Positions 1 through 64,000 of a DNA stretch of 64,000 bases are shown here, one piece after another; position 1 is the first letter of the stretch, and the number at the start of each line of letters is the position of its first letter. The notes under the pieces were generated by a model. It had not been told where the DNA came from. It did not search any database and was given only the letters and a program-made list of their open reading frames with translations. Source of the DNA: a phage; sequence record PZ445489.1; one strand, 5' to 3'. Position numbers and translations under genes: made by a program.

Positions 1-1317
1 ATGGAAGTATCAAGACCCTATGTTAATACAGTAGATGTTATTGATTTCGGAATAGATAAGCGTTTCTTTCGTTTACCCGTTTCCGGAATACTAGCACAAG
101 AGGGTATCACACCTAATGGCCCTCAAATAGCAATTATCAATGCCCTAGAAGACCCTAGACATCGTTTTGTAACGGCATGTGTATCACGCCGTGTAGGTAA
201 ATCTTTTATAGCGTATACACTTGGGTTCCTAAAATTGCTGGAACCTAATGTGAAGGTACTAGTAGTTGCCCCTAACTATTCACTAGCTAATATCGGATGG
301 TCTCAGATTCGTGGTCTTATTAAGAAGTACGGCCTACAAACCGAACGTGAAAACGCTAAAGATAAAGAGATTGAGTTAGCTAATGGTTCTCTATTTAAAC
401 TAGCTTCCGCGGCTCAGGCTGACTCCGCGGTTGGACGTTCATATGATTTTATCATCTTTGACGAGGCGGCAATTTCCGATGTGGGTGGTGATGCCTTCAG
501 GGTTCAGCTGCGTCCTACCCTAGATAAGCCTAATTCTAAGGCTCTATTTATTTCCACCCCTCGCGGAGGTAACTGGTTTAAAGAGTTTTACGCCTACGGA
601 TTCGATGATACGTTACCTAACTGGGTGTCTATTCATGGTACATATCGTGATAACCCACGTGCTGATTTGAATGACATTGAGGAGGCACGCCGTACGGTTA
701 GTAAAAACTACTTCCGCCAAGAATACGAAGCTGACTTCTCTGTATTCGAAGGACAGATATTTGATACCTTTAATGCTATCGATCATGTTAAAGATCTCAA
801 AGGTATGCGTCACTTCTTTAAAGATGATGAAGCATTCGAAACGTTGCTTGGTATTGACGTTGGTTATCGTGATCCTACAGCAGTTCTTACTATTAAATAT
901 CATTACGATACGGATACTTACTATGTATTAGAAGAGTACCAGCAGGCGGAGAAAACTACAGCTCAGCATGCTGCTTATATTCAGCACTGTATAGATCGTT
1001 ATAAAGTTGATCGTATTTTTGTTGACTCTGCAGCAGCTCAGTTCCGCCAGGACTTAGCTTATGAGCATGAAATTGCCTCAGCTCCAGCTAAAAAATCTGT
1101 CCTAGATGGCCTAGCATGCCTGCAAGCACTGTTCCAACAGGGCAAGATTATTGTAGATGCCTCATGTTCCTCCTTAATTCATGCATTGCAGAATTACAAG
1201 TGGGACTTCCAAGAAGGTGAAGAGAAATTATCACGTGAAAAACCACGTCATGATGCTAACTCTCACCTTTGTGATGCGCTCCGCTATGGAATTTATTCTA
1301 TTTCCCGTGGTAAATAA
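1..1317 (+). CDS. Terminase large subunit (ATPase + nuclease); ORF begins at window edge so true start may lie upstream
   Basis: 438 aa; Walker-B-like FIIFDEAA, N-terminal ATPase region then C-terminal acidic nuclease region; first gene of head module. Confidence 0.85.
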   Translation: MEVSRPYVNTVDVIDFGIDKRFFRLPVSGILAQEGITPNGPQIAIINALEDPRHRFVTACVSRRVGKSFIAYTLGFLKLLEPNVKVLVVAPNYSLANIGWSQIRGLIKKYGLQTERENAKDKEIELANGSLFKLASAAQADSAVGRSYDFIIFDEAAISDVGGDAFRVQLRPTLDKPNSKALFISTPRGGNWFKEFYAYGFDDTLPNWVSIHGTYRDNPRADLNDIEEARRTVSKNYFRQEYEADFSVFEGQIFDTFNAIDHVKDLKGMRHFFKDDEAFETLLGIDVGYRDPTAVLTIKYHYDTDTYYVLEEYQQAEKTTAQHAAYIQHCIDRYKVDRIFVDSAAAQFRQDLAYEHEIASAPAKKSVLDGLACLQALFQQGKIIVDASCSSLIHALQNYKWDFQEGEEKLSREKPRHDANSHLCDALRYGIYSISRGK

Positions 1318-1431
1318 ATAAGTATAGGATGGGATACTACTCAGTTGGTATCCCATTCCTGTATTTTAAAATCCCCTTTACAAATTCGATACGATTATGT
1401 ATACTATATTCATACAGTTGAGGAGAACACT

Positions 1432-1869
1432 ATGGCAAGCAATATAAAATATAAACGCGATGCTATATCCCTTATGAGAGACGGAATAAAAAGTCAATAT
1501 AAAAAAGACTCTCAATGTGCTATCTGCGGTTGTGCTGAAGAATTAGAGCTTCATCATTACCATACGGTGTCTCTACTAGTTAAAAAATTTGCTAAAGAAC
1601 TCCAATTGGATTTCACTGACGAAGAAACAGTCCTTTCAAATAGGACGGCATTCTATGATCGATATAGGCATGAGCTAGTAGAAGACACTGTTACCCTCTG
1701 TGTACACCATCACCAATTATTACATAAGGTTTACACAAAAGAACCTCCTTTATTTTCTGCTAATAAGCAAAAAGTGTGGGTTCAAAAGCAGAAAGACAAA
1801 TTACAGAATCCTCAAGAAAAGACACAAGTCAAGACTGAAACAAAATCAGGATTCGCAAGGTTCTTATAA
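1432..1869 (+). CDS. HNH-type endonuclease-like protein
   Basis: CAICGC...LHHYH...N...LCVHHHQLLH matches the C-x2-C/HH/N/C-x2-H HNH pattern; start moved to ATG 1432 with AGGAG 6 nt upstream (track start 1345). Confidence 0.55.
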   Translation: MASNIKYKRDAISLMRDGIKSQYKKDSQCAICGCAEELELHHYHTVSLLVKKFAKELQLDFTDEETVLSNRTAFYDRYRHELVEDTVTLCVHHHQLLHKVYTKEPPLFSANKQKVWVQKQKDKLQNPQEKTQVKTETKSGFARFL

Positions 1870-3086
1870 TGGGTTTTAAAAGCTGGATTACTGAAAAGCT
1901 AAATCCGGGTCAACGTATTATAAGAGACATGGAACCAGTTAGTCATCGCACTAACCGTAAGCCTTTTACCACTGGACAAGCCTACAGTAAAATTGAGATT
2001 CTCAATAGAACTGCTAATATGGTTATAGATAGTGCGGCGGAGTGTTCTTATACTGTCGGAGATAAATATAATATTGTTACGTACGCTAATGGCGTCAAAA
2101 CAAAGACTCTAGACACTCTCTTAAATGTACGACCTAATCCATTCATGGATATAAGCACATTCCGTAGACTTGTAGTCACTGACCTACTTTTTGAAGGTTG
2201 TGCATACATCTATTGGGATGGCACATCGCTTTACCATGTCCCGGCCGCTCTTATGCAGGTCGAGGCAGATGCCAATAAGTTTATCAAAAAATTTATATTT
2301 AATAATCAGATAAACTATCGCGTAGATGAGATTATCTTTATAAAGGATAACAGTTACGTGTGCGGCACAAATTCTCAAATTTCTGGACAATCTCGTGTTG
2401 CTACTGTTATTGATTCTCTTGAGAAGCGTTCCAAGATGCTTAACTTTAAAGAGAAATTCCTCGATAACGGAACCGTGATTGGTCTTATTCTTGAAACGGA
2501 TGAAATCCTGAACAAGAAATTGCGTGAGCGTAAACAAGAAGAATTACAACTCGATTATAATCCTAGTACTGGTCAGTCTTCTGTCCTGATTCTAGATGGT
2601 GGTATGAAAGCTAAACCGTACTCCCAAATATCCTCTTTTAAAGATCTAGACTTTAAGGAAGACATCGAAGGATTTAATAAATCTATTTGTCTAGCCTTTG
2701 GAGTTCCGCAAGTACTGCTTGATGGTGGTAATAATGCGAATATTCGACCAAACATCGAATTGTTCTATTATATGACTATCATTCCTATGCTGAACAAACT
2801 GACTAGTTCTCTTACTTTCTTTTTTGGTTATAAGATTACTCCTAATACTAAGGAGGTAGCTGCATTAACACCAGATAAAGAAGCTGAGGCTAAACATTTA
2901 ACCTCATTGGTTAATAATGGTATTATGACTGGTAACGAAGCTCGTTTAGAGCTGAACCTTGAACCTTTAGATGATGAGCAGATGGATAGGATTCGTATTC
3001 CTGCTAACGTTGCTGGTTCTGCAACAGGTGTATCTGGTCAAGAAGGTGGTAGACCTCAAGGTTCCACCGAGGGAGATAAAGAATGA
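1869..3086 (+). CDS. Portal protein
   Basis: 405 aa directly after terminase and before protease/capsid; size and position as in T5-like phages. Confidence 0.8.
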   Translation: MGFKSWITEKLNPGQRIIRDMEPVSHRTNRKPFTTGQAYSKIEILNRTANMVIDSAAECSYTVGDKYNIVTYANGVKTKTLDTLLNVRPNPFMDISTFRRLVVTDLLFEGCAYIYWDGTSLYHVPAALMQVEADANKFIKKFIFNNQINYRVDEIIFIKDNSYVCGTNSQISGQSRVATVIDSLEKRSKMLNFKEKFLDNGTVIGLILETDEILNKKLRERKQEELQLDYNPSTGQSSVLILDGGMKAKPYSQISSFKDLDFKEDIEGFNKSICLAFGVPQVLLDGGNNANIRPNIELFYYMTIIPMLNKLTSSLTFFFGYKITPNTKEVAALTPDKEAEAKHLTSLVNNGIMTGNEARLELNLEPLDDEQMDRIRIPANVAGSATGVSGQEGGRPQGSTEGDKE

Positions 3087-3577
3087 TTGATTATAATGGT
3101 CTAAAGACCATTTTTGGTGAAAAACTACCAGAATCTCATATCTTCTTTGCTACGGTTGCTGCGCATAAATATGTTCCTAGCTATGCTTTTCTGCGTAGAG
3201 AACTAGGGCTTTCATCTGCGCATACTAACCGTAAAGTATGGAAGAAATTTGTAGAGGCTTATGGTAAAGCAGTTCCTCCTGCTCCACCGGCCCCACCGTT
3301 AACTCTTTCTAAAGATTTAACTGCTAGCATGTCGGTTGAAGAGGGAGCAGCATTAACACTTTCTGTTACTGCAACTGGTGGTACTAGTCCATATACTTAT
3401 GCATGGACTAAAGATGGTTCTCCTATTCCGGAAGCTTCAGGAGCTACCTATACTAAGCCTGCAGCAGCTACGGAGGATTCTGGAGCCTATAAAGTAACTG
3501 TAACAGATAGTAAGCAAGTAAGTAAGGATTCTACTGCATGTGCTGTGACAGTTAATCCTACTGTTCCTGGAGGCTAA
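3083..3577 (+). CDS. Head decoration protein with C-terminal Ig-like domain (pb10-like)
   Basis: 164 aa; PPAPPAPP linker followed by Ig-like segment (YTYAWTKDGSPI...GAYKVTVTD); overlaps portal stop. Confidence 0.65.
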   Translation: MIDYNGLKTIFGEKLPESHIFFATVAAHKYVPSYAFLRRELGLSSAHTNRKVWKKFVEAYGKAVPPAPPAPPLTLSKDLTASMSVEEGAALTLSVTATGGTSPYTYAWTKDGSPIPEASGATYTKPAAATEDSGAYKVTVTDSKQVSKDSTACAVTVNPTVPGG

Positions 3578-3580
3578 TAA

Positions 3581-4213
3581 ATGACACAAGCTGCTATTGA
3601 CTATAACAAGTTAAAATCAGCACCCGTTCATTTAGATGCTTATATTAAATCTATTGATAGTGAATCCAAAGAGGGCGTTGTAAAAATACGTGGATTCGCT
3701 AATACAATTAGTAAAGATCGCGCTGGCGATGTAATCCCTGCTTCCGCATGGAAAACATCTAATGCACTTACTAACTATATGAAAAACCCGATTATTCTTT
3801 TCGGACACGATCATCGTCGTCCAATCGGTAAGTGTATTGATCTTAACCCTACTGAAATGGGTCTCGAAATCGAATGCGAGATCTATGAAAGTTCTGACCC
3901 GGCTATCTTTTCACTAATTAAAAACGGTGTACTGAAAACTTTTAGTATCGGATTCCGCTGCCTAGATGCAGAGTGGGATGAAGCTACTGATATATTTATT
4001 ATTAAAGATTTAGAACTATACGAAGTTTCGGTAGTTTCTGTACCTTGTAATCAGGACTCAACGTTCAATCTCGCTAAGAGCATGAATGGTCATGATTATA
4101 CTGAATGGCGTAAATCTTTTACTGCAATAAGTTCTAAAGCTGTCCCAGCTCAAGAACGTAATCTTTCTGAACTAGAAAAACTTGCGATAGCTTTAGGCTA
4201 CGTTAAAGAATAA
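3581..4213 (+). CDS. Prohead maturation protease (HK97-type)
   Basis: 210 aa; DRAGDVIPASAW and ILFGHDHRRPIG motifs typical of prohead protease family; sits between decoration and capsid genes. Confidence 0.8.
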   Translation: MTQAAIDYNKLKSAPVHLDAYIKSIDSESKEGVVKIRGFANTISKDRAGDVIPASAWKTSNALTNYMKNPIILFGHDHRRPIGKCIDLNPTEMGLEIECEIYESSDPAIFSLIKNGVLKTFSIGFRCLDAEWDEATDIFIIKDLELYEVSVVSVPCNQDSTFNLAKSMNGHDYTEWRKSFTAISSKAVPAQERNLSELEKLAIALGYVKE

Positions 4214-4230
4214 CGGAGAATTATTTAAAA

Positions 4231-5607
4231 ATGACTATTGATATTAATAAGCTGAAAGAAGAACTTGGTCTGGGTGATCTGGCTAAATCTCTGGAAGGTC
4301 TGACCGCTGCTCAGAAAGCTCAGGAAGCTGAACGTATGCGTAAAGAGCAGGAAGAAAAAGAACTGGCTCGTATGAATGACCTGGTTTCTAAAGCAGTTGG
4401 CGAAGATCGTAAGCGTCTGGAAGAGGCTCTGGATCTGGTTAAGTCTCTGGATGAGAAATCTAAGAAGAGCGCAGAACTGTTTGCACAAACTGTAGAAAAA
4501 CAACAGGAAACTATTGTTGGTCTTCAGGATGAAATTAAATCTCTGCTGACAGCTCGTGAAGGTCGTTCCTTCGTTGGTGATAGTGTTGCTAAAGCACTGT
4601 ACGGTACTCAGGAAAACTTTGAAGATGAAGTTGAAAAACTGGTTCTGTTATCTTATGTAATGGAAAAGGGCGTATTCGAGACCGAACACGGTCAAAAACA
4701 CCTGAAAGCAGTGAATCAGTCTTCTTCTGTAGAAGTTTCTAGTGAAAGCTATGAAACTATTTTCTCTCAGCGTATTATCCGTGACCTGCAGAAAGAGCTT
4801 GTAGTTGGCGCACTGTTCGAAGAACTGCCGATGTCCAGTAAGATTCTTACTATGCTGGTTGAACCGGATGCTGGTAAAGCTACTTGGGTTGCTGCTTCTA
4901 CTTATGGTACTGATGCAACTACTGGTGATGAAGTTAAAGGTGCTCTTAAAGAAATCCACTTCAGTACTTACAAACTGGCTGCTAAGTCCTTCATTACTGA
5001 TGAAACTGAAGAAGATGCAATCTTCTCCCTGCTGCCACTGCTTCGTAAGCGTCTGATCGAAGCACACGCTGTTTCTATTGAAGAAGCCTTCATGACTGGT
5101 GATGGTTCCGGTAAACCGAAAGGTCTGCTGACTCTTGCTAGTGAAGATAGTGCTAAAGTTATTACTGAAGCTAAAGCTGATGGTTCCGTACTGGTAACTG
5201 CTAAAACTATCTCTAAATTGCGTCGTAAACTGGGCCGTCATGGTCTGAAACTGAGCAAACTGGTACTGATTGTATCTATGGATGCTTACTATGATCTGCT
5301 GGAAGATGAAGAATGGCAGGATGTTGCCCAAGTTGGTAATGATGCTGTTAAACTGCAGGGTCAGGTTGGTCGTATTTATGGTCTGCCGGTTGTAGTTTCT
5401 GAGTACTTCCCAGCTAAAGCTACTTCCGCAGAGTTCGCAGTTATTGTTTATAAAGATAACTTCGTAATGCCACGCCAGCGTGCTGTTACTGTTGAACGTG
5501 AGCGCCAAGCTGGTAAACAGCGTGACGCATACTACGTTACTCAGCGTGTTAACCTGCAACGTTACTTTGCAAATGGCGTTGTATCTGGTGCTTACGCTGC
5601 ATCTTAA
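4231..5607 (+). CDS. Major capsid protein precursor with N-terminal scaffolding (delta) domain
   Basis: 458 aa; charged coiled-coil N-terminus then HK97-like body; host-optimal codon usage; terminator follows. Confidence 0.9.
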   Translation: MTIDINKLKEELGLGDLAKSLEGLTAAQKAQEAERMRKEQEEKELARMNDLVSKAVGEDRKRLEEALDLVKSLDEKSKKSAELFAQTVEKQQETIVGLQDEIKSLLTAREGRSFVGDSVAKALYGTQENFEDEVEKLVLLSYVMEKGVFETEHGQKHLKAVNQSSSVEVSSESYETIFSQRIIRDLQKELVVGALFEELPMSSKILTMLVEPDAGKATWVAASTYGTDATTGDEVKGALKEIHFSTYKLAAKSFITDETEEDAIFSLLPLLRKRLIEAHAVSIEEAFMTGDGSGKPKGLLTLASEDSAKVITEAKADGSVLVTAKTISKLRRKLGRHGLKLSKLVLIVSMDAYYDLLEDEEWQDVAQVGNDAVKLQGQVGRIYGLPVVVSEYFPAKATSAEFAVIVYKDNFVMPRQRAVTVERERQAGKQRDAYYVTQRVNLQRYFANGVVSGAYAAS

Positions 5608-5626
5608 TACAGGCTTTTCAGCCGAT

Positions 5627-5652
5627 AAGGAGAGCTTCGGCTCTCCTTTTTT
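5627..5652 (+). terminator. Rho-independent terminator after capsid gene
   Basis: AAGGAGAGC-TTCG-GCTCTCCTT hairpin followed by TTTTTT. Confidence 0.8.
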
Positions 5653-5666
5653 ATTGGGAAAAATAA

Positions 5667-6179
5667 ATGCAAATAATCACAGCTGAAGACTATAGATTAT
5701 ATGGTGGGTTAAAACGACCTGAACTAGAATCTGGAGTAGAGATGATGATTACTGCTGCCAATGCGCTGATTACTAGCCTTTTAGGTATGGATGATGCTGA
5801 TGCGGTAGACCAGTTAATCAATACAAAACCTACTCGTAAAAAATACTTCTTAAGTTCTCCCTCGGCTACTTCAGTAACCAAAATGACTATTAACGACAAG
5901 GAGATAGATCCAGAACAATATAAGTTGTATTCTGATGGGGTTATACTTCTTAAATTTAATCCCCCAGAAGGTTATATGGGTGTAGAATACACACAAGGTG
6001 GATTTAATCCAATACCTGAGGATCTCAAACTTGCAGCATGTATGCTAGTAGATCATTGGCATAAACAGGATTACCGTCAAGCTAAAACAATTGGCGGAGA
6101 AACAGTTACTTTTAATAATACTAAGTCTGGTATTCCAGAGCATATTCGTACTATTATTGAAGTTTACAGGAGAGTATAA
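5667..6179 (+). CDS. Putative head completion / connector protein
   Basis: 170 aa ORF immediately downstream of capsid gene in head-tail junction position; no recognisable catalytic motif. Confidence 0.45.
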   Translation: MQIITAEDYRLYGGLKRPELESGVEMMITAANALITSLLGMDDADAVDQLINTKPTRKKYFLSSPSATSVTKMTINDKEIDPEQYKLYSDGVILLKFNPPEGYMGVEYTQGGFNPIPEDLKLAACMLVDHWHKQDYRQAKTIGGETVTFNNTKSGIPEHIRTIIEVYRRV

Positions 6180-6946
6180 TGTCTCTTTCTGATTTAGCTA
6201 CACAAATTATTAAGGAGCAGCTAGATAATGTTGGGCGTTCCGAGAACAATAAGAATACTGTTGTATATTCTGTTGAAACAGGACTGAAAGATCCTACTAG
6301 AGATGGTACTGTTGCTCAGGTATCTTTTAAATTCTCAAAACCTATATCCCAAGATCTCCTTAATGTTAGGACCGCTTCTATTCTAAAAGCAGTTTCTTCT
6401 AGCTTAGATCTAACAGGAGATTTAGGTGCTCTAGAGAATTTAATACAAGCAACCGCTGGTAAAAAATCTGCTGTAGGTAAAAAACGTTCTACTGGTAGAG
6501 TTCAAGTAAACTTTGGGGATCCTAGAGACGTAGAAGATGGATATTCTGGTGCAGTAACAGGTGCTTCTGGTCGTTTTGTATCAAATAGTAATATGAAGGT
6601 TATTCTGGAGTTGGTTGCTAAAGAATACTTAATAAAGGATATGAAAAAAGCAGGAGCTCCACTTAAATTTAGAACAGGTCGTTTTGCAAACTCTCTAAAA
6701 GTTAAAGATGTTATGCTTAGAGATGCTGGAACTAGCAAAGGTGCTCCGGAATTAAACGTTACATATAATTATATGGTACGTCCATATTCAGTATTTAATC
6801 CTGCAGTATCTACATATCGAAGATTGTCACTACGACCCTACCCAGGTGCTAGAAACCCTCAAAGACTAATTGGAGAGGCGATAGCTAAAGCTGCAAGAGA
6901 CTTAATTCACTCCAGATACAAAATTAAGGTTAATCAAGGAACCTAA
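6179..6946 (+). CDS. Hypothetical structural protein (head-tail joining region)
   Basis: 255 aa ORF, translationally coupled to neighbours within the structural operon. Confidence 0.4.
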   Translation: MSLSDLATQIIKEQLDNVGRSENNKNTVVYSVETGLKDPTRDGTVAQVSFKFSKPISQDLLNVRTASILKAVSSSLDLTGDLGALENLIQATAGKKSAVGKKRSTGRVQVNFGDPRDVEDGYSGAVTGASGRFVSNSNMKVILELVAKEYLIKDMKKAGAPLKFRTGRFANSLKVKDVMLRDAGTSKGAPELNVTYNYMVRPYSVFNPAVSTYRRLSLRPYPGARNPQRLIGEAIAKAARDLIHSRYKIKVNQGT

Positions 6947-6949
6947 TAA

Positions 6950-7435
6950 ATGGATCACAGAACAAGTATAGCACAAGCTCTGGTTGATCGAATAGCCAAA
7001 CAAATGGATGGCTCTCAACCAGATGAATATTTTAATAACTTGTATGGAAACGTCTCACGTCAAACTTATAAGTTTGAGGAGATACGAGAGTTTCCTTATG
7101 TTGCAGTTCATATCGGAACTGAAACTGGGCAGTATCTTCCCTCAGGTCAACAGTGGATGTTTTTAGAACTTCCTATCCTGGTGTATGATAAAGAGAAAAC
7201 AGACATTCAAGAGCAACTTGAAAAACTCGTAGCGGATATAAAAACCGTTATTGACACAGGTGGAAATTTAGAATATACTGTTAGTAAACCTAATGGATCG
7301 ACCTTCCCATGTGAGGCGACTGATATGAGCATTACATCAGTTAGTACAGATGAGGGTCTACTGGCCCCATATGGTTTAGCAGAAATAAATGTAACAGTGA
7401 GGTATCAGCCTCCACGTAGGTCACTTCGCAGATAA
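6950..7435 (+). CDS. Putative tail terminator / tail completion protein
   Basis: 161 aa ORF immediately upstream of the tail tube gene. Confidence 0.4.
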   Translation: MDHRTSIAQALVDRIAKQMDGSQPDEYFNNLYGNVSRQTYKFEEIREFPYVAVHIGTETGQYLPSGQQWMFLELPILVYDKEKTDIQEQLEKLVADIKTVIDTGGNLEYTVSKPNGSTFPCEATDMSITSVSTDEGLLAPYGLAEINVTVRYQPPRRSLRR

Positions 7436-7461
7436 GTTACAGATTAGGAGAAAATAATTAA

Positions 7462-8868
7462 ATGTCTTTACAACTATTACGTAATACTCGAATCTTCGTG
7501 TCTACGGTTAAGACTGGTCACGATAAGACCAACACGCAAGAGATTCTAGTTCAGGATGATATTTCTTGGGGTCAGGACAGTAACTCAACAGATATTACTG
7601 TTAACGAAGCTGGTCCGCGTCCTACTCGTGGTTCTAAACGTTTTAACGATTCCTTGAATGCAGCTGAGTGGAGCTTCTCCACCTATATCCTGCCATACAT
7701 GGATAAAACTACTAGCAAACAAATTGTTCCTGACTATATGTTATGGCATGCACTTTCTAGTGGTAAAGCTATTAACCTTGATGGAGATACTGGAGCACAT
7801 AATAATGCTACTAACTTCATGGTTAACTTCAAAGATAACGCATATCACGAACTGGCTATGCTGCATATTTACATTCTAACTGACAATGCGTGGAGTTACA
7901 TTGACTCTTGCCAGATCAACCAGGCAGAAGTTAACGTTGATATTGAAGATATTGGTCGTGTAACTTGGTCTGGTAACGGTAATCAGCTCATTCCGTTAGA
8001 TAGCCAACCATTTGACCCTGATGCATTAGGTATTGATGATGAAACTTATATGACTATTCAGAGTTCTTACATTAAGAACAAGTTAACTATCCTAAAAATT
8101 AAGGATATGGATTCTGATAAGGCATATGATATTCCTATTACTGGTGGTACTTTTACCATTAATAACAACATCACGTACCTAACCCCGAATATTATGTCAC
8201 GTGTAAATATTCCAATCGGCTCATTTACGGGTGCGTTTGAGTTAACGGGTTCTTTGACAGCTTACCTTAATGATAAGTCTCTTGGTTCTATGGAACTGTA
8301 CAAAGATCTGATTAAAACCCTTAAGGTAGTTAACCGTTTTGAAATCGCACTTATTTTGGGTGGAGAATATGACGAGGAACGTCCGGCAGCTGTGTTAGTT
8401 GCTAAACAGGCGCACGTTAATATCCCTACTATTGAGACTGATGATGTACTTGGTACTTCAGTAGAGTTTAAAGCTATTCCTACTGATTTGGATACTGGTG
8501 ACGAAGGTTATCTTGGATTTTCTAACAAGTATACAAAAACTACTGTGGCTAATCTGATTGCTACGGGGGATGGTGCTAAAATTCCTCCAGTTCCCGTTAA
8601 ATCCATTACAGTTAAGTCGGCAGGTGAGGCTGTTTCTGTAACAAATAGTAATACTTTACAGATGTCTGTTGAGGTAACACCTTCAGAAGCTACTAATAAG
8701 GCTGTAACTTGGTCTATTTCTAGTGGTAACGCAGCTACAATTGATGCAGAATCTGGGTTATTAACAGCTGATGCCTCTAAAACTGGTGCAGTTACTGTGA
8801 AGGCTGTAGCTAAAGATGGTTCTGGTGTAGAAGGTACTAAAACTATCACAGTTAGTGCTGGTGGTTAA
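7462..8868 (+). CDS. Major tail tube protein with C-terminal Ig-like (BIG2-type) domain (pb6-like)
   Basis: 468 aa; C-terminal ~90 aa Ig-like segment (SITVKSAGEAVSVTNSNTLQMSVEVTPSEATNKAVTWSISSGN); position before chaperones and tape measure. Confidence 0.8.
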   Translation: MSLQLLRNTRIFVSTVKTGHDKTNTQEILVQDDISWGQDSNSTDITVNEAGPRPTRGSKRFNDSLNAAEWSFSTYILPYMDKTTSKQIVPDYMLWHALSSGKAINLDGDTGAHNNATNFMVNFKDNAYHELAMLHIYILTDNAWSYIDSCQINQAEVNVDIEDIGRVTWSGNGNQLIPLDSQPFDPDALGIDDETYMTIQSSYIKNKLTILKIKDMDSDKAYDIPITGGTFTINNNITYLTPNIMSRVNIPIGSFTGAFELTGSLTAYLNDKSLGSMELYKDLIKTLKVVNRFEIALILGGEYDEERPAAVLVAKQAHVNIPTIETDDVLGTSVEFKAIPTDLDTGDEGYLGFSNKYTKTTVANLIATGDGAKIPPVPVKSITVKSAGEAVSVTNSNTLQMSVEVTPSEATNKAVTWSISSGNAATIDAESGLLTADASKTGAVTVKAVAKDGSGVEGTKTITVSAGG

Positions 8869-8872
8869 ATAA

Positions 8873-9775
8873 ATGTACTACTCTCTAATGCGAGAGTCAA
8901 AAGTTATAGTTGAGTATGATGGTAGGGCATTTCATTTTGATGCCCTATCAAACTATGATATACAGACTTCCTACGAGGAATTCAAGACTCTTCGTAGGAC
9001 TGTTCATCGTAGAACTAACTATGCAGACTCTATTATAAATGCTCAAACCCCCTCTTCTATCTCTCTAGCAATAAATTTCAGTAATACTCTTACAGAGGCT
9101 AACTTCTTTGAATGGTTAGGTTTTGATAGAAAAGGTAATACTTTCTTACTCCCACTATATAGTAGTAATATTGAACCTATTATGTTCAATATCTATATAG
9201 TAAATAAAGATAATAACTGTGTATATTTTGAAAACTGTTATGTATCTACGGTAGATTTTTCTTTAGATAAGAACATACCAATTCTTAATGTTGGTATTGA
9301 GTCTGGGAAATTCTCAGAAGTATCTACCTATAGAGAAGCAGCTTCTATTATACAGGGTGAAGTAATGTCTTACAGCCCAGTAATAGCTTCTACTAATGGC
9401 AGCATCTTACCCGGTCTTATTTCTGCCTCTTTATCTTTCCAACAGCAGTGCTCCTGGAGAGAGGATAAGAGTGTTTTTGATATAAATAAAATTTATAATA
9501 ATAAAAGAGCTTATGTAAATGAAATGAATGCTTCGGCAACCATTTCTCTATATTACTTGAAACGTTTTGCAGGAGATATGGTTTACAATATCGAACCGGA
9601 GACAGATGTACCTTTAAATATAAGAAATAATAATATTTCTATAGATTTTCCTTCAGCACGTATTACAAAACGCCTAGATTTCTCAGATGTGTATAGAGTT
9701 GAGTGGGATATTATACCTACTGCTTCTTCAGACCCAGTGAGAATAGATTTCTTTGGAGAAATTAAAAATGATTAA
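8873..9775 (+). CDS. Hypothetical tail structural protein (p140-like position)
   Basis: 300 aa, N/I/S-rich, AT-rich codon usage contrasting with neighbours; between tail tube and chaperone genes. Confidence 0.4.
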   Translation: MYYSLMRESKVIVEYDGRAFHFDALSNYDIQTSYEEFKTLRRTVHRRTNYADSIINAQTPSSISLAINFSNTLTEANFFEWLGFDRKGNTFLLPLYSSNIEPIMFNIYIVNKDNNCVYFENCYVSTVDFSLDKNIPILNVGIESGKFSEVSTYREAASIIQGEVMSYSPVIASTNGSILPGLISASLSFQQQCSWREDKSVFDINKIYNNKRAYVNEMNASATISLYYLKRFAGDMVYNIEPETDVPLNIRNNNISIDFPSARITKRLDFSDVYRVEWDIIPTASSDPVRIDFFGEIKND

Positions 9776-10172
9776 TTTAAAAGATATTACTCTTGATACT
9801 CGTACTATTACTCTTTCCTACCCAGGTATGCCGAACTTTAAATTAGAACTTAACTATATGTCTCGTGCTACCTCTAAACGTGTTATTTCTTCTGCTAAAC
9901 GCGATGAATGGGTTAATGGTACTTTGATTCAGGTACAGGATGATGATAAGTTCATTGAAGCCTTCGTTGACGCAGCTATTAAAGGTTGGACCGGTTTGAC
10001 TGTAGGTGACGTTGAAAAACTGATGCTGATTGAAACAGATGCTGATCCTGCTACTGAAGTTCCTTTTAGCCGCGATAATGCTGTAATGCTCATGCAGAAC
10101 TCTGCTGCGTTTGATTCTTGGATCAACCAGACAGTGTTCCACTTAGACACTTTTCGTAGCCCAAAAGCGTAA
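9753..10172 (+). CDS. Putative tail assembly chaperone
   Basis: 139 aa ORF upstream of tape measure gene; typical chaperone position. Confidence 0.45.
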   Translation: MEKLKMINLKDITLDTRTITLSYPGMPNFKLELNYMSRATSKRVISSAKRDEWVNGTLIQVQDDDKFIEAFVDAAIKGWTGLTVGDVEKLMLIETDADPATEVPFSRDNAVMLMQNSAAFDSWINQTVFHLDTFRSPKA

Positions 10173-10233
10173 AGAACTCCTAGATGCTGTTGCTGATTTT
10201 GCAGATAAGTGTATTAAAAGCTCAGCATCTAAA

Positions 10234-10602
10234 ATGACTAAACAACAATATTTAATACTTTGTGAATCAATGGGTATAGAGCCTGATCCTAAGGCCATGC
10301 CTGTTGAACTTGAAGACTTTCCCCCTATTGTAGCTACTAGTATGAATATTTATAACAGTCTAATTGACTGCTTCATACCAGGTGACTTTCCTATCTTTAT
10401 AGGTAAAGATAAGGCTGCTCTAGGTGTTTTATTTGATATTTATGGGATTACTGATCCTATAGAGAAAGAATTTGTTCTACACATTATCAATATATTTGAT
10501 GCTAAAGCTGTAGATGCTGCACGTAAACGTGCTGAGAAGCATAAACCGCAAAACGGAAGGATTCCTAACGTTAAGCCACATGCTAGATCTCGTGCACGGT
10601 AA
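10234..10602 (+). CDS. Putative tail assembly chaperone (possibly expressed as a frameshift extension of the upstream ORF)
   Basis: 122 aa; its reading frame is open back to 10147 and overlaps the end of the upstream chaperone ORF. Confidence 0.4.
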   Translation: MTKQQYLILCESMGIEPDPKAMPVELEDFPPIVATSMNIYNSLIDCFIPGDFPIFIGKDKAALGVLFDIYGITDPIEKEFVLHIINIFDAKAVDAARKRAEKHKPQNGRIPNVKPHARSRAR

Positions 10603-10637
10603 AAGTTTCCTCCAATGGGCGTTCCACGATGAGGCTT

Positions 10638-10668
10638 GGCTCTGGGTGATTTGCCCAGAGCCTTTTTT
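10638..10668 (+). terminator. Rho-independent terminator
   Basis: GGCTCTGGG-TGATTTG-CCCAGAGCC hairpin followed by TTTTTT. Confidence 0.75.
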
Positions 10669-10685
10669 ATTGGGAAAAATAAAAC

Positions 10686-13600
10686 ATGACTGATAAGCTA
10701 ATACGAGAATTACTAATAGACGTTAAACAGAAGGGGGCAACTCGTACTGCAAAGTCTATTGAAAACGTATCTGATGCGTTGGAAAATGCTGCTGCTGCTT
10801 CCGAACTGACAAATGAGCAGTTAGGTAAAATGCCCAGAACTCTTTATTCCATTGAGAGGGCAGCAGATAGAGCAGCGAAAAGTCTTACTAAAATGCAAGC
10901 TAGTAGGGGTATGGCTGGTATCACTAAATCCATTGATGGTATTGGTGATAAGCTAGACTACCTGGCTATCCAGCTTATTGAAGTAACAGATAAACTAGAA
11001 ATTGGATTCGATGGAGTTTCTAGATCTGTTAAAACAATGGGTAATGATGTTGCAGCTGCAACAGAAAAAGTCCAGGATAGATTATATGATACTAATAGAG
11101 CATTAGGTGGCACAGCTAGGGGTTTTAATGATACTGCTGGTGCCGCTGGTAGAGCTTCTAGAGCTATTGGTAATACTTCTGGTTCAGCACGTGGTGCAAC
11201 TCGTGATTTTGCGGCAATGGCTAAGATCGGTGGTAGTCTACCTATTATGTACGCAGCTCTTGCTTCCAACATCTTCGTTTTGCAATCAGCATTTGAACAA
11301 CTTAAACTAGGTGATCAGCTAAATCGTCTAGAAAAATTTGGTGTTATAGTAGGTACTCAGACAGGTACTCCTGTTCAGTCCCTTGCTAGATCACTACAAG
11401 AGGCAGCTGGCTATGCAATCTCTTTTGAAGAAGCTATGAGGCAAGCATCCTCAGCGTCCGCTTATGGATTTGACGCCGAACAACTTAATAAATTTGGTTT
11501 AGTAGCTCGTCGTGCTGCTGCTGTTCTTGGCGTTGATATGACTGATGCACTTAACCGTGTAATTAAGGGTGTATCTAAACAAGAAATCGAACTTCTGGAT
11601 GAACTTGGTGTTACTATTCGTCTTAATGATGCTTATGCTGATTACGTTAAGCAGTTAAATGCTGCAAACACAGGTATAACATATAATATTAACAGCCTTA
11701 CTACTTTCCAGAAACAGCAGGCGTATGCTAATGCTGTTATAGCAGAGTCTACTAAACGTTTTGGCTACTTAGATGAAGTTTTACGTGCTACTCCGTGGGA
11801 GCAATTTGCCGCTAATGCTGATGCCGCACTGAGAAAGATTCAGCAGGCTGCTGCTAAATACTTAGGGCCCGTAATTGATGCTATCAACACAGTATTTTAT
11901 ACTTCTCAGGCTTCTGTATCTGCTGAAGCAGCTAGAGCTCAAGAAAAAACTAATAGACAGATAGATCCTACCAACGTTGGTGCTGTTGCTTTAAGTTTAG
12001 CCGCTTCTGAAGAAGGGTATAATAAAGCTCTAGATATGTATAAGGAATCTCTTGATAAGCGTAATAAGCTAAAATCTGAGTTCGATAAACGAATGGAACA
12101 AGCAGATTTCTATACAAAATTAGCTATACGTCAAGTTGGTGAAGGTATTCCTGTTGGTCTTGCGGCAGCAGGTGCTTCGGAGGCCAATAAGCAATTTGTA
12201 GCAGAAACTGCAGCTATGGGTCTACAAGTAACTAGACTTGGTAAGGAAGTAGAGGATTCTACAGAGAATCTCAATGCTTGGAAATCAGCGTATCAAGCTG
12301 CTGGGGCCGCTGCTGCAAAGGCTAGTCCAGAGTTTCAGAAGCAAATTAATCTACAGAGAGATACTACTGATCCTGATGCTGTATACGATTTTAACTCTAC
12401 TGTATTAAAAGGACTAACTGAGCAGCAGAAAGCGTACAATCAGACTAAGAAAACGGCTAGTGACTTAGCTAATGACATACAGAACGTTGCTCAGAATACA
12501 GATACTGCTGCTAAAACTAGTGCTACTTTAGCAGATGCTATAAAAAACATAGAATCTCTATCTCTAGGTACTGGTAAGAGTGCTGATGAATATGTTAAAA
12601 ACCTTAATCTGGGTTATAACACCCTGTCTGAAATGAAAACTGCATCTCAGGCTCTATCTGAGTATGTTAAACTAACTGGTAATGAAACTAAAAATCAGTT
12701 AGCAGTTCAACAGAAGATAGCTGATGTATACAATCAAACTAAGGATAAGGAAAAGGCTCAGGAAGCTGGTAGACGTTTAGAGTTGCAACAGTTAGAAGAG
12801 CAAGAAGCTGCTTTACGCCGTGTTCTTCAAACAAACCAGGGGAATAAAGCTGTTGAGAAAGAAATTGAAAAAATTCAGCTGGAGAAACTTAAACTTACCA
12901 ATCAGGGTATGGAAGCTCAGAAGAAGATCAAGGATTACACAGATAAAATTCTTGGTGTAGATCGTGAGATAGCTCTTCTGAATGACCGTACTATGACTAC
13001 TACTCAATATAGATTAGCTCAGCTAAAACTAGAACTAACTGTAGAGAAAGAGAAGTACGAATGGTATACAAAACAAGCGGACAAACAGAAAGAGGCGGAA
13101 CAGTCTAGACGTGCTCAAGCACAAATAAGCAGGGAACTATGGGAAACGGAGAAGCAGGCAACTGCCTCACATGTATCAGCTCTCATGGATGCACTAGAAG
13201 TCAGCCAAACACAAAGAAATGTTACTGGCCAAGCTCAGATTCTTACGGAAAGATTATCTGTTTTGCAAGAACAGCTAGAACTATCTAAGGGCAATACCGA
13301 AGAAGAGATCAAGTATCGTAATGAGATCTATAAAACTGCTGCTGCTCTAGAGCAACTTAGAAAGCAAAGAGAAGGCCAAATGCAGCAACAGGTAGGATCT
13401 TCTGTGGGTGCTGTGTACACTCCTACAACTGGACTATCTGGGGAAGACAAAGATTTTGCAGATATGCAAAATAGAATGGCTTCTTATGATCAGGCAATCT
13501 CTAAGCTATCTGAATTAAATTCTGAAGCAACCGCTGTGGCTCAAAGTATGGGTAACTTAACTAACGCTATGATCCAGTTCTCTCAGGGATCCCTAGATAC

Positions 13601-14366
13601 TACCTCCTTGATTGCTTCTGGCATGCAAACTGTATCTTCTATGATTCAGTATAGTACTAGTCAACAGGTTAGTGCTATTGATGCAGCTATCGCAGCGGAG
13701 CAGAAACGTGATGGTAAATCAGAAGCATCTAAAGCTAAATTGAAGAAGCTAGAAGCTGAAAAGCTGAAGATTCAACAAGATGCAGCTAAGAAGCAGATTA
13801 TCATCCAAACTGCAGTAGCAGTTATGCAGGCAGCAACAGCTGTACCATACCCGTTCTCTATCCCTCTGATGGTAGCGGCAGGTTTGGCAGGTGCATTAGC
13901 TCTTGCTCAGGCATCCTCTGCATCTAGTATGTCAAGTATTGCGGATTCTGGGGCGGATACAACTAGTTACTTAACCTTAGGAGAGCGTCAGAAGAATATA
14001 GATGTGTCCATGTCTGCTAATGCAGGTGAACTATCTTATATTCGTGGCGATCAAGGTATAGGTAGTGCCAACTCTTTCGTTCCTCGTGCTGAGGGTGGTA
14101 ATATGTATCCAGGGGTTAGCTATCAAATGGGTGAGCATGGTACAGAAGTAGTTACCCCTATGGTTCCTATGAAAGCTACACCTAATGATGAGCTAAAAAC
14201 CTCGTCTAACTCAACTTCAGGAAGACCTATCATCCTGAATATTAGTGCTATGGATGCTGCAAGTTTTAGAGAGTTTGCCTCTAGTAATAGTGGTGCTCTG
14301 AGAGACGCAGTAGAATTAGCTCTGAATGAGAACGGTGCTAGTCTGAAAACATTAGGAAATTCTTAA
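10686..14366 (+). CDS. Tail tape measure protein (pb2-like)
   Basis: 1226 aa, long coiled-coil-rich Ala/Gln/Lys sequence with hydrophobic segment near C-terminus; between chaperones and distal tail protein. Confidence 0.9.
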   Translation: MTDKLIRELLIDVKQKGATRTAKSIENVSDALENAAAASELTNEQLGKMPRTLYSIERAADRAAKSLTKMQASRGMAGITKSIDGIGDKLDYLAIQLIEVTDKLEIGFDGVSRSVKTMGNDVAAATEKVQDRLYDTNRALGGTARGFNDTAGAAGRASRAIGNTSGSARGATRDFAAMAKIGGSLPIMYAALASNIFVLQSAFEQLKLGDQLNRLEKFGVIVGTQTGTPVQSLARSLQEAAGYAISFEEAMRQASSASAYGFDAEQLNKFGLVARRAAAVLGVDMTDALNRVIKGVSKQEIELLDELGVTIRLNDAYADYVKQLNAANTGITYNINSLTTFQKQQAYANAVIAESTKRFGYLDEVLRATPWEQFAANADAALRKIQQAAAKYLGPVIDAINTVFYTSQASVSAEAARAQEKTNRQIDPTNVGAVALSLAASEEGYNKALDMYKESLDKRNKLKSEFDKRMEQADFYTKLAIRQVGEGIPVGLAAAGASEANKQFVAETAAMGLQVTRLGKEVEDSTENLNAWKSAYQAAGAAAAKASPEFQKQINLQRDTTDPDAVYDFNSTVLKGLTEQQKAYNQTKKTASDLANDIQNVAQNTDTAAKTSATLADAIKNIESLSLGTGKSADEYVKNLNLGYNTLSEMKTASQALSEYVKLTGNETKNQLAVQQKIADVYNQTKDKEKAQEAGRRLELQQLEEQEAALRRVLQTNQGNKAVEKEIEKIQLEKLKLTNQGMEAQKKIKDYTDKILGVDREIALLNDRTMTTTQYRLAQLKLELTVEKEKYEWYTKQADKQKEAEQSRRAQAQISRELWETEKQATASHVSALMDALEVSQTQRNVTGQAQILTERLSVLQEQLELSKGNTEEEIKYRNEIYKTAAALEQLRKQREGQMQQQVGSSVGAVYTPTTGLSGEDKDFADMQNRMASYDQAISKLSELNSEATAVAQSMGNLTNAMIQFSQGSLDTTSLIASGMQTVSSMIQYSTSQQVSAIDAAIAAEQKRDGKSEASKAKLKKLEAEKLKIQQDAAKKQIIIQTAVAVMQAATAVPYPFSIPLMVAAGLAGALALAQASSASSMSSIADSGADTTSYLTLGERQKNIDVSMSANAGELSYIRGDQGIGSANSFVPRAEGGNMYPGVSYQMGEHGTEVVTPMVPMKATPNDELKTSSNSTSGRPIILNISAMDAASFREFASSNSGALRDAVELALNENGASLKTLGNS

Positions 14367-14373
14367 AACTGGA

Positions 14374-14400
14374 GGAGGACTTTGAGTCCTCCTTTTCTTT
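14374..14400 (+). terminator. Rho-independent terminator after tape measure gene
   Basis: GGAGGAC-TTTGA-GTCCTCC hairpin followed by TTTTCTTT. Confidence 0.75.
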
Positions 14401-14419
14401 ATGGAAAAATAAAAATTTC

Positions 14420-14448
14420 TTGATAAAATTTTCTAATACTATTATAAT
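14420..14448 (+). promoter_or_regulatory. Sigma70-type promoter upstream of distal tail gene
   Basis: TTGATA-17 nt-TATAAT, followed by AGGAG RBS and ATG at 14476. Confidence 0.5.
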
Positions 14449-14475
14449 ATTGTTATTAAAGAGGAGAAATTAACT

Positions 14476-15090
14476 ATGAGATTACCAGACCCATACACGA
14501 ATCCAGAACTTTCAGGCTTAGGATTCGAAAGTGTTAACCTGATTGATAATGACCCAGTAATTCGTGATGAGTTACCTAATGGTAAAGTTAACGAAGTTAA
14601 GGTATCCGCTCAGTACTGGGGTATAAACATTTCTTACCCAGAATTGTTTCCTGATGAATTCAGTGTTCTAGATTCCTTTATTCTAGAGTATAAGAGGACA
14701 GGAGGCTACATTGATGTTATACTACCTCAGTATGAGGCTTTTAGGGTTAGGGGTAATACTAACTTAGTAAATATACCTGCTGGACAGAAAGGTTCCAATA
14801 TTACTATGGATACAAAAGGTGTTCTTACCGGTATTCCTAAACCAGGTGATTTATTTAAGTTATCCAATCACCCAAAAGTTTATAAAATAACATCATTTAA
14901 TAGATCTGGTAATTCATGGTCTATTAACGTATATCCTGATTTATTTGTAACTACTACTGGAGCTGAAAAACCAGTATTTAATGGGATACTATTTAGAACA
15001 AAACTCATGAATGGTGATGCTTTCGGATCTACATTAAATAATAACGGAACATATTCCGGCATCTCATTAAATTTACGGGAAAGTTTATGA
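14476..15090 (+). CDS. Distal tail protein (Dit, pb9-like)
   Basis: 204 aa directly after tape measure; strong RBS AAAGAGGAGAAA. Confidence 0.75.
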   Translation: MRLPDPYTNPELSGLGFESVNLIDNDPVIRDELPNGKVNEVKVSAQYWGINISYPELFPDEFSVLDSFILEYKRTGGYIDVILPQYEAFRVRGNTNLVNIPAGQKGSNITMDTKGVLTGIPKPGDLFKLSNHPKVYKITSFNRSGNSWSINVYPDLFVTTTGAEKPVFNGILFRTKLMNGDAFGSTLNNNGTYSGISLNLRESL

Positions 15091-17936
15091 AAAAAATACT
15101 AGATAGTGCTAGAAACTACTTAAAAAATAATAGCAGAATAAAAACTGCTAGTCTAATTTCTCTAGAGTTACCTGGCTCTACTGGTACTAGTACTGCTTTT
15201 ATTTATTTAACTGATTATTTTAGGGATGTACTATATAATGGCATCCTATACCAGGCGGGTAAAGTTAAGTCTATTAGCACACACAAACAAAATAGAGATT
15301 TATCTATTGGTAGTCTATCTTTTACTATTACTGGTACAGCACAGGATGAAGTACTAAAACTAGTGCAAAATGGTGTATCCTTCTTAGATAGAACCGTATC
15401 AATTCATCAAGCAATTATTACCGAAGATGGTTCTATTCTACCAGTAGACCCAGATACAAATGGTCCTCTACTATACTTTAGGGGGAGGATTACTGGAGGG
15501 GGCATTAAAGATAACATTAGTACCTCTGGAGTAGGAACCTCTACAATTACCTGGAATTGTTCTAACCAATTCTATGACTTTGATAGAGTTAATGGTAGAT
15601 ATACTGATGACGCCTCCCATAGGGGACTTGAAGTTGTAGCTGGACAGTTAGTACCATCTAATGGTGCTAAAAGACCTGAGTACCAAGAAGACTATGGGTT
15701 CTTTCATTCTAATAAGAGTATATCTATACTAGCAAAGTACCAAGTACAGGAAGAAAGGTATAAGCTAAAATCAAAGAAAAAACTATTTGGCTTATCTAGA
15801 AGCTACAGCCTTAAAAAATACTATGAAACTGTCACTAAGGAAGTAGATATAGATTTTAACCTTGCTGCTAAATATATCCCAGTAGTTTATGGCGTACAGA
15901 AAATACCAGGAATACCAATTTTTGCTGATACAGAACTACACAATCCCAACATAGTTTATGTCGTATACGCCTTTGCTGAGGGGGAGATTGATGGTTTTCT
16001 TGATTTCTCTTTTGGTGATAACCCTATGATCTGCGTAGATGCTAATGATAGCTCCGCTAGAACCTGCTTTGGTACTAAAAAAGTGGCTGGGGACACCATG
16101 CAAAGAATAGCGTCAGGAACACCTTCTAGTAGTCCTTCCGTGCATGGGCAGGAGTATAAGTATAATGATGGTAATGGTGACATAAGAATTTGGACGTATC
16201 ATGGAAAATCTGATCAAACGGCTTCTGAAGTACTAGTAGATATAGCTAAAGAACGTGGGTTCTACCTTCAGAATATGAATGGCAATGGACCGGAGTACTG
16301 GGATGCTAGGTATAAACTATTAGATACTGCATACGCAGTGGTGCGCTTCACTATTAATGAAAATAGGACTGAGATTCCTGAAGTTAGTGCTGAAATTCAA
16401 GGTAAAAAAGTAAAAGTCTATCATTCTGATGGTAGAGTAACTGCTAATAGTACTAGTTTAAATGGTATTTGGCAAACACTTGATTACTTAACCTCTGATA
16501 GATACGGTGCTAATATTACCATTGATCAGTTCCCCCTTCAGCAATTAATACAGGAAGCAGCTATTTTAGATATTATAGATGAATCCTATCAGGTATCTTG
16601 GCAGCCATATTGGAGATACGTTGGGTGGACTGATCCACTAGCAGAAAATAGACAAATAGTACAAATGAATACTATTCTGGATACATCTGAATCAGTATTT
16701 AAAAATGTGCAAGGTTTATTAGAGTCCTACGGTGGGGCTATTAACAACTTATCTGGCCAGTACAGGGTTACTGTAGAAAAATACTCTAATACTCCATTAG
16801 AGATTAATTTTCTAGATACTTATGGTGATTTGGAGCTATCAGATACTACTGGTAGAAATAAATTCAACTCAGTTCAAGCATCTATCGTAGACCCAGCCCT
16901 TAGCTGGAAAACTAATTCCATTACATTCTATAACTCCAAGTATAAGGAACAGGACAAGAACCTGGATAAAAAATTACAACTATCTTTTGCTAATATTACT
17001 AATTACTATACTGCAAGAAGTTTTGCGGATAGAGAACTTAAGAAATCCAGATACTCAAGAACACTTTCTTTCTCATTGCCATATCAATTCATTGGTATTG
17101 AGCCTAATGATGCTATTGCATTCACATATGATCGTTATGGATGGGACAAAAAGTATTTCCTAGTTGATGAGGTTGAAAACTCTAGAGAGGGTAAGATAAA
17201 TGTTACTCTACAGGAGTATGGAGAAGATGTATTCATCAACTCTGAGCAGGTTGATAATAGCGGTAATGATATACCAGATATTAGTAACAATGTTCTTCCT
17301 CCTAGAGATTTTAAGTATACTCCTACACCCGGTGGCTTAGTTGGTTCTATAGGTAAAAATGGTGAGTTATCCTGGCTTCCGAGTCTAACCAATAATGTAG
17401 TTTATTACTCTATCGTGCATTCCGGTCATGCTGAACCTTATATTGTGCAGCAACTAGAAACAAACCCCAATGAACGCATAATCCAAGAGATAATTGGAGA
17501 GCCTGCAGGTTTAGCAATATTTGAAATAAGGGCTGTGGATATAAACGGTAGAAGAAGTTCTCCAGTAACATTATCTATAGAACTTAACTCTGCTAAAAAC
17601 CTAAGCGTAGTATCTAATTTTAGAGTAACTAATACTGCCTCTGGAGATGTAACTGAGTTTGTTGGCCCAGATGTGAAACTAGCCTGGGATAGAATACCTG
17701 AAGAAGATATAATAGAGAGTATATTTTATACCCTTGAAATACACGATTCGCAAAATAGGATGTTAAGAAGTGTACGTATTGAAAATCAGTATACTTATGA
17801 CTATTTATTAACGTATAATAAGGCAGATTTTGCTCTCCAGAACAGCGGTGCTCTAGGTATAAATAGAAAATTGTATTTTCGTATTAGAGCTGAAGGGGAT
17901 GATGGAGAACAGTCTGTGGAGTGGGCATCCATTTAA
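15087..17936 (+). CDS. Baseplate hub / tail-associated lysin-like protein (pb3-like)
   Basis: 949 aa following Dit, overlapping stop/start; canonical Dit-hub order. Confidence 0.75.
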   Translation: MKKILDSARNYLKNNSRIKTASLISLELPGSTGTSTAFIYLTDYFRDVLYNGILYQAGKVKSISTHKQNRDLSIGSLSFTITGTAQDEVLKLVQNGVSFLDRTVSIHQAIITEDGSILPVDPDTNGPLLYFRGRITGGGIKDNISTSGVGTSTITWNCSNQFYDFDRVNGRYTDDASHRGLEVVAGQLVPSNGAKRPEYQEDYGFFHSNKSISILAKYQVQEERYKLKSKKKLFGLSRSYSLKKYYETVTKEVDIDFNLAAKYIPVVYGVQKIPGIPIFADTELHNPNIVYVVYAFAEGEIDGFLDFSFGDNPMICVDANDSSARTCFGTKKVAGDTMQRIASGTPSSSPSVHGQEYKYNDGNGDIRIWTYHGKSDQTASEVLVDIAKERGFYLQNMNGNGPEYWDARYKLLDTAYAVVRFTINENRTEIPEVSAEIQGKKVKVYHSDGRVTANSTSLNGIWQTLDYLTSDRYGANITIDQFPLQQLIQEAAILDIIDESYQVSWQPYWRYVGWTDPLAENRQIVQMNTILDTSESVFKNVQGLLESYGGAINNLSGQYRVTVEKYSNTPLEINFLDTYGDLELSDTTGRNKFNSVQASIVDPALSWKTNSITFYNSKYKEQDKNLDKKLQLSFANITNYYTARSFADRELKKSRYSRTLSFSLPYQFIGIEPNDAIAFTYDRYGWDKKYFLVDEVENSREGKINVTLQEYGEDVFINSEQVDNSGNDIPDISNNVLPPRDFKYTPTPGGLVGSIGKNGELSWLPSLTNNVVYYSIVHSGHAEPYIVQQLETNPNERIIQEIIGEPAGLAIFEIRAVDINGRRSSPVTLSIELNSAKNLSVVSNFRVTNTASGDVTEFVGPDVKLAWDRIPEEDIIESIFYTLEIHDSQNRMLRSVRIENQYTYDYLLTYNKADFALQNSGALGINRKLYFRIRAEGDDGEQSVEWASI

Positions 17937-19993
17937 TGATTTCGAATAATGCACCAGCCAAAATGGTCTTAAATAGTATAATGACTGGATATACAATGGC
18001 GTATGTCCAGCACTCTATATATACTGATTATGACGTTATTGGTAGATCTTTTTGGTTAAAGATGGGAGAAAGTATAGATAGACGTGATTATACCGGTATA
18101 GATACTTTCTTCGTAATGATTAATAATCTAACCCCTTCAACCTCTTACGAGATTCAAGGGGCTTTCTACGACTCTATTATTGATTCTGAACTGCTAGAGG
18201 CTAAGATTGGTATCAATCTCTCTAATGAGACTAACTTTAGGACAAAGGAAAAGCCAATAATTACTGCAGCAAGATCTGAATCAGAACCCGTTGACGTTGG
18301 TGTTGGTGCTCCAATAGTTGTTGTAGAGACTGCTGGTGAAGCTAGTTACTGCACTATTGAATTAAAAAGTACTGCATCAGAAGATAGTGAATGGGTTAAA
18401 TATTATATAGGCGCACTGGGACCTACTATCAAATTTGGTGGTGTTCCTGTTGGCGACTATAAGATCAGAATATCTGGTCAAGTTACGATGCCAGATGGTG
18501 TTACAGTTGACTCATCTGGTTATTATGAATATCCTAGCGTTTTCACTGTAGCTTATAATTTTGTACCACCTACTGCACCTACTAACATTGCCTTTAAAGC
18601 TGCACGAATTGCAGATGGTAAGGAACGATATGATGTCAGAATAGAGTGGGACTGGGAACGTGGTGCGGGTGCTAATGTCCGTGAATTTCTGGTTACTTAT
18701 ATAAACTCTGAAGAATACGCTAAGACTGGCTGGGCTAAAGCTCAAAAGATAAACGTTGGGGCTGCTAGAGCTGCAACGATTATATCATTCCCATGGAAAG
18801 TTGAACATATTTTTAAGGTATCATCAATTGCCTGGGGACCAAATAAGCAAGATATAACAGAATCACCTCCTGTAACATTTATATTGAATGAAGATACTCC
18901 CCTAGACAACAGCTTTGTCAATGAGACGGGTATTGATGTTAATTATGCCTTTATTAAGGGCAGCATGAAAGATGGAGAAATCTGGAGACAGACATTCTTA
19001 ATCGACGCAGCTACTGGTGCTATTAACATTGGTCTGCTAGATGAAGAAGGAAAAGCACCTATTTCTTTTGACCCTATAAACCGTGTTGTTAACGTTGATG
19101 GTAAAGTAATTACTAGAGATATCAATGCTGCTAACTTTATCATGACTAACTTATCTGGTAAAGATAATCCAGCAATCTACACACAAGGTAAATCCTGGGG
19201 GGATAATAACTCTGGTATTTGGATGGGTATGGATAATACTTCAGCCAAAGCTAAGTTAGACATTGGTAATGCTACACAATGGATTCGTTATGATGGTGAT
19301 ACTCTTCGTATATCTAGTGGGGTTGTTATTGGAACCCCTAATGGTGACGTAGATATTGGTACTGGGATGCAGGGTAAACAAACAGTATTTGTTTATAAGT
19401 TAGCAACATCTCTACCTGCTAAACCACTAGAACAAGATTATCCTCCTCCTGGTTGGTCAAAAACTCCACCTAACCGTACAGATATGACACAAAATATCTA
19501 TGCGACTACAGGTACGCTTGATCCGGTTACTAACAAACTTCTTGAAGGTACTAGCTGGTCTGATGTAGTTCAGTGGAGTGGTACTGAAGGTACTATAGGA
19601 CATGATGGACAACGTGGTCCTGGAATGTACTCCTTAGGTATTCCTGGTCTTGGGGGCTGGGATGATGGACAAGCTAATGCCTTCTTCCAGAATAACTTTG
19701 GTAGTCCTCCTGTTAGATATGATGTATTAACCGAATTTAATAGTAATGCTCCACAATCAGCATTTACCAGACAATGGAATGGATCTGGGTGGGTTAACCC
19801 TGCAATGGTTCTTCATGGGAACATGATTGTTAATGGAACAGTGACGGCAGATAAAATTGTAGCAGGAAATGCTTTCTTGTCTCAAATTGGTGTTAATATC
19901 ATTTATGATAGAAATGCTGCGTTATCCGGGAATCCTGAGGCATACTACAAGATGAAGATAGACCTAAATAGTGGGTATATCCATATAAGGTAA
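17936..19993 (+). CDS. Tail tip / central fibre protein (pb4-like)
   Basis: ATG overlaps hub stop (TAATG); track start 17921 is a GTG 15 nt upstream. Confidence 0.65.
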
Positions 19994-19998
19994 GTATA

Positions 19999-20421
19999 AT
20001 GAGTACTGAAAATAGAGTTATAGACTTAGTAATAGACGAAAATGTACCATATGGTTTAATGATGCAGTTTTTAGACGTTGATGATAGTACTTATCCGCCT
20101 ACAGATACTCCAGTTAACTTAACTGGATATTCTCTAAGAGGTACTGTAAAAAATAGTCTAGATGAGAATGCGGAGATATTAGCATCTTTTACTACTAAAA
20201 TTATTGATGCTGCTCAAGGGGCTGTAGCTATAAGTTTGCCAGTAGAATCTGTGGAAAATATAGGAGCTAGAGCATCTAAAGATAGAGATAAATATAACCC
20301 TCGTCAGCGATTCGCAGGATACTATGATATAATTATGACTAGAGATGTTATAGGATCTGCAATTAGCTCCTTTCGTATAATGGAGGGTAAAGTATTTATC
20401 AGTGATGGGGTAACTAAATAA
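19999..20421 (+). CDS. Collar protein (p132-like)
   Basis: 140 aa ORF between pb4-like gene and tail fibre gene. Confidence 0.55.
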
Positions 20422-23189
20422 TGGCAGTAACTACTAAAATTATTGTACAACAAATATTAAATATTGATGATACTAAAGCTACTGCTAGTAAGTTTCCTAG
20501 ATATACAGTAATTCTAGGCAATTCTATTAGCTCTATTACTGCAAGTGAGTTAGTGTCTTCTATTGAGGCAGCAGCTAAGTCTGCTGCAGCTGCAAAAGAT
20601 TCTGAGATAGCGGCTAAAACTTCGGAACTTAACGCTAAAAACTCTGAACAGGAAGCTGCTATTTCTGCTGGAGCTTCTGAAACTTCTGCTACTCAGTCCG
20701 CTGCTTCTGCCGCCCAATCTGCTGCATCAGCTACTAAATCTGAGGAATCAGCAGCTGCAGCTAAAATATCTGAGACTAATGCTAAAACTAGCGAAGATAA
20801 GGCAAAGGCTAGTGAAATTAATGCAAAAACTAGTGAAACTAATGCAAAAACTAGTGAGACTAACGCAAAGGCTAGTGAAGATAAGGCAAAGGCTAGTGAA
20901 ACTAATGCTGCTGCTTCTGCTATTGCAGCAAAGGCTAGTGAAGATAAGGCAAAGGCTAGTGAAACTAATGCTGCTGCTTCTGCTTCGGATTCTAGAGGTT
21001 ATAGAGATGAGGCAGAAATATTCTCTACACAAGCCGGCGCATCAGCATCCGCTGCAAAAACCTCGGAAACAAATGCTAAAACTAGTGAAACAAATGCTAA
21101 AACTAGTGAGACTAATACAAAAACTAGTGAAACCAATGCAGCCCATTCCGCAGCCTCAGCTAGCCAATCAGTAACTACTATTCAAGGCTTAAAATCAGAT
21201 GTTGAGCAATTAAAAACAGATACTCAACTAATTAAAGACAGCACTATAGGTGAAACAACGGCTTTAAAATCTGATGTTGAGCAATTAAAAACAGATACAC
21301 AGAGTATTAAAGATAGTGCGGTAACGGAAACTACAGCGATAAAAGATGCTGCTGCAGCCGAGGCTGCACAAGCAAGTAATAGCGCTACCGAAGCAGGACG
21401 ACAAGCTAGCAATGCTGCTGGTAGCGCACAAAGTGCATCTACAGACGCTGGGCGTGCGGAAGTAGCTGCTGGCAAAGCTGAAGGTATTATTAGTAAATCG
21501 TTATTAAAAGAAAATAATCTTTCAGATCTGTCGGATATTAATGCTTCTCGTCAAACACTCCTTATAGACTCACTTGTGCAGGATGGGGTTCATACTTTTT
21601 TATATTCACATAATAGATTATATAGATTTGTTATTAGGGATGATGGTCTTATCGTTCTTCAGAAAAACATAAATGGTGATGGTATCTCATGGGAATCTCT
21701 TCCATTATCAATTATTGCTGGTGGTACTGGAGCGGATACACTTGAAGGTGCGAGATATAATTTAGGAGTTGATAGGCTGTTTCAGAATTCTGGTGAAACA
21801 GTTTTATACTCTCCAAACAAAGATAAGTATCTAAGCATTTCATCTGATGGGGATCATTGGGGCGTTTATGATGCTACAACCGATCAATGGCTACCACTAG
21901 GTATTCAATTTGGTGGTACAGGAGCTAAGGATGCGAATGGTATTAGAAATAATATAGGACTTGGCGAGAAACATGCACCAAAGTTCTTGAGTCTTACTGT
22001 TGAAAACGAAACGGAAAATGCAACTACTGCAAACGCAGGTCTATACCATTCAAAATTAAAGAGTGCACAAGGCGAAGATATTGGTTCATCTCAGTCTTAT
22101 TTTGAGACTCAATTAGGTGTAGGTAAACACACAATTGGTGTGTTTCATAATAACTTGTCTCACTATTATCAGTTTAATGAAAATGGTACTTTTTCAGGAG
22201 CTAAATCAATCGCATTAGCTGCTGGTGCAGGTATTTATGTTGACGGAAATGAACGCAATCCGTCACAACTATTTTCAATCATGAATCCACCAATAAACAC
22301 ATGGACTGGTGTAAGTCGTTACAACTGGTATGACGATTATGCTATCGCTGGTTTAATCAGAAGAGGTGACACACACATTGAATCTTTTGGAATAGAACTG
22401 TATCAAGCAGGTATACAGAACTATATGCACAAGTTTTACCCTGACGGAAGAACCCATTCCGCCCAATATACAGGGAAGACCCAACAAATGGGCTGGGATG
22501 ATCCTAACTATTGGGGTAACGCTCTAGTTTGGGGCGAGATTATTGGTAACAATGATGGTGGATGGGCGCCAGGTCTATCATGGGGTACTCAATCAACAGG
22601 TGGATATCCACTTCGCGCAACATGGGGGCTTATCCCACAAGGTAATAATGCTTGGCCTTTTTGCTCGTTAAGACTTCGTGGTGATGGGGAGTTTTTCTGC
22701 AACTTCCAGTTTCAACCAGCGTCAAATGATATAACAACATGGTCATCAAGTGGAAATTTCATTTTTCAAAAGGCCGCTAACTCTGACAGAGATTTAAAGC
22801 ATGATATAATTTATACAGATGGAAAAGAAAGCTATGACCGAGTTATGCAGTGGTTGCCAACGATGTTTAAATACAACGGTAGCGACATTCAACGATTCGG
22901 CTTAATAGCTCAAGACCTGCTAAAAATAGACCCCGAATACGTAAAATTAATCCCAGGAGGTGATATTTTTGCAGATGTTGTAGGTGTTAACGATGATGGT
23001 GAAGAATATGTAGATCGTCAAATTGTTGTTGACAAAGCGGATGACACATTAGCGCTTGATAACAACGTCATTATGGCAGATTTAGCTTGCGCATTTCGTT
23101 ATCAAGCCGATAAAGTTAACAAACTTGAGCAAGAATTAACCGAACTGAAAAAACTTGTGAGTGAGCTCATTAAGCCAGATAACTCATAA
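20421..23189 (+). CDS. L-shaped (lateral) tail fibre with C-terminal intramolecular chaperone domain
   Basis: 922 aa; N-terminal Ala/Ser-rich heptad repeats (TSETNAK, KASEDKAKASETNAAASA); C-terminal DLKHD...FGLIAQDL segment resembling S74 autoproteolytic chaperone. Confidence 0.8.
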   Translation: MAVTTKIIVQQILNIDDTKATASKFPRYTVILGNSISSITASELVSSIEAAAKSAAAAKDSEIAAKTSELNAKNSEQEAAISAGASETSATQSAASAAQSAASATKSEESAAAAKISETNAKTSEDKAKASEINAKTSETNAKTSETNAKASEDKAKASETNAAASAIAAKASEDKAKASETNAAASASDSRGYRDEAEIFSTQAGASASAAKTSETNAKTSETNAKTSETNTKTSETNAAHSAASASQSVTTIQGLKSDVEQLKTDTQLIKDSTIGETTALKSDVEQLKTDTQSIKDSAVTETTAIKDAAAAEAAQASNSATEAGRQASNAAGSAQSASTDAGRAEVAAGKAEGIISKSLLKENNLSDLSDINASRQTLLIDSLVQDGVHTFLYSHNRLYRFVIRDDGLIVLQKNINGDGISWESLPLSIIAGGTGADTLEGARYNLGVDRLFQNSGETVLYSPNKDKYLSISSDGDHWGVYDATTDQWLPLGIQFGGTGAKDANGIRNNIGLGEKHAPKFLSLTVENETENATTANAGLYHSKLKSAQGEDIGSSQSYFETQLGVGKHTIGVFHNNLSHYYQFNENGTFSGAKSIALAAGAGIYVDGNERNPSQLFSIMNPPINTWTGVSRYNWYDDYAIAGLIRRGDTHIESFGIELYQAGIQNYMHKFYPDGRTHSAQYTGKTQQMGWDDPNYWGNALVWGEIIGNNDGGWAPGLSWGTQSTGGYPLRATWGLIPQGNNAWPFCSLRLRGDGEFFCNFQFQPASNDITTWSSSGNFIFQKAANSDRDLKHDIIYTDGKESYDRVMQWLPTMFKYNGSDIQRFGLIAQDLLKIDPEYVKLIPGGDIFADVVGVNDDGEEYVDRQIVVDKADDTLALDNNVIMADLACAFRYQADKVNKLEQELTELKKLVSELIKPDNS

Positions 23190-23207
23190 TGTATACATAG
23201 TAAAAAG

Positions 23208-23241
23208 AAACCCCAGCGAACAAAATCCGCTGGGGTTTTTC
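23208..23241. terminator. Bidirectional rho-independent terminator between convergent late and early modules
   Basis: CCCCAGCG-AACAAAATC-CGCTGGGG hairpin flanked by A-run on one side and TTTTT on the other. Confidence 0.8.
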
Positions 23242-23246
23242 TATAA

Positions 23247-23507
23247 CTAGCTTCTACAACCTTCTATAATACCAAGATTATAAATAGTTAATAGTATTTT
23301 TAAATGCTCAGTATCCGTATTAGTACAAAGATCCACAAAACCTTCAGGATCCCAGAAAATAACATTACCTTCTTTATCTGTTTTTAGTACGACCGTTTCT
23401 GGTTCAGTAGTTTTAATCTGATAAGTTGACGTATTAGTATCAATACCTACCATATTAGGATCGGTAAAATTATTTGCTTCCTGAACTTCCAAATCCGCCT
23501 TCACCAC
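23247..23507 (-). CDS. Hypothetical small protein (start uncertain)
   Basis: 86 aa ORF downstream of dUTPase; 38-nt overlap with dUTPase suggests a later start may be used. Confidence 0.35.
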   Translation of the reverse strand: MVKADLEVQEANNFTDPNMVGIDTNTSTYQIKTTEPETVVLKTDKEGNVIFWDPEGFVDLCTNTDTEHLKILLTIYNLGIIEGCRS

Positions 23508-23916
23508 GATTAGTCTCCCCTAGTTCGTCAACGATTTCAAAATTATGAGTTGAGTAGTGTGGTACTACTACTAGCTGACAAAGTCTTTCAAAATTCTCCA
23601 GAGTTTGTATTTCAGAACCGTAGTTATAAAGGTTCATCTTAATAGTACCACGATAGTCTGAGTCGATCACTCCTGCGGTATTTGCAATCATCAAATGACG
23701 TTTACCTAAAGAACTACGAGGAACCACCAAACCGAACCAACCTCGCGGAATTTCTACCGCGACACCGGTGTCAATCATTAGGGATTTGCCTGGTGCAATA
23801 GCTCGTAAGTCTGCGGCAGGGTTAGTACCAAAGAATGCTCGCAGATCCATACCCGCGGCATCTTCGGAACCAATCTTAGGCATACAATCTGGATGAGTTA
23901 ATTTAATTTTAATCAT
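23470..23916 (-). CDS. dut: dUTP pyrophosphatase (dUTPase)
   Basis: 148 aa; AAGMDL, GLVVPRSSL, GVIDSDYRG and C-terminal RGEGGFGSSG motifs. Confidence 0.9.
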   Translation of the reverse strand: MIKIKLTHPDCMPKIGSEDAAGMDLRAFFGTNPAADLRAIAPGKSLMIDTGVAVEIPRGWFGLVVPRSSLGKRHLMIANTAGVIDSDYRGTIKMNLYNYGSEIQTLENFERLCQLVVVPHYSTHNFEIVDELGETNRGEGGFGSSGSK

Positions 23917-24788
23917 TGTTCTGCAATCTCCAAAATATCTTTTGTAAACTTATCTAACACATCTTGACCTACAGCAGCAATAGCATCCACACAGTAGGTA
24001 GGTAAATCAACCAGAATTAGGTTTCGATAAAGCAACTCTTCCGAAGCATTTAAATTCTGTATATACTTCTGTTTTCCAGGCAGTGGAAGCTGATCAATAA
24101 TATCCAGAACGTTACCGAATTCACGAATAATGTTATATCCGCGTTTTGCCCCAATACCTTCAACACCTCGGATATTATCCCCTAAATCACCCATAATTGC
24201 TTTCAGAGAGATAAACTGCTCTACATCGTCAACATTATGATGCTCGTACATATCACGAAGATGGTATTCACGACGTGTTGTGAAAGAAAAACGAGAAACT
24301 TTATCTGTTAATAAAGTATCCCAGTCACCGTCAGTAGAAATCAACCAAACGTGATCATATAGATGCCCGATGAGCTTAACAATATAAGCTGCCATGTCGT
24401 CTGCTTCTACACCACGAATAGTGAAAGTTGGGAATGTAGTTTCACATAATTCGAAAGCATCTTTCAAATACTCAAAGAACTGCTCATCTAATGCTTTCTC
24501 CTCTTCCGTACGCTGCGAGTATTTCTCATCTCGGTTCCCTTTATACTCGGGGAGATGTTCTAAGCGGAATACAGACTTCCCCTTATCTCCTAAAACTATT
24601 GTAGTTCTAGCAGAATAAGATTTTGCAAGAGACTGAATAGTGGAAACATAACTTGAGGCAAATGGTTTTTTACTATTGTTATGCTTGAAGCGAAAGCCTA
24701 AGTTAGTTCCATCGACAATCATTAGGTTACGACGGGAAGCCATTTCAGCTTCCTCTTCTTCAATAAATTTTCCCCAGGATTTACTCAT
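23913..24788 (-). CDS. Flap endonuclease / 5'-3' exonuclease (D15-like)
   Basis: 291 aa; N-terminal acidic PIN-like and helix-hairpin-helix segments (GIGAKRG); overlaps dUTPase start. Confidence 0.85.
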   Translation of the reverse strand: MSKSWGKFIEEEEAEMASRRNLMIVDGTNLGFRFKHNNSKKPFASSYVSTIQSLAKSYSARTTIVLGDKGKSVFRLEHLPEYKGNRDEKYSQRTEEEKALDEQFFEYLKDAFELCETTFPTFTIRGVEADDMAAYIVKLIGHLYDHVWLISTDGDWDTLLTDKVSRFSFTTRREYHLRDMYEHHNVDDVEQFISLKAIMGDLGDNIRGVEGIGAKRGYNIIREFGNVLDIIDQLPLPGKQKYIQNLNASEELLYRNLILVDLPTYCVDAIAAVGQDVLDKFTKDILEIAEQ

Positions 24789-25270
24789 TATTTAATTAAG
24801 TCCTCAACAGATGCATGACGTAGCCACGGCTCAAATAAACCAATTACGATTTCCATGTCTTTCTTATTTAACACCATATGGGTACGACTCATTAAGTTGT
24901 CAACCATTGGGTCTGAGCTATCCAAAGCTATTAACCACTGTCCTCTGTCTTTCTTGAATATTAAGGCAGGCTTGGAGTTCATCTGCTCACCTTCACGTGA
25001 GCATTGCTGCCACCACTTCTCTAGAGTGGATTCACCAACATTAAATAAATTACTTGATAATGCGTCATCTTTATACCACTTAACTTCGAAGCAGTATTTA
25101 CTAATGTGTCCGCTTTGTGGTGGAAGGTAGATGTCACCTTTCAGTCCGTGGCTCTGGCCAAAAGCACCAGAGCCAGGAACACGTTCCCACTCAAGACCTG
25201 TACGCTCACGTAGAATATCTCTTACCTGATATTCACCACGTTTACCTTTCTCTCTACTATCTACAGCCAT
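24788..25270 (-). CDS. Putative PD-(D/E)xK-type nuclease (D14-like position)
   Basis: 160 aa; GDIY...EVKW segment resembling restriction-endonuclease-fold catalytic core. Confidence 0.45.
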   Translation of the reverse strand: MAVDSREKGKRGEYQVRDILRERTGLEWERVPGSGAFGQSHGLKGDIYLPPQSGHISKYCFEVKWYKDDALSSNLFNVGESTLEKWWQQCSREGEQMNSKPALIFKKDRGQWLIALDSSDPMVDNLMSRTHMVLNKKDMEIVIGLFEPWLRHASVEDLIK

Positions 25271-25273
25271 GTT

Positions 25274-27112
25274 TTATTCTAAGTAGGAAAATCCTTCTGC
25301 ATCTTTTTTGACAGTAATCTTATGAGCTAGTGGATGCGTATGCCCATGAGAAACAATGATAGAATTTAGACTTTCTTCCTCATTTAATAGTTCAACGAGA
25401 GTATCAAGTCCTTTTGTATCAATAAAGCTAATTACTTCATCAAGGAATAGAAGATTAATATTAACTTTACTAATAGATGTTAACAGCATCCGAATAGCTA
25501 ACAGGGTTGCTAGATTAATTCGACTTTGCTGACCAGTAGAGCAGTTCTCCATACTGGTACGGTTTCCATCATTGAAGATTACTACTTGTAATTTTGTTTC
25601 ATCAAGTTCAAATCCAAGTGCGAATTTACCACCAGTCATAATAGAAAGGTATTTATTAATTAATTCTTCGAATACTTTCACACTATGCTCTAGTTTATAT
25701 CCTACTAGATTCTTCAATGCAGCAATCAGAATATCGAGATCAGCAACAGCTTCTGATACTTCATTTAATTTGGAAGTAATCTCAGACATTTCTGCTTCAG
25801 CTTTCTCAATCTGTTCTAGTTTCGCTTTATATTTCGCATTGGCTAATTCTACATTTGCATTATGCTCTTTGGCAATTGCAACCTTAGAGCGGCCATCAGC
25901 GATTTCCTGTTCTAATTGTCGGATTTGCACCTGTAGGATTTGCACATTGAGTTCTTCAAAAGAAGTATCACTCATTGAATTTTTGAACTCGTCTCTAGCT
26001 ACCACTGCTTTATCCAAAGCATCCTTTGCTCTAGTATATGCAACGTACTCAAGTTGTTCTTTCTTCAACTGTTCTAGCTTAGCTTCAAGAGATTGCTTCT
26101 CTTTGAACAGAGGATCATATTCTATTCTAGCCATATCCATTGCTTTTTGAGCAGCAGTTGTATCCAGATGAGTACCGCAAGTAGGGCATTCAGTATTTGA
26201 AGCCTCTTGCTTGAACTTCTGATAACGTTTCTTAACTTCGCCTGCACGTGAGGTCACAATCGTTAGGTCACGCGTAACACTTGAGATCTCTTCATTTTGG
26301 TCGGTGGGCGCAGGTAAATTTTTGAAAGGCTCGAAAGATTGTTCGGCAACTTGTACAGCTTTGTCCAAATTACGCAACTTAGTAATATTAGCCTCTTGAG
26401 ACTTGGCTAATACCGCCTTAATTTTCGATTCAGTAAGTTCTTGTGCTAATGGTTCTTCATCAAACTCCGGTACTTCTACAGGTTCCTGTAGAGTTCCTAG
26501 ATTATTCTTTCCATTAAGGATTTTCGTAATTACAGCCATTTGGCCCTGCAAATTATTTAAGGTATTTGCTATTTCTTTACGGTCAGCCTTAATAGTTTCT
26601 GACATTTCTTTATATTGTTCTTGATTGAACAAGTTAACAAGAAAAGCCTTACGTGTTGCATCTGTTGCTTTTAGAAAGTCTAGATTGGAACCCACTGATT
26701 GATAAATTAGTTTGGTGAATGTTTGGAAGTCACCACCCATAATCTCTTCAATCATCTTGTATGTTTGGGTTGCCGTGTGTCCACTAATATCTTCCCCATT
26801 TTTAATAAGAGTTACTTTAGCAGTTGACTTAACTACTTTATGTAGTTCATACTCATCTTCATCTTTCGAGAAATAAGCGTGCATATCATACTCTTTTTTC
26901 GGAGAAGACCAAGAGAACAGAGCATCTTTCTTAATACCGCGTGAGTTCTTATTATAAAAGAGTTCTTCAATAACAGTGGCGATGGTGGATTTTCCTAATC
27001 CATTGCCACCAATTAGTTGAGTAACTGGATTCTTATCGAAATGAATTACGATGTCCTTACCGTAAGACATAACGTTACTAAATTTTAGTGTCTTAATTGT
27101 AATCTTTGACAT
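25274..27112 (-). CDS. SbcC/Rad50-like ATPase (D13-like)
   Basis: Walker A GGNGLGKST, long coiled coils, central CPTCG zinc hook, C-terminal LLFLDEV Walker B; start placed at internal Met (track start 27187 overlaps sbcD-like gene). Confidence 0.8.
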   Translation of the reverse strand: MSKITIKTLKFSNVMSYGKDIVIHFDKNPVTQLIGGNGLGKSTIATVIEELFYNKNSRGIKKDALFSWSSPKKEYDMHAYFSKDEDEYELHKVVKSTAKVTLIKNGEDISGHTATQTYKMIEEIMGGDFQTFTKLIYQSVGSNLDFLKATDATRKAFLVNLFNQEQYKEMSETIKADRKEIANTLNNLQGQMAVITKILNGKNNLGTLQEPVEVPEFDEEPLAQELTESKIKAVLAKSQEANITKLRNLDKAVQVAEQSFEPFKNLPAPTDQNEEISSVTRDLTIVTSRAGEVKKRYQKFKQEASNTECPTCGTHLDTTAAQKAMDMARIEYDPLFKEKQSLEAKLEQLKKEQLEYVAYTRAKDALDKAVVARDEFKNSMSDTSFEELNVQILQVQIRQLEQEIADGRSKVAIAKEHNANVELANAKYKAKLEQIEKAEAEMSEITSKLNEVSEAVADLDILIAALKNLVGYKLEHSVKVFEELINKYLSIMTGGKFALGFELDETKLQVVIFNDGNRTSMENCSTGQQSRINLATLLAIRMLLTSISKVNINLLFLDEVISFIDTKGLDTLVELLNEEESLNSIIVSHGHTHPLAHKITVKKDAEGFSYLE

Positions 27113-28070
27113 ATTTCGCAGCTCTAGCCAAGATTCTATCAATGTCGCCTTGAGATAGCTTCTCGACTTCACGGAAGTAAAGTTCAAGTTCGCCTAACAT
27201 ATCAAGATCAACAAGATTTAACTTAGCGTCTTTAGTAACTCGATGGTTAATCTTCTTATCTAATAAATCAGAGTCTTTGATAGACTTTAACTGAACAACG
27301 TCACCAGTAACTTCATAGACTACACGATCATAATCACTAGGTTCCATCTCTTCACCAGCTCCGATTGTTTTACGAATCAGTTGTGGTAAATCACCGAGTT
27401 CAATCCATTCTACTTTTAATGTGTCGGTATCAACGATAAAGCAACCATTTGTACCTTTTGTGCGTTCTCTATGGAACGATGTAGTTAATGGAGACCCTGG
27501 GTAGAGGAGCCTAGTAGATCCGATAGTCTGGCTATTAGTATAAGAATGTAAATCGCCAGCAACTACAGTATCATAACAGTTGTACTTAGTTAGATCAATT
27601 TCTGGTTTTACATGCGGAGGGATTTCACCGCGAACATGCGTGAAACATAGTTTTGATTCAGATGGTTTCCACTTAGATTTATGGATTTCGTCATATGGAA
27701 CAATATCAAATTCAGGGGAACGATATGGTTTGGTAATTACTTCCCACTTACCACTCGTTACTTTATTAATAACTCCTGCATAATGATACAGACATGAAAT
27801 GGTTTTCGTTAACATTTCATGATTTCCAGTAAAGATTTTGCCTGGATGGTCAAGTCTTGACATGAACTGTTCAAGCAGTTCTATTTCTTCTGACGACGGG
27901 TCGGCAACATCAAGTATATCACCGCCAGCAATATGAAGATCGCAGTTATGATTATGGAATATATCATTTAACCGTTCTCCTAGCATCAGGAAGCGACGCT
28001 TCTGCCATTCCTTTGGAACTTTATCTTGTCCTAGTTTGATATGATGATCAGCACTAAATAATATTCTCAT
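27093..28070 (-). CDS. SbcD/Mre11-like metallophosphoesterase nuclease (D12-like)
   Basis: 325 aa; SADHH, GGDILD, GNHE metallophosphatase motifs. Confidence 0.85.
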   Translation of the reverse strand: MRILFSADHHIKLGQDKVPKEWQKRRFLMLGERLNDIFHNHNCDLHIAGGDILDVADPSSEEIELLEQFMSRLDHPGKIFTGNHEMLTKTISCLYHYAGVINKVTSGKWEVITKPYRSPEFDIVPYDEIHKSKWKPSESKLCFTHVRGEIPPHVKPEIDLTKYNCYDTVVAGDLHSYTNSQTIGSTRLLYPGSPLTTSFHRERTKGTNGCFIVDTDTLKVEWIELGDLPQLIRKTIGAGEEMEPSDYDRVVYEVTGDVVQLKSIKDSDLLDKKINHRVTKDAKLNLVDLDMLGELELYFREVEKLSQGDIDRILARAAKYVKDYN

Positions 28071-28090
28071 TGGTTAAAAAGAAAGGGGCC
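28062..28090 (-). terminator. Rho-independent terminator (GGGGC-GAAA-GCCCC type hairpin)
   Basis: Hairpin followed on - strand by TTTCTTTTT; downstream of 28107..28880. Confidence 0.65.
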
Positions 28091-28106
28091 GAAGCCCCTC
28101 TATTTA

Positions 28107-28880
28107 TTAGTCGTCCAGATCGCTTGCAGCTTCTTGGTCAATACCTTTCTGGGAACCAGCATTGCTGTTACCAGATTTGGCATCATCATCTTTATTCTCA
28201 CGACCTTCCATGAAGGCTTGAATTGCTTCTTTCTGCTCTTCATAGGTAGGAACCGGATAGGTTTGTTCCAGAGAAGGAACTTTTTCGAACTTAATGATGT
28301 CACCATCTTCATCACACATAGCTTCACCGATCAGATCTACATCCGCAGCATATTGCTTAGATTCCGCACTGTTAGGATCTTGCAGCTTAATCTGGAACTG
28401 CATAGCAGCAATCTGCTGTACATCATACTCAGTATCGAAACCTTTACCTTTTTTCTCGATAGAAATATCAATATCAAACGGAGTTGCCAGGTTCAACTGC
28501 TTCATGATAGACTGGATGCCTTTCAGAATAGTAGCCTTGACTTCCATTACTTTCAGTTTGTTATCAGAACGGTCAATAACAAAAGCGATATAGTTTTTCT
28601 TCGGTTTCAGCGGAACACGATTACCGTCTTTATCCAGCTCTTTCTCAAAGAAGCCCATCTCATGAACCGGATCGGCTTTACCACGAACAAAGCTCTCTTT
28701 GTCACGGTTGAAACGAAGACATTCGAAAGGAGCTACGCTACCCTCTTTATTAGTCAGCCAATAGACATAACGTGGAAGAACACCAGAAACGATACGAACA
28801 CGAGTGATACCGTTGTTGAACTTCAGGAATTCGATTTTATCGTTAGAACCGCCAGTAGTTTCGCCCCAAGACTTAGCCAT
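28107..28880 (-). CDS. Putative ssDNA-binding protein (D11-like position)
   Basis: 257 aa with strongly acidic C-terminal tail (AASDLDD) as seen in SSB proteins; replication-module location. Confidence 0.4.
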   Translation of the reverse strand: MAKSWGETTGGSNDKIEFLKFNNGITRVRIVSGVLPRYVYWLTNKEGSVAPFECLRFNRDKESFVRGKADPVHEMGFFEKELDKDGNRVPLKPKKNYIAFVIDRSDNKLKVMEVKATILKGIQSIMKQLNLATPFDIDISIEKKGKGFDTEYDVQQIAAMQFQIKLQDPNSAESKQYAADVDLIGEAMCDEDGDIIKFEKVPSLEQTYPVPTYEEQKEAIQAFMEGRENKDDDAKSGNSNAGSQKGIDQEAASDLDD

Positions 28881-29157
28881 ATTTTATTTCCTCTTTAAAG
28901 ATTAATTTCGATTTGTTAATTGCGATTAGTGGGTTAGTGTCGATTACTAAACGTGGTATCCATACTGGAACATATTGTATGTCCAAACTAGGATCGTTTG
29001 TAAACTTGTATTCGGCATAATTTCGTAGACTTAAAATTCCTAGATATTCTGCCAGTTGTCTATTAGACAATTTATTTGGATTATCAACTATTGTTGATTC
29101 ATTCAAAATGAATGAAGAACCGACCAATAATTGGTGAGCATCAGGCTCTGTAAGCAT
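28873..29157 (-). CDS. Hypothetical protein
   Basis: 94 aa ORF downstream of tandem promoters. Confidence 0.4.
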   Translation of the reverse strand: MLTEPDAHQLLVGSSFILNESTIVDNPNKLSNRQLAEYLGILSLRNYAEYKFTNDPSLDIQYVPVWIPRLVIDTNPLIAINKSKLIFKEEIKYG

Positions 29158-29257
29158 TCTTTTGAATAGCTTAATAATTAGGTCGGAATTTCCTCTAGCT
29201 AGTAAGTATAGCTTTTCATAATCGAAGAATTTAATTTTTGTTTTCTCCTCGAATTTA

Positions 29258-29295
29258 TGTATATATTATACTAGATTTCGAGAGAATTTAGCAAC
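29258..29295 (-). promoter_or_regulatory. Early sigma70-type promoter (proximal copy of tandem pair)
   Basis: TTGCTA-18 nt-TATAAT with conserved downstream TATAATATATACATAAATT box. Confidence 0.55.
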
Positions 29296-29359
29296 TAAAA
29301 TTTTTATTTTTCTGCTTCGTACTTTCTTATCAATCCGAAACTTTCTCTCTCAAATTTAT

Positions 29360-29395
29360 GTATATATTATACATCATTTATGAGCTATTGCCAAA
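29360..29395 (-). promoter_or_regulatory. Early sigma70-type promoter (distal copy of tandem pair)
   Basis: TTGGCA-17 nt-TATAAT with the same ~25-nt downstream box repeated about 95 bp from the first copy. Confidence 0.5.
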
Positions 29396-30730
29396 TGCAA
29401 TTTTAGCTAATTGAACTGCTTTCTCAGGAGTCATGGTAATAGTTTTCCACCCGTTATTACGATATACTGCCATACGCCCAGAAGCCTGTCTTAGCCCAGT
29501 ACCACCTTTCATAATTAGATCTACAACAATAGGGTCGAGTTTACCCTCGACAATACGTTGAACACGACCTGCAAGCTGTTCAATGAGAGACTCATTATTA
29601 ATGAGACTTCCCATTATTAAACAAGACAACTCATTAAGAGAAATACCTTCAGAGAAGATACTTTGAGCTGCTGCAAGTACACAAGGTCCACCTTTTGCTA
29701 TATCTTCCTGAATTTTTAATCGGTCATCCAAGTGGGTTGCCCCTATAATTTCATATGTTGTAACACCACGCTGTGCAAGAGCTTCTAGTACTGTTTGGAT
29801 TAACTCTGTTCTATCACTTACAATGAGTACTTTATGCCCCATATTCACATATAAATGTGCTAGGTTTATAATAGTTTCTCGATATTCAGGATGATTATAC
29901 ACATCGTTAGCACGTAATGCCCATGGTACGTTTTGGTTTCCTGATAACTCAACAGGTACGGAGTACCTATGGATTGTAGGTGCAACAGTATTATTAACCG
30001 GCGGACTAAATATCTTATATCCAAAGAAATCTTTGAACATAACTTGTAGACCGTCTTTCCGTTTTAATGTGCCGGATAGTCCAATTTTATAGCGAGCACA
30101 GGATATTTCTAGGAAGTTAGTGAAAGTTGTAGCCACACAATGGTGAACTTCATCAACTATAACAGTACCGAATACTTTAGAAAGATTATTCGCATGTTTA
30201 TTCACTGTTTGAATATTACTGACCACAATTGGTGGATCAATGTTATATTTCCCAGAACCTATTATGCCTGGTTCAAACCCAAACCATTTACGAACTTCTG
30301 CTGCCCACATCTCACGAATAGATGTATTTGTACAGATTACCAAAGTTTTCTGGCCAAATTTATACGCAAGTGCAAGGGCTAGGATAGTTTTACCAAATCC
30401 AGGTTTACCATTAATAATACAGGTATCGTCACATTCTTCATATATTGGAAGCTGATCTTCTTCACGCAGCTTGAACTTAGGTTCTGGTATAGCTACTGGA
30501 GCTAATGTGCGTTTATCTACTAATTCGTATTTTACTCCTTTAGCATCTAGTAAGTCCAGACGCGTAATAGGAATCCACTTAATCTCTTTGGCAACAACAC
30601 CACTATTCTTGTACATAATAGGGTATTTACTAGTCATTGTCTCTATGTGATAAGTGGTTTGCTTACTACAATAATCCCAAAGTTCATCATCGGGCTTGAA
30701 ATAGGCTTTATTAGATATAACAACTTTCAT
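29378..30730 (-). CDS. SF2 DEAD/DExH-box helicase (D10-like)
   Basis: 450 aa; Walker A GKPGFGKT, Walker B VIVDEVHH, C-terminal helicase motifs. Confidence 0.8.
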   Translation of the reverse strand: MKVVISNKAYFKPDDELWDYCSKQTTYHIETMTSKYPIMYKNSGVVAKEIKWIPITRLDLLDAKGVKYELVDKRTLAPVAIPEPKFKLREEDQLPIYEECDDTCIINGKPGFGKTILALALAYKFGQKTLVICTNTSIREMWAAEVRKWFGFEPGIIGSGKYNIDPPIVVSNIQTVNKHANNLSKVFGTVIVDEVHHCVATTFTNFLEISCARYKIGLSGTLKRKDGLQVMFKDFFGYKIFSPPVNNTVAPTIHRYSVPVELSGNQNVPWALRANDVYNHPEYRETIINLAHLYVNMGHKVLIVSDRTELIQTVLEALAQRGVTTYEIIGATHLDDRLKIQEDIAKGGPCVLAAAQSIFSEGISLNELSCLIMGSLINNESLIEQLAGRVQRIVEGKLDPIVVDLIMKGGTGLRQASGRMAVYRNNGWKTITMTPEKAVQLAKIAFGNSS

Positions 30731-31224
30731 AATTTTATTCTAAGTCTAGGAATTTCAGGCTCCTCTTGATGGGCTTGATAAATAACAGGGCTATTATTTA
30801 CCAGAATATAGCTTATGTAAGCTGGAACATAGGATAATACAAATGGATATGGAACTTTAGCCACATAGCATTGGTATTTTCCATTATAAATTCTAGCTGA
30901 ATGCAAAACTTTAGAGGTGACAACATCATAGAACGTAGTTTTCTTCCAATTAATAAGATTTCCATCAGAATCTATAAATTGGTTACGCTTTGACCCCACT
31001 AATTGAGACAACATTGATATTCTACCCCTAATAGGATAGAGCTTGTATGGTAATTCTTTCCGTTTCTCAAATAGAATAAGCCTACGTTGAGAAAACGTGC
31101 CAGGCAACTTCCTGTTATCTAGCACATATTTATTATATCTTGTTGTAATTACGGAATAATCACCTTCTTGCTCAATTGATACAAATGCCCGTAACGCATA
31201 GACGGGCAATTTGAAATTAAGCAC
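30727..31224 (-). CDS. Hypothetical protein
   Basis: 165 aa ORF between helicase and polymerase genes; no confident motif. Confidence 0.45.
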   Translation of the reverse strand: MLNFKLPVYALRAFVSIEQEGDYSVITTRYNKYVLDNRKLPGTFSQRRLILFEKRKELPYKLYPIRGRISMLSQLVGSKRNQFIDSDGNLINWKKTTFYDVVTSKVLHSARIYNGKYQCYVAKVPYPFVLSYVPAYISYILVNNSPVIYQAHQEEPEIPRLRIKL

Positions 31225-33784
31225 CGAGAATCCTTTTCACGTTATCCAGATCTTTACATACAGCAATAAACTTATCATCCTTGTACTTGCTATGATCTGG
31301 ATGCTCTTTATCCATTGCAGCTAGTTTCTTATACTCGAACTCTGCATCAAGTAATACACCCTTGACATAACGAGTATATTCATCATCATCAATACAAGCG
31401 ATTGATGGATGCTGTTTCTTCATCTTACCACAGGAGTAGTCACGAGAACCTCCAGCCTCAGAATCAGAATCAATACCAATCGGACAGCCAGGGATACTGA
31501 TACCACGGTCTTTCTGAATATTACGAATCAGGATTTCATTGTATTGGTCGATCAAATCCTCACGAACAATAGCAACTACGGAGTCATGAACCAGCATAAC
31601 AACCTTCATCTCTTGTTCTAGGCCAAGAGAAATGATCTCATTATCTGCATCTACCGCACCTAAAAGGAGGCTATCAGAAGAAGCAGACTGAATGATTGCG
31701 TTAAATCCAGAACGGATTTCTTCACCCTGAACACCACGGTCTTCGGAGTGGATATTATGCAGACGACGTTTACGACCAAAGTGACTATAGATAAATCCAT
31801 GATTCTTGATCTGATCGTGGCACTTATCAATCCAACGCTTAAGCTGCGGGAACTGACCGAAGTAAGTTTCAATGTACTCTTTAGCATCTGCAACAGTACA
31901 CTCTACAAACGGTTCGCCTGTCTTAGCAGCCTGTTCCAGAAGAGCTTCGTTAACAGAATGAGCTACTTTAGCTGGGCCAGAACCATACAGAATACCAAAG
32001 GTGATTGCTTTAGCTGCTTGACGCAGAGCTGGGAATAACTTTTTAACATCACGAGGTTCGCATTGGAGCTTAAATACCATGTGTGCGATGTTAGAGTGGA
32101 AGTCAGGGTATTTATCAGGTTCATTTCTCATGTTGATAAATACCTGTTGCATATTTCTATCACCAGATAGAACAGCAGCATAATAAACTTCCGCAGTTGT
32201 TAAGTCCCATGCGATTACACGGTATCCAGGTGGTGCAACCACACAACCCTTGATAATAGATTCATCACGAGGTAACTGTTGCAGGTTCAGTTTACCAGAA
32301 GAACTCAGACGACCAGAAGTAGTCATGTGTTCGTGGAAGCCAGTACGAATGCAACCATCAGCATCAATGCTCAGAAGAATCTTCTCAACGTAAGTAGAGA
32401 TCAGCTTAGTCAGCTTACGAATCTCTAGTAGAGTCTTAGCAATTGGATGCTGCGTAGACAATTCGTTCAGAGCTTCTGCATCTGTAGAGTCTGCTCCAGT
32501 ATCCGTCAATTTACCTGTTGGGGTTAAGCCAACATAATCAAACAGAAGAACACGTAGCTGCTTAACAGAGTTTGGGTTAAACGCTTCGTTCTGATCTTTC
32601 TCTAGCTGAACGACTTCTGGATAAGTATACAGCTTCTCACGAGCTTTATTCAGATTATGAGTTAACTGGTACTGAGCTTCTTTTAAACGATCAATAGAAA
32701 TAGGTACACCACGATCCTCAACACGCTGGAGAAATACACAACCAGGCATTAGAACATCATAATACAGACTGCAAAGTTTTTCATTCTTCTCAATTTTTGG
32801 TAAGAAGAAGTTGTGCAAACGTATGGTAGCATCTGTATCTTTTGCAGCGTAAGGCCACATAATATCAAACGGAATTAAATCATATGTGAAATCTTCTTTC
32901 TTGATTTTATGTGCTTTGCAGTAATCATCCTTGAACTTATCTAGTTCAAAGTCATAGTCGCCCATATCGGTATACTTCATTGCTAGAGATTTCAAGCCAT
33001 GAGTACCACGACGCTCATCTAGAACATAATGCTGCAACATAGTATCATGGAGCCTGCGTTCTTTATGTGCTTTATCAAAAGTAAGTCCCAGATGGTACTT
33101 ATAAAAGTGCATATCAAACTTCAAGTTGTGAAAAACAATAGTGTGGTTTTCACTATCCAGAATTTTCTGGAGATAATATACTGCAACCTCTGTGAGACAA
33201 TCAGAATCGATATATACACCCTGGTACTCTTGGTGAGATATAGAAACACCAAGCAGATAACCATCTCGACAGTATAGTGCTGAGGTTTCAGAGTCAAATG
33301 CGACAGGTCCGATAACCATATTATACACCATCTTGATATATTCTTCCGCCTCGTCAGGGTCAGTAATAGGACGGTAATCACCAGCTTTTGCAATCTTCTC
33401 ACGACCATTGATAATATCGTGGATATTCTCTACTGTTGCATCGAAAACTGGTTTCATTTCAGGCTTAAAGTGTAACTGGGCTGGGCTGATACTCGCAATC
33501 CAGTTAGCATATCCATTATACTCTACACGTTTACCAGTATAATCACCAATGCCTTTCTTACCTGCGAAATACAGGAAAGGTTCAGCACCTACTAGTATAA
33601 CAAAATCATAATCATTCGGATCAAATGGGTTTTCTGGTGTTCCAATAGTAATGTGCTTTTTAAGCAAACGACCAGATAACTTCTCGTTACACATATGGAA
33701 TACATCAACTTCCTCGCCGTATAGCTGGAAATGTTTATCATACCGAGTGTTATTTAGAGCTTTATCAACTACTGCGATTTTCAA
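31217..33784 (-). CDS. DNA polymerase, family A, with 3'-5' exonuclease domain
   Basis: 855 aa; exo motif FDSETS, Pol A motif B KAITFGILYG and motif C VHDS. Confidence 0.9.
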   Translation of the reverse strand: MKIAVVDKALNNTRYDKHFQLYGEEVDVFHMCNEKLSGRLLKKHITIGTPENPFDPNDYDFVILVGAEPFLYFAGKKGIGDYTGKRVEYNGYANWIASISPAQLHFKPEMKPVFDATVENIHDIINGREKIAKAGDYRPITDPDEAEEYIKMVYNMVIGPVAFDSETSALYCRDGYLLGVSISHQEYQGVYIDSDCLTEVAVYYLQKILDSENHTIVFHNLKFDMHFYKYHLGLTFDKAHKERRLHDTMLQHYVLDERRGTHGLKSLAMKYTDMGDYDFELDKFKDDYCKAHKIKKEDFTYDLIPFDIMWPYAAKDTDATIRLHNFFLPKIEKNEKLCSLYYDVLMPGCVFLQRVEDRGVPISIDRLKEAQYQLTHNLNKAREKLYTYPEVVQLEKDQNEAFNPNSVKQLRVLLFDYVGLTPTGKLTDTGADSTDAEALNELSTQHPIAKTLLEIRKLTKLISTYVEKILLSIDADGCIRTGFHEHMTTSGRLSSSGKLNLQQLPRDESIIKGCVVAPPGYRVIAWDLTTAEVYYAAVLSGDRNMQQVFINMRNEPDKYPDFHSNIAHMVFKLQCEPRDVKKLFPALRQAAKAITFGILYGSGPAKVAHSVNEALLEQAAKTGEPFVECTVADAKEYIETYFGQFPQLKRWIDKCHDQIKNHGFIYSHFGRKRRLHNIHSEDRGVQGEEIRSGFNAIIQSASSDSLLLGAVDADNEIISLGLEQEMKVVMLVHDSVVAIVREDLIDQYNEILIRNIQKDRGISIPGCPIGIDSDSEAGGSRDYSCGKMKKQHPSIACIDDDEYTRYVKGVLLDAEFEYKKLAAMDKEHPDHSKYKDDKFIAVCKDLDNVKRILGA

Positions 33785-33877
33785 ATTTAATCTCCTCTTG
33801 GTAAGTAAGTATAACTTCAGTGTTTCTTCTCTAACTTACCAATATATTATATCAAAATATTGGGATAATAGCAAATA

Positions 33878-34207
33878 CTATTTATAAGTATGAAGTAATT
33901 TACGCATTTCATTACGCTGCTTTTCTAGTACCCGAAATTCTTCATCTATACGCAGAAAAGCACCTAACACTTTCATAGATTGCTCAGTATTTTCTACAAC
34001 AGCCCAATCATAAGTTAGATACACCTCTTGACCTGTATCTTTTACTTTAAAGAAAATATAAGATGCAGGTAATTTAGGATCACCAAATAAATGAAAATCC
34101 TTCCGTTTATTAAGGGACTCTAGTACTGTAAACAGCTCTAGTTTAATCTCTTCGTGTGTTATACTATCGTATACTGGAACATCTTCATAAATATATACAT
34201 ATTCCAT
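33878..34207 (-). CDS. Hypothetical protein
   Basis: 109 aa ORF between primase and polymerase. Confidence 0.45.
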   Translation of the reverse strand: MEYVYIYEDVPVYDSITHEEIKLELFTVLESLNKRKDFHLFGDPKLPASYIFFKVKDTGQEVYLTYDWAVVENTEQSMKVLGAFLRIDEEFRVLEKQRNEMRKLLHTYK

Positions 34208-34233
34208 AGTAGCTCCTCAGTTATTTAGGACTA

Positions 34234-35124
34234 TTATACCAAATCTTTAAGCGATTCAGCAACTAAAATTTCAATACGTTTTGCCAACATATCGATCTCT
34301 TCTTTATTTAAATCACCTGGATCTTTGCCTTCAGGCAGGAGGAAGTTAGCAACTACAGGTGTTAAACGCGTTTTTGTACGAATTAGCTTAGCCAATGCTT
34401 GTGCAGCTTTATTACCAGAAGCATCATTATCTAGTAAGATAACAACAACTTTTACCCCAGCAATAATATAAGGACTGAACTTATCTGCAATGTTATCCGA
34501 AGTAAACTGATGTGTACCAAAGCAGCAAGAAGCATAGTCTATACCATTATCCTCTAGGTTCAGCATATCAAAGATACCTTCAACTAGAATAAGAACTGGA
34601 GTATTATATCGTACAGGGAAAATTGGTGGTGAAACTTGTTTTGGTTTTACTAAGTATTTAGGAGGGGCAGAACTGTTTATAGAACGACCCAAAAATAGGA
34701 TATTGCGTCCAACAGCATCTGTGATTGGGAATACAATTCTGCCTTCCCAGTCTGCTTGGTGTTGGAAAGCAAAATATTTCTTCAAGGTCTTAGAACTTAT
34801 ACCTCGGAAATCACCTTCGAAAAGGTAAGCAGATTCAGGAATTGCAAGATTCGTAGATCCATTCCTAATCTCTGAAATCTTTTTACGTACCTGTGATAGT
34901 CTTGGGGACTGCCGGTACTGAGTCTCATTAAAATAATGGTAAATGCTCGGTATACCTTTACCGAAGCCACAACTCAAGCAGTGCATAATACCTGTTTCAG
35001 GATCAATACGCAAACTTGGGTGTTTATCGTCATGATCTGGATTGAGACAACAGATGAGGATGTCCCCACCTGTGTCTTTATATTCAATGCCTTTCAGATC
35101 AAGTAGTTCTGTTATTCTACTCAT
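34234..35124 (-). CDS. DNA primase (zinc-binding + TOPRIM, DnaG-like)
   Basis: 296 aa; N-terminal CLNPDHDDKHPS...CLSCG zinc finger, TOPRIM acidic motifs EGIFD and LLDNDASG. Confidence 0.8.
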   Translation of the reverse strand: MSRITELLDLKGIEYKDTGGDILICCLNPDHDDKHPSLRIDPETGIMHCLSCGFGKGIPSIYHYFNETQYRQSPRLSQVRKKISEIRNGSTNLAIPESAYLFEGDFRGISSKTLKKYFAFQHQADWEGRIVFPITDAVGRNILFLGRSINSSAPPKYLVKPKQVSPPIFPVRYNTPVLILVEGIFDMLNLEDNGIDYASCCFGTHQFTSDNIADKFSPYIIAGVKVVVILLDNDASGNKAAQALAKLIRTKTRLTPVVANFLLPEGKDPGDLNKEEIDMLAKRIEILVAESLKDLV

Positions 35125-36644
35125 ATATCGCTGGCCTGTTCACCTGTTGAATTTTCAGTTTTATCTTTCTTAGCACGTTTAGGTTGAGCCGACTTATCCT
35201 TCTCAATAGGGATAACGAACTCAGCTTCCATTTGAGATATGTCTTCCATTGCTAGGTTAGTTGTATTATCCATTCGCAGAGTTTCCCAGTTCATCTTAGG
35301 CATAAACTTCACGCTATCAGAAGAACGAGTCTTAACGAAGTCAAACATAATAGCACCTTGACCATTATCAGCTTTTGCAGCATTAAGATTAGCAGCCATG
35401 TCTGCGGAGTCAAGAATCCCCTTTGACATACGTGTTCTACCATCTTGATCGATCTGGTAAGGAGCTACACCAGCCACGTTATGTTTCTGGCAGATAGATT
35501 TGAAAGATGAGCTAACAACCATCTGTTCTTTCCAGTCATACATATCAATGGTTTTAGAGTCTGGAAGTCGGGTTTGGTTAATATAGTCCAGTAAAGCTAC
35601 TGTAACTTTATCACCATATCTAGCAACTAATTTATTTAATTCTACGTCAACTGTTGTAATGGACAGTTCGGGGTCATAAACAATAATCATAGGAGTATGT
35701 AGTTCATATCCCTCTATTAGCTTACTCTCCATATCGTAGAAATCACTCATCTTAGCCATTGTGTACTGTTTAACGAAGCTATCGAAAAGCTCTTCACCAC
35801 CATTAAACATTCTAGCTCTAGTTCTGGCTAATCTCAACAGAGCTGCACCTTCTAGAGTATTATTACGCATTGCTAATGCTGATACACCAGCTAACATGGC
35901 TAGATTACGTCTAAATACTTCATGTTCTTTCATCTCAATTGAGAAGTATGGAGCAATATCCCCATTCAAATATTGCTGAACCTGTATGTTTGAACAGATA
36001 ATGGATTTACCAGTACCACGCCAACCACCAAGCAGTAACGTTTCTGTGCGAGCTAAACCAATTTGAGCGTCGAACTCATTACAAATACCAAGAGCGATTA
36101 AGTTCAGTTTGGTATCTTCTTCTCTCTGGAAAATACGCATGTTATCTGCGTTGAATACTTTTCCAGTATTCGTTACTTTCTCTTCTAATTTTAAGTGAAG
36201 GGAGGCAACTCGGTTGAGAATTTCTCCCTGATCCAGCATTGTTAAATCTTGAAGCACGTCTGTTTCTAGAAGCTTCAGGAATAAATCCTGTGTATATTCG
36301 GCCTCTAGGACTTCAAGTGCCTGTTCCATGCTCACTTCTGGAATTTGAGTGTTAGCTAAGACGACTAGAGCTTGAGAAAGGCGGGCGTTCCTATTAGCTT
36401 CAAGCATAAGTGCGTCAATGGACGGCATTGTGTTATATTTTTTATAATAATTCTGGACGGCTTGGTAAATTGAGGAGAAAGCGTCATTAAAATGATCTTT
36501 ATGCAGTTTTGAGAATGTTTCCAATGCTATTTGCTTCTGTTCGGAAGCTAGAAGCATCTTCAACACTACAGCTTGCACGTTAAACAAGGTCATTCTCCTT
36601 TGCACGCTTTCGTGCCTTCTAAATGCAAAAAGGGGAAGGAGCAT
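35121..36644 (-). CDS. Replicative DNA helicase (DnaB/RecA-fold ATPase)
   Basis: 507 aa; Walker A GGWRGTGKS; overlaps primase start; exact start uncertain (alternative Met 51 nt downstream). Confidence 0.75.
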   Translation of the reverse strand: MLLPLFAFRRHESVQRRMTLFNVQAVVLKMLLASEQKQIALETFSKLHKDHFNDAFSSIYQAVQNYYKKYNTMPSIDALMLEANRNARLSQALVVLANTQIPEVSMEQALEVLEAEYTQDLFLKLLETDVLQDLTMLDQGEILNRVASLHLKLEEKVTNTGKVFNADNMRIFQREEDTKLNLIALGICNEFDAQIGLARTETLLLGGWRGTGKSIICSNIQVQQYLNGDIAPYFSIEMKEHEVFRRNLAMLAGVSALAMRNNTLEGAALLRLARTRARMFNGGEELFDSFVKQYTMAKMSDFYDMESKLIEGYELHTPMIIVYDPELSITTVDVELNKLVARYGDKVTVALLDYINQTRLPDSKTIDMYDWKEQMVVSSSFKSICQKHNVAGVAPYQIDQDGRTRMSKGILDSADMAANLNAAKADNGQGAIMFDFVKTRSSDSVKFMPKMNWETLRMDNTTNLAMEDISQMEAEFVIPIEKDKSAQPKRAKKDKTENSTGEQASDI

Positions 36645-36658
36645 AGCCCCCTCCCCTT
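36626..36658 (-). terminator. Terminator-like hairpin after D5-like gene
   Basis: AAGGGGA-loop-TCCCCTT hairpin followed by TTTT on - strand; overlaps the possible helicase start region. Confidence 0.5.
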
Positions 36659-36675
36659 AGGTTTAATTTACCAGA

Positions 36676-37443
36676 TTATTCAGCAGCCGCAGCTTTTGCA
36701 TCCAGTTTAGCACGCTTAGCGGCACCATCATAGTCCTTAGCAACCAGACCACGACGAGACAGCATAGATTTAACACCACGCTCAGACTTACCAGTTTTCT
36801 CAGCGATCTCAGCAACAGTCATGTTAACCAGATCCAGACCTTCTAGCAGATCTTCACGAGTTTTAGCACTTGAAGTTTCCTGTACCGGCATAGCAGCGAT
36901 ACGACCTTCACGAAGCAGGCTCAGAGCTTTACCACGGATCTGCTTGATATTACGACCGAAGTGAGCAGCGATAGCTTCAATAGTAGCACCAGCAACAACC
37001 TGATTAACAAAATCAGTTTCTTCATCCGGAGTGAAGGAACGAACAGCAGCAGCTTTTTCAGTTGGCTTAACAGAAGCGGTCATTTCTAGACTCAGGATCT
37101 TACCCTGTACCTGTTTAGCACCGAACTGACCACCAGCTACAGCAGCAGCGATTTCAGCATAGGTATACTGACCAGCATGAGCGTTCAGGAAATCAACCAG
37201 TTCAGCTTCCTGCTCAGGAGTCCACGGAGATTTCTGCACTTCGTTAGCTTTTTGTACTTCAAAACCTTCTTTACGCAGTTTAGAGCCAACAGAGCGAGCA
37301 GTAACATCTTTGCCAGTTTCAGCAGCCAGTTCAGCAGCGATAGCCGCTACTTGTTCTTGAGAGATTACAGCAACACCCAGAGCAGTGGCTTTTGCTTTCA
37401 GAGACTCGGTTACACCTTCTACGTTCCAGTTCAGTTTAGACAT
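36676..37443 (-). CDS. DNA-binding protein with four internal helix-turn-helix-like repeats (D5-like)
   Basis: 255 aa; four repeats of ~30 aa (e.g. TVAEIAEKTGKSERGVKSMLSRRGL); host-optimal codon usage. Confidence 0.65.
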   Translation of the reverse strand: MSKLNWNVEGVTESLKAKATALGVAVISQEQVAAIAAELAAETGKDVTARSVGSKLRKEGFEVQKANEVQKSPWTPEQEAELVDFLNAHAGQYTYAEIAAAVAGGQFGAKQVQGKILSLEMTASVKPTEKAAAVRSFTPDEETDFVNQVVAGATIEAIAAHFGRNIKQIRGKALSLLREGRIAAMPVQETSSAKTREDLLEGLDLVNMTVAEIAEKTGKSERGVKSMLSRRGLVAKDYDGAAKRAKLDAKAAAAE

Positions 37444-38209
37444 TATTATTTTTCTCCAATAGTTCTTTAATCGACAGGATTTCTATCCCATTCGTTTCGG
37501 CTTTCTTATAAGATGAGGAAGAACGCTTCGATTCATCCTCACAGATTAGGTATTTGACGTCTTTGGTAACGGATTTCTTAACCGTATATCCTAGACCTTC
37601 TAAATAGTTTGTTGCATCCGTTCTATTTGCAAAATCTTGCAAAGATCCGGTAATACATACCGCGATTCCATTTGGCTGGGCAACTAATTCATCTGCAATG
37701 ACGGTTTTAGCTTTAGCACCAGTTGAGAATTTCCACGGTAGTTCGATAACATCCTTGCCTTGTGGGGAACTTAGCCAGGCTTTGTAGTTTTCTCCAGCCT
37801 TGCCGTCAGCCTTCACATCGTGGAAGCTAGTGCAATTTTGGGATAATTTCTTTGCTGCAACCTCTCCGATTAGGGGGATTCCTAAAGAACCGAGAACTGA
37901 ACCAAAGTCAATGTCTCCGCGAACTTTAGTGTTTAATTCGCTAATTAATTTAGCGGCAACCTTGCTACCCACTGCTCTAACCAAATCTTCTTCGGTTAGG
38001 TAAAATAGTTCTGAAATCTTCGTCAGCTCCAGCTTCTCAATAGTTTTTGGGCCAAAGCCCTTTAACTTCATTTTTGTACAAAAGTTCTCAATTAGCTTAC
38101 TTGATTGCGCTGGACAGTTGGACTTATTCCTACAGAATAATTGCCCGTTGACAAGATCTAGCTTAGAACCACAAGAGGGACATTGTGTTGGAATTTCGAT
38201 TTTCATCAA
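37436..38209 (-). CDS. NAD-dependent DNA ligase, C-terminal part (zinc finger, HhH, BRCT-like)
   Basis: 257 aa; CPSCGSKLDL...CRNKSNC zinc-finger; glycine-rich HhH segments. Confidence 0.8.
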   Translation of the reverse strand: MMKIEIPTQCPSCGSKLDLVNGQLFCRNKSNCPAQSSKLIENFCTKMKLKGFGPKTIEKLELTKISELFYLTEEDLVRAVGSKVAAKLISELNTKVRGDIDFGSVLGSLGIPLIGEVAAKKLSQNCTSFHDVKADGKAGENYKAWLSSPQGKDVIELPWKFSTGAKAKTVIADELVAQPNGIAVCITGSLQDFANRTDATNYLEGLGYTVKKSVTKDVKYLICEDESKRSSSSYKKAETNGIEILSIKELLEKNNNV

Positions 38210-38236
38210 ATTTCTTCCTTATCAATTTATATAAAT

Positions 38237-38265
38237 ATTATAGCAAGTATTTAAGCATTTAGCAA
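38237..38265 (-). promoter_or_regulatory. Early promoter located between the two ligase ORFs
   Basis: TTGCTA-17 nt-TATAAT with conserved downstream ATTTATATAAATTGAT box. Confidence 0.6.
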
Positions 38266-38408
38266 CTACAATTTTAACTAACTTTGCTTACCCTCGCCAT
38301 AACTTTCTATCCCTCAACTGAATGATAATAGTATATACCTAAGCGGCGAAAATGTCAATAACCACTTTATAATTCCGATATGGTAGATGGGTAGCAAAGG
38401 GTTATGTA

Positions 38409-39383
38409 TTAATCGTATACTCGCTCTACTATGCACGGGATTACACCACCAGCACGAATTACTCGAATCTGGCAACCGATCTCTAGATCGAGAGAGTTAA
38501 TATAATCAACGTTATTAAGAGTCGCTTTAACAATTGTAGCGTCATCAATAATTACCGGTTCGAAATAACCAACAGGAGTTACTTTACCAGAAGCCCCTAC
38601 CTGCCATTCAACTTTAGTAAGAGTTGTAATCTCGCCTTCTTCATCCTCTTTAATAGCGAATGCCCCACGAGGGAATTTATTAGTCCAGCCTTCTCGGAAG
38701 AATTTGTTGTTGTCATTAATACGAACAACTTTACCGTCCGTCGGAATCCATTTAAAGAAGGAACGCACATTAACAACTGTTAAGAAATCTTCATTCTCTA
38801 GCCAGAGCATATCTTTTAAATATGCTTCTGTAATACCTACAGACTCAGCAGAACATTGGATACCATAAGCAACGAAGATTAAACCACCTTCCCCGATACG
38901 TTGTACGAAATCATCACTATCTTTGAGGTTAATAGCACCAGAGGCAAAGTTACGTTTATTTTCTACTTCTTTTGTAATTAGAACTTCACCAGTGATTTGA
39001 GTAGGTACTTTTTGGGAAATCTTTTTAGGGATGTTCAGCAATCTTACGTTGCTTGTGACATCATTCCCTAGAATACCATTACCACGAGTTAGTGCTTGAA
39101 CAAATTCTCCATTAATATATAACAGAGAAATTGCACAACCATCTAACTTATCAGTTTCTACTTGACCTAATGGGTTAAATGGGGGTTTATCTCCACGATT
39201 ATAATAAACTTTCTGTAAAGAATACATACGATACAGATGTGGAATATCACCCTTAGGCCCGATCTCTTCTTCTAGTGGGAAGCGTTTTACCAGGCAATCA
39301 TACTCCTCATCAGAGATTAAAGACATACCTTGATAATATGCTTCTTGACAGCGTTTAATAAATTCTTTTACATTATTCATCAT
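38409..39383 (-). CDS. NAD-dependent DNA ligase, N-terminal adenylation/OB-fold part
   Basis: 324 aa; adenylation motif KLDG, NAD-ligase-like N-terminus (EEYDCLVKRF). Confidence 0.8.
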   Translation of the reverse strand: MMNNVKEFIKRCQEAYYQGMSLISDEEYDCLVKRFPLEEEIGPKGDIPHLYRMYSLQKVYYNRGDKPPFNPLGQVETDKLDGCAISLLYINGEFVQALTRGNGILGNDVTSNVRLLNIPKKISQKVPTQITGEVLITKEVENKRNFASGAINLKDSDDFVQRIGEGGLIFVAYGIQCSAESVGITEAYLKDMLWLENEDFLTVVNVRSFFKWIPTDGKVVRINDNNKFFREGWTNKFPRGAFAIKEDEEGEITTLTKVEWQVGASGKVTPVGYFEPVIIDDATIVKATLNNVDYINSLDLEIGCQIRVIRAGGVIPCIVERVYD

Positions 39384-39567
39384 CGGCGATTTCCATCTTG
39401 AGTTCTTTATTATATTGTGTAACCATATCCATCAAATCAGCAGATTCTTTCAGAAACGCATCTTTGTACACCTTTTGATTTACTGTGCCTATGCTATCTT
39501 GATAATTAATGCGTGCTGTGGAAAGTAGATTAAGTTTTGCTTGAATCTTGGGAAGTGTTACTTTCAT
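39373..39567 (-). CDS. Hypothetical small protein
   Basis: Start moved to ATG with GAGAGGA RBS; track start 39582 lies inside the conserved promoter downstream box. Confidence 0.4.
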   Translation of the reverse strand: MKVTLPKIQAKLNLLSTARINYQDSIGTVNQKVYKDAFLKESADLMDMVTQYNKELKMEIADDE

Positions 39568-39596
39568 AATTGATCCTCTCATTAATTTATATAAAT

Positions 39597-39625
39597 ATTA
39601 TATAACAAAACTGAGTTGAAAGCAA
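39597..39625 (-). promoter_or_regulatory. Early sigma70-type promoter
   Basis: TTGCTT-17 nt-TATAAT with conserved downstream box. Confidence 0.6.
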
Positions 39626-39652
39626 ATACATTTATAAAGAAAAAGCCAAGAA

Positions 39653-39961
39653 CTAGGCATTCTTGGCTTTGAGTTCTTCAGCTCGTTTCTGTACTTCATG
39701 TAAAACCTCAGATTCGCTAAGAATCTGTGTAAACGCATAGAAAAGCTGTGATGTTGTTTCCAGGGTGTAAGGAAAAGAGAAGCCAGATTTCGTTGGAAAC
39801 CATTCATCATTAATATCAAGAAGCCAGTAACGAATACCCATGTATAGATTCCCACGAAATTCAGATACTGTTAATCTTACTTGTTCCCCCTCCTTCTCCC
39901 AAAGTATGATGGACTGGTCATCAACGTGTCCTTCATAGTTTTGATTTACCTGTTCGCTCAT
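39653..39961 (-). CDS. PC4/YdbC-like ssDNA-binding protein
   Basis: 102 aa; RLTVSEFRGNLYMGIRYW segment resembling the PC4-family fold. Confidence 0.55.
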   Translation of the reverse strand: MSEQVNQNYEGHVDDQSIILWEKEGEQVRLTVSEFRGNLYMGIRYWLLDINDEWFPTKSGFSFPYTLETTSQLFYAFTQILSESEVLHEVQKRAEELKAKNA

Positions 39962-39977
39962 TTACATATCCCAAATA

Positions 39978-40001
39978 CACAAAAAGCCCCATATAGGGGC
40001 T
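39978..40001 (-). terminator. Rho-independent terminator
   Basis: AGCCCC-ATAT-AGGGGCT hairpin followed by TTTTT on - strand. Confidence 0.7.
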
Positions 40002-40011
40002 AATTGGTTTC

Positions 40012-40308
40012 TTATCGGCCTACTGGAGAAGCACGATCTAACTCTGATTGGAGGCTAGTCACACGACGGACTTTCTCGACAGGAATAAAACGGAAACTAT
40101 CATTAGTACGAGAGAAGACAAGAATTTCATCATCTTTCGCTTTACGAATACGTTCACGTTTAATACGCTCAGCCAGATATTTATCTTGGGCTGGATCAAA
40201 TTCCATCGTACCCTGAAGGTACGTGGTTCCTTTCTGACGAAGTTTCTCGTAATGAAGATAAAACTCACCAAATTTTTCGCACTGTGCAATAATTTCAGCT
40301 TTAGTCAT
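40012..40308 (-). CDS. Hypothetical protein
   Basis: 98 aa ORF with terminator downstream. Confidence 0.5.
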   Translation of the reverse strand: MTKAEIIAQCEKFGEFYLHYEKLRQKGTTYLQGTMEFDPAQDKYLAERIKRERIRKAKDDEILVFSRTNDSFRFIPVEKVRRVTSLQSELDRASPVGR

Positions 40309-40345
40309 AGCTATAGTTCCTTTTGTTGGTGGATTTATCTAAAAA

Positions 40346-40756
40346 TTACTTAGTGATAGCTCGGATTGCTTCTGCCAGATGAGCGGCCGCTTTACCAGTC
40401 AGTTTGTCGATAATTGCATCATCCAGAAAATCTGGTGCTAAGCCAGCATCAGAGAATGCTGCGCGAAGGTCGGCATGGGCTTGAGCTTTGGAGGTACGAG
40501 AACCACCGGAAGCTTTTTCTCCAGTAGATGCGCTAGATTTAGAAGTAGAACCAGCAGCTTTCTTAATATACAAACCTGCTTTAGTCAGCTTCATACGAAA
40601 ACCGTTCGGAGTTACACCATTTTCCTGGGCAATTTCGCTAACAATTTCCATGCTAACACCCGGACGTTCATCCTCTGGGAATTGCTCCATACGAGCAACG
40701 TATTCGGAAGACATTTTTTCGAACAGTTCATCAGTCCACTGAGTTGGAGTAGTCAT
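40346..40756 (-). CDS. Hypothetical protein with motif related to the D5-like repeats
   Basis: 136 aa; EIVSEIAQENGVTPNGFRMKLTKAGL resembles the repeat unit of 36676..37443; own promoter upstream. Confidence 0.5.
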   Translation of the reverse strand: MTTPTQWTDELFEKMSSEYVARMEQFPEDERPGVSMEIVSEIAQENGVTPNGFRMKLTKAGLYIKKAAGSTSKSSASTGEKASGGSRTSKAQAHADLRAAFSDAGLAPDFLDDAIIDKLTGKAAAHLAEAIRAITK

Positions 40757-40813
40757 ATTTTATATTTCCTTAATTAAGAATTAAACAGAATAGTTCTTTC
40801 AAACTATGAGAAT

Positions 40814-40842
40814 ATTATATCAAGAATTGTAGGATTAAGCAA
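40814..40842 (-). promoter_or_regulatory. Early sigma70-type promoter
   Basis: TTGCTT-17 nt-TATAAT. Confidence 0.55.
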
Positions 40843-40862
40843 CTGAAATTTTTCGGTAATTG

Positions 40863-41132
40863 CTACACATCTAGCTCAACAATCTCCCAATCATCTGCTA
40901 GAATTTCTTCTAAAGTTAACTCTACATCTTGCTTATGTGATCGTTTAAAATTTTCAAAAATACCTGTGGGCAATGGTGCAAAACTTTTGATAGTATCATT
41001 GTCAACATTAAACTCAAAAAGAAGCATAAAGTTTTTATCGTTTTTCCAGCAATCTCGCTGAAGATATTTTATGTCTCCAGCTTTAAGCAAATCTGTTAGC
41101 TTACTCACGACGTTTTCCTTTTTCTTTATCAA
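40863..41132 (-). CDS. Hypothetical protein
   Basis: 89 aa ORF overlapping end of upstream gene. Confidence 0.4.
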   Translation of the reverse strand: MIKKKENVVSKLTDLLKAGDIKYLQRDCWKNDKNFMLLFEFNVDNDTIKSFAPLPTGIFENFKRSHKQDVELTLEEILADDWEIVELDV

Positions 41133-41805
41133 GTTTCAGGGCAGCCTTAACAGCCTCATTAATCAACGTAATAATTTCTTCACGAGTCCACTTATACCCT
41201 AGAGATTTTACGTCAACCCCTAACTTTTCCAGATGTTTAACAGAAGCCAGCTCGTAATTCATATAATGAACGTTCTGTTGTTTGCTTTCTGATAGAAGCC
41301 ATACACGGTAACAACCAACAGGATTATCCATTGCTTTTTTGATTTCACCAATACACTGGTATCCAGGAACCCAAACAAGTTCTCCAACCTCAAATTCTTC
41401 TGCCACAGCATCGTCAGGAATAATTGGAGGATTCAATGGATCTACAATATCGTTCAAACGAAGTAGAGCACCATATCGTTCCAGAACAGATTTAACCATT
41501 GCTACAGAGCGGTAATTACGATCGGCAATTTCTTCAAAAGAATCACCAGATAGGTACTGTTCAATAACGTTGGCCAACTCAATACCTTCAATGAGTGTAC
41601 CACGTTTCTTTTTCTTCATTTCGGCAACTTGAATCTGGCGGTCTTGCCACTCTTCAATCATCCTTTCCATAGTCGGATTGGAAGATACGCCGAGCATTTC
41701 ACAAGCTGCTTTCTTGGTACCACCGTTCTCCAGATGCTCTATAACCTTTTTAAAGACTTCATCAGGGATTTCATGGATATGTTTCTTTCTGCGAGAACCA
41801 GCCAT
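41101..41805 (-). CDS. Early protein with putative HTH (first gene of N25-type transcript)
   Basis: 234 aa starting MAGSRRKKHIHEIPDEVFKK; expressed from the promoter at 41837..41865. Confidence 0.6.
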   Translation of the reverse strand: MAGSRRKKHIHEIPDEVFKKVIEHLENGGTKKAACEMLGVSSNPTMERMIEEWQDRQIQVAEMKKKKRGTLIEGIELANVIEQYLSGDSFEEIADRNYRSVAMVKSVLERYGALLRLNDIVDPLNPPIIPDDAVAEEFEVGELVWVPGYQCIGEIKKAMDNPVGCYRVWLLSESKQQNVHYMNYELASVKHLEKLGVDVKSLGYKWTREEIITLINEAVKAALKLDKEKGKRRE

Positions 41806-41836
41806 ATTTAAACTCCTCTCTCAAATTTATGAATCT

Positions 41837-41865
41837 ATTATACAGAAAAATTTTCCTGAAAGCAA
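41837..41865 (-). promoter_or_regulatory. Strong early promoter matching the T5 PN25 core
   Basis: - strand reads TTGCTTTCAGGAAAATTTTTCTGTATAATAGATTCATAAATTTGAGAGAGGAG, as I recall the N25 promoter used in expression vectors. Confidence 0.85.
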
Positions 41866-41874
41866 ATAAAATTT

Positions 41875-42117
41875 TTACGATTCCTTGAGCAGAGAAGAAA
41901 GTTCAGCATATACTTTATCTAACTCAAACCCTATGCGAAGGGATACGTTAGTCCTCCGTTGTTTAAGTAACCATTCGGATATGTTAGGGATGCCAGCTAA
42001 TCTGTGTGGTACCACCCTACATAGCTTTTCCGAAGTATCATAAACAGGAACTTTACGTTCTTTTACTGGAAACTTCCTTGTTTCCCATTTTTTATTCTTC
42101 ACTGTCATTTCTAGCAC
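41875..42117 (-). CDS. Hypothetical protein
   Basis: 80 aa ORF; overlaps stop region of large ATPase gene. Confidence 0.35.
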   Translation of the reverse strand: MLEMTVKNKKWETRKFPVKERKVPVYDTSEKLCRVVPHRLAGIPNISEWLLKQRRTNVSLRIGFELDKVYAELSSLLKES

Positions 42118-44881
42118 CTAGCTCTGACATTGCTTCATCATGCATATGTTTTTCCTCGTCAGTCATGAACTTATAAGGAATTGGCATACACTCGATTTTA
42201 CAATAGGTTCTGTACCAGTCTACAATATTTTCAGTGTTCATATCCTTACCAATACCCATCATACCAAGATACATTCTTGCATATTTTGGGTTAGCACTCT
42301 GACCTGTTTTAAGGAAGAAATCTTTCTTCTTACCTTTCAGAGCTTCTATGAATGGTTTGATAGTGACATTTGAACACTTCTTAATATCTTCCCAGAACAT
42401 CTCGTGCATTTTATGGAAGAATGCCGCTCGATCATTCGGTTTATCCTTGATATACTGTTCAACATGCTCAACTGTTACATCTTTAATAGACTCAAGATGA
42501 TAATAGCGAACAAGAAGTAGTTTAGCTTCATACGCATCCGCATGACGTGGAGCACAATAATCCGGAGTTGAATGTAGAATAGCTTTGATTCGCTCTTCTG
42601 TGTATTCTTTACCAGCACCTTCAATAGTTCCCCAGCTTTCGCTGAAAATATCAATAGTTGCACCCTGATCAAGCAAGTAATAACGTAAAGTACTAGTATA
42701 GTTCCTAGATTCCAGCTCTCTGCGACGTGCGTATAATTGCTGTGCTAACTCCGGCCAACCTTCATCAATATTATATTGCTCAGAACCTGCAGAGAACCCA
42801 CTAGTGGATTTATCAATAAAATAATAGATATTCTGAGCACCACGGTCGCGCCTGATTGCTTGGAAACGCATGTTTGGCGCTTGGTTACTAGTTCTAGTGA
42901 TAACGAATACGTTATCAAAATAGTTGAAGTCAACACCACTCGTTACGGATGGACTACATAATAAGCAATCAATTTGTTGATCAATTAGCTCATTAGTTGT
43001 GTAATCCAGAATACGTCTAATATCTACATCAGATGTAGAGTTTGAGTGGATTTCCTTAACTAACGCACCCGTATTACGACGCAATGCCATGCCCTTCTCA
43101 TTCAGTTCATCTGGACCACAGTCAGATACTAGGATAGATTTCTCACCCATCTCTAGAGAAGTCTGAAGTGCAACCCAAATACTGGACTCATCAGGGAACT
43201 CATAAGCATGAGCTTTTGACAGCATTTTACGGTGATGATTGTAAAATGCAACCGGTTTATCAAACTCAATCAAAGAACCATATGCTTCAATTGTTTCTGC
43301 ACTAATATCCCCATCAGATAATATAATGATTTTTGCAGTTGCAAGAATGTCCCGAAGAACCTGAATACATTCACGACGTTGTTTAACAACCGGGGCGAAT
43401 AATAGGTCATTCATTACAGCGTCACATTCATCGATAAAGATTGCATCAATTTGACCAATAAAACTCTTGAACTTATGCAAAGAGTGAATAGTTGTGGACA
43501 TACGGTCAATAGCACCACGCTTAAAATTAAGCATATCTACAGACTTATCATATTGTCCTGCACTAAATTTCTTAGCATTTGAAGATACCAGTGCTCGAGT
43601 ATTGGTAATTGCTAAGAAATTACCTTTAATAACTCCTGAATCCAGCCAACGCACAACCGCTGTAGTTTTACCTGTACCTAGACTTGCTTTTACAAAAGTC
43701 ATATAACCTTCTGGTGGCACGGTATTTAATTTCAAGAAGTTATCAGTTTCTAGAGAATTAGTTTCTAGCTTTTTAAGTGGAATACCTTTTAAAACATCTG
43801 GTATATCACGTTTAGAATTATTAACAAACGCTTTCAGAGCCTGTTTACGACCGTTGTTAAAATAATCTTGAATATTACGACTATTATCTTTAGTTGCAAT
43901 ATACTCAGATAAAGCTGGGCGGATCTCCTTCTCTAGCCAGCCAAAATCTACACCATCCTCTAGTGCTCGGTGATAGAGTTTAGGAATAATACGTAGATAT
44001 ACACCATCCTCAGCTTCTTCTAATTCGCTGATAGTTTCCTCTACTTTATCAGAGGCAGCTTTTTTACCTTTAATTTGGTCGAGTAAAGAATAGAACTCCT
44101 CCTTAAACTCACCTCTAGTTGTTTCATAGTCAACTAGATTATTAGGTAAATTTACTTTTGAGCCTTTAACAAATACCAGACGTGAAGTACCCTCCGCTTT
44201 AAACGGATCTACTATACCATCAGTAAATAAAGGATCTGCAAAGTAATGGAGCTGTACGGAAGAGTAATAAGCTAAGTCGGCAATATCAAAGCCATACTTT
44301 TGTCTACTACTTTCGTTGATAGATGTAAATAAGAACTTGATTTGACCCTGAGTTACTTTAACATTAGATTCTAGTATTAAGTGCATTCGGATACCTGGTT
44401 TTAGCCCAGCCGAAGATGACGCATGAGCGATAAACCCTGCATCAAGAGGAAACATATCCTCACTAATACTATTTAACATCCTAATAATATGTCGAGCCAT
44501 GCCAACAAGATCAAACTTGTTACAACCTCCTGTATCTACAATACCATCCACATCCATTGCGATTATATGACTTGGATTAGATACATTAAAGTTGCCCTTC
44601 TTACGTCGCACATTATTTTTAGGTGCAAGACATCGACCTCGTACCGCAACGATATGAGGGTCAGACGTTAAACGTCTCATAAGAGGAAGCATTTCTACTA
44701 GGGTTTGAGGATCAACTTCATCAATTACATCAAACTTGAAGGGCATTGAAGCTGGTTTACCTTCAGGATGCTTTGAGGAAAATCTTTTAGCAAAAAGATA
44801 ATCTTCTGCTTTAACTTCTCGCCAATTGCCTGTGGCTAAATCGCGATGAAATCCTGCATGACCTTGTAGGATTGAAAACAC
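42092..44881 (-). CDS. Large replication-associated ATPase/helicase (origin-binding-protein-like)
   Basis: Walker A ASLGTGKTT and Walker B AIFIDECD; start placed at GTG with AGGAG 7 nt upstream (track gives TTG at 44959). Confidence 0.6.
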   Translation of the reverse strand: MFSILQGHAGFHRDLATGNWREVKAEDYLFAKRFSSKHPEGKPASMPFKFDVIDEVDPQTLVEMLPLMRRLTSDPHIVAVRGRCLAPKNNVRRKKGNFNVSNPSHIIAMDVDGIVDTGGCNKFDLVGMARHIIRMLNSISEDMFPLDAGFIAHASSSAGLKPGIRMHLILESNVKVTQGQIKFLFTSINESSRQKYGFDIADLAYYSSVQLHYFADPLFTDGIVDPFKAEGTSRLVFVKGSKVNLPNNLVDYETTRGEFKEEFYSLLDQIKGKKAASDKVEETISELEEAEDGVYLRIIPKLYHRALEDGVDFGWLEKEIRPALSEYIATKDNSRNIQDYFNNGRKQALKAFVNNSKRDIPDVLKGIPLKKLETNSLETDNFLKLNTVPPEGYMTFVKASLGTGKTTAVVRWLDSGVIKGNFLAITNTRALVSSNAKKFSAGQYDKSVDMLNFKRGAIDRMSTTIHSLHKFKSFIGQIDAIFIDECDAVMNDLLFAPVVKQRRECIQVLRDILATAKIIILSDGDISAETIEAYGSLIEFDKPVAFYNHHRKMLSKAHAYEFPDESSIWVALQTSLEMGEKSILVSDCGPDELNEKGMALRRNTGALVKEIHSNSTSDVDIRRILDYTTNELIDQQIDCLLCSPSVTSGVDFNYFDNVFVITRTSNQAPNMRFQAIRRDRGAQNIYYFIDKSTSGFSAGSEQYNIDEGWPELAQQLYARRRELESRNYTSTLRYYLLDQGATIDIFSESWGTIEGAGKEYTEERIKAILHSTPDYCAPRHADAYEAKLLLVRYYHLESIKDVTVEHVEQYIKDKPNDRAAFFHKMHEMFWEDIKKCSNVTIKPFIEALKGKKKDFFLKTGQSANPKYARMYLGMMGIGKDMNTENIVDWYRTYCKIECMPIPYKFMTDEEKHMHDEAMSELGARNDSEE

Positions 44882-45380
44882 AACAATACTCCTGTATTGG
44901 AAATGAAATAAGTTTTCTTTAGGACTATTCAGAAAGAATAGAACAACTGTTACTGTCAATTTCTCAACAAATTAATCGCAAATACTGAAGGGGGGTGGCA
45001 ACTTCCCCTTTCACGCTACACTGCCGCTTCACTATACCGCACAAATCCTTGAGGATGGCCGCTAAGCCAGATTTGCTCACCTAATGCTTCATGTACTAGC
45101 TCATACTAGATGTAGTATACCTTACGTCATCACTTCTCAGAGTTTTTCACTCTTCCCGTCTCACTTCACAACCACCTCACACTAGGTTGCTTCGAGGCCT
45201 TACCAGGGTTCCTACGGGATGTAGATCGCTAAGTATTCTATTAACTATTTGTTTAAAAACTAACACGTAACAGTTAAAACAACCCTTAATGGGGCAGCCT
45301 AACTGTTCCGTATCGCGGATTGTAAACAAGAAAAATTAGCAAAATCAATTTTTACTAATGTCTCTCAATTCAATATAAAT

Positions 45381-45409
45381 ATTATATCAAGATTTTGGGC
45401 ATCATGCAA
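45381..45409 (-). promoter_or_regulatory. Early promoter driving a ~400-nt ORF-free transcript region
   Basis: TTGCAT-17 nt-TATAAT with conserved downstream box; no start codon or RBS follows for ~480 nt. Confidence 0.55.
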
Positions 45410-45449
45410 GTAAAATTTTCCGGATGGTGCTATCATTGGTCTTGAGTAC

Positions 45450-45478
45450 GGATAAAACCGAGCCAAAATGACTCGGTT
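45450..45478 (-). terminator. Rho-independent terminator at end of Sir2-containing operon
   Basis: ACCGAG-loop-CTCGGT hairpin followed by TTTTA on - strand. Confidence 0.6.
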
Positions 45479-45485
45479 ATGTGGA

Positions 45486-45683
45486 TTAGACACTTAAAAT
45501 ACTTCTAATCTCTTCTATATACTTATCTACTTTTTTAGCATCTACTTTATTTAGTTTTCCTATATCAAAACTAGGATCAGTAAACATTCTAGCTATCTCT
45601 ATCTCTAGAGACTTACTAATTTTCCCTGTAGTATTCCACTTAGAAATCTTACCTTTTATTTTCCAAAATTCCTTATTCATCAT
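45486..45683 (-). CDS. Hypothetical small protein
   Basis: 65 aa, Lys-rich; last ORF of the operon. Confidence 0.4.
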   Translation of the reverse strand: MMNKEFWKIKGKISKWNTTGKISKSLEIEIARMFTDPSFDIGKLNKVDAKKVDKYIEEIRSILSV

Positions 45684-46065
45684 TTAATCCCGGAACATAT
45701 ATCCCAACACGGTTTAATTGTTCTTTAGCTTCTTTGAGAATATCTGGAGTGTACTCCCAAATATCATCTTCCACCTGTAAAAGATGGGGCGAACAACCAT
45801 CATCAGGCACACGACATATGGCAAAACCACGTGGATGGAACAAAGAGAAATTTAGTGCAACAATTAAACCCATAGCAGACAATTCATTCCAATCCAATTC
45901 CCATTCCCCAGCGTAGCCTGATAGGCAAACACCAATACAGGGATCGTCTATTTGCTGCTCCGGAAAAGTGAAGGAGACTTGTCTTACTCCCAACCAACGT
46001 TGTAGCAGCTTCTCCGCACGTTTCACCAAACTAGGGTCAATCTGACGCCAATATACTTGTTCCAT
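45673..46065 (-). CDS. Hypothetical protein, paralog of 46075..46503
   Basis: 130 aa; shares PCIG, W-EL-EMGL-ALN-LF-P and Y-PGL blocks with the adjacent ORF. Confidence 0.5.
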   Translation of the reverse strand: MEQVYWRQIDPSLVKRAEKLLQRWLGVRQVSFTFPEQQIDDPCIGVCLSGYAGEWELDWNELSAMGLIVALNFSLFHPRGFAICRVPDDGCSPHLLQVEDDIWEYTPDILKEAKEQLNRVGIYVPGLNDE

Positions 46066-46074
46066 TCTGCCTCC

Positions 46075-46503
46075 TTAAGCAGTTAAACCTGGGATCATAT
46101 ACCCGAAACGTCGAAGTTTCTGAATCCCCTCATTTACTTCTTCCGGTGAGTAAGACCAACCATAACGTTCATTAACCTGAAAACCAGGAGATTCACTAGT
46201 TTTATAGTTAACAACGAGGCGATGCTTAGCAGGCATAAACAGCTTATAGTTTAACGCAAAAACTAAGCCCATTTCATCTAACTCTTTCCAGCCAACAATT
46301 TCTTCAAGACCATCTTCTACCTGCACAATTAAACCAATACAGGGGGCCTCATCAATATCATCTTTAAAAGCAAAGGAGATTTCATTATTCTCACACCATA
46401 TTTTCAGAGCATTAATAGCCTCATTGTACAGGTTGGCTGGAAGAGTATGCCAAAAATTAACCAATATTGGGTTAGCTTCTTTAGAGAATACATTATTGAA
46501 CAT
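46075..46503 (-). CDS. Hypothetical protein, paralog of 45673..46065
   Basis: 142 aa; same conserved blocks as neighbour, tandem arrangement. Confidence 0.5.
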   Translation of the reverse strand: MFNNVFSKEANPILVNFWHTLPANLYNEAINALKIWCENNEISFAFKDDIDEAPCIGLIVQVEDGLEEIVGWKELDEMGLVFALNYKLFMPAKHRLVVNYKTSESPGFQVNERYGWSYSPEEVNEGIQKLRRFGYMIPGLTA

Positions 46504-46505
46504 AT

Positions 46506-47012
46506 TTACACCTTAAATTGTTGTAAGGATTTACACATTTCAAGATCTGGGCTAAATTCTAGCATATAGCTAACAGCTTTTAAATCTTGAAGATTTATTC
46601 CAGTTCTACCATTGACTATAACTGTTGGATACTGATACATCATAGCACCAGCGTCATCCAGTACACACCAATGTTTGAGCTTATGCTTTTCAACGAAGCG
46701 AAGAACAGAATTACCCCTAGATAGCCCACCACCAGTAAAATCCGTTGTACCAAGAAAACGATCGATAAGACCTAATCCGGTCATAATCTGAACGTTCTCC
46801 ATCTCATTCCTGACAGAGAACCATGAGGATACTCCAACAATCATTATCGGAGAAGGACGAATAAAGTCCTGAAAAGCCTTGAGAAGCGGTTTGAAAACCC
46901 AGTCACTTCCAAAGAAAATCTTTTCATCATCAGGTGCATGATGGTGGGAGATGCTCGAATTGAGCACCCCATCAATGTCTAGAAAAATAATTGGAGTATT
47001 ACTTATTTCCAT
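46506..47012 (-). CDS. HAD-superfamily phosphatase-like protein
   Basis: 168 aa; N-terminal FLDIDGVLN (DxDxV nucleophile motif) and later acidic LDDAG segment. Confidence 0.55.
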   Translation of the reverse strand: MEISNTPIIFLDIDGVLNSSISHHHAPDDEKIFFGSDWVFKPLLKAFQDFIRPSPIMIVGVSSWFSVRNEMENVQIMTGLGLIDRFLGTTDFTGGGLSRGNSVLRFVEKHKLKHWCVLDDAGAMMYQYPTVIVNGRTGINLQDLKAVSYMLEFSPDLEMCKSLQQFKV

Positions 47013-47181
47013 TTTTGTTCCTTTCTAAGAACGTATCATACTCAACCGTATTCACATATATAACACCATAGTCATCGGATTTATAGTCCATTTCCCACAA
47101 CTCACAGCGATAGTACCAACTACCGTCCGCCCATACAAATATATCATCAGGGTGTGTATACACAGATTTAATTATGGACAT
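46999..47181 (-). CDS. Hypothetical small protein
   Basis: 60 aa ORF with overlapping start/stop coupling inside the operon. Confidence 0.35.
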   Translation of the reverse strand: MSIIKSVYTHPDDIFVWADGSWYYRCELWEMDYKSDDYGVIYVNTVEYDTFLERNKNGNK

Positions 47182-47996
47182 ATTTGTTTCCCTGGCATAT
47201 AAGGTCTACCCTCTAGATGAGCTTCTACACGAGCAATAAAATCAGGGTCACTAAAAGCATCTACCGCACCTTTACTCCAGTAAGGAATACCACGATCTTC
47301 CAACTGGTACATCTCACTACGAGTCATACCTTGATAGCCCGGTTCTGCCGCTAGGGCACTATCGTAGTAGTTAACTACCATTAATTTGGCAGCAGTCAAA
47401 TTAAGAACAGGAAATAATTCCCAGTAGAAGTTAATTACTTGGTTAGAACAACCAACCACAATGATCATATCTTGACTGGTAATATCATCAAAAACATTGT
47501 ACATTTCTGTATATGCTGGAGCATGCTCACCAAAGAAGATTACATTAGGTTTAACCCATTTATAATCATCTGGGTCAATAGAGCTATACCCAACATCAAT
47601 AATTCGTTTATTACTACTATTGTAGCTGTCAGCTACAACAACCTCTTTTAAATATCCGTGAATGTGCAGAATGTCACTATGTGGAACGCCAGCACGTTCA
47701 ATAAGGTCATCAACATTGGTAGTCAAGTTTACTACTTGACCTGGATATTGTTTATACCATTCACCAATACGCAAATGTGCAAGATTGGGTTCAACAGTTT
47801 TTAGCTCTTCACGACGCTTGTTGTAAAACATATGGGTTTTATGATAAAAATTACCACGAAAGGCATGAATATTACATACTTCTTCTAGATTATAATCATC
47901 CCACAATGCTTTACCACTAGCAGTATCAGTACGAAAAGCTCGTACACCACTTTCAACACTCAAACCCGCACCGCTAATAATAATTAATCTACGCAT
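47172..47996 (-). CDS. Sir2 (sirtuin)-family NAD-utilising protein lacking zinc-ribbon cysteines
   Basis: 274 aa; GAGLSVESGVRAFR, LTTNVDDLIERAG, catalytic-type HG, VIFFGE and IVVGCS motifs; no CxxC pairs. Confidence 0.65.
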   Translation of the reverse strand: MRRLIIISGAGLSVESGVRAFRTDTASGKALWDDYNLEEVCNIHAFRGNFYHKTHMFYNKRREELKTVEPNLAHLRIGEWYKQYPGQVVNLTTNVDDLIERAGVPHSDILHIHGYLKEVVVADSYNSSNKRIIDVGYSSIDPDDYKWVKPNVIFFGEHAPAYTEMYNVFDDITSQDMIIVVGCSNQVINFYWELFPVLNLTAAKLMVVNYYDSALAAEPGYQGMTRSEMYQLEDRGIPYWSKGAVDAFSDPDFIARVEAHLEGRPYMPGKQICP

Positions 47997-48210
47997 TTTT
48001 CACCTGTTCTCTGAAGTTTTGCCCAATACTGTCTAATAGCTCAGCTAATTCTTTATTGCCTTTCTCCATTAAGGTGTTAGCAATAACTTCTAGCATAGTA
48101 GCGCAGGATTCAACCCCATCCTTATAGCCAGTTTCCCAGTGCTGCATTAATGCGTTTTCCAAAGCGGCGTTTAAACCCTTATCTGGTAGCATCGGCTTCG
48201 AGAATGCCAT
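47989..48210 (-). CDS. Hypothetical small protein
   Basis: 73 aa ORF, translationally coupled. Confidence 0.4.
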   Translation of the reverse strand: MAFSKPMLPDKGLNAALENALMQHWETGYKDGVESCATMLEVIANTLMEKGNKELAELLDSIGQNFREQVKNA

Positions 48211-48382
48211 AAAGTTTCTCCTCTAGTTCCATAACACGATTTTCATAAGAGGCACGCAACTTTTCAATTGCCAGTGCACGCACTGTAACCTCATTAGAAT
48301 TAATAGCTAACTGGGCCAGATCTTCTGTTTCCATACGTCCGTTGTAAATTAAGCGATATTTAAGATGTTTTACGTTTTTCAT
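48179..48382 (-). CDS. Hypothetical small protein
   Basis: 67 aa ORF. Confidence 0.4.
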   Translation of the reverse strand: MKNVKHLKYRLIYNGRMETEDLAQLAINSNEVTVRALAIEKLRASYENRVMELEEKLYGILEADATR

Positions 48383-48391
48383 TCTTGTTCC

Positions 48392-48673
48392 TTAGTTCTG
48401 TACTGTAAATTCATTCTTATCACAGTGAGCATAATAATACCCATACATACGATAAATTTTCACAGCCTTAGTAGACCCCTTCGATTCTTCATAATCAATC
48501 CAGAGCCACTTGTCTTTACCTACATAATGTACCCGAAACTTCTTAGCTTTCTTATCATTCCATGTTGCAACAACACGACGATAATCAAATCCGCCCAACC
48601 AATCTAGAGCCTTACGTTCTTCACTAGGCTCTCCAAGATGGGAGACATCTACTTTAGGAAGCAATTCGCTCAT
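48392..48673 (-). CDS. Hypothetical protein (first gene after strong early promoter)
   Basis: 93 aa; GGAGAAAGCT RBS and promoter directly upstream. Confidence 0.5.
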   Translation of the reverse strand: MSELLPKVDVSHLGEPSEERKALDWLGGFDYRRVVATWNDKKAKKFRVHYVGKDKWLWIDYEESKGSTKAVKIYRMYGYYYAHCDKNEFTVQN

Positions 48674-48691
48674 AGCTTTCTCCTCTCAAAT

Positions 48692-48720
48692 TTATAAATC
48701 TATTATATATAAATTTTTGG
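48692..48720 (-). promoter_or_regulatory. Strong early promoter, near-duplicate of the N25-type promoter
   Basis: TTGCTTTCAGCCAAAAATTTATATATAATAGATTTATAAATTTGAGAGGAG on - strand. Confidence 0.75.
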
Positions 48721-48772
48721 CTGAAAGCAAATAAAATAAAAGCCAGGTCGACTAGCAACCCGGCTGATTAGC

Positions 48773-50647
48773 TTACTTAGCTCGAATATCCTGATGCTTC
48801 ACTCTACCCATCACCTCGTGCTGTTTGCCAGGGTTAAATGGACGAGCACCCGGATTTCCAAGATACCCACAAACTCGACGAGTTACTTCAAGAGTTTCGG
48901 GGTCATGATTACCACAGATAGGACACTTAAACCCATCTTCGGATGCTATTGTTTCACCTAAGAATCCGCATTTACCGCAAGAATCCACTGGAGTATTAAT
49001 ACCGAAGTAATGAACTTTACTAGCAGCATAATTAATAACCCATTCCAGTGCATCTGGGAATCGTTTCATATCCGGTAGTTCTACATAGGAAATGCACCCA
49101 CCAGAAGCAATAGGCGTAAAGTTAGATTCATAATCAAATTTCACGTTAGGAGCAACTTTACGCTCTACATCAAGGTGGTGCGAGTTAGTGTAGTATCCTT
49201 TAGACAGAATATCTTCATGCTCTGGGAAATATTCACGGTCTAAACGGCAAAACCTATCACATAGGGACTCTGACGGTGTAGCATACAGGCTATAACCTAA
49301 CTTAGTCTCTTCCTTCTTCTGATCGACTCTATCTCGCATGTACTGCAATACACGCTGAACAAACTTGATGCAGGTCTCTGACATTGTGTCTACATCTTTG
49401 CCAAACATGAACTGTAGCATTTCATGGCAACCAATATACCCTAGAGATACAGAAGCACGGTTATAGAAATGATCGAATACATATTCATCAGGCTCCAAGC
49501 GTAACCCAAAGGCTCCTGACATATAGAGGATGGGTGCAGCTTTAGCTTGGATGTATTTTAAGCGATCAACTCTCCACTCCAATGCTTTTAACGCTGTATC
49601 CACACGTAGCTCAAGCAAATCAAAGAATAGATCAATATTTCCTTCAGCTTCGATAGCAATTCTAGGCAAGTTTACAGAAACAACACCTAAGTTATTACGG
49701 CCAGCAGTTTCACCATCTTCTGCAGCAGCTAGGAATGAACGGCAGCCCATAGAAACTTTATAGTCTCCAGTAACTTCTACAACCTTGTCATAGCTGATAT
49801 AATCTGGATACATACGTTCAGCAGTACATTTCATAGCTAACTTCTTGATGTCATAATTAACATCTCCTGGTTTCATATTTACGCCATCGCGAAGTACAAA
49901 TACCAGTTTCGGGAAGATAGCTGTACGTTTATTGATACCTAAACCATCCATGCGTACTTTCAGTATTGCTTTCTGTACTAGACGTGCTTCCCAGGAAGTT
50001 CCTAGACCAAAACCAAAGGTAATAAATGGACTCTGACCATTAGAGTTGAACATGGTATTGATTTCATATTCTAAACCCTGACAAGCGTCATAGACTTCTT
50101 TTTCAGTCATCTCCGTAGCCATTACTGATGCTTTGGCTTCATCCTTAGTCCAACGTTTTGCAAACGCATGATTTTTGTCATAGGATTTACGAACATAAGG
50201 GGCTAATACTTCATCAAGGCGATCTACAGAAGTACCACCGTACTGATGGGAGCTAACCTGAGTGATAATCTGAGCAGTAATAGCCGCCGCAGTAGTGATA
50301 GAGTTTGGAGTGCTAATTTCAGCATTACCAACCTTCATACCATTCTTCAACATATCTTCCAAAGCTACCAGACAACAGTTAGTCATGCCTAATGCAGCAT
50401 AATCAGCATCGTGGAAATGAATATCCCCAATCATATGAGCATTTCGAATCTGAATAGGCATTTCTTCTAGAATTAGATACTTACTCAATTCACCTGCAAG
50501 CATATCCCTTTGTGTAGGGAAACGTTCTGAGGGTTTATTGGCATTATTAAACAGCAGCTCTTCATCTGCTGACCCTTCGATAATCTCTTTGCAGTTTCTA
50601 ATTAACGCCTGCATTTCTTTATACTTTAGTTCTTCATTACGATTCAT
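48773..50647 (-). CDS. nrdD: Anaerobic ribonucleoside-triphosphate reductase (class III)
   Basis: 624 aa; C-terminal glycyl-radical motif RVCGYLG and zinc-ribbon cysteines CGKCGF...CPICG. Confidence 0.9.
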   Translation of the reverse strand: MNRNEELKYKEMQALIRNCKEIIEGSADEELLFNNANKPSERFPTQRDMLAGELSKYLILEEMPIQIRNAHMIGDIHFHDADYAALGMTNCCLVALEDMLKNGMKVGNAEISTPNSITTAAAITAQIITQVSSHQYGGTSVDRLDEVLAPYVRKSYDKNHAFAKRWTKDEAKASVMATEMTEKEVYDACQGLEYEINTMFNSNGQSPFITFGFGLGTSWEARLVQKAILKVRMDGLGINKRTAIFPKLVFVLRDGVNMKPGDVNYDIKKLAMKCTAERMYPDYISYDKVVEVTGDYKVSMGCRSFLAAAEDGETAGRNNLGVVSVNLPRIAIEAEGNIDLFFDLLELRVDTALKALEWRVDRLKYIQAKAAPILYMSGAFGLRLEPDEYVFDHFYNRASVSLGYIGCHEMLQFMFGKDVDTMSETCIKFVQRVLQYMRDRVDQKKEETKLGYSLYATPSESLCDRFCRLDREYFPEHEDILSKGYYTNSHHLDVERKVAPNVKFDYESNFTPIASGGCISYVELPDMKRFPDALEWVINYAASKVHYFGINTPVDSCGKCGFLGETIASEDGFKCPICGNHDPETLEVTRRVCGYLGNPGARPFNPGKQHEVMGRVKHQDIRAK

Positions 50648-50675
50648 TATACTCTCCTTCTCTAACTAAGACTAC

Positions 50676-50704
50676 TATTATAACTCATTCGAGGGCGGAT
50701 GTCA
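50676..50704 (-). promoter_or_regulatory. Perfect-consensus sigma70 promoter for nrdD
   Basis: - strand TTGACA-17 nt-TATAAT followed by GAAGGAG RBS and ATG. Confidence 0.7.
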
Positions 50705-50755
50705 ACAATATTTTACTATAAAGTTCTGTAACATGATCTGAGTCAAAAAATTTTA

Positions 50756-50784
50756 TTTGCCAATCTCTATTAAAAATTGTATAA
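50756..50784 (+). promoter_or_regulatory. Sigma70-type promoter (distal, divergent from nrdD)
   Basis: TTGCCA-17 nt-TATAAT. Confidence 0.5.
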
Positions 50785-50897
50785 TCACGCACTCGTGCAC
50801 GCGATATAAAATGATTATCTAGTATCACACATCTCACGTTAAAAGCAAGCAAATTTTTTATTTAAATGCAATATCATAGGCTTATTTAAAATTGTAG

Positions 50898-50926
50898 TTG
50901 CTTTTTACTGTATATATTGGTATAAT
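50898..50926 (+). promoter_or_regulatory. Sigma70-type promoter upstream of phoH-like gene
   Basis: TTGCTT-17 nt-TATAAT. Confidence 0.6.
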
Positions 50927-50999
50927 ATATTTGTAAGTTGATAAACAAGATCTTTTTGTTGATCCTCTGTTAGCGAAGTACACTATAGGAGTGTTATTT

Positions 51000-51752
51000 A
51001 TGGGAAAAGCACGTCAAAAAAGAGAGAACCGCAATGGTTCAAGAAAGCGTGGCAACAAATATGAGAATAACGTAATTCAGGCTGATTTTTCTAATGATTA
51101 CGCTAACCCAGTTGCTAAATCCCTAGTAGGTAAAAACCGCGAGCAAAAATCATATATCAATATGATCAAGAACAACACAGTGACTGTGGGTATCGGTGAG
51201 CCAGGTACTGGTAAAACCTTTATTCCGTCCGTTCTTGCAGCTCAGGAACTAGTAGACATTCACTCAGATATTGAGCAAGTGATTCTCGTACGTCCTAATG
51301 AACCTCTAGGTAAGTCTCTTGGTATGCTTCCTGGTGATCTAGCGGAAAAGCTAGAGCCTTGGTTGGAGCCAATAGCTGATGGTATGAAATGGGCCATCGG
51401 CGATCATGCATATAAAGGATATGTCGAACGTCAGAAAATTAAATTTTTGGCTATCGAACATGCTCGTGGCAGAACTTTCAACAACTCCTATGTAATTGTC
51501 GACGAAGCTCAGAATATTTCCGTTGAGGCAATGATTTGTCTCCTAACTCGTGTAGGGCAAGACTGCCGTTTAATTATCTGCGGAGATATAGCTCAGAAAG
51601 ACATTAAAGGTGACTCAGGTCTAGCACTCCTTCTGGAAGTCTATGAGAAATATGAAAATGCCCCATTCTCAATGATCGAATTGATTGATAACGTTCGTTC
51701 TGTTGAGTCTAAAGCATTCTATGACATTTTTAAAGACATGGGGAAGGTGTAA
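51000..51752 (+). CDS. phoH: PhoH-like ATPase
   Basis: Walker A GEPGTGKT, Walker B VIVDEAQN; start at ATG 51000 with AGGAG RBS (track start is an upstream GTG). Confidence 0.85.
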   Translation: MGKARQKRENRNGSRKRGNKYENNVIQADFSNDYANPVAKSLVGKNREQKSYINMIKNNTVTVGIGEPGTGKTFIPSVLAAQELVDIHSDIEQVILVRPNEPLGKSLGMLPGDLAEKLEPWLEPIADGMKWAIGDHAYKGYVERQKIKFLAIEHARGRTFNNSYVIVDEAQNISVEAMICLLTRVGQDCRLIICGDIAQKDIKGDSGLALLLEVYEKYENAPFSMIELIDNVRSVESKAFYDIFKDMGKV

Positions 51753-51753
51753 T

Positions 51754-51975
51754 ATGGGAAACGTCGTTCATCTGAGCCGTAAAACTAAAATACATCGTAC
51801 TTCACTGAGTGCTGCTAATATGATTACACGTAAGGAAGGGGAAGAAAGTCCTAAGACAACCCTAGCGTGGAAAATTGTAACCTCAAACCCAAATAAACCA
51901 TTCAATTATAACGAGCTGAGCACCTCCATAGATATTCTATTAAAAGAAGTAGCTAGAGCTAAAGTAATTGAATAA
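51754..51975 (+). CDS. Hypothetical small protein
   Basis: Start placed at ATG with GAAGGTG RBS; track start 51685 lies inside phoH. Confidence 0.4.
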   Translation: MGNVVHLSRKTKIHRTSLSAANMITRKEGEESPKTTLAWKIVTSNPNKPFNYNELSTSIDILLKEVARAKVIE

Positions 51976-52002
51976 GCTAAAAAGCTAGACTGGTAATATA
52001 CA

Positions 52003-52035
52003 GGCCTGGGTATGAAAATACTCGGGCCTTTTCTA
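52003..52035 (+). terminator. Rho-independent terminator upstream of nrdA promoter
   Basis: CCTGGGTAT-GAAA-ATACTCGGG hairpin (with G-U pairs) followed by TTTTC. Confidence 0.55.
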
Positions 52036-52049
52036 TCAGAAAATTTTAT

Positions 52050-52078
52050 TTGCCTAATGACCAATAATAATGTAGAAT
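52050..52078 (+). promoter_or_regulatory. Sigma70-type promoter for nrdA
   Basis: TTGCCT-17 nt-TAGAAT. Confidence 0.55.
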
Positions 52079-52116
52079 ATTCCTTAAATCCTGATAACTA
52101 TAAAAAGGAAAGCCAA

Positions 52117-54447
52117 ATGAGCCATCGCATTGAAAAAGTAATTAAACGTGACGGTACTGTAGAAGACTTTGCTCCTGAAAAACTCAATGGTTGGGCAGAG
52201 TATGGTTGCAAAACAGTTGATGTAAGTTGGTCAGCCATTACTATGGCTGCTCAAAAAACTCTACCTAAAGGGGTTGTAGATTCCGACACTCTGATGGACG
52301 CATTAATTAAAGCTGCTGAAAGTCTTATCAAAGATAATCCAGCATACGATGTGCCAGCAAAGGAATTACGTCTTGCGCAAATGCGTAAACGCCTTTATGA
52401 TTCTTTCGAACCACCCTCTCTACGCTTCTTCCATGACCATATGGTTAGCGTAGGTGCATGGGAAGACATGAGTGCATGGATTACCGATGAGCAATTTGAA
52501 GCTCTGAATCAGGTTATAGACCACGATCGTGACCGTCTTTTTACTAGTGGTGGACTGAAGCAGTTCTTTGATAAGTATTCCCGTCGTAACATAGCCACTG
52601 GTGAAATTTACGAAACCCCGCAGTTTGCCTACATGGGTATGGCAATGGCGATGTTATCTCAACCTAACTGGACAATTCTAGATGCAATCGACCTCTACAA
52701 CGCAATGTCACTCCACAAAATCAACGTTCCTACGCCGCCACTGGTTGGTCTGCGCTCTAGTGACCGTGGATTTGCTAGTTGCTGCCTCGTGGATTCCACT
52801 GACACGTTGGATTCAATCGACACCGCCGAGCACATCGTCTTCAAAATGGTCGCAGCCAGAGCGGGAATCGGGTATCATCTTGAAAGCCGATCAATTGCTG
52901 ATCCGGTGCGAAATGGGGCATTCCCACATTCCGGAAAACTGCCATATTATCGACACATTGACCGCTCAGTAAAGGCCAATACTCAGCAAACTCGTGGTGG
53001 TTCTGCCACAGTGTCTTATCCATACTTCGACCCTGAAATCATTCAATTGATGCAGGTTAAGCAACAACGTGCTACAGATGAGAATAAAATCGATAAGATG
53101 GATTATTCTCTGAGCTTTAACAATCTTTTGTTAAAACGTTATCTTAAAAACGAGGATATTACGCTAATGTCATACTTCTATGCTCCAGAAGTTCATGAAG
53201 CGTTTTATAGTGATGACGAGGCTAAATTTGAAGAAATCTACGTGGCAGCGGAGAAACGTGTGGCATCTCTTACAAAGATCGACCACGAAGGAAAAACAGT
53301 TCCTGCAGCTCCTAAAGTCTCTGCAAAAGAAATCCTAGATACTTGGCTACGTATCCGAATGGAAACAGGACGTATGTATGCTCATCACATCGGGGAATCT
53401 AATCGTCACGGTAACTTCCTTGATCCAATCCGTATGACAAACCTTTGTGTTGAAATTACTCAGCCTACGCGCCCGTTCCATCATATCACAGAACTGTATA
53501 AGACAAAAGAGCAGCTTGATCAAATGAAGCCGGAGGATATTGGTGAAGTATCTCTGTGTAACTTAGGTGGTGTTGTACTGGGGCGCATGGAATCTCTGGC
53601 TGAGTGGGAAAAAACTTGCTACATCCTCCTGAAATTCGTTGATACAATTATTGAAATTCAGGATTATCCGTTCCCAACTATGGAATATACGGCTAAGAAA
53701 CGTCGTAATGTTGGTATTGGCCTAATGAACGCAGCAGGTGCAATGGCAGCAGAAGGTCTGGCTTATGAAGGTATTGAAGCCCGTAACTGGATTCACCGTG
53801 AGGCTGAAAAACTGTCCTACTTCCTGCATAAAGCCTCTGTACGCCTAGCTAAAGAACAGGGTGCATGTGAGTGGTTTGATCGTACTAAACCATCTAAAGG
53901 AATTCTGGTAATCGACACGTACAAGAAAACTGTTGATGAACTGGTATCCGTAGGTCTAGAAATGGATTGGGAGTCTCTGCGTGCAGATATTCTGAAATAC
54001 GGTATGCGTAACTCTGTTCTGACTGCTCAGATGCCAGGAGAAAGTTCTTCTGTTCTGTTAGGTGTTACTAATTCTATTGAACCGCCTCGTAAGATTGTAT
54101 CTATCAAGGGTAGTGCAGTGAATAAAGTAATTGCAATTGCTCCGGGTGCAACCGATTGGGAAACGTTAATGAGCTATAAACTGGCTTATGATGTAGATCG
54201 TATCGAGTGGATCAAATGGGTAGCAACTATGCAGAAATTCTTCAGTCAGTCTATCAGTACGAATATGTACTATGACTACACCAAGTTTGAGAATGAAATC
54301 ATTCCTGGTCCAGTAGTAGTTCGTGATTTCATGACTGCTGTTAAGTATGGGTGGAAGACTTTCTACTACGCAAACTTCAACACCGCTAATGGTGGTGGTG
54401 CAGGGGAAGAATCCGCAGGCTGCGCTTCTGGTGGTTGTACCATCTAA
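52117..54447 (+). CDS. nrdA: Ribonucleoside-diphosphate reductase alpha subunit (class Ia)
   Basis: N-terminal ATP-cone, catalytic cysteines, C-terminal CASGGC tail; start at ATG 52117 with AAGGAA RBS (track extension covers terminator and promoter). Confidence 0.9.
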   Translation: MSHRIEKVIKRDGTVEDFAPEKLNGWAEYGCKTVDVSWSAITMAAQKTLPKGVVDSDTLMDALIKAAESLIKDNPAYDVPAKELRLAQMRKRLYDSFEPPSLRFFHDHMVSVGAWEDMSAWITDEQFEALNQVIDHDRDRLFTSGGLKQFFDKYSRRNIATGEIYETPQFAYMGMAMAMLSQPNWTILDAIDLYNAMSLHKINVPTPPLVGLRSSDRGFASCCLVDSTDTLDSIDTAEHIVFKMVAARAGIGYHLESRSIADPVRNGAFPHSGKLPYYRHIDRSVKANTQQTRGGSATVSYPYFDPEIIQLMQVKQQRATDENKIDKMDYSLSFNNLLLKRYLKNEDITLMSYFYAPEVHEAFYSDDEAKFEEIYVAAEKRVASLTKIDHEGKTVPAAPKVSAKEILDTWLRIRMETGRMYAHHIGESNRHGNFLDPIRMTNLCVEITQPTRPFHHITELYKTKEQLDQMKPEDIGEVSLCNLGGVVLGRMESLAEWEKTCYILLKFVDTIIEIQDYPFPTMEYTAKKRRNVGIGLMNAAGAMAAEGLAYEGIEARNWIHREAEKLSYFLHKASVRLAKEQGACEWFDRTKPSKGILVIDTYKKTVDELVSVGLEMDWESLRADILKYGMRNSVLTAQMPGESSSVLLGVTNSIEPPRKIVSIKGSAVNKVIAIAPGATDWETLMSYKLAYDVDRIEWIKWVATMQKFFSQSISTNMYYDYTKFENEIIPGPVVVRDFMTAVKYGWKTFYYANFNTANGGGAGEESAGCASGGCTI

Positions 54448-54455
54448 TATTAACA

Positions 54456-54478
54456 AGGGGACATACGTCCCCTTTATT
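54456..54478 (+). terminator. Rho-independent terminator after nrdA
   Basis: AGGGGAC-ATAC-GTCCCCT hairpin followed by TTATT. Confidence 0.7.
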
Positions 54479-54506
54479 AGACCTTCTATGGCTGTAATTT
54501 TAAATT

Positions 54507-54989
54507 ATGGAAGAAAAATACAAAGAAATAGTGGGGTTATTTGATTATAATCCAGAAACAGGGATATTTACCCATAAAGCTAGAGAAGATAAATCCTTCA
54601 ATACTAGATTTGCTGGCAAAGAAGCTGGTTCTCTAGAAAAATGCTCTGGATATATTGTAATGCAAGTAAAAGGCACTAAGTATTACGCGCATATCCTAGC
54701 ATTCCTTATCGTTAATGGGTATATTCCAAAGGAAGTAGATCACGATAATAGAATACGGCACGATAACCGAGCTATTAATTTAAAGGCCTCTGACAGACAC
54801 AGTAATGGTAAAAATGTCGGGGCGCACAAAGATAATAAATTAGGTATTAAAAATATTCACCAAAAAGCGAGTGGATCTTACCAGGTACAGATAGCCCGTA
54901 AAGGTGTAAAATATACTAAAACATTCAAAGAACTTGAGGATGCTATAGAGTGGCGCGATATGAAACTATTGGAGCTTGATAGTTTATAA
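54507..54989 (+). CDS. HNH homing endonuclease with AP2-like DNA-binding domain
   Basis: 160 aa; HNH core DHDNRIRHDNRAINL; C-terminal segment resembling AP2-type domain; inserted between nrdA and nrdB. Confidence 0.7.
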   Translation: MEEKYKEIVGLFDYNPETGIFTHKAREDKSFNTRFAGKEAGSLEKCSGYIVMQVKGTKYYAHILAFLIVNGYIPKEVDHDNRIRHDNRAINLKASDRHSNGKNVGAHKDNKLGIKNIHQKASGSYQVQIARKGVKYTKTFKELEDAIEWRDMKLLELDSL

Positions 54990-54995
54990 TTTTAC

Positions 54996-55024
54996 TTGCT
55001 AATCGCTACCAGATTTGCTATAAT
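54996..55024 (+). promoter_or_regulatory. Sigma70-type promoter for nrdB
   Basis: TTGCTA-17 nt-TATAAT. Confidence 0.6.
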
Positions 55025-55055
55025 ATTCCTGAAATAGTGAGAAAGAGGAAAATCA

Positions 55056-56201
55056 ATGACTACTTTACTAAACCTGAATTGGGATCATACTAATGCTGAC
55101 CTTTTCCTGGGAGATTCTCTCGGTATCGCAGATTATGTACGTGTAGCACATCCAGAACTAGAACGTCTGGCACTTCTGCAACGCTCTCAATTTTGGACTG
55201 AAACTGAGATCAGTCTGGAAGCAGATAAGAAACAATGGCCTAACCTCCCACGGGAAATTCAGGAAATTACACTCCTGAACTTAGCATGGCAGACTCAAAC
55301 AGACTCCTTTATCAGTCGTGCTCCTGAAGCAGCTATTATGCCACTTGTAAGTCGTCCAGAATTGGAAGGTATGCTCAAACAGTGGAGCTATTTTGAAGAC
55401 CTGCATAGTCGTGCTTATAGCAATATTATTCGTAATGTGCTGACTGACCCAGCAGAATTTATTGATTCTGTAACCAAAAACCAAGAAGCATTCGCACGCA
55501 TCGCTGATTCTGTTGAACTATTCGATGAACTGTACCTGTTAGGTCAGTATTTCATTGCAGTACGCGATCATCGTGGCGACAATACATACCCAGAAACTGA
55601 GTTCCCTGAAGTTAAACGTGAAACTCAGGCTAAACTATTAGACGCTTACTTTGCGATCTACGGTCTGGAAGCAATGCAGTTTTACGCATCCTTTGCATGT
55701 ACCTTTGCATTAGCAGAGAATGATATTCTGCAAGGTATTGCTAAAAATCTGCAATTAATCGCTAAAGATGAAGCTCTGCATACTCAGATGTCCAAAGCAA
55801 TCATCCAGATTATGTTTCAGCAATTTGACAAAGATCTGGTAGATGAAGCAGTGGCTAAAGCACCAGCACAGCTCCTGAAAACTCTGAAAACTGAAATTGA
55901 ATGGGGTCATTTCATTTTCAAAGGTCGTAGTCTGATTGGCTTGAACGCAGAACTTCTAGAAGAATATCTGTACTTTGTGGGGCGTAATGCATTTATGCAC
56001 ATTGGTGTAGAATGGCCTAGTCACTTACCAGTAATCACCAAAAACCCTATTCCGTGGATCATGAACTGGTTGGATACTACTTCTCTACAGCCTGCTCCAC
56101 AAGAAATTCAGATTGGTGCAGCTTACCGTGTAGGTCAGGTAACTGAGACATCTACTGATACTCTGAAAGATCTGGGTAATGAATTTGGAGATTTCTTATG
56201 A
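55056..56201 (+). CDS. nrdB: Ribonucleoside-diphosphate reductase beta subunit (class Ia)
   Basis: 381 aa; di-iron ligand EDLH-type motifs and radical-site tyrosine region. Confidence 0.9.
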   Translation: MTTLLNLNWDHTNADLFLGDSLGIADYVRVAHPELERLALLQRSQFWTETEISLEADKKQWPNLPREIQEITLLNLAWQTQTDSFISRAPEAAIMPLVSRPELEGMLKQWSYFEDLHSRAYSNIIRNVLTDPAEFIDSVTKNQEAFARIADSVELFDELYLLGQYFIAVRDHRGDNTYPETEFPEVKRETQAKLLDAYFAIYGLEAMQFYASFACTFALAENDILQGIAKNLQLIAKDEALHTQMSKAIIQIMFQQFDKDLVDEAVAKAPAQLLKTLKTEIEWGHFIFKGRSLIGLNAELLEEYLYFVGRNAFMHIGVEWPSHLPVITKNPIPWIMNWLDTTSLQPAPQEIQIGAAYRVGQVTETSTDTLKDLGNEFGDFL

Positions 56202-56731
56202 TTACAGCAATGTATGCAGTTGGGCCGAATGGGGAGTTCGGCCTCCGCGGTAAACTTCCATGGGGTTCCTTCAAAGAAGAACTAGATGCTTTCTATTCTC
56301 AACTGGACGTGTTGAATCCAGATAACATCATCATTGGTGCGGGTACTTATTTAGCTCTTCCATACGCCGTTAGAGAACGTATGATTGGAGCTTCTGACCT
56401 ATTTATTCGTGCTGATCGTCCACTGCCAGACGATATTACACATGATATTTACACTCCAATTTCTAAGATTGGGGATGCTTTACCTACATTTCTGAAAGAT
56501 CAGCAGACAGTAGTTCTAGGTGGGGCTAACCTTCTTCTAGAAATGTATATTCATGGACATATTGAAAGTGCTTTTGTATCCACAATCTTTAGTGATCAAA
56601 AACTAGAGGCAGATGTACATCTGGATAATACGATTCTAGATTACAACTACGAATCTACTCGTTTAGTTTACGCAACTGGCGCAAACAGTGATAACAGCCT
56701 GCGATTTGTACAGGAATTGGTTACTTATTAA
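56198..56731 (+). CDS. frd: Dihydrofolate reductase
   Basis: 177 aa; N-terminal MYAVGPNGEFG...LPW motif; overlaps nrdB stop and thyA start. Confidence 0.8.
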   Translation: MITAMYAVGPNGEFGLRGKLPWGSFKEELDAFYSQLDVLNPDNIIIGAGTYLALPYAVRERMIGASDLFIRADRPLPDDITHDIYTPISKIGDALPTFLKDQQTVVLGGANLLLEMYIHGHIESAFVSTIFSDQKLEADVHLDNTILDYNYESTRLVYATGANSDNSLRFVQELVTY

Positions 56732-57570
56732 TGCAACAATACTTAAAAATTTTGACAGATGTAACTTTACTAGGTGAACCCCGTAATGACCGTACAGGAA
56801 CGGGCACAGTTTCAATTTTTGATTCCTATGCTAAGTTCGACCTACGTGAGGGATTCCCGGCTGTAACTACTAAACGCCTGGCCTGGAAATCAGTAGTAGG
56901 AGAACTCTTATGGTTCTTGTCTGGTTCCACAAATCTCCATGATCTACGTGTATTCACATTTGGTCGTGACGAAGGACAGTGGACCATCTGGACTCCAAAT
57001 TATGAAGACCAAGCTATAAGTATGGGGTATGATAAGGGTAATCTAGGACCAGTATATGGTAAACAGTGGCGCAACTTTGGTGGGCGAGATCAGATTCTAG
57101 AACTTATTGAAGGACTCAAGAATAATCCTCATGGCCGCAGACATCTAGTTTCTGCATGGAACGTAGCTGAACTTGATAAAATGGCATTACCACCCTGTCA
57201 CTACGGCTTCCAGTGCTATGTAAGCAACGATGGATACCTAGATCTTAAATGGACACAACGTTCTGTAGACTGTTTTCTAGGCCTACCTTTCAATATTGCT
57301 AGTTATGCTTTATTAACACATATCCTGGCAAAACTGACCGGGTTAAAACCTCGCTACCTTATCTTTAGTGGCGGTGATACTCATATCTATAATGACCATA
57401 TGGAACAGGTAGAAGAACAGGTAAAACGTAAACCTCGTTCTTTACCAACTCTAGTAATGCCAGAATTTGTAGATCTCTACGATTTACTGGAGAATAATAC
57501 TGCAGCTTGGTCATTCCATTTAGAGGGGTACGATCCTCACCCAGCTCTTAAAGCTAAGATGTCTTCTTAA
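56731..57570 (+). CDS. thyA: Thymidylate synthase
   Basis: 279 aa; active-site PPCHYGFQCYV and LPFNIASYALLTH motifs. Confidence 0.9.
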   Translation: MQQYLKILTDVTLLGEPRNDRTGTGTVSIFDSYAKFDLREGFPAVTTKRLAWKSVVGELLWFLSGSTNLHDLRVFTFGRDEGQWTIWTPNYEDQAISMGYDKGNLGPVYGKQWRNFGGRDQILELIEGLKNNPHGRRHLVSAWNVAELDKMALPPCHYGFQCYVSNDGYLDLKWTQRSVDCFLGLPFNIASYALLTHILAKLTGLKPRYLIFSGGDTHIYNDHMEQVEEQVKRKPRSLPTLVMPEFVDLYDLLENNTAAWSFHLEGYDPHPALKAKMSS

Positions 57571-57576
57571 CTCAAA

Positions 57577-57602
57577 TAGCCCTTTCGGGGGCTATTATAT
57601 TT
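57577..57602 (+). terminator. Rho-independent terminator after thyA
   Basis: ATAGCC-CTTTCGG-GGCTAT hairpin followed by TATATTT. Confidence 0.65.
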
Positions 57603-57611
57603 AAATTTCAT

Positions 57612-57640
57612 TTGCTTATTTAGTGAAATTTAAATATAAT
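57612..57640 (+). promoter_or_regulatory. Early sigma70-type promoter
   Basis: TTGCTT-17 nt-TATAAT with downstream TTTTATAAATTGGAGG. Confidence 0.65.
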
Positions 57641-57665
57641 ATATTTTATAAATTGGAGGTATACA

Positions 57666-57947
57666 ATGATTTCAGCCAAAGAAGCCCAAGAACTTGCAGG
57701 ATTAACAGAAGTACCCGCATTTCTAAAGTTTATAGAAGAAAAGATTGTAGAAGCTGCTAAGTCTGGAAATACAGAAGTAATTATTCGAGATAATCCTTAC
57801 GCTAGGTGGCTATATAATCCTAGAGAAATGCCAGGAGCAGCTAAATCGGTACTAAAAACCTTATCGGATAAGGGGTATCATCTCTCACAATACTACCGAG
57901 AAGCCGCCTTTGTAGACATGGGTCTTAAAATTAGTTGGGAGGTATAA
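57666..57947 (+). CDS. Hypothetical protein
   Basis: 93 aa ORF after promoter with GGAGG RBS. Confidence 0.45.
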   Translation: MISAKEAQELAGLTEVPAFLKFIEEKIVEAAKSGNTEVIIRDNPYARWLYNPREMPGAAKSVLKTLSDKGYHLSQYYREAAFVDMGLKISWEV

Positions 57948-58423
57948 TGTCGGTTTTCCACATTTATACAGATGGTGCTTGTAAGTCTAACCCAGGTCCA
58001 GGTGCCTGGGGTTTTATTGTCTATGATGATAACGACGATCGTTTAGGTTCTAAATCTGGTTATAATCCTAAAACTACAAATAATGAGATGGAACTCACAG
58101 CTATCGTAGAAGCCCTACGTTGGTCTGTTAAAAAAGATAATAGACCAATTGCTATCTATACTGACTCTGCTTATTGCAAAAATGGTATGGAAAGTTGGAT
58201 GTTTTCTTGGCAAAGGAAAGGCTGGAAGAAAGCAGATGGTGAAGTTCCTCTTAATCTAGAACTTTGGCAGGAAGCATTTAAATTAACACAGCAGTATATC
58301 AACTTTCATAATACTAATCCTACCTTTATTAAGGTTAAAGGACATTCTGGTATTAGTGGTAATGAAGCTGTAGATGCATTGTGTAACACAGTTATTACTG
58401 AGCAAGAACTTGCCGAGATGTGA
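57947..58423 (+). CDS. rnh: Ribonuclease H
   Basis: IYTDGACKSNPGPGAWGFIV...MELTAI motifs; ATG overlaps upstream stop (TAATG), GGGAGG RBS. Confidence 0.85.
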   Translation: MSVFHIYTDGACKSNPGPGAWGFIVYDDNDDRLGSKSGYNPKTTNNEMELTAIVEALRWSVKKDNRPIAIYTDSAYCKNGMESWMFSWQRKGWKKADGEVPLNLELWQEAFKLTQQYINFHNTNPTFIKVKGHSGISGNEAVDALCNTVITEQELAEM

Positions 58424-58442
58424 TAAATAAATTAAAAATCTT

Positions 58443-58471
58443 CTTGCTTAAAGCCCTCTAATTTAGTATAA
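58443..58471 (+). promoter_or_regulatory. Early sigma70-type promoter
   Basis: TTGCTT-17 nt-TATAAT. Confidence 0.65.
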
Positions 58472-58499
58472 TATTCGTATTGAAAGTGAGGAGGGCTTT

Positions 58500-58778
58500 A
58501 TGCGAATTTATAACTCAAATTCATTAGGATTTAAACCGTTGAGAAAACGTGCACAATCACCTCGTCAAATAAGAAAGGCTAATATTGGTGAGCCAGAGAC
58601 ACGTCTTCCGCCTCCTCCAGAACAACGTTTAGTTTATCTGGACGAAGAGTTAGCTGAACGCGAAAGAAAAGCTCAAGAAGAGATTGAGCGTAAGAAAATG
58701 TGTACTGCTCCAGCGTATAATAAAGGAGCGTATCAATATGTTTCCGACGCAGAACAAGCTAAGATGGTTGGTAGATAA
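58500..58778 (+). CDS. Hypothetical protein
   Basis: 92 aa; GAGGAGG RBS; proline/charged-rich. Confidence 0.5.
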   Translation: MRIYNSNSLGFKPLRKRAQSPRQIRKANIGEPETRLPPPPEQRLVYLDEELAERERKAQEEIERKKMCTAPAYNKGAYQYVSDAEQAKMVGR

Positions 58779-58794
58779 TTTTTAAAAAATTCAT

Positions 58795-58823
58795 TTGCTA
58801 AACGCTTCAAATTCTTGTATAAT
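58795..58823 (+). promoter_or_regulatory. Early sigma70-type promoter
   Basis: TTGCTA-17 nt-TATAAT with downstream TTCATAAATTGAT box. Confidence 0.65.
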
Positions 58824-58861
58824 ATACTTCATAAATTGATAAACAAAAAGGAAAACAAATA

Positions 58862-59377
58862 ATGGCTAAGCAGAAAAACGCAAAAACTCAAGCAGCTACT
58901 ACAGTTAAAACTTTCCCGCAGACTGAGGCTAACCGCAAAGCTCGTCTGGAACGCCACCTGCGCAAGCACCCTACTGATGCTCAAGCTGCACAGGCACTGA
59001 ATCGTCCGGCTCCGATTCGTCAAAAGCCGAAGGCTAAGAACGCTACTCGTTCTGTAGCCCGCCTTGTGACCTATGTACAAGGTTATGGTCACAAATCTGT
59101 TCCAGTAACACTGAGTTTCAATGCTGGTGCAGAATTGTTCCCTCGTAATGGCATGGCCATGAAAGATTACGAGAAAGCAGTTAACCAGAAACGCAAACCA
59201 ACGGCAGATGTACTGCGTGATGCTCGTGGACAGTTTGGTTCTGTTAAGCCAAATATCTTCGGTGTAGAGTATAGCAAAGATAACGTTCGTGCTCTGTGTT
59301 ACGGTGTAGGCATTAAGTTCACGGGTGATTCTGCTCGTAAATCTGCTAAACCAGCTCGCAAGCGTAAAGCGAAGTAA
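58862..59377 (+). CDS. Hypothetical basic protein (possible nucleic-acid-binding)
   Basis: 171 aa, Lys/Arg-rich, host-optimal codon usage suggesting high expression. Confidence 0.5.
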   Translation: MAKQKNAKTQAATTVKTFPQTEANRKARLERHLRKHPTDAQAAQALNRPAPIRQKPKAKNATRSVARLVTYVQGYGHKSVPVTLSFNAGAELFPRNGMAMKDYEKAVNQKRKPTADVLRDARGQFGSVKPNIFGVEYSKDNVRALCYGVGIKFTGDSARKSAKPARKRKAK

Positions 59378-59441
59378 TAGATAAGTAGGGGCGAAAGCCC
59401 CTACAATCTACTAATTCTCTAACTAATCAAGGATATTTTTT

Positions 59442-59657
59442 ATGTTCTCTAAGAAACCACGTTCTGTTACTGAAATCGTTGCTTCCTTTACCACTATCAC
59501 TGATGAGCTTCAAGCTCGTATTGAGGCTGATCAAAAAATCGCAGCTGATATTCAGAAACAGCAGGAAGAACTCGCTTTAAAGTTGGCTGAAACTAACAAG
59601 AGTGAAAAGTCTGCCCAAACTATTATGGAAAATATCCTTAAACTGCTGGGCAAGTGA
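59442..59657 (+). CDS. Hypothetical small coiled-coil protein
   Basis: 71 aa ORF flanked by GNRA-type hairpins. Confidence 0.45.
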   Translation: MFSKKPRSVTEIVASFTTITDELQARIEADQKIAADIQKQQEELALKLAETNKSEKSAQTIMENILKLLGK

Positions 59658-59665
59658 TTTAAATC

Positions 59666-59688
59666 AGGGGGCGAAAGCCCCTCTTATT
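59666..59688 (+). terminator. Terminator-like GGGGC-GAAA-GCCCC hairpin
   Basis: Hairpin followed by TCTTATTT. Confidence 0.5.
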
Positions 59689-59698
59689 TGGAGAAACT

Positions 59699-59935
59699 AT
59701 GCGTAATTTTGTAGCAAAGAATGATTTTAACCGTGCTAGCACCCATAAGTCCACTAGAGATTATACACGACTTTCTAGTCATGAGGTAATGGATACCTGT
59801 TATGAAGAGCTGGAAGGTAGCTGGAATGAATGGCCTGACTTTTCTATGGAAGAGAACTGGGATGTCAGTGAGGATATGCTTCCTGGTTTTAAAGACCCCA
59901 AGAAGTGGGAGTCTATTAAAGAGACAGCTCTTTAA
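59699..59935 (+). CDS. Hypothetical acidic Trp-rich small protein
   Basis: 78 aa; acidic stretch EELEGSWNEWPDFSMEENWDVSEDM. Confidence 0.45.
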   Translation: MRNFVAKNDFNRASTHKSTRDYTRLSSHEVMDTCYEELEGSWNEWPDFSMEENWDVSEDMLPGFKDPKKWESIKETAL

Positions 59936-59963
59936 TAGTTTTCTACACAATAAAGGATAAGTT

Positions 59964-60665
59964 ATGAAAGTAAAACCATTTGGTATGCTAGATATTGAAT
60001 CTCTAGGAACTCCGGGAGATTGTGGTACTACTCATATTGTAATGCCTTCTTTCGCTTTTGTGGCTATGCATGGGATTGATAAAGACCCTGATCTAGTGTT
60101 TGTTACTTTAGATGTACAAGATCAGCTTAATTCTGGAGCTAAAGTTACGGCATCTACTCTAGCATTCTGGATGGATCAAGCTAAACATAGCCCGTCTGCT
60201 ATCCACATTATGGAAGCTATGAAGGAACGTAATCCAAAACTGATTGCCTTCCAAAATGGTAAACATCATTGCACTAATAAACTCGGCTCTAACTATGCTG
60301 CCTTCTCTATGGCTAAAAACATTATGGAATTGGCTCTAGGCGACAATGCTTTGTACTATGGCAATGGCCCAGAGTTTGATATGACTATCTACTCTGCAAA
60401 TACGTTCCATGCTGGAACCAATGAAGAGGTAGTTCCGTGGAAATTCTGGAATTTGGGCAATGTTCGATCTCTTCGTAATCTCTGGATGCAAGCTGGATAC
60501 AGTTATAAGGCTCTAGAGACCGAAGGTATTAGCTGGGCAATAGCTAAAATGGAGAAGATGGACACTATTCGTTATGGGATCTATCCGGTTAAGCATGATC
60601 CTGCATTTGATGCCTTAGTTGAAAGCTATTGTGTTGCAGCTATGATCGAAAAAATGAAAATTTGA
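59964..60665 (+). CDS. DEDDh-family 3'-5' exonuclease (DexA-like)
   Basis: 233 aa; N-terminal MLDIESLG (D-x-E) and C-terminal HDPAFDA (H-x4-D). Confidence 0.55.
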   Translation: MKVKPFGMLDIESLGTPGDCGTTHIVMPSFAFVAMHGIDKDPDLVFVTLDVQDQLNSGAKVTASTLAFWMDQAKHSPSAIHIMEAMKERNPKLIAFQNGKHHCTNKLGSNYAAFSMAKNIMELALGDNALYYGNGPEFDMTIYSANTFHAGTNEEVVPWKFWNLGNVRSLRNLWMQAGYSYKALETEGISWAIAKMEKMDTIRYGIYPVKHDPAFDALVESYCVAAMIEKMKI

Positions 60666-60666
60666 T

Positions 60667-60695
60667 TTGCTTCCGGCCCCAAAATTCTGTATAAT
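60667..60695 (+). promoter_or_regulatory. Early sigma70-type promoter
   Basis: TTGCTT-17 nt-TATAAT with downstream TTCATAAATTTGAGA box. Confidence 0.65.
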
Positions 60696-60735
60696 ATATT
60701 CATAAATTTGAGAAAACAATAAAAGGAAAACAAAT

Positions 60736-60918
60736 ATGCCAGTATCTAAAAATGTTCGTAAAAATGGTAAGAAAGCTACTCGTAATCTGGGTATCCGTCG
60801 TATGGCTGAACGTCAATCAGGTATCCAGAAAATCTTTGATCTGCTAAATCGTGCTAATCCTAAAATTGATAACAGTAACGATACTGTTCTGCGCACTCTG
60901 CTGGCAATTGGTCTGTAA
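60736..60918 (+). CDS. Hypothetical small basic protein
   Basis: 60 aa ORF directly after promoter. Confidence 0.4.
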   Translation: MPVSKNVRKNGKKATRNLGIRRMAERQSGIQKIFDLLNRANPKIDNSNDTVLRTLLAIGL

Positions 60919-60971
60919 TAGACCAAATTTAAACAAATTCAAATCTCAAACTTCATATAAGGAAGCAAATA

Positions 60972-61610
60972 ATGACTACTCGTATCTCTAAAACTCGCGC
61001 TCTGGCAACTATCAAATCTCTGGAAGCTAAAATCCGTAAAGCTACTGAACAACAGCTTCTGATCGCTGTTGGTGAAGGTAAGGATAAAAATAAGGTTGTA
61101 GTTGGCGCTGCAATCGAAGTAGACGATCTATCTGCTCGTATTAAGGCAGATTTCCAGTCTCTGCTGGATATGATGTCCCAGCGTGATCGTATCAAAGCTG
61201 CTCTGATTAAGAGCAATGCGGAAACAATCGTTGAGATTGGCTCTCGTAAGATGACTGTTGCGGAAGCAATTGAAGCTAAGCGTTCTATGGAACTTAAAGC
61301 TCAACTGCTGGCTAACATGCGTAAGCAGTTCCATGCTGCTACGGTTAAGTTTAACACGCAGAAAGTACAGTTTGATGCTAAATATGAGCGTTTGCAGGAT
61401 AGCATGGCTACCCGCGATAAGAAAACTTCCGAAGATGAAGTTAAAATGCAGCTCAACCTGCTGGAACTCAAGAATACTCCATTCTTGATTGATCCGCTGG
61501 AACTGGAGAAGCTGATTAAGCAGCATGACGAGGAATATCAGGACTTTGCAACAAATGTTGACTTTGTTCTGTCCGAGTCTAACGCCTCTACCTTCATTGA
61601 AGTAGAGTAA
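60972..61610 (+). CDS. Hypothetical protein (coiled-coil rich)
   Basis: 212 aa, host-optimal codon usage, AGGAAG RBS. Confidence 0.5.
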   Translation: MTTRISKTRALATIKSLEAKIRKATEQQLLIAVGEGKDKNKVVVGAAIEVDDLSARIKADFQSLLDMMSQRDRIKAALIKSNAETIVEIGSRKMTVAEAIEAKRSMELKAQLLANMRKQFHAATVKFNTQKVQFDAKYERLQDSMATRDKKTSEDEVKMQLNLLELKNTPFLIDPLELEKLIKQHDEEYQDFATNVDFVLSESNASTFIEVE

Positions 61611-61993
61611 TAATTTAAAAGCTAGTAAATCGGTAGACGAAAGCCCAAGCATCTTACCTCGCAGCAGCGGTTGAAATACGAGGTTAAATAAGACCGCTGA
61701 CCATACTATAAGGTATAATCTATTGGAGATTATGTTTATTACATCAGACATTTAATCTGACACGTAAAAACAAAGCGTCGTTGATATTACCGACACAACT
61801 TCAAAGATCAACATTTAAGTATGAAAGCTGAAAAGTTTAAAGAACTCAAACTTCTAAACTTCTAAAGCTAAAAGATGCAAAGTATTCGTTGATGATTCAA
61901 ACCCTAGATCAAAGGTACATGGCTCATAAGATATGGCCTGTGGCGCCTCTAGGCTGTTTATCGGTTTACTAGTTTCACAATTTAAAAATGTAT

Positions 61994-62022
61994 TTGCTAA
62001 TTTACTAAATTATATGTATAAT
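61994..62022 (+). promoter_or_regulatory. Early sigma70-type promoter
   Basis: TTGCTA-17 nt-TATAAT. Confidence 0.6.
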
Positions 62023-62052
62023 ATATTTTTAAATTGATGAAACGAGGCTATT

Positions 62053-62370
62053 ATGACTTTTCATATTTTGATTGATGATGTGCGTAATCTTCACGGAATG
62101 GACATTATCATTCGAACCCCAGAAGCCGCTGTCGAGTTTCTGAATAAAACTGATACCACAGGCCACTTCGTTTATATGGATAATGACTTGGCTGTAGATG
62201 GTATGGAAGGTTATCAAATTCTTCGTTTACTCTTAGAATTTGGGCAGAGACCAAAGAAAGTGGTACTAGTAACCTCGAACCCAGTAGCTAAGCAACATAT
62301 GCGTAATGATTTGCTTGACTTAGGGTACAAAGAAAACCCCAATCGTGTTGAATATGATTGGCAGGAGTAA
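62053..62370 (+). CDS. Standalone receiver (REC/CheY)-like domain protein
   Basis: 105 aa; ILIDDV, VYMDNDL...GMEGYQIL and VVLVTSNP segments resemble response-regulator receiver motifs. Confidence 0.4.
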   Translation: MTFHILIDDVRNLHGMDIIIRTPEAAVEFLNKTDTTGHFVYMDNDLAVDGMEGYQILRLLLEFGQRPKKVVLVTSNPVAKQHMRNDLLDLGYKENPNRVEYDWQE

Positions 62371-62375
62371 AAAGA

Positions 62376-62825
62376 ATGAAGGCAGCTTTGCTTTTAGTAG
62401 CTGCCCTTACCTTCAGCTTTAGTAGTCAGGCATCGCACGATGCAAAAGAAATAGATTGCATTGCTAAAAATATCTATTTCGAAAGTCGTGGTGAGGGCAT
62501 AAAGGGAATGACGGCGATTGCACACGTTACTAAAAACCGTGTAAACTCCGGTAAATTCCCAGATTCCTACTGTAAAGTAGTATATCAGTCTAACCAGTTC
62601 TCTTGGGTATCTAAGAGACCAAAAGTTGATAAAACTGATGAGGCTTGGCAAACCGCTAAGAATTTAGCTAGAGTGATATACTACGTTGATTTACCACAAG
62701 ATCCTACACATGGAGCACTATACTTCCATAGTGGTAAAGATAAACCTTACTGGACAAAGAAGTTTAAGAAAACAACTAAGATTAAGGGACATACGTTTTA
62801 TAAACCTGTTGTCACTAAAACTTAA
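62376..62825 (+). CDS. Secreted cell-wall hydrolase-like protein (SleB-type) with signal peptide
   Basis: N-terminal MKAALLLVAALTFSFSSQA signal peptide; IAKNIYFESRGEG...AIAHVTKNR...QFSW core; AGGAG RBS. Confidence 0.55.
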   Translation: MKAALLLVAALTFSFSSQASHDAKEIDCIAKNIYFESRGEGIKGMTAIAHVTKNRVNSGKFPDSYCKVVYQSNQFSWVSKRPKVDKTDEAWQTAKNLARVIYYVDLPQDPTHGALYFHSGKDKPYWTKKFKKTTKIKGHTFYKPVVTKT

Positions 62826-62833
62826 AAATTTAC

Positions 62834-62862
62834 TTGCTTAAATACTTAAATTTCCGTATAAT
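62834..62862 (+). promoter_or_regulatory. Early sigma70-type promoter
   Basis: TTGCTT-17 nt-TATAAT. Confidence 0.6.
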
Positions 62863-62893
62863 ACTTCCATAAATTAATGAGAGGAAGCGAAAT

Positions 62894-63063
62894 ATGAAAT
62901 CAGTTGTAATTATTGGTGTTAACACTCGCGGTATTCGTACTACGAAAATTGTTAAAACTTCTAACGTTGCTGAGATCACTACGAACCCTAAAAAGTTTGA
63001 TTTCGCCAAAGTCTCAGCAGTTATGACAGAACAATCTTTTAACCAAGCGTTAGGAATGAAATA
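62894..63063 (+). CDS. Hypothetical small protein (56 aa, below ORF-track cutoff)
   Basis: ATG with GAGGAAG RBS after promoter; stop overlaps next ATG. Confidence 0.3.
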
Positions 63064-63507
63064 ATGGAAGAGAATATTTTAGATGTTTTGCGTAGAGCTT
63101 TGCAGGATTCTAAGTTTAATGGTTCTGATAAAGAAGTCGCTAAAAGCTATCAGACCATAATCGGGGATCTTCAGCGTATTAATAAAGATTTCATCACTTC
63201 TGAACAATTTGTGTCTTATCTCAAAGCTCAACTAAAAAGCATTAACCAGATGAAAGCTAAACTTCATGGTCAAGATCTTGATAGTTATAGCTTGCAGTCC
63301 GCTCAGTATGAGTACATTCTAAATAAGTGGTTGCAGGAGTATCTGCCCCCTCAGTTATCTGATACTGAGATTCGTAAATACTTTGCAGAATTAGTTAAGC
63401 TAAACCCTGGAATTACAAAAGGTATGCTGATGAAAGCGATTAAGGAAGAATTTCCTGGGCGTTATGATGGTGGTACTGCTGCTCAGATTGCTGGTGAATT
63501 TAATTAA
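63064..63507 (+). CDS. GatB/YqeY-domain-like protein
   Basis: 147 aa; C-terminal GMLMKAIKEEFPGRYDGGTAAQIAGEF resembles YqeY-type segment. Confidence 0.45.
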   Translation: MEENILDVLRRALQDSKFNGSDKEVAKSYQTIIGDLQRINKDFITSEQFVSYLKAQLKSINQMKAKLHGQDLDSYSLQSAQYEYILNKWLQEYLPPQLSDTEIRKYFAELVKLNPGITKGMLMKAIKEEFPGRYDGGTAAQIAGEFN

Positions 63508-63515
63508 AAATTTAT

Positions 63516-63544
63516 TTGCTAAATGCTTATAAATTCTGTATAAT
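63516..63544 (+). promoter_or_regulatory. Early sigma70-type promoter driving an ORF-free region
   Basis: TTGCTA-17 nt-TATAAT with downstream TTCATAAATTAGAGAAC box; no ORF of at least 60 aa follows on + strand to window end. Confidence 0.6.
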
Positions 63545-64000
63545 ATATTCATAAATTAGAGAACAGCGAGCCGATTACGCTGAACTTGTCTTAATGTAAG
63601 ATGCGTCGAGCACTAAGATTCGTTGAATAGAGTCGGTAGGTTAGTTGTAAAACTAGTACACAGGGGGCGGCAATCCCGGTTAGTGGCTAGAACGTGTAAA
63701 ATGAGGCGTCTGAAACCTCTCCCCTAAACTCTTCTCTAATTTATAAATAGTGGGGTGTGGAAATCACTTATGTAGTAACACTGCCGTCCTAGTATAATTG
63801 GTATTATCAAGCCGTAACTGGTGGAAGATATAGATTCGAATCCTACGGTCGGTAAGAACTGGATAACTGATGCTTTTAACGTAAAAGCTTCCGAGGTTAG
63901 TTGCGCACTGCCTAAACCACGCGGTAGTTGGTTCCAGGCTAACCAACCAGTCTGCTGAATAGTTTTATTACGATTTAACTATGTCCAGGCTAAAGAAGAA

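Follow-up and report, generated by a model that had tools for sequence, protein, structure and literature searches.

A tRNA-shaped module within a larger non-coding RNA is found in tmRNA and in the tRNA mimics of YrlA, a bacterial Y RNA-like RNA. Among phages and prophages, GOLLD and ROOL are large ornate RNAs located near tRNA islands, and in GOLLD, where tRNAs are sometimes present in the linker, the 3' part is conserved and the 5' part is variable (PMC12286853, PMC5737381). In phage T5, the RefSeq record (NC_005859) carries a misc_RNA feature, rnaX/T5s08, described as "RNAX, stable RNA with unknown functions" (40848-41566, 719 nt). In the feature row of that record, promoter P 16-17 (41554-41628) precedes RNAX, and tRNA-Arg starts from the very next base after it. 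The designation "stable RNA" rests on this GenBank note; our search of the literature found no paper on RNAX, its structure or its function, and no transcript data. As an annotated feature this RNA gene is not new; its comparative structure, the nature of the "pseudo-tRNA" annotated within it and the breadth of its conservation appear to be undescribed.

We analyzed a 64,000-nucleotide stretch of phage DNA (sequence record PZ445489.1; hereafter the window), focusing on the region that follows a promoter near its end. Bases 63000-64000 matched 441 phage records in a megablast search and share 99.9% identity with Escherichia phage SP15, which is T5-like (Tequintavirus, Demerecviridae) and for which the coordinate in the SP15 locus (L001) plus 53999 gives the window coordinate. 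The ORF-free stretch starts at the stop codon of a gene for a YqeY-like protein and ends, in SP15, at a gene for a 315-aa SPFH/Band-7 protein (L001 10467). The tRNA-Arg(UCU) gene is located at L001 10358-10432, 357 nt past the window end, and approximately 15 more tRNA genes lie downstream of it. The sole intrinsic terminator on the + strand sits after the SPFH gene, with none before L001 11438. The annotation of the 19-kb SP15 stretch contains no Ro/Rsr gene. The upstream features are:

63064-63507: YqeY-like gene, 147 aa (Pfam YqeY, 25.4 bits)
63516-63544, + strand: T5-type early sigma-70 promoter, with the -35 element TTGCTA at 63516-63521, a 17-bp spacer and the -10 element TATAAT at 63539-63544

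The slot is that of T5 RNAX: it follows the YqeY-like gene and is flanked by promoter P 16-17 on one side and tRNA-Arg(UCU) on the other. The window is also homologous to RNAX in sequence. BLAST blocks between T5 and the window are 91-98% identical, and aligning the two globally gave 92% identity and two gaps, of 87 nt and 17 nt; the annotated 5' end of T5 RNAX corresponds to A63558 of the window. Our best explanation, to which we give a probability of roughly 80% as a whole, is that the window region represents the promoter-proximal 450 nt of a long non-coding RNA gene, the SP15-type ortholog of T5 RNAX, and that this RNA is untranslated, conserved across Demerecviridae and made of modular covarying domains, with an L-shaped tRNA-like domain on a platform helix. 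The stretch 63551-64000 is not a mere spacer. A further 356 nt or so of the RNA lie past the window end, up to the last base ahead of tRNA-Arg (L001 10357), giving a length of approximately 807 nt in the SP15/window form compared with 719 nt in T5. Relative to T5, the SP15/window form is longer by about 87 nt within domain 1 (see below), of which T5 retains the closing hairpin only, and the window copy has an additional G>A in the T stem of the tRNA-like domain. The sequence-only reading had proposed that an RNA gene cluster of the T5 type might start here; the region does head such a cluster, with the RNAX ortholog followed by tRNA-Arg and the further tRNA genes. From the point of view of genome annotation this is an ordinary result: a T5-like phage with the expected promoter, RNAX and tRNA-Arg.

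The promoter is homologous to T5 promoter P 16-17 and is annotated as a promoter both in phage AKFV33 and in T5 (NC_005859). It has the features of the T5 early promoter family, namely TTGCTW, a spacer of 17-18 bp, TATAAT and the downstream CATAAATT box. A 42-nt pattern for this family, including the box, matches the window 12 times (0.02 expected), and this promoter fits it with 0 mismatches, exactly at the position given in the sequence-only reading; a consensus scan scored it 10/12. By analogy with T5 early promoters (PN25), we take the +1 to be A63551. Our model suggests that the host RNA polymerase would start at A63551 from this promoter and that transcription would run on through tRNA-Arg(UCU) and the SPFH/Band-7 gene, because no terminator is present after the RNA gene. 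A cut by RNase P at the 5' end of tRNA-Arg would then make the 3' end of the RNA; the annotation of T5 RNAX stops exactly 1 base before tRNA-Arg. The product would work as a folded RNA, not as a message or a decoder.

The region does not encode protein. Up to the window end, only two ORFs on the + strand were found mechanically, neither of which starts with ATG:

63623-63727, + strand: TTG ORF, 34 aa
63821-63958, + strand: GTG ORF, 45 aa, matching phrog_19105 (E=1e-35) and corresponding to orf078 of AKFV33

The 45-aa ORF begins with a GTG inside the T-arm of the tRNA-like domain and is intact only within the near-identical Tequintavirus clade; in other phages it has CCT, CCG or GCG in place of the start, or stops interrupt it. 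The start codon is absent in rutana, Kpn_B01, Sealy and K44, and in-frame stops occur at codons 13-21 in L027, Stitch, Trudi and Klebsiella phages, where they fall within the 3' strand of the platform helix. When the RNA region was compared with that of Salmonella phage Stitch (67% identity), mismatches were spread evenly over the three positions modulo 3 (83/89/91, p=0.82) and the gaps measured 11, 8, 16, 1, 2 and others, whereas the adjacent YqeY-like CDS, used as a control, gave 10/3/32 (p=2e-7) without gaps. In comparisons of the control CDS with the distant relatives L027 and AAS21, every gap was a multiple of three, and the RNA region showed the same flat pattern against closer relatives as against Stitch. 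The longest stop-free stretch, 80 codons, compares with 78 +/- 17 in shuffled sequences. Coding is excluded. The claim that no credible + strand ORF lies between the promoter and the window end is borne out by these two short non-ATG ORFs, by the absence of codon periodicity and by gaps that are not multiples of three. The sequence-only reading had named silent RNA predictors combined with a short coding gene as the outcome that would speak against it, and no such gene is present.

Most of the structural evidence comes from domain 2 and the hairpins that follow, which are arranged as listed:

63750-63920, + strand: domain 2, which a 4-bp long-range helix of GUGG (63750-63753) with CCAC (63917-63920) would close and which holds the platform, the tRNA-like domain, H1 and H2
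63763-63776 with 63858-63871, + strand: platform helix of three 4-bp segments with 1x1 mismatches between them, carrying the tRNA-like domain at its tip
63783-63854, + strand: tRNA-like domain, with acceptor, D and T arms and a short anticodon arm of 3-4 bp with a 6-nt loop, GUAACU
63872-63888, + strand: hairpin H1, GCUUUUA-ACG-UAAAAGC
63895-63912, + strand: hairpin H2, GGUUAGU...ACUGCC, with the conserved linker UAAACCACG after it
63921-63991, + strand: lineage-specific variable insert, with hairpins 63927-63933/63941-63947 and 63960-63965/63977-63982 from thermodynamic prediction only
63992-64000, + strand: start of the next conserved domain, AAAGAAGAA

Covariation was counted in an alignment of 24 distinct orthologs, taken from phages of Escherichia, Salmonella, Klebsiella, Pantoea and Serratia, with the structure specified by us. 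In the platform and cloverleaf together, 91.4% of cells are paired and compensatory changes occur in 18/31 pairs, compared with 8.3 +/- 1.9 in shuffled alignments (0/500 as high) and 2-6 in slid controls. The platform helix alone has 99% of its cells paired and changes on both sides in 8/12 pairs; in Serratia phage Slocum, one of its segments has been wholly swapped, from UUAU/AUAA to CGCU/AGCG, and in L024 and L026 the platform is retained with an unrelated hairpin in place of the cloverleaf. Covariation is seen in all four arms of the cloverleaf, with compensatory pairs in the acceptor (4), D (2) and T (2) arms, the T stem occurring as GUAGG/CCUAC, GCAGG/CCUGC and GUGGG/CCCAC. Sealy, IME260 and Kenya-K44 have a 31-nt arm in the position of the short anticodon arm.

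The element shares with tRNA the GG of the D-loop, a UUCGAAU T-loop and base-paired acceptor, D and T arms, although the window T stem has 2 mismatches, and orthologs score as high as 39-46 bits as tRNA. It differs from tRNA in its short anticodon arm, where a tRNA has a 5-bp stem and a 7-nt loop, in the absence of an anticodon conserved among orthologs, in that no CCA is encoded, and in that both flanks are paired in the platform. ARAGORN reported 0 genes in the window, neither tRNA nor tmRNA, and the identities that it gave to orthologs are inconsistent: Val(CAC), Ser(AGA), SeC(TCA), Ser(ACT) or none. The Rfam tRNA model (RF00005, gathering score 29) scored 22.3 bits in the window and 28.3 in SP15, so that both copies stay below the threshold and neither is called as a tRNA, while orthologs range from 26.6 to 46 bits, the last in Slocum. 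As a check of the region with ARAGORN and Rfam, this left the window nearly empty, with the 22.3-bit tRNA match as its only content. The predictors fail because of the 3-4 bp anticodon stem, the 6-nt loop and the two T-stem mismatches of the window copy.

The window copy is the most degenerate of the orthologs. It has A at 63830 and A at 63834, where the consensus has G at both, and each produces an A.C mismatch in the T stem; A63830 is common only to SP15 and the window, and A63834 is unique to the window. These mismatches explain why the sequence-only reading could not fold a canonical cloverleaf, and we likewise obtained none in the minimum-energy fold of the window, unlike that of the consensus sequence. 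The change at 63834 also accounts for the perfect 10-bp palindrome that had been noticed here. The palindrome, GATTCGAATC, is real, although it had been placed 5 nt off, at 63828-63837 instead of 63833-63842, and it consists of the T-loop and the flanking T-stem bases. Its perfection is due to the window-specific G>A at 63834, as SP15 has GGTTCGAATCC, and it is not significant on its own because about 0.44 perfect 10-bp palindromes are expected by chance in 456 nt (arithmetic estimate). We conclude that the element at 63783-63854 is most probably a tRNA-derived structural domain selected for its shape, neither a decoder nor a neutral pseudogene, since compensatory changes maintain it.

Other parts of domain 2 are also conserved as pairs. 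Its closing helix is invariant in all lineages except Slocum, where UAGG/CCUA represents two adjacent compensatory pairs. H1 has two pairs that each occur as three Watson-Crick types, with a covariation score of 0.343 against 0.064 in shuffled alignments (0/500 as high), and the pairing of the H2 stem, judged by eye, is kept across lineages as GGCAGU/ACUGCC, GCUAGG/CCUAGC, GCUG/CAGC and GUUG/CAAC. At the insert 63921-63991, Epseptimavirus, Klebsiella and Pantoea phages have other sequence.

The promoter-proximal part of the RNA is formed by domain 1, with the following elements in our model:

63551-63744, + strand: domain 1 (module A), closed by P1, which starts at the predicted +1, A63551
63551-63563 with 63732-63744, + strand: P1
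63564-63568 with 63578-63582, + strand: P2, an invariant hairpin, CAGCG/CGCUG
63570-63576 with 63631-63637, + strand: predicted pseudoknot of the P2 hairpin loop
63584-63623, + strand: P3, a variable hairpin
63638-63642 with 63727-63731, + strand: P4, a helix, GRGUU/AACUC
63703-63706 with 63716-63719, + strand: P5

P1 joins the opening 13 nt of the predicted transcript, AUAAAUUAGAGAA, to UUCUCUAAUUUAU at 63732-63744. A pseudoknot between the P2 loop and 63631-63637 is possible. The P3 slot is occupied by four different sequences among the phages, three of which form one architecture with covarying inner stems. In the core of domain 1, 97.7% of cells are paired, against 36-47% in slid controls, with only 1 compensatory pair among 16 distinct, near-invariant sequences; these helices agree with the model, although a core this conserved cannot prove the fold. 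P1 is independently supported, because it varies compensatorily in the short T5-type forms that have only the closing hairpin: AGAGA/UCUCU in T5, AGAUG/CAUCU in AKFV33 and AGUGA/UCACU in Kenya-K44. The interior of the domain is missing in T5 and AKFV33 and is occupied by an HNH endonuclease gene in rutana, L022 and mar003J3.

Beyond the window lies a 3' domain of 180 nt (L001 10068-10248), which is the most invariant part of the RNA. RNAalifold predicted 31 base pairs in it, 11 of them with compensatory changes, and it has a second GUGG/CCAC closing helix, invariant linkers and stems that are wholly swapped between phages (for example, ACAGG/CCUGU versus CUAGGAAG/CUUCCUAG). One invariant loop holds the self-complementary GUCAUGAC. 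Minimum free energies were no better than those of shuffled sequences (z = -1.25 for 63550-63752 and +0.09 for 63550-64000), and consequently the evidence for structure must come from the comparison of phages. Of the several hairpins that had been noticed in the region, covariation backs a number, while their thermodynamic stability is not above chance. Overall, the aligned sequences suggest an RNA built as a chain of closed domains, with invariant single-stranded blocks between them and variable peripheral hairpins.

In a distant-mode search, 570 phage records matched the region. The covarying hairpins and invariant linkers are present in Escherichia, Salmonella, Klebsiella, Pantoea and Serratia phages. 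In Klebsiella phages, conservation is 80-86% over the promoter, domains 1-2 and beyond, whereas nucleotide identity in the adjacent protein gene goes down to 54-66%. The RNA is approximately 0.7 kb long in T5 and 0.8 kb in SP15, and it exceeds 1.3 kb in Klebsiella phages. It is also highly mosaic, with whole modules missing or swapped between phages, which is unexpected for a single obligatory fold. Searching IMG/VR with a signature pattern of the 3' domain gave confirmed homologs that are all on T5-like contigs, the other matches being due to chance, and in 185,579 bacterial and archaeal genomes this signature had chance matches only. A metagenome scan with the pattern CAGCGNGCNGANTACGCTG was unspecific, L117 being the only true homolog among the matches listed, and a search with the YqeY-like protein for further loci returned close relatives only. 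RNAX is present in hundreds of genomes of Escherichia, Salmonella, Klebsiella, Pantoea and Serratia phages, no Rfam family exists for it, and the locus is routinely mis-annotated. Names for the element at 63783-63854 include tRNA-OTHER, tRNA-Pseudo, tRNA-Sec, tRNA-Ser, tRNA-Pro and tRNA-Val, a second T5 record (AY587007) has a pseudo-tRNA only at this place, and hypothetical proteins are annotated over the region in some genomes, including AKFV33.

Several other explanations were weighed against an RNAX ortholog acting as one long RNA. The transcript might be a precursor from which several separate small stable RNAs are released, such as domain 1, the tRNA-like domain and the 3' domain. Several such RNAs are annotated in the T5 tRNA region, and products of this kind would match the 100-170 nt of RNAI, RNAIII, RNAIV, rna2 and RNA2H; RNA2H begins right after a promoter and has a 5'/3' terminal helix. 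Every domain of RNAX is closed by a helix of its own, individual domains come, go or are exchanged without the others, and the Slocum element, which resembles a genuine tRNA at 46 bits, could be excised. However, the T5 RefSeq record has a single 719-nt RNAX and no pieces, the platform pairs both flanks of the tRNA-like domain, unlike in a free pre-tRNA substrate, and the invariant linkers suggest tertiary contacts between the domains; we consider this precursor unlikely. It is more improbable still that the region serves only as a cis-acting leader, processing, stabilizing or regulating the tRNA-Arg and SPFH/Band-7 mRNA. It does sit between the promoter and these genes without a terminator in between, but its 700-1300 nt and many covarying helices go far beyond what known leaders need, and it is annotated as a stable RNA in T5. 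In addition, the linkage of the RNA to tRNA-Arg is not conserved, although the RNA is, because ORFs have been inserted between them in Epseptimavirus, Klebsiella and Pantoea phages. A riboswitch or leader was among the readings rejected.

A decaying pseudo-tRNA with remnants of tRNA genes and homing-endonuclease scars in a dispensable region would fit the sub-threshold tRNA score, the pseudo-tRNA annotation, the two extra T-stem mismatches of the window copy, the HNH endonuclease genes inserted in some relatives and the deletion of the region in the viable T5 st0 mutant. Such a functionless relic is very improbable given that compensatory substitutions hold the four arms and the flanking helix together across genera, that non-coding blocks are invariant from Escherichia to Pantoea phages, and that 80-86% identity was kept while the neighboring protein gene fell to 54-66%. 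Hardly credible at all is that the region encodes small proteins, for instance through the 45-aa ORF at 63821-63958. The phrog_19105 match (E=1e-35) and the hypothetical proteins annotated over the region in several genomes speak for them, but the ORF starts with a GTG inside the T-arm, relatives have lost this start or gained in-frame stops, codon periodicity is absent and indels shift the frame. Small-protein genes were rejected for the start loss, the in-frame stops and the flat modulo-3 pattern.

As to function, the RNA might be a scaffold or decoy for a factor that recognizes the tRNA elbow, or it might self-assemble like the large phage RNAs of tRNA islands; we regard this as a doubtful guess. 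The whole region falls within the deletion of the viable T5 st0 mutant and is therefore non-essential: RNAX is dispensable in the laboratory, and viable T5 deletion mutants without the region already exist. RNAX ranks among the largest non-ribosomal structured RNAs of a classical coliphage.

We also compared RNAX with the systems described above. In Rfam 15, no family was found for the RNA at gathering score over the whole window, and permissive thresholds produced nothing but tRNA matches in the SP15, Stitch, Klebsiella, Pantoea and Serratia phage loci. The other stable RNAs of T5 (RNAI, RNAIII, RNAIV, rna2, RNA1 and RNA2H; AY692264) come from the same tRNA region and share closing helices of their 5' and 3' ends and, in some cases, tRNA-like T arms. 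They measure 100-170 nt compared with approximately 800 nt for RNAX, and a BLAST comparison of RNAI, RNAIII, RNA1, RNA2H, RNAIV and rna2 with the region found no significant similarity beyond a generic T-loop. YrlA and tmRNA resemble RNAX in carrying a tRNA-shaped module, and neither Rfam nor ARAGORN matched either of them in the RNAX region. In RNAX the module would be a complete cloverleaf carried on a helix tip, in contrast to the tmRNA/YrlA-type module made from the two ends of the RNA. A tmRNA, recognizable by a tag reading frame and by detection with ARAGORN or Rfam, was rejected, neither program having found one.

The likeness to GOLLD and ROOL is one of context and architecture. Like them, RNAX is phage-encoded, measures hundreds of nucleotides, is multi-domain with pseudoknot-like long-range pairs and is located at a tRNA island, a context shared with RNAs whose role is a long-standing question. 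As in GOLLD, a tRNA or tRNA-like element is embedded in the RNA, a tRNA sometimes lies inside the variable region, and the 3' domain is the most invariant. The covariance model of GOLLD found no match in the SP15, Klebsiella, Pantoea, Stitch and Slocum loci (E<=10 or E<=5) and none at gathering score in the window, and that of ROOL found none even at E<=10 with permissive filters. RNAX differs from both in that its hosts are Enterobacterales phages. The GUCAUGAC loop is the only hint of a possible homo-oligomeric nanocage. RNAX resembles GOLLD and ROOL in context and architecture, not by homology, and by their Rfam models is a member of neither. Its comparative structure, the nature of its "pseudo-tRNA" and the breadth of its conservation mark it out as a promising candidate for a new large phage RNA family. 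We tentatively propose, as a possibility short of even odds, that the RNAX of T5-like phages is a distinct class of giant ornate RNA, a functional analogue of GOLLD and ROOL, in which GUCAUGAC could mediate self-assembly. If true, the function of such RNAs would become genetically testable, because RNAX occurs in T5 and E. coli.

The tRNA-like domain of the RNA (63783-63854) carries two variant bases in its T stem. A63834, which corresponds to tRNA position G53, is the sole difference between the window and the SP15 reference within 63000-64000, and all 23 of the 23 other distinct orthologs have G at this position. A63830 is common to the window and SP15 only. Because A63830 and A63834 together introduce two A.C mismatches into the T stem, the cloverleaf is no longer the minimum-energy fold. 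On the same platform helix, Serratia phage Slocum carries the following element:

L061 (Slocum locus) 1531-1606: embedded element called tRNA-Val(CAC), tRNA score 46 bits

We hypothesize that a real tRNA nested inside the large RNA may be the ancestral state.

Two genes lie upstream of the promoter of the RNA, and an ORF overlaps the RNA itself:

62894-63064: DUF7616 protein, 56 aa
63064-63507: YqeY-like protein, 147 aa, scoring just under the Pfam threshold
63821-63958, + strand: 45-aa GTG ORF, phrog_19105

The YqeY-like protein carries the annotation 'tRNA amidotransferase'. Since YqeY/GatB tail domains bind tRNA, it is conceivable that this protein is a partner of the tRNA-like domain. However, the Klebsiella phages have no YqeY-like gene at this position. 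The 45-aa ORF overlaps the T-arm, the platform and hairpins H1 and H2; it is carried as a protein in some genomes (e.g. AKFV33 orf078) and is disrupted in more distant relatives. Its protein annotation is probably a propagated mis-annotation.

Exactly at the place that domain 1 occupies in SP15, some Epseptimaviruses have an HNH (AP2-type) homing-endonuclease gene, found in three loci of related T5-like phages:

L029 ~1240-1740
L022
L062 1016-1498

In the Klebsiella phages and at three further loci of relatives (L024, L027 and L063), domain 1 is instead separated from the platform by one or two additional ~170-nt structured modules.

Two elements were located at and beyond the window end:

63992-64000, continuing to ~10070 of the SP15 locus (L001): conserved domain with a purine-rich strand, U-rich strands and a hairpin
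L001 ~10160-10180, about 160 nt past the window end: loop of the RNA's 3' domain, containing self-complementary GUCAUGAC

In the first, a CUCC-N5-GGAG hairpin is surrounded by the purine-rich strand AAAGAAGAAC and by a pair of U-rich strands with the sequences GUUUUUUC and GUUUUUC. By inspection, its helix GGAUAG/CUAUCC is GGUAG/CUACC in T5, that is, with matched 1-nt deletions. This domain could form a pseudoknot or a triplex. The GUCAUGAC loop is invariant across every lineage, including the Klebsiella and Pantoea phages, and is a candidate kissing-loop or self-association site.

Elsewhere, the window holds another promoter of the same family:

41824-41865, - strand: member of the T5 early promoter family

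We take its core to be identical to that of PN25, the classical strong T5 promoter used in expression vectors.
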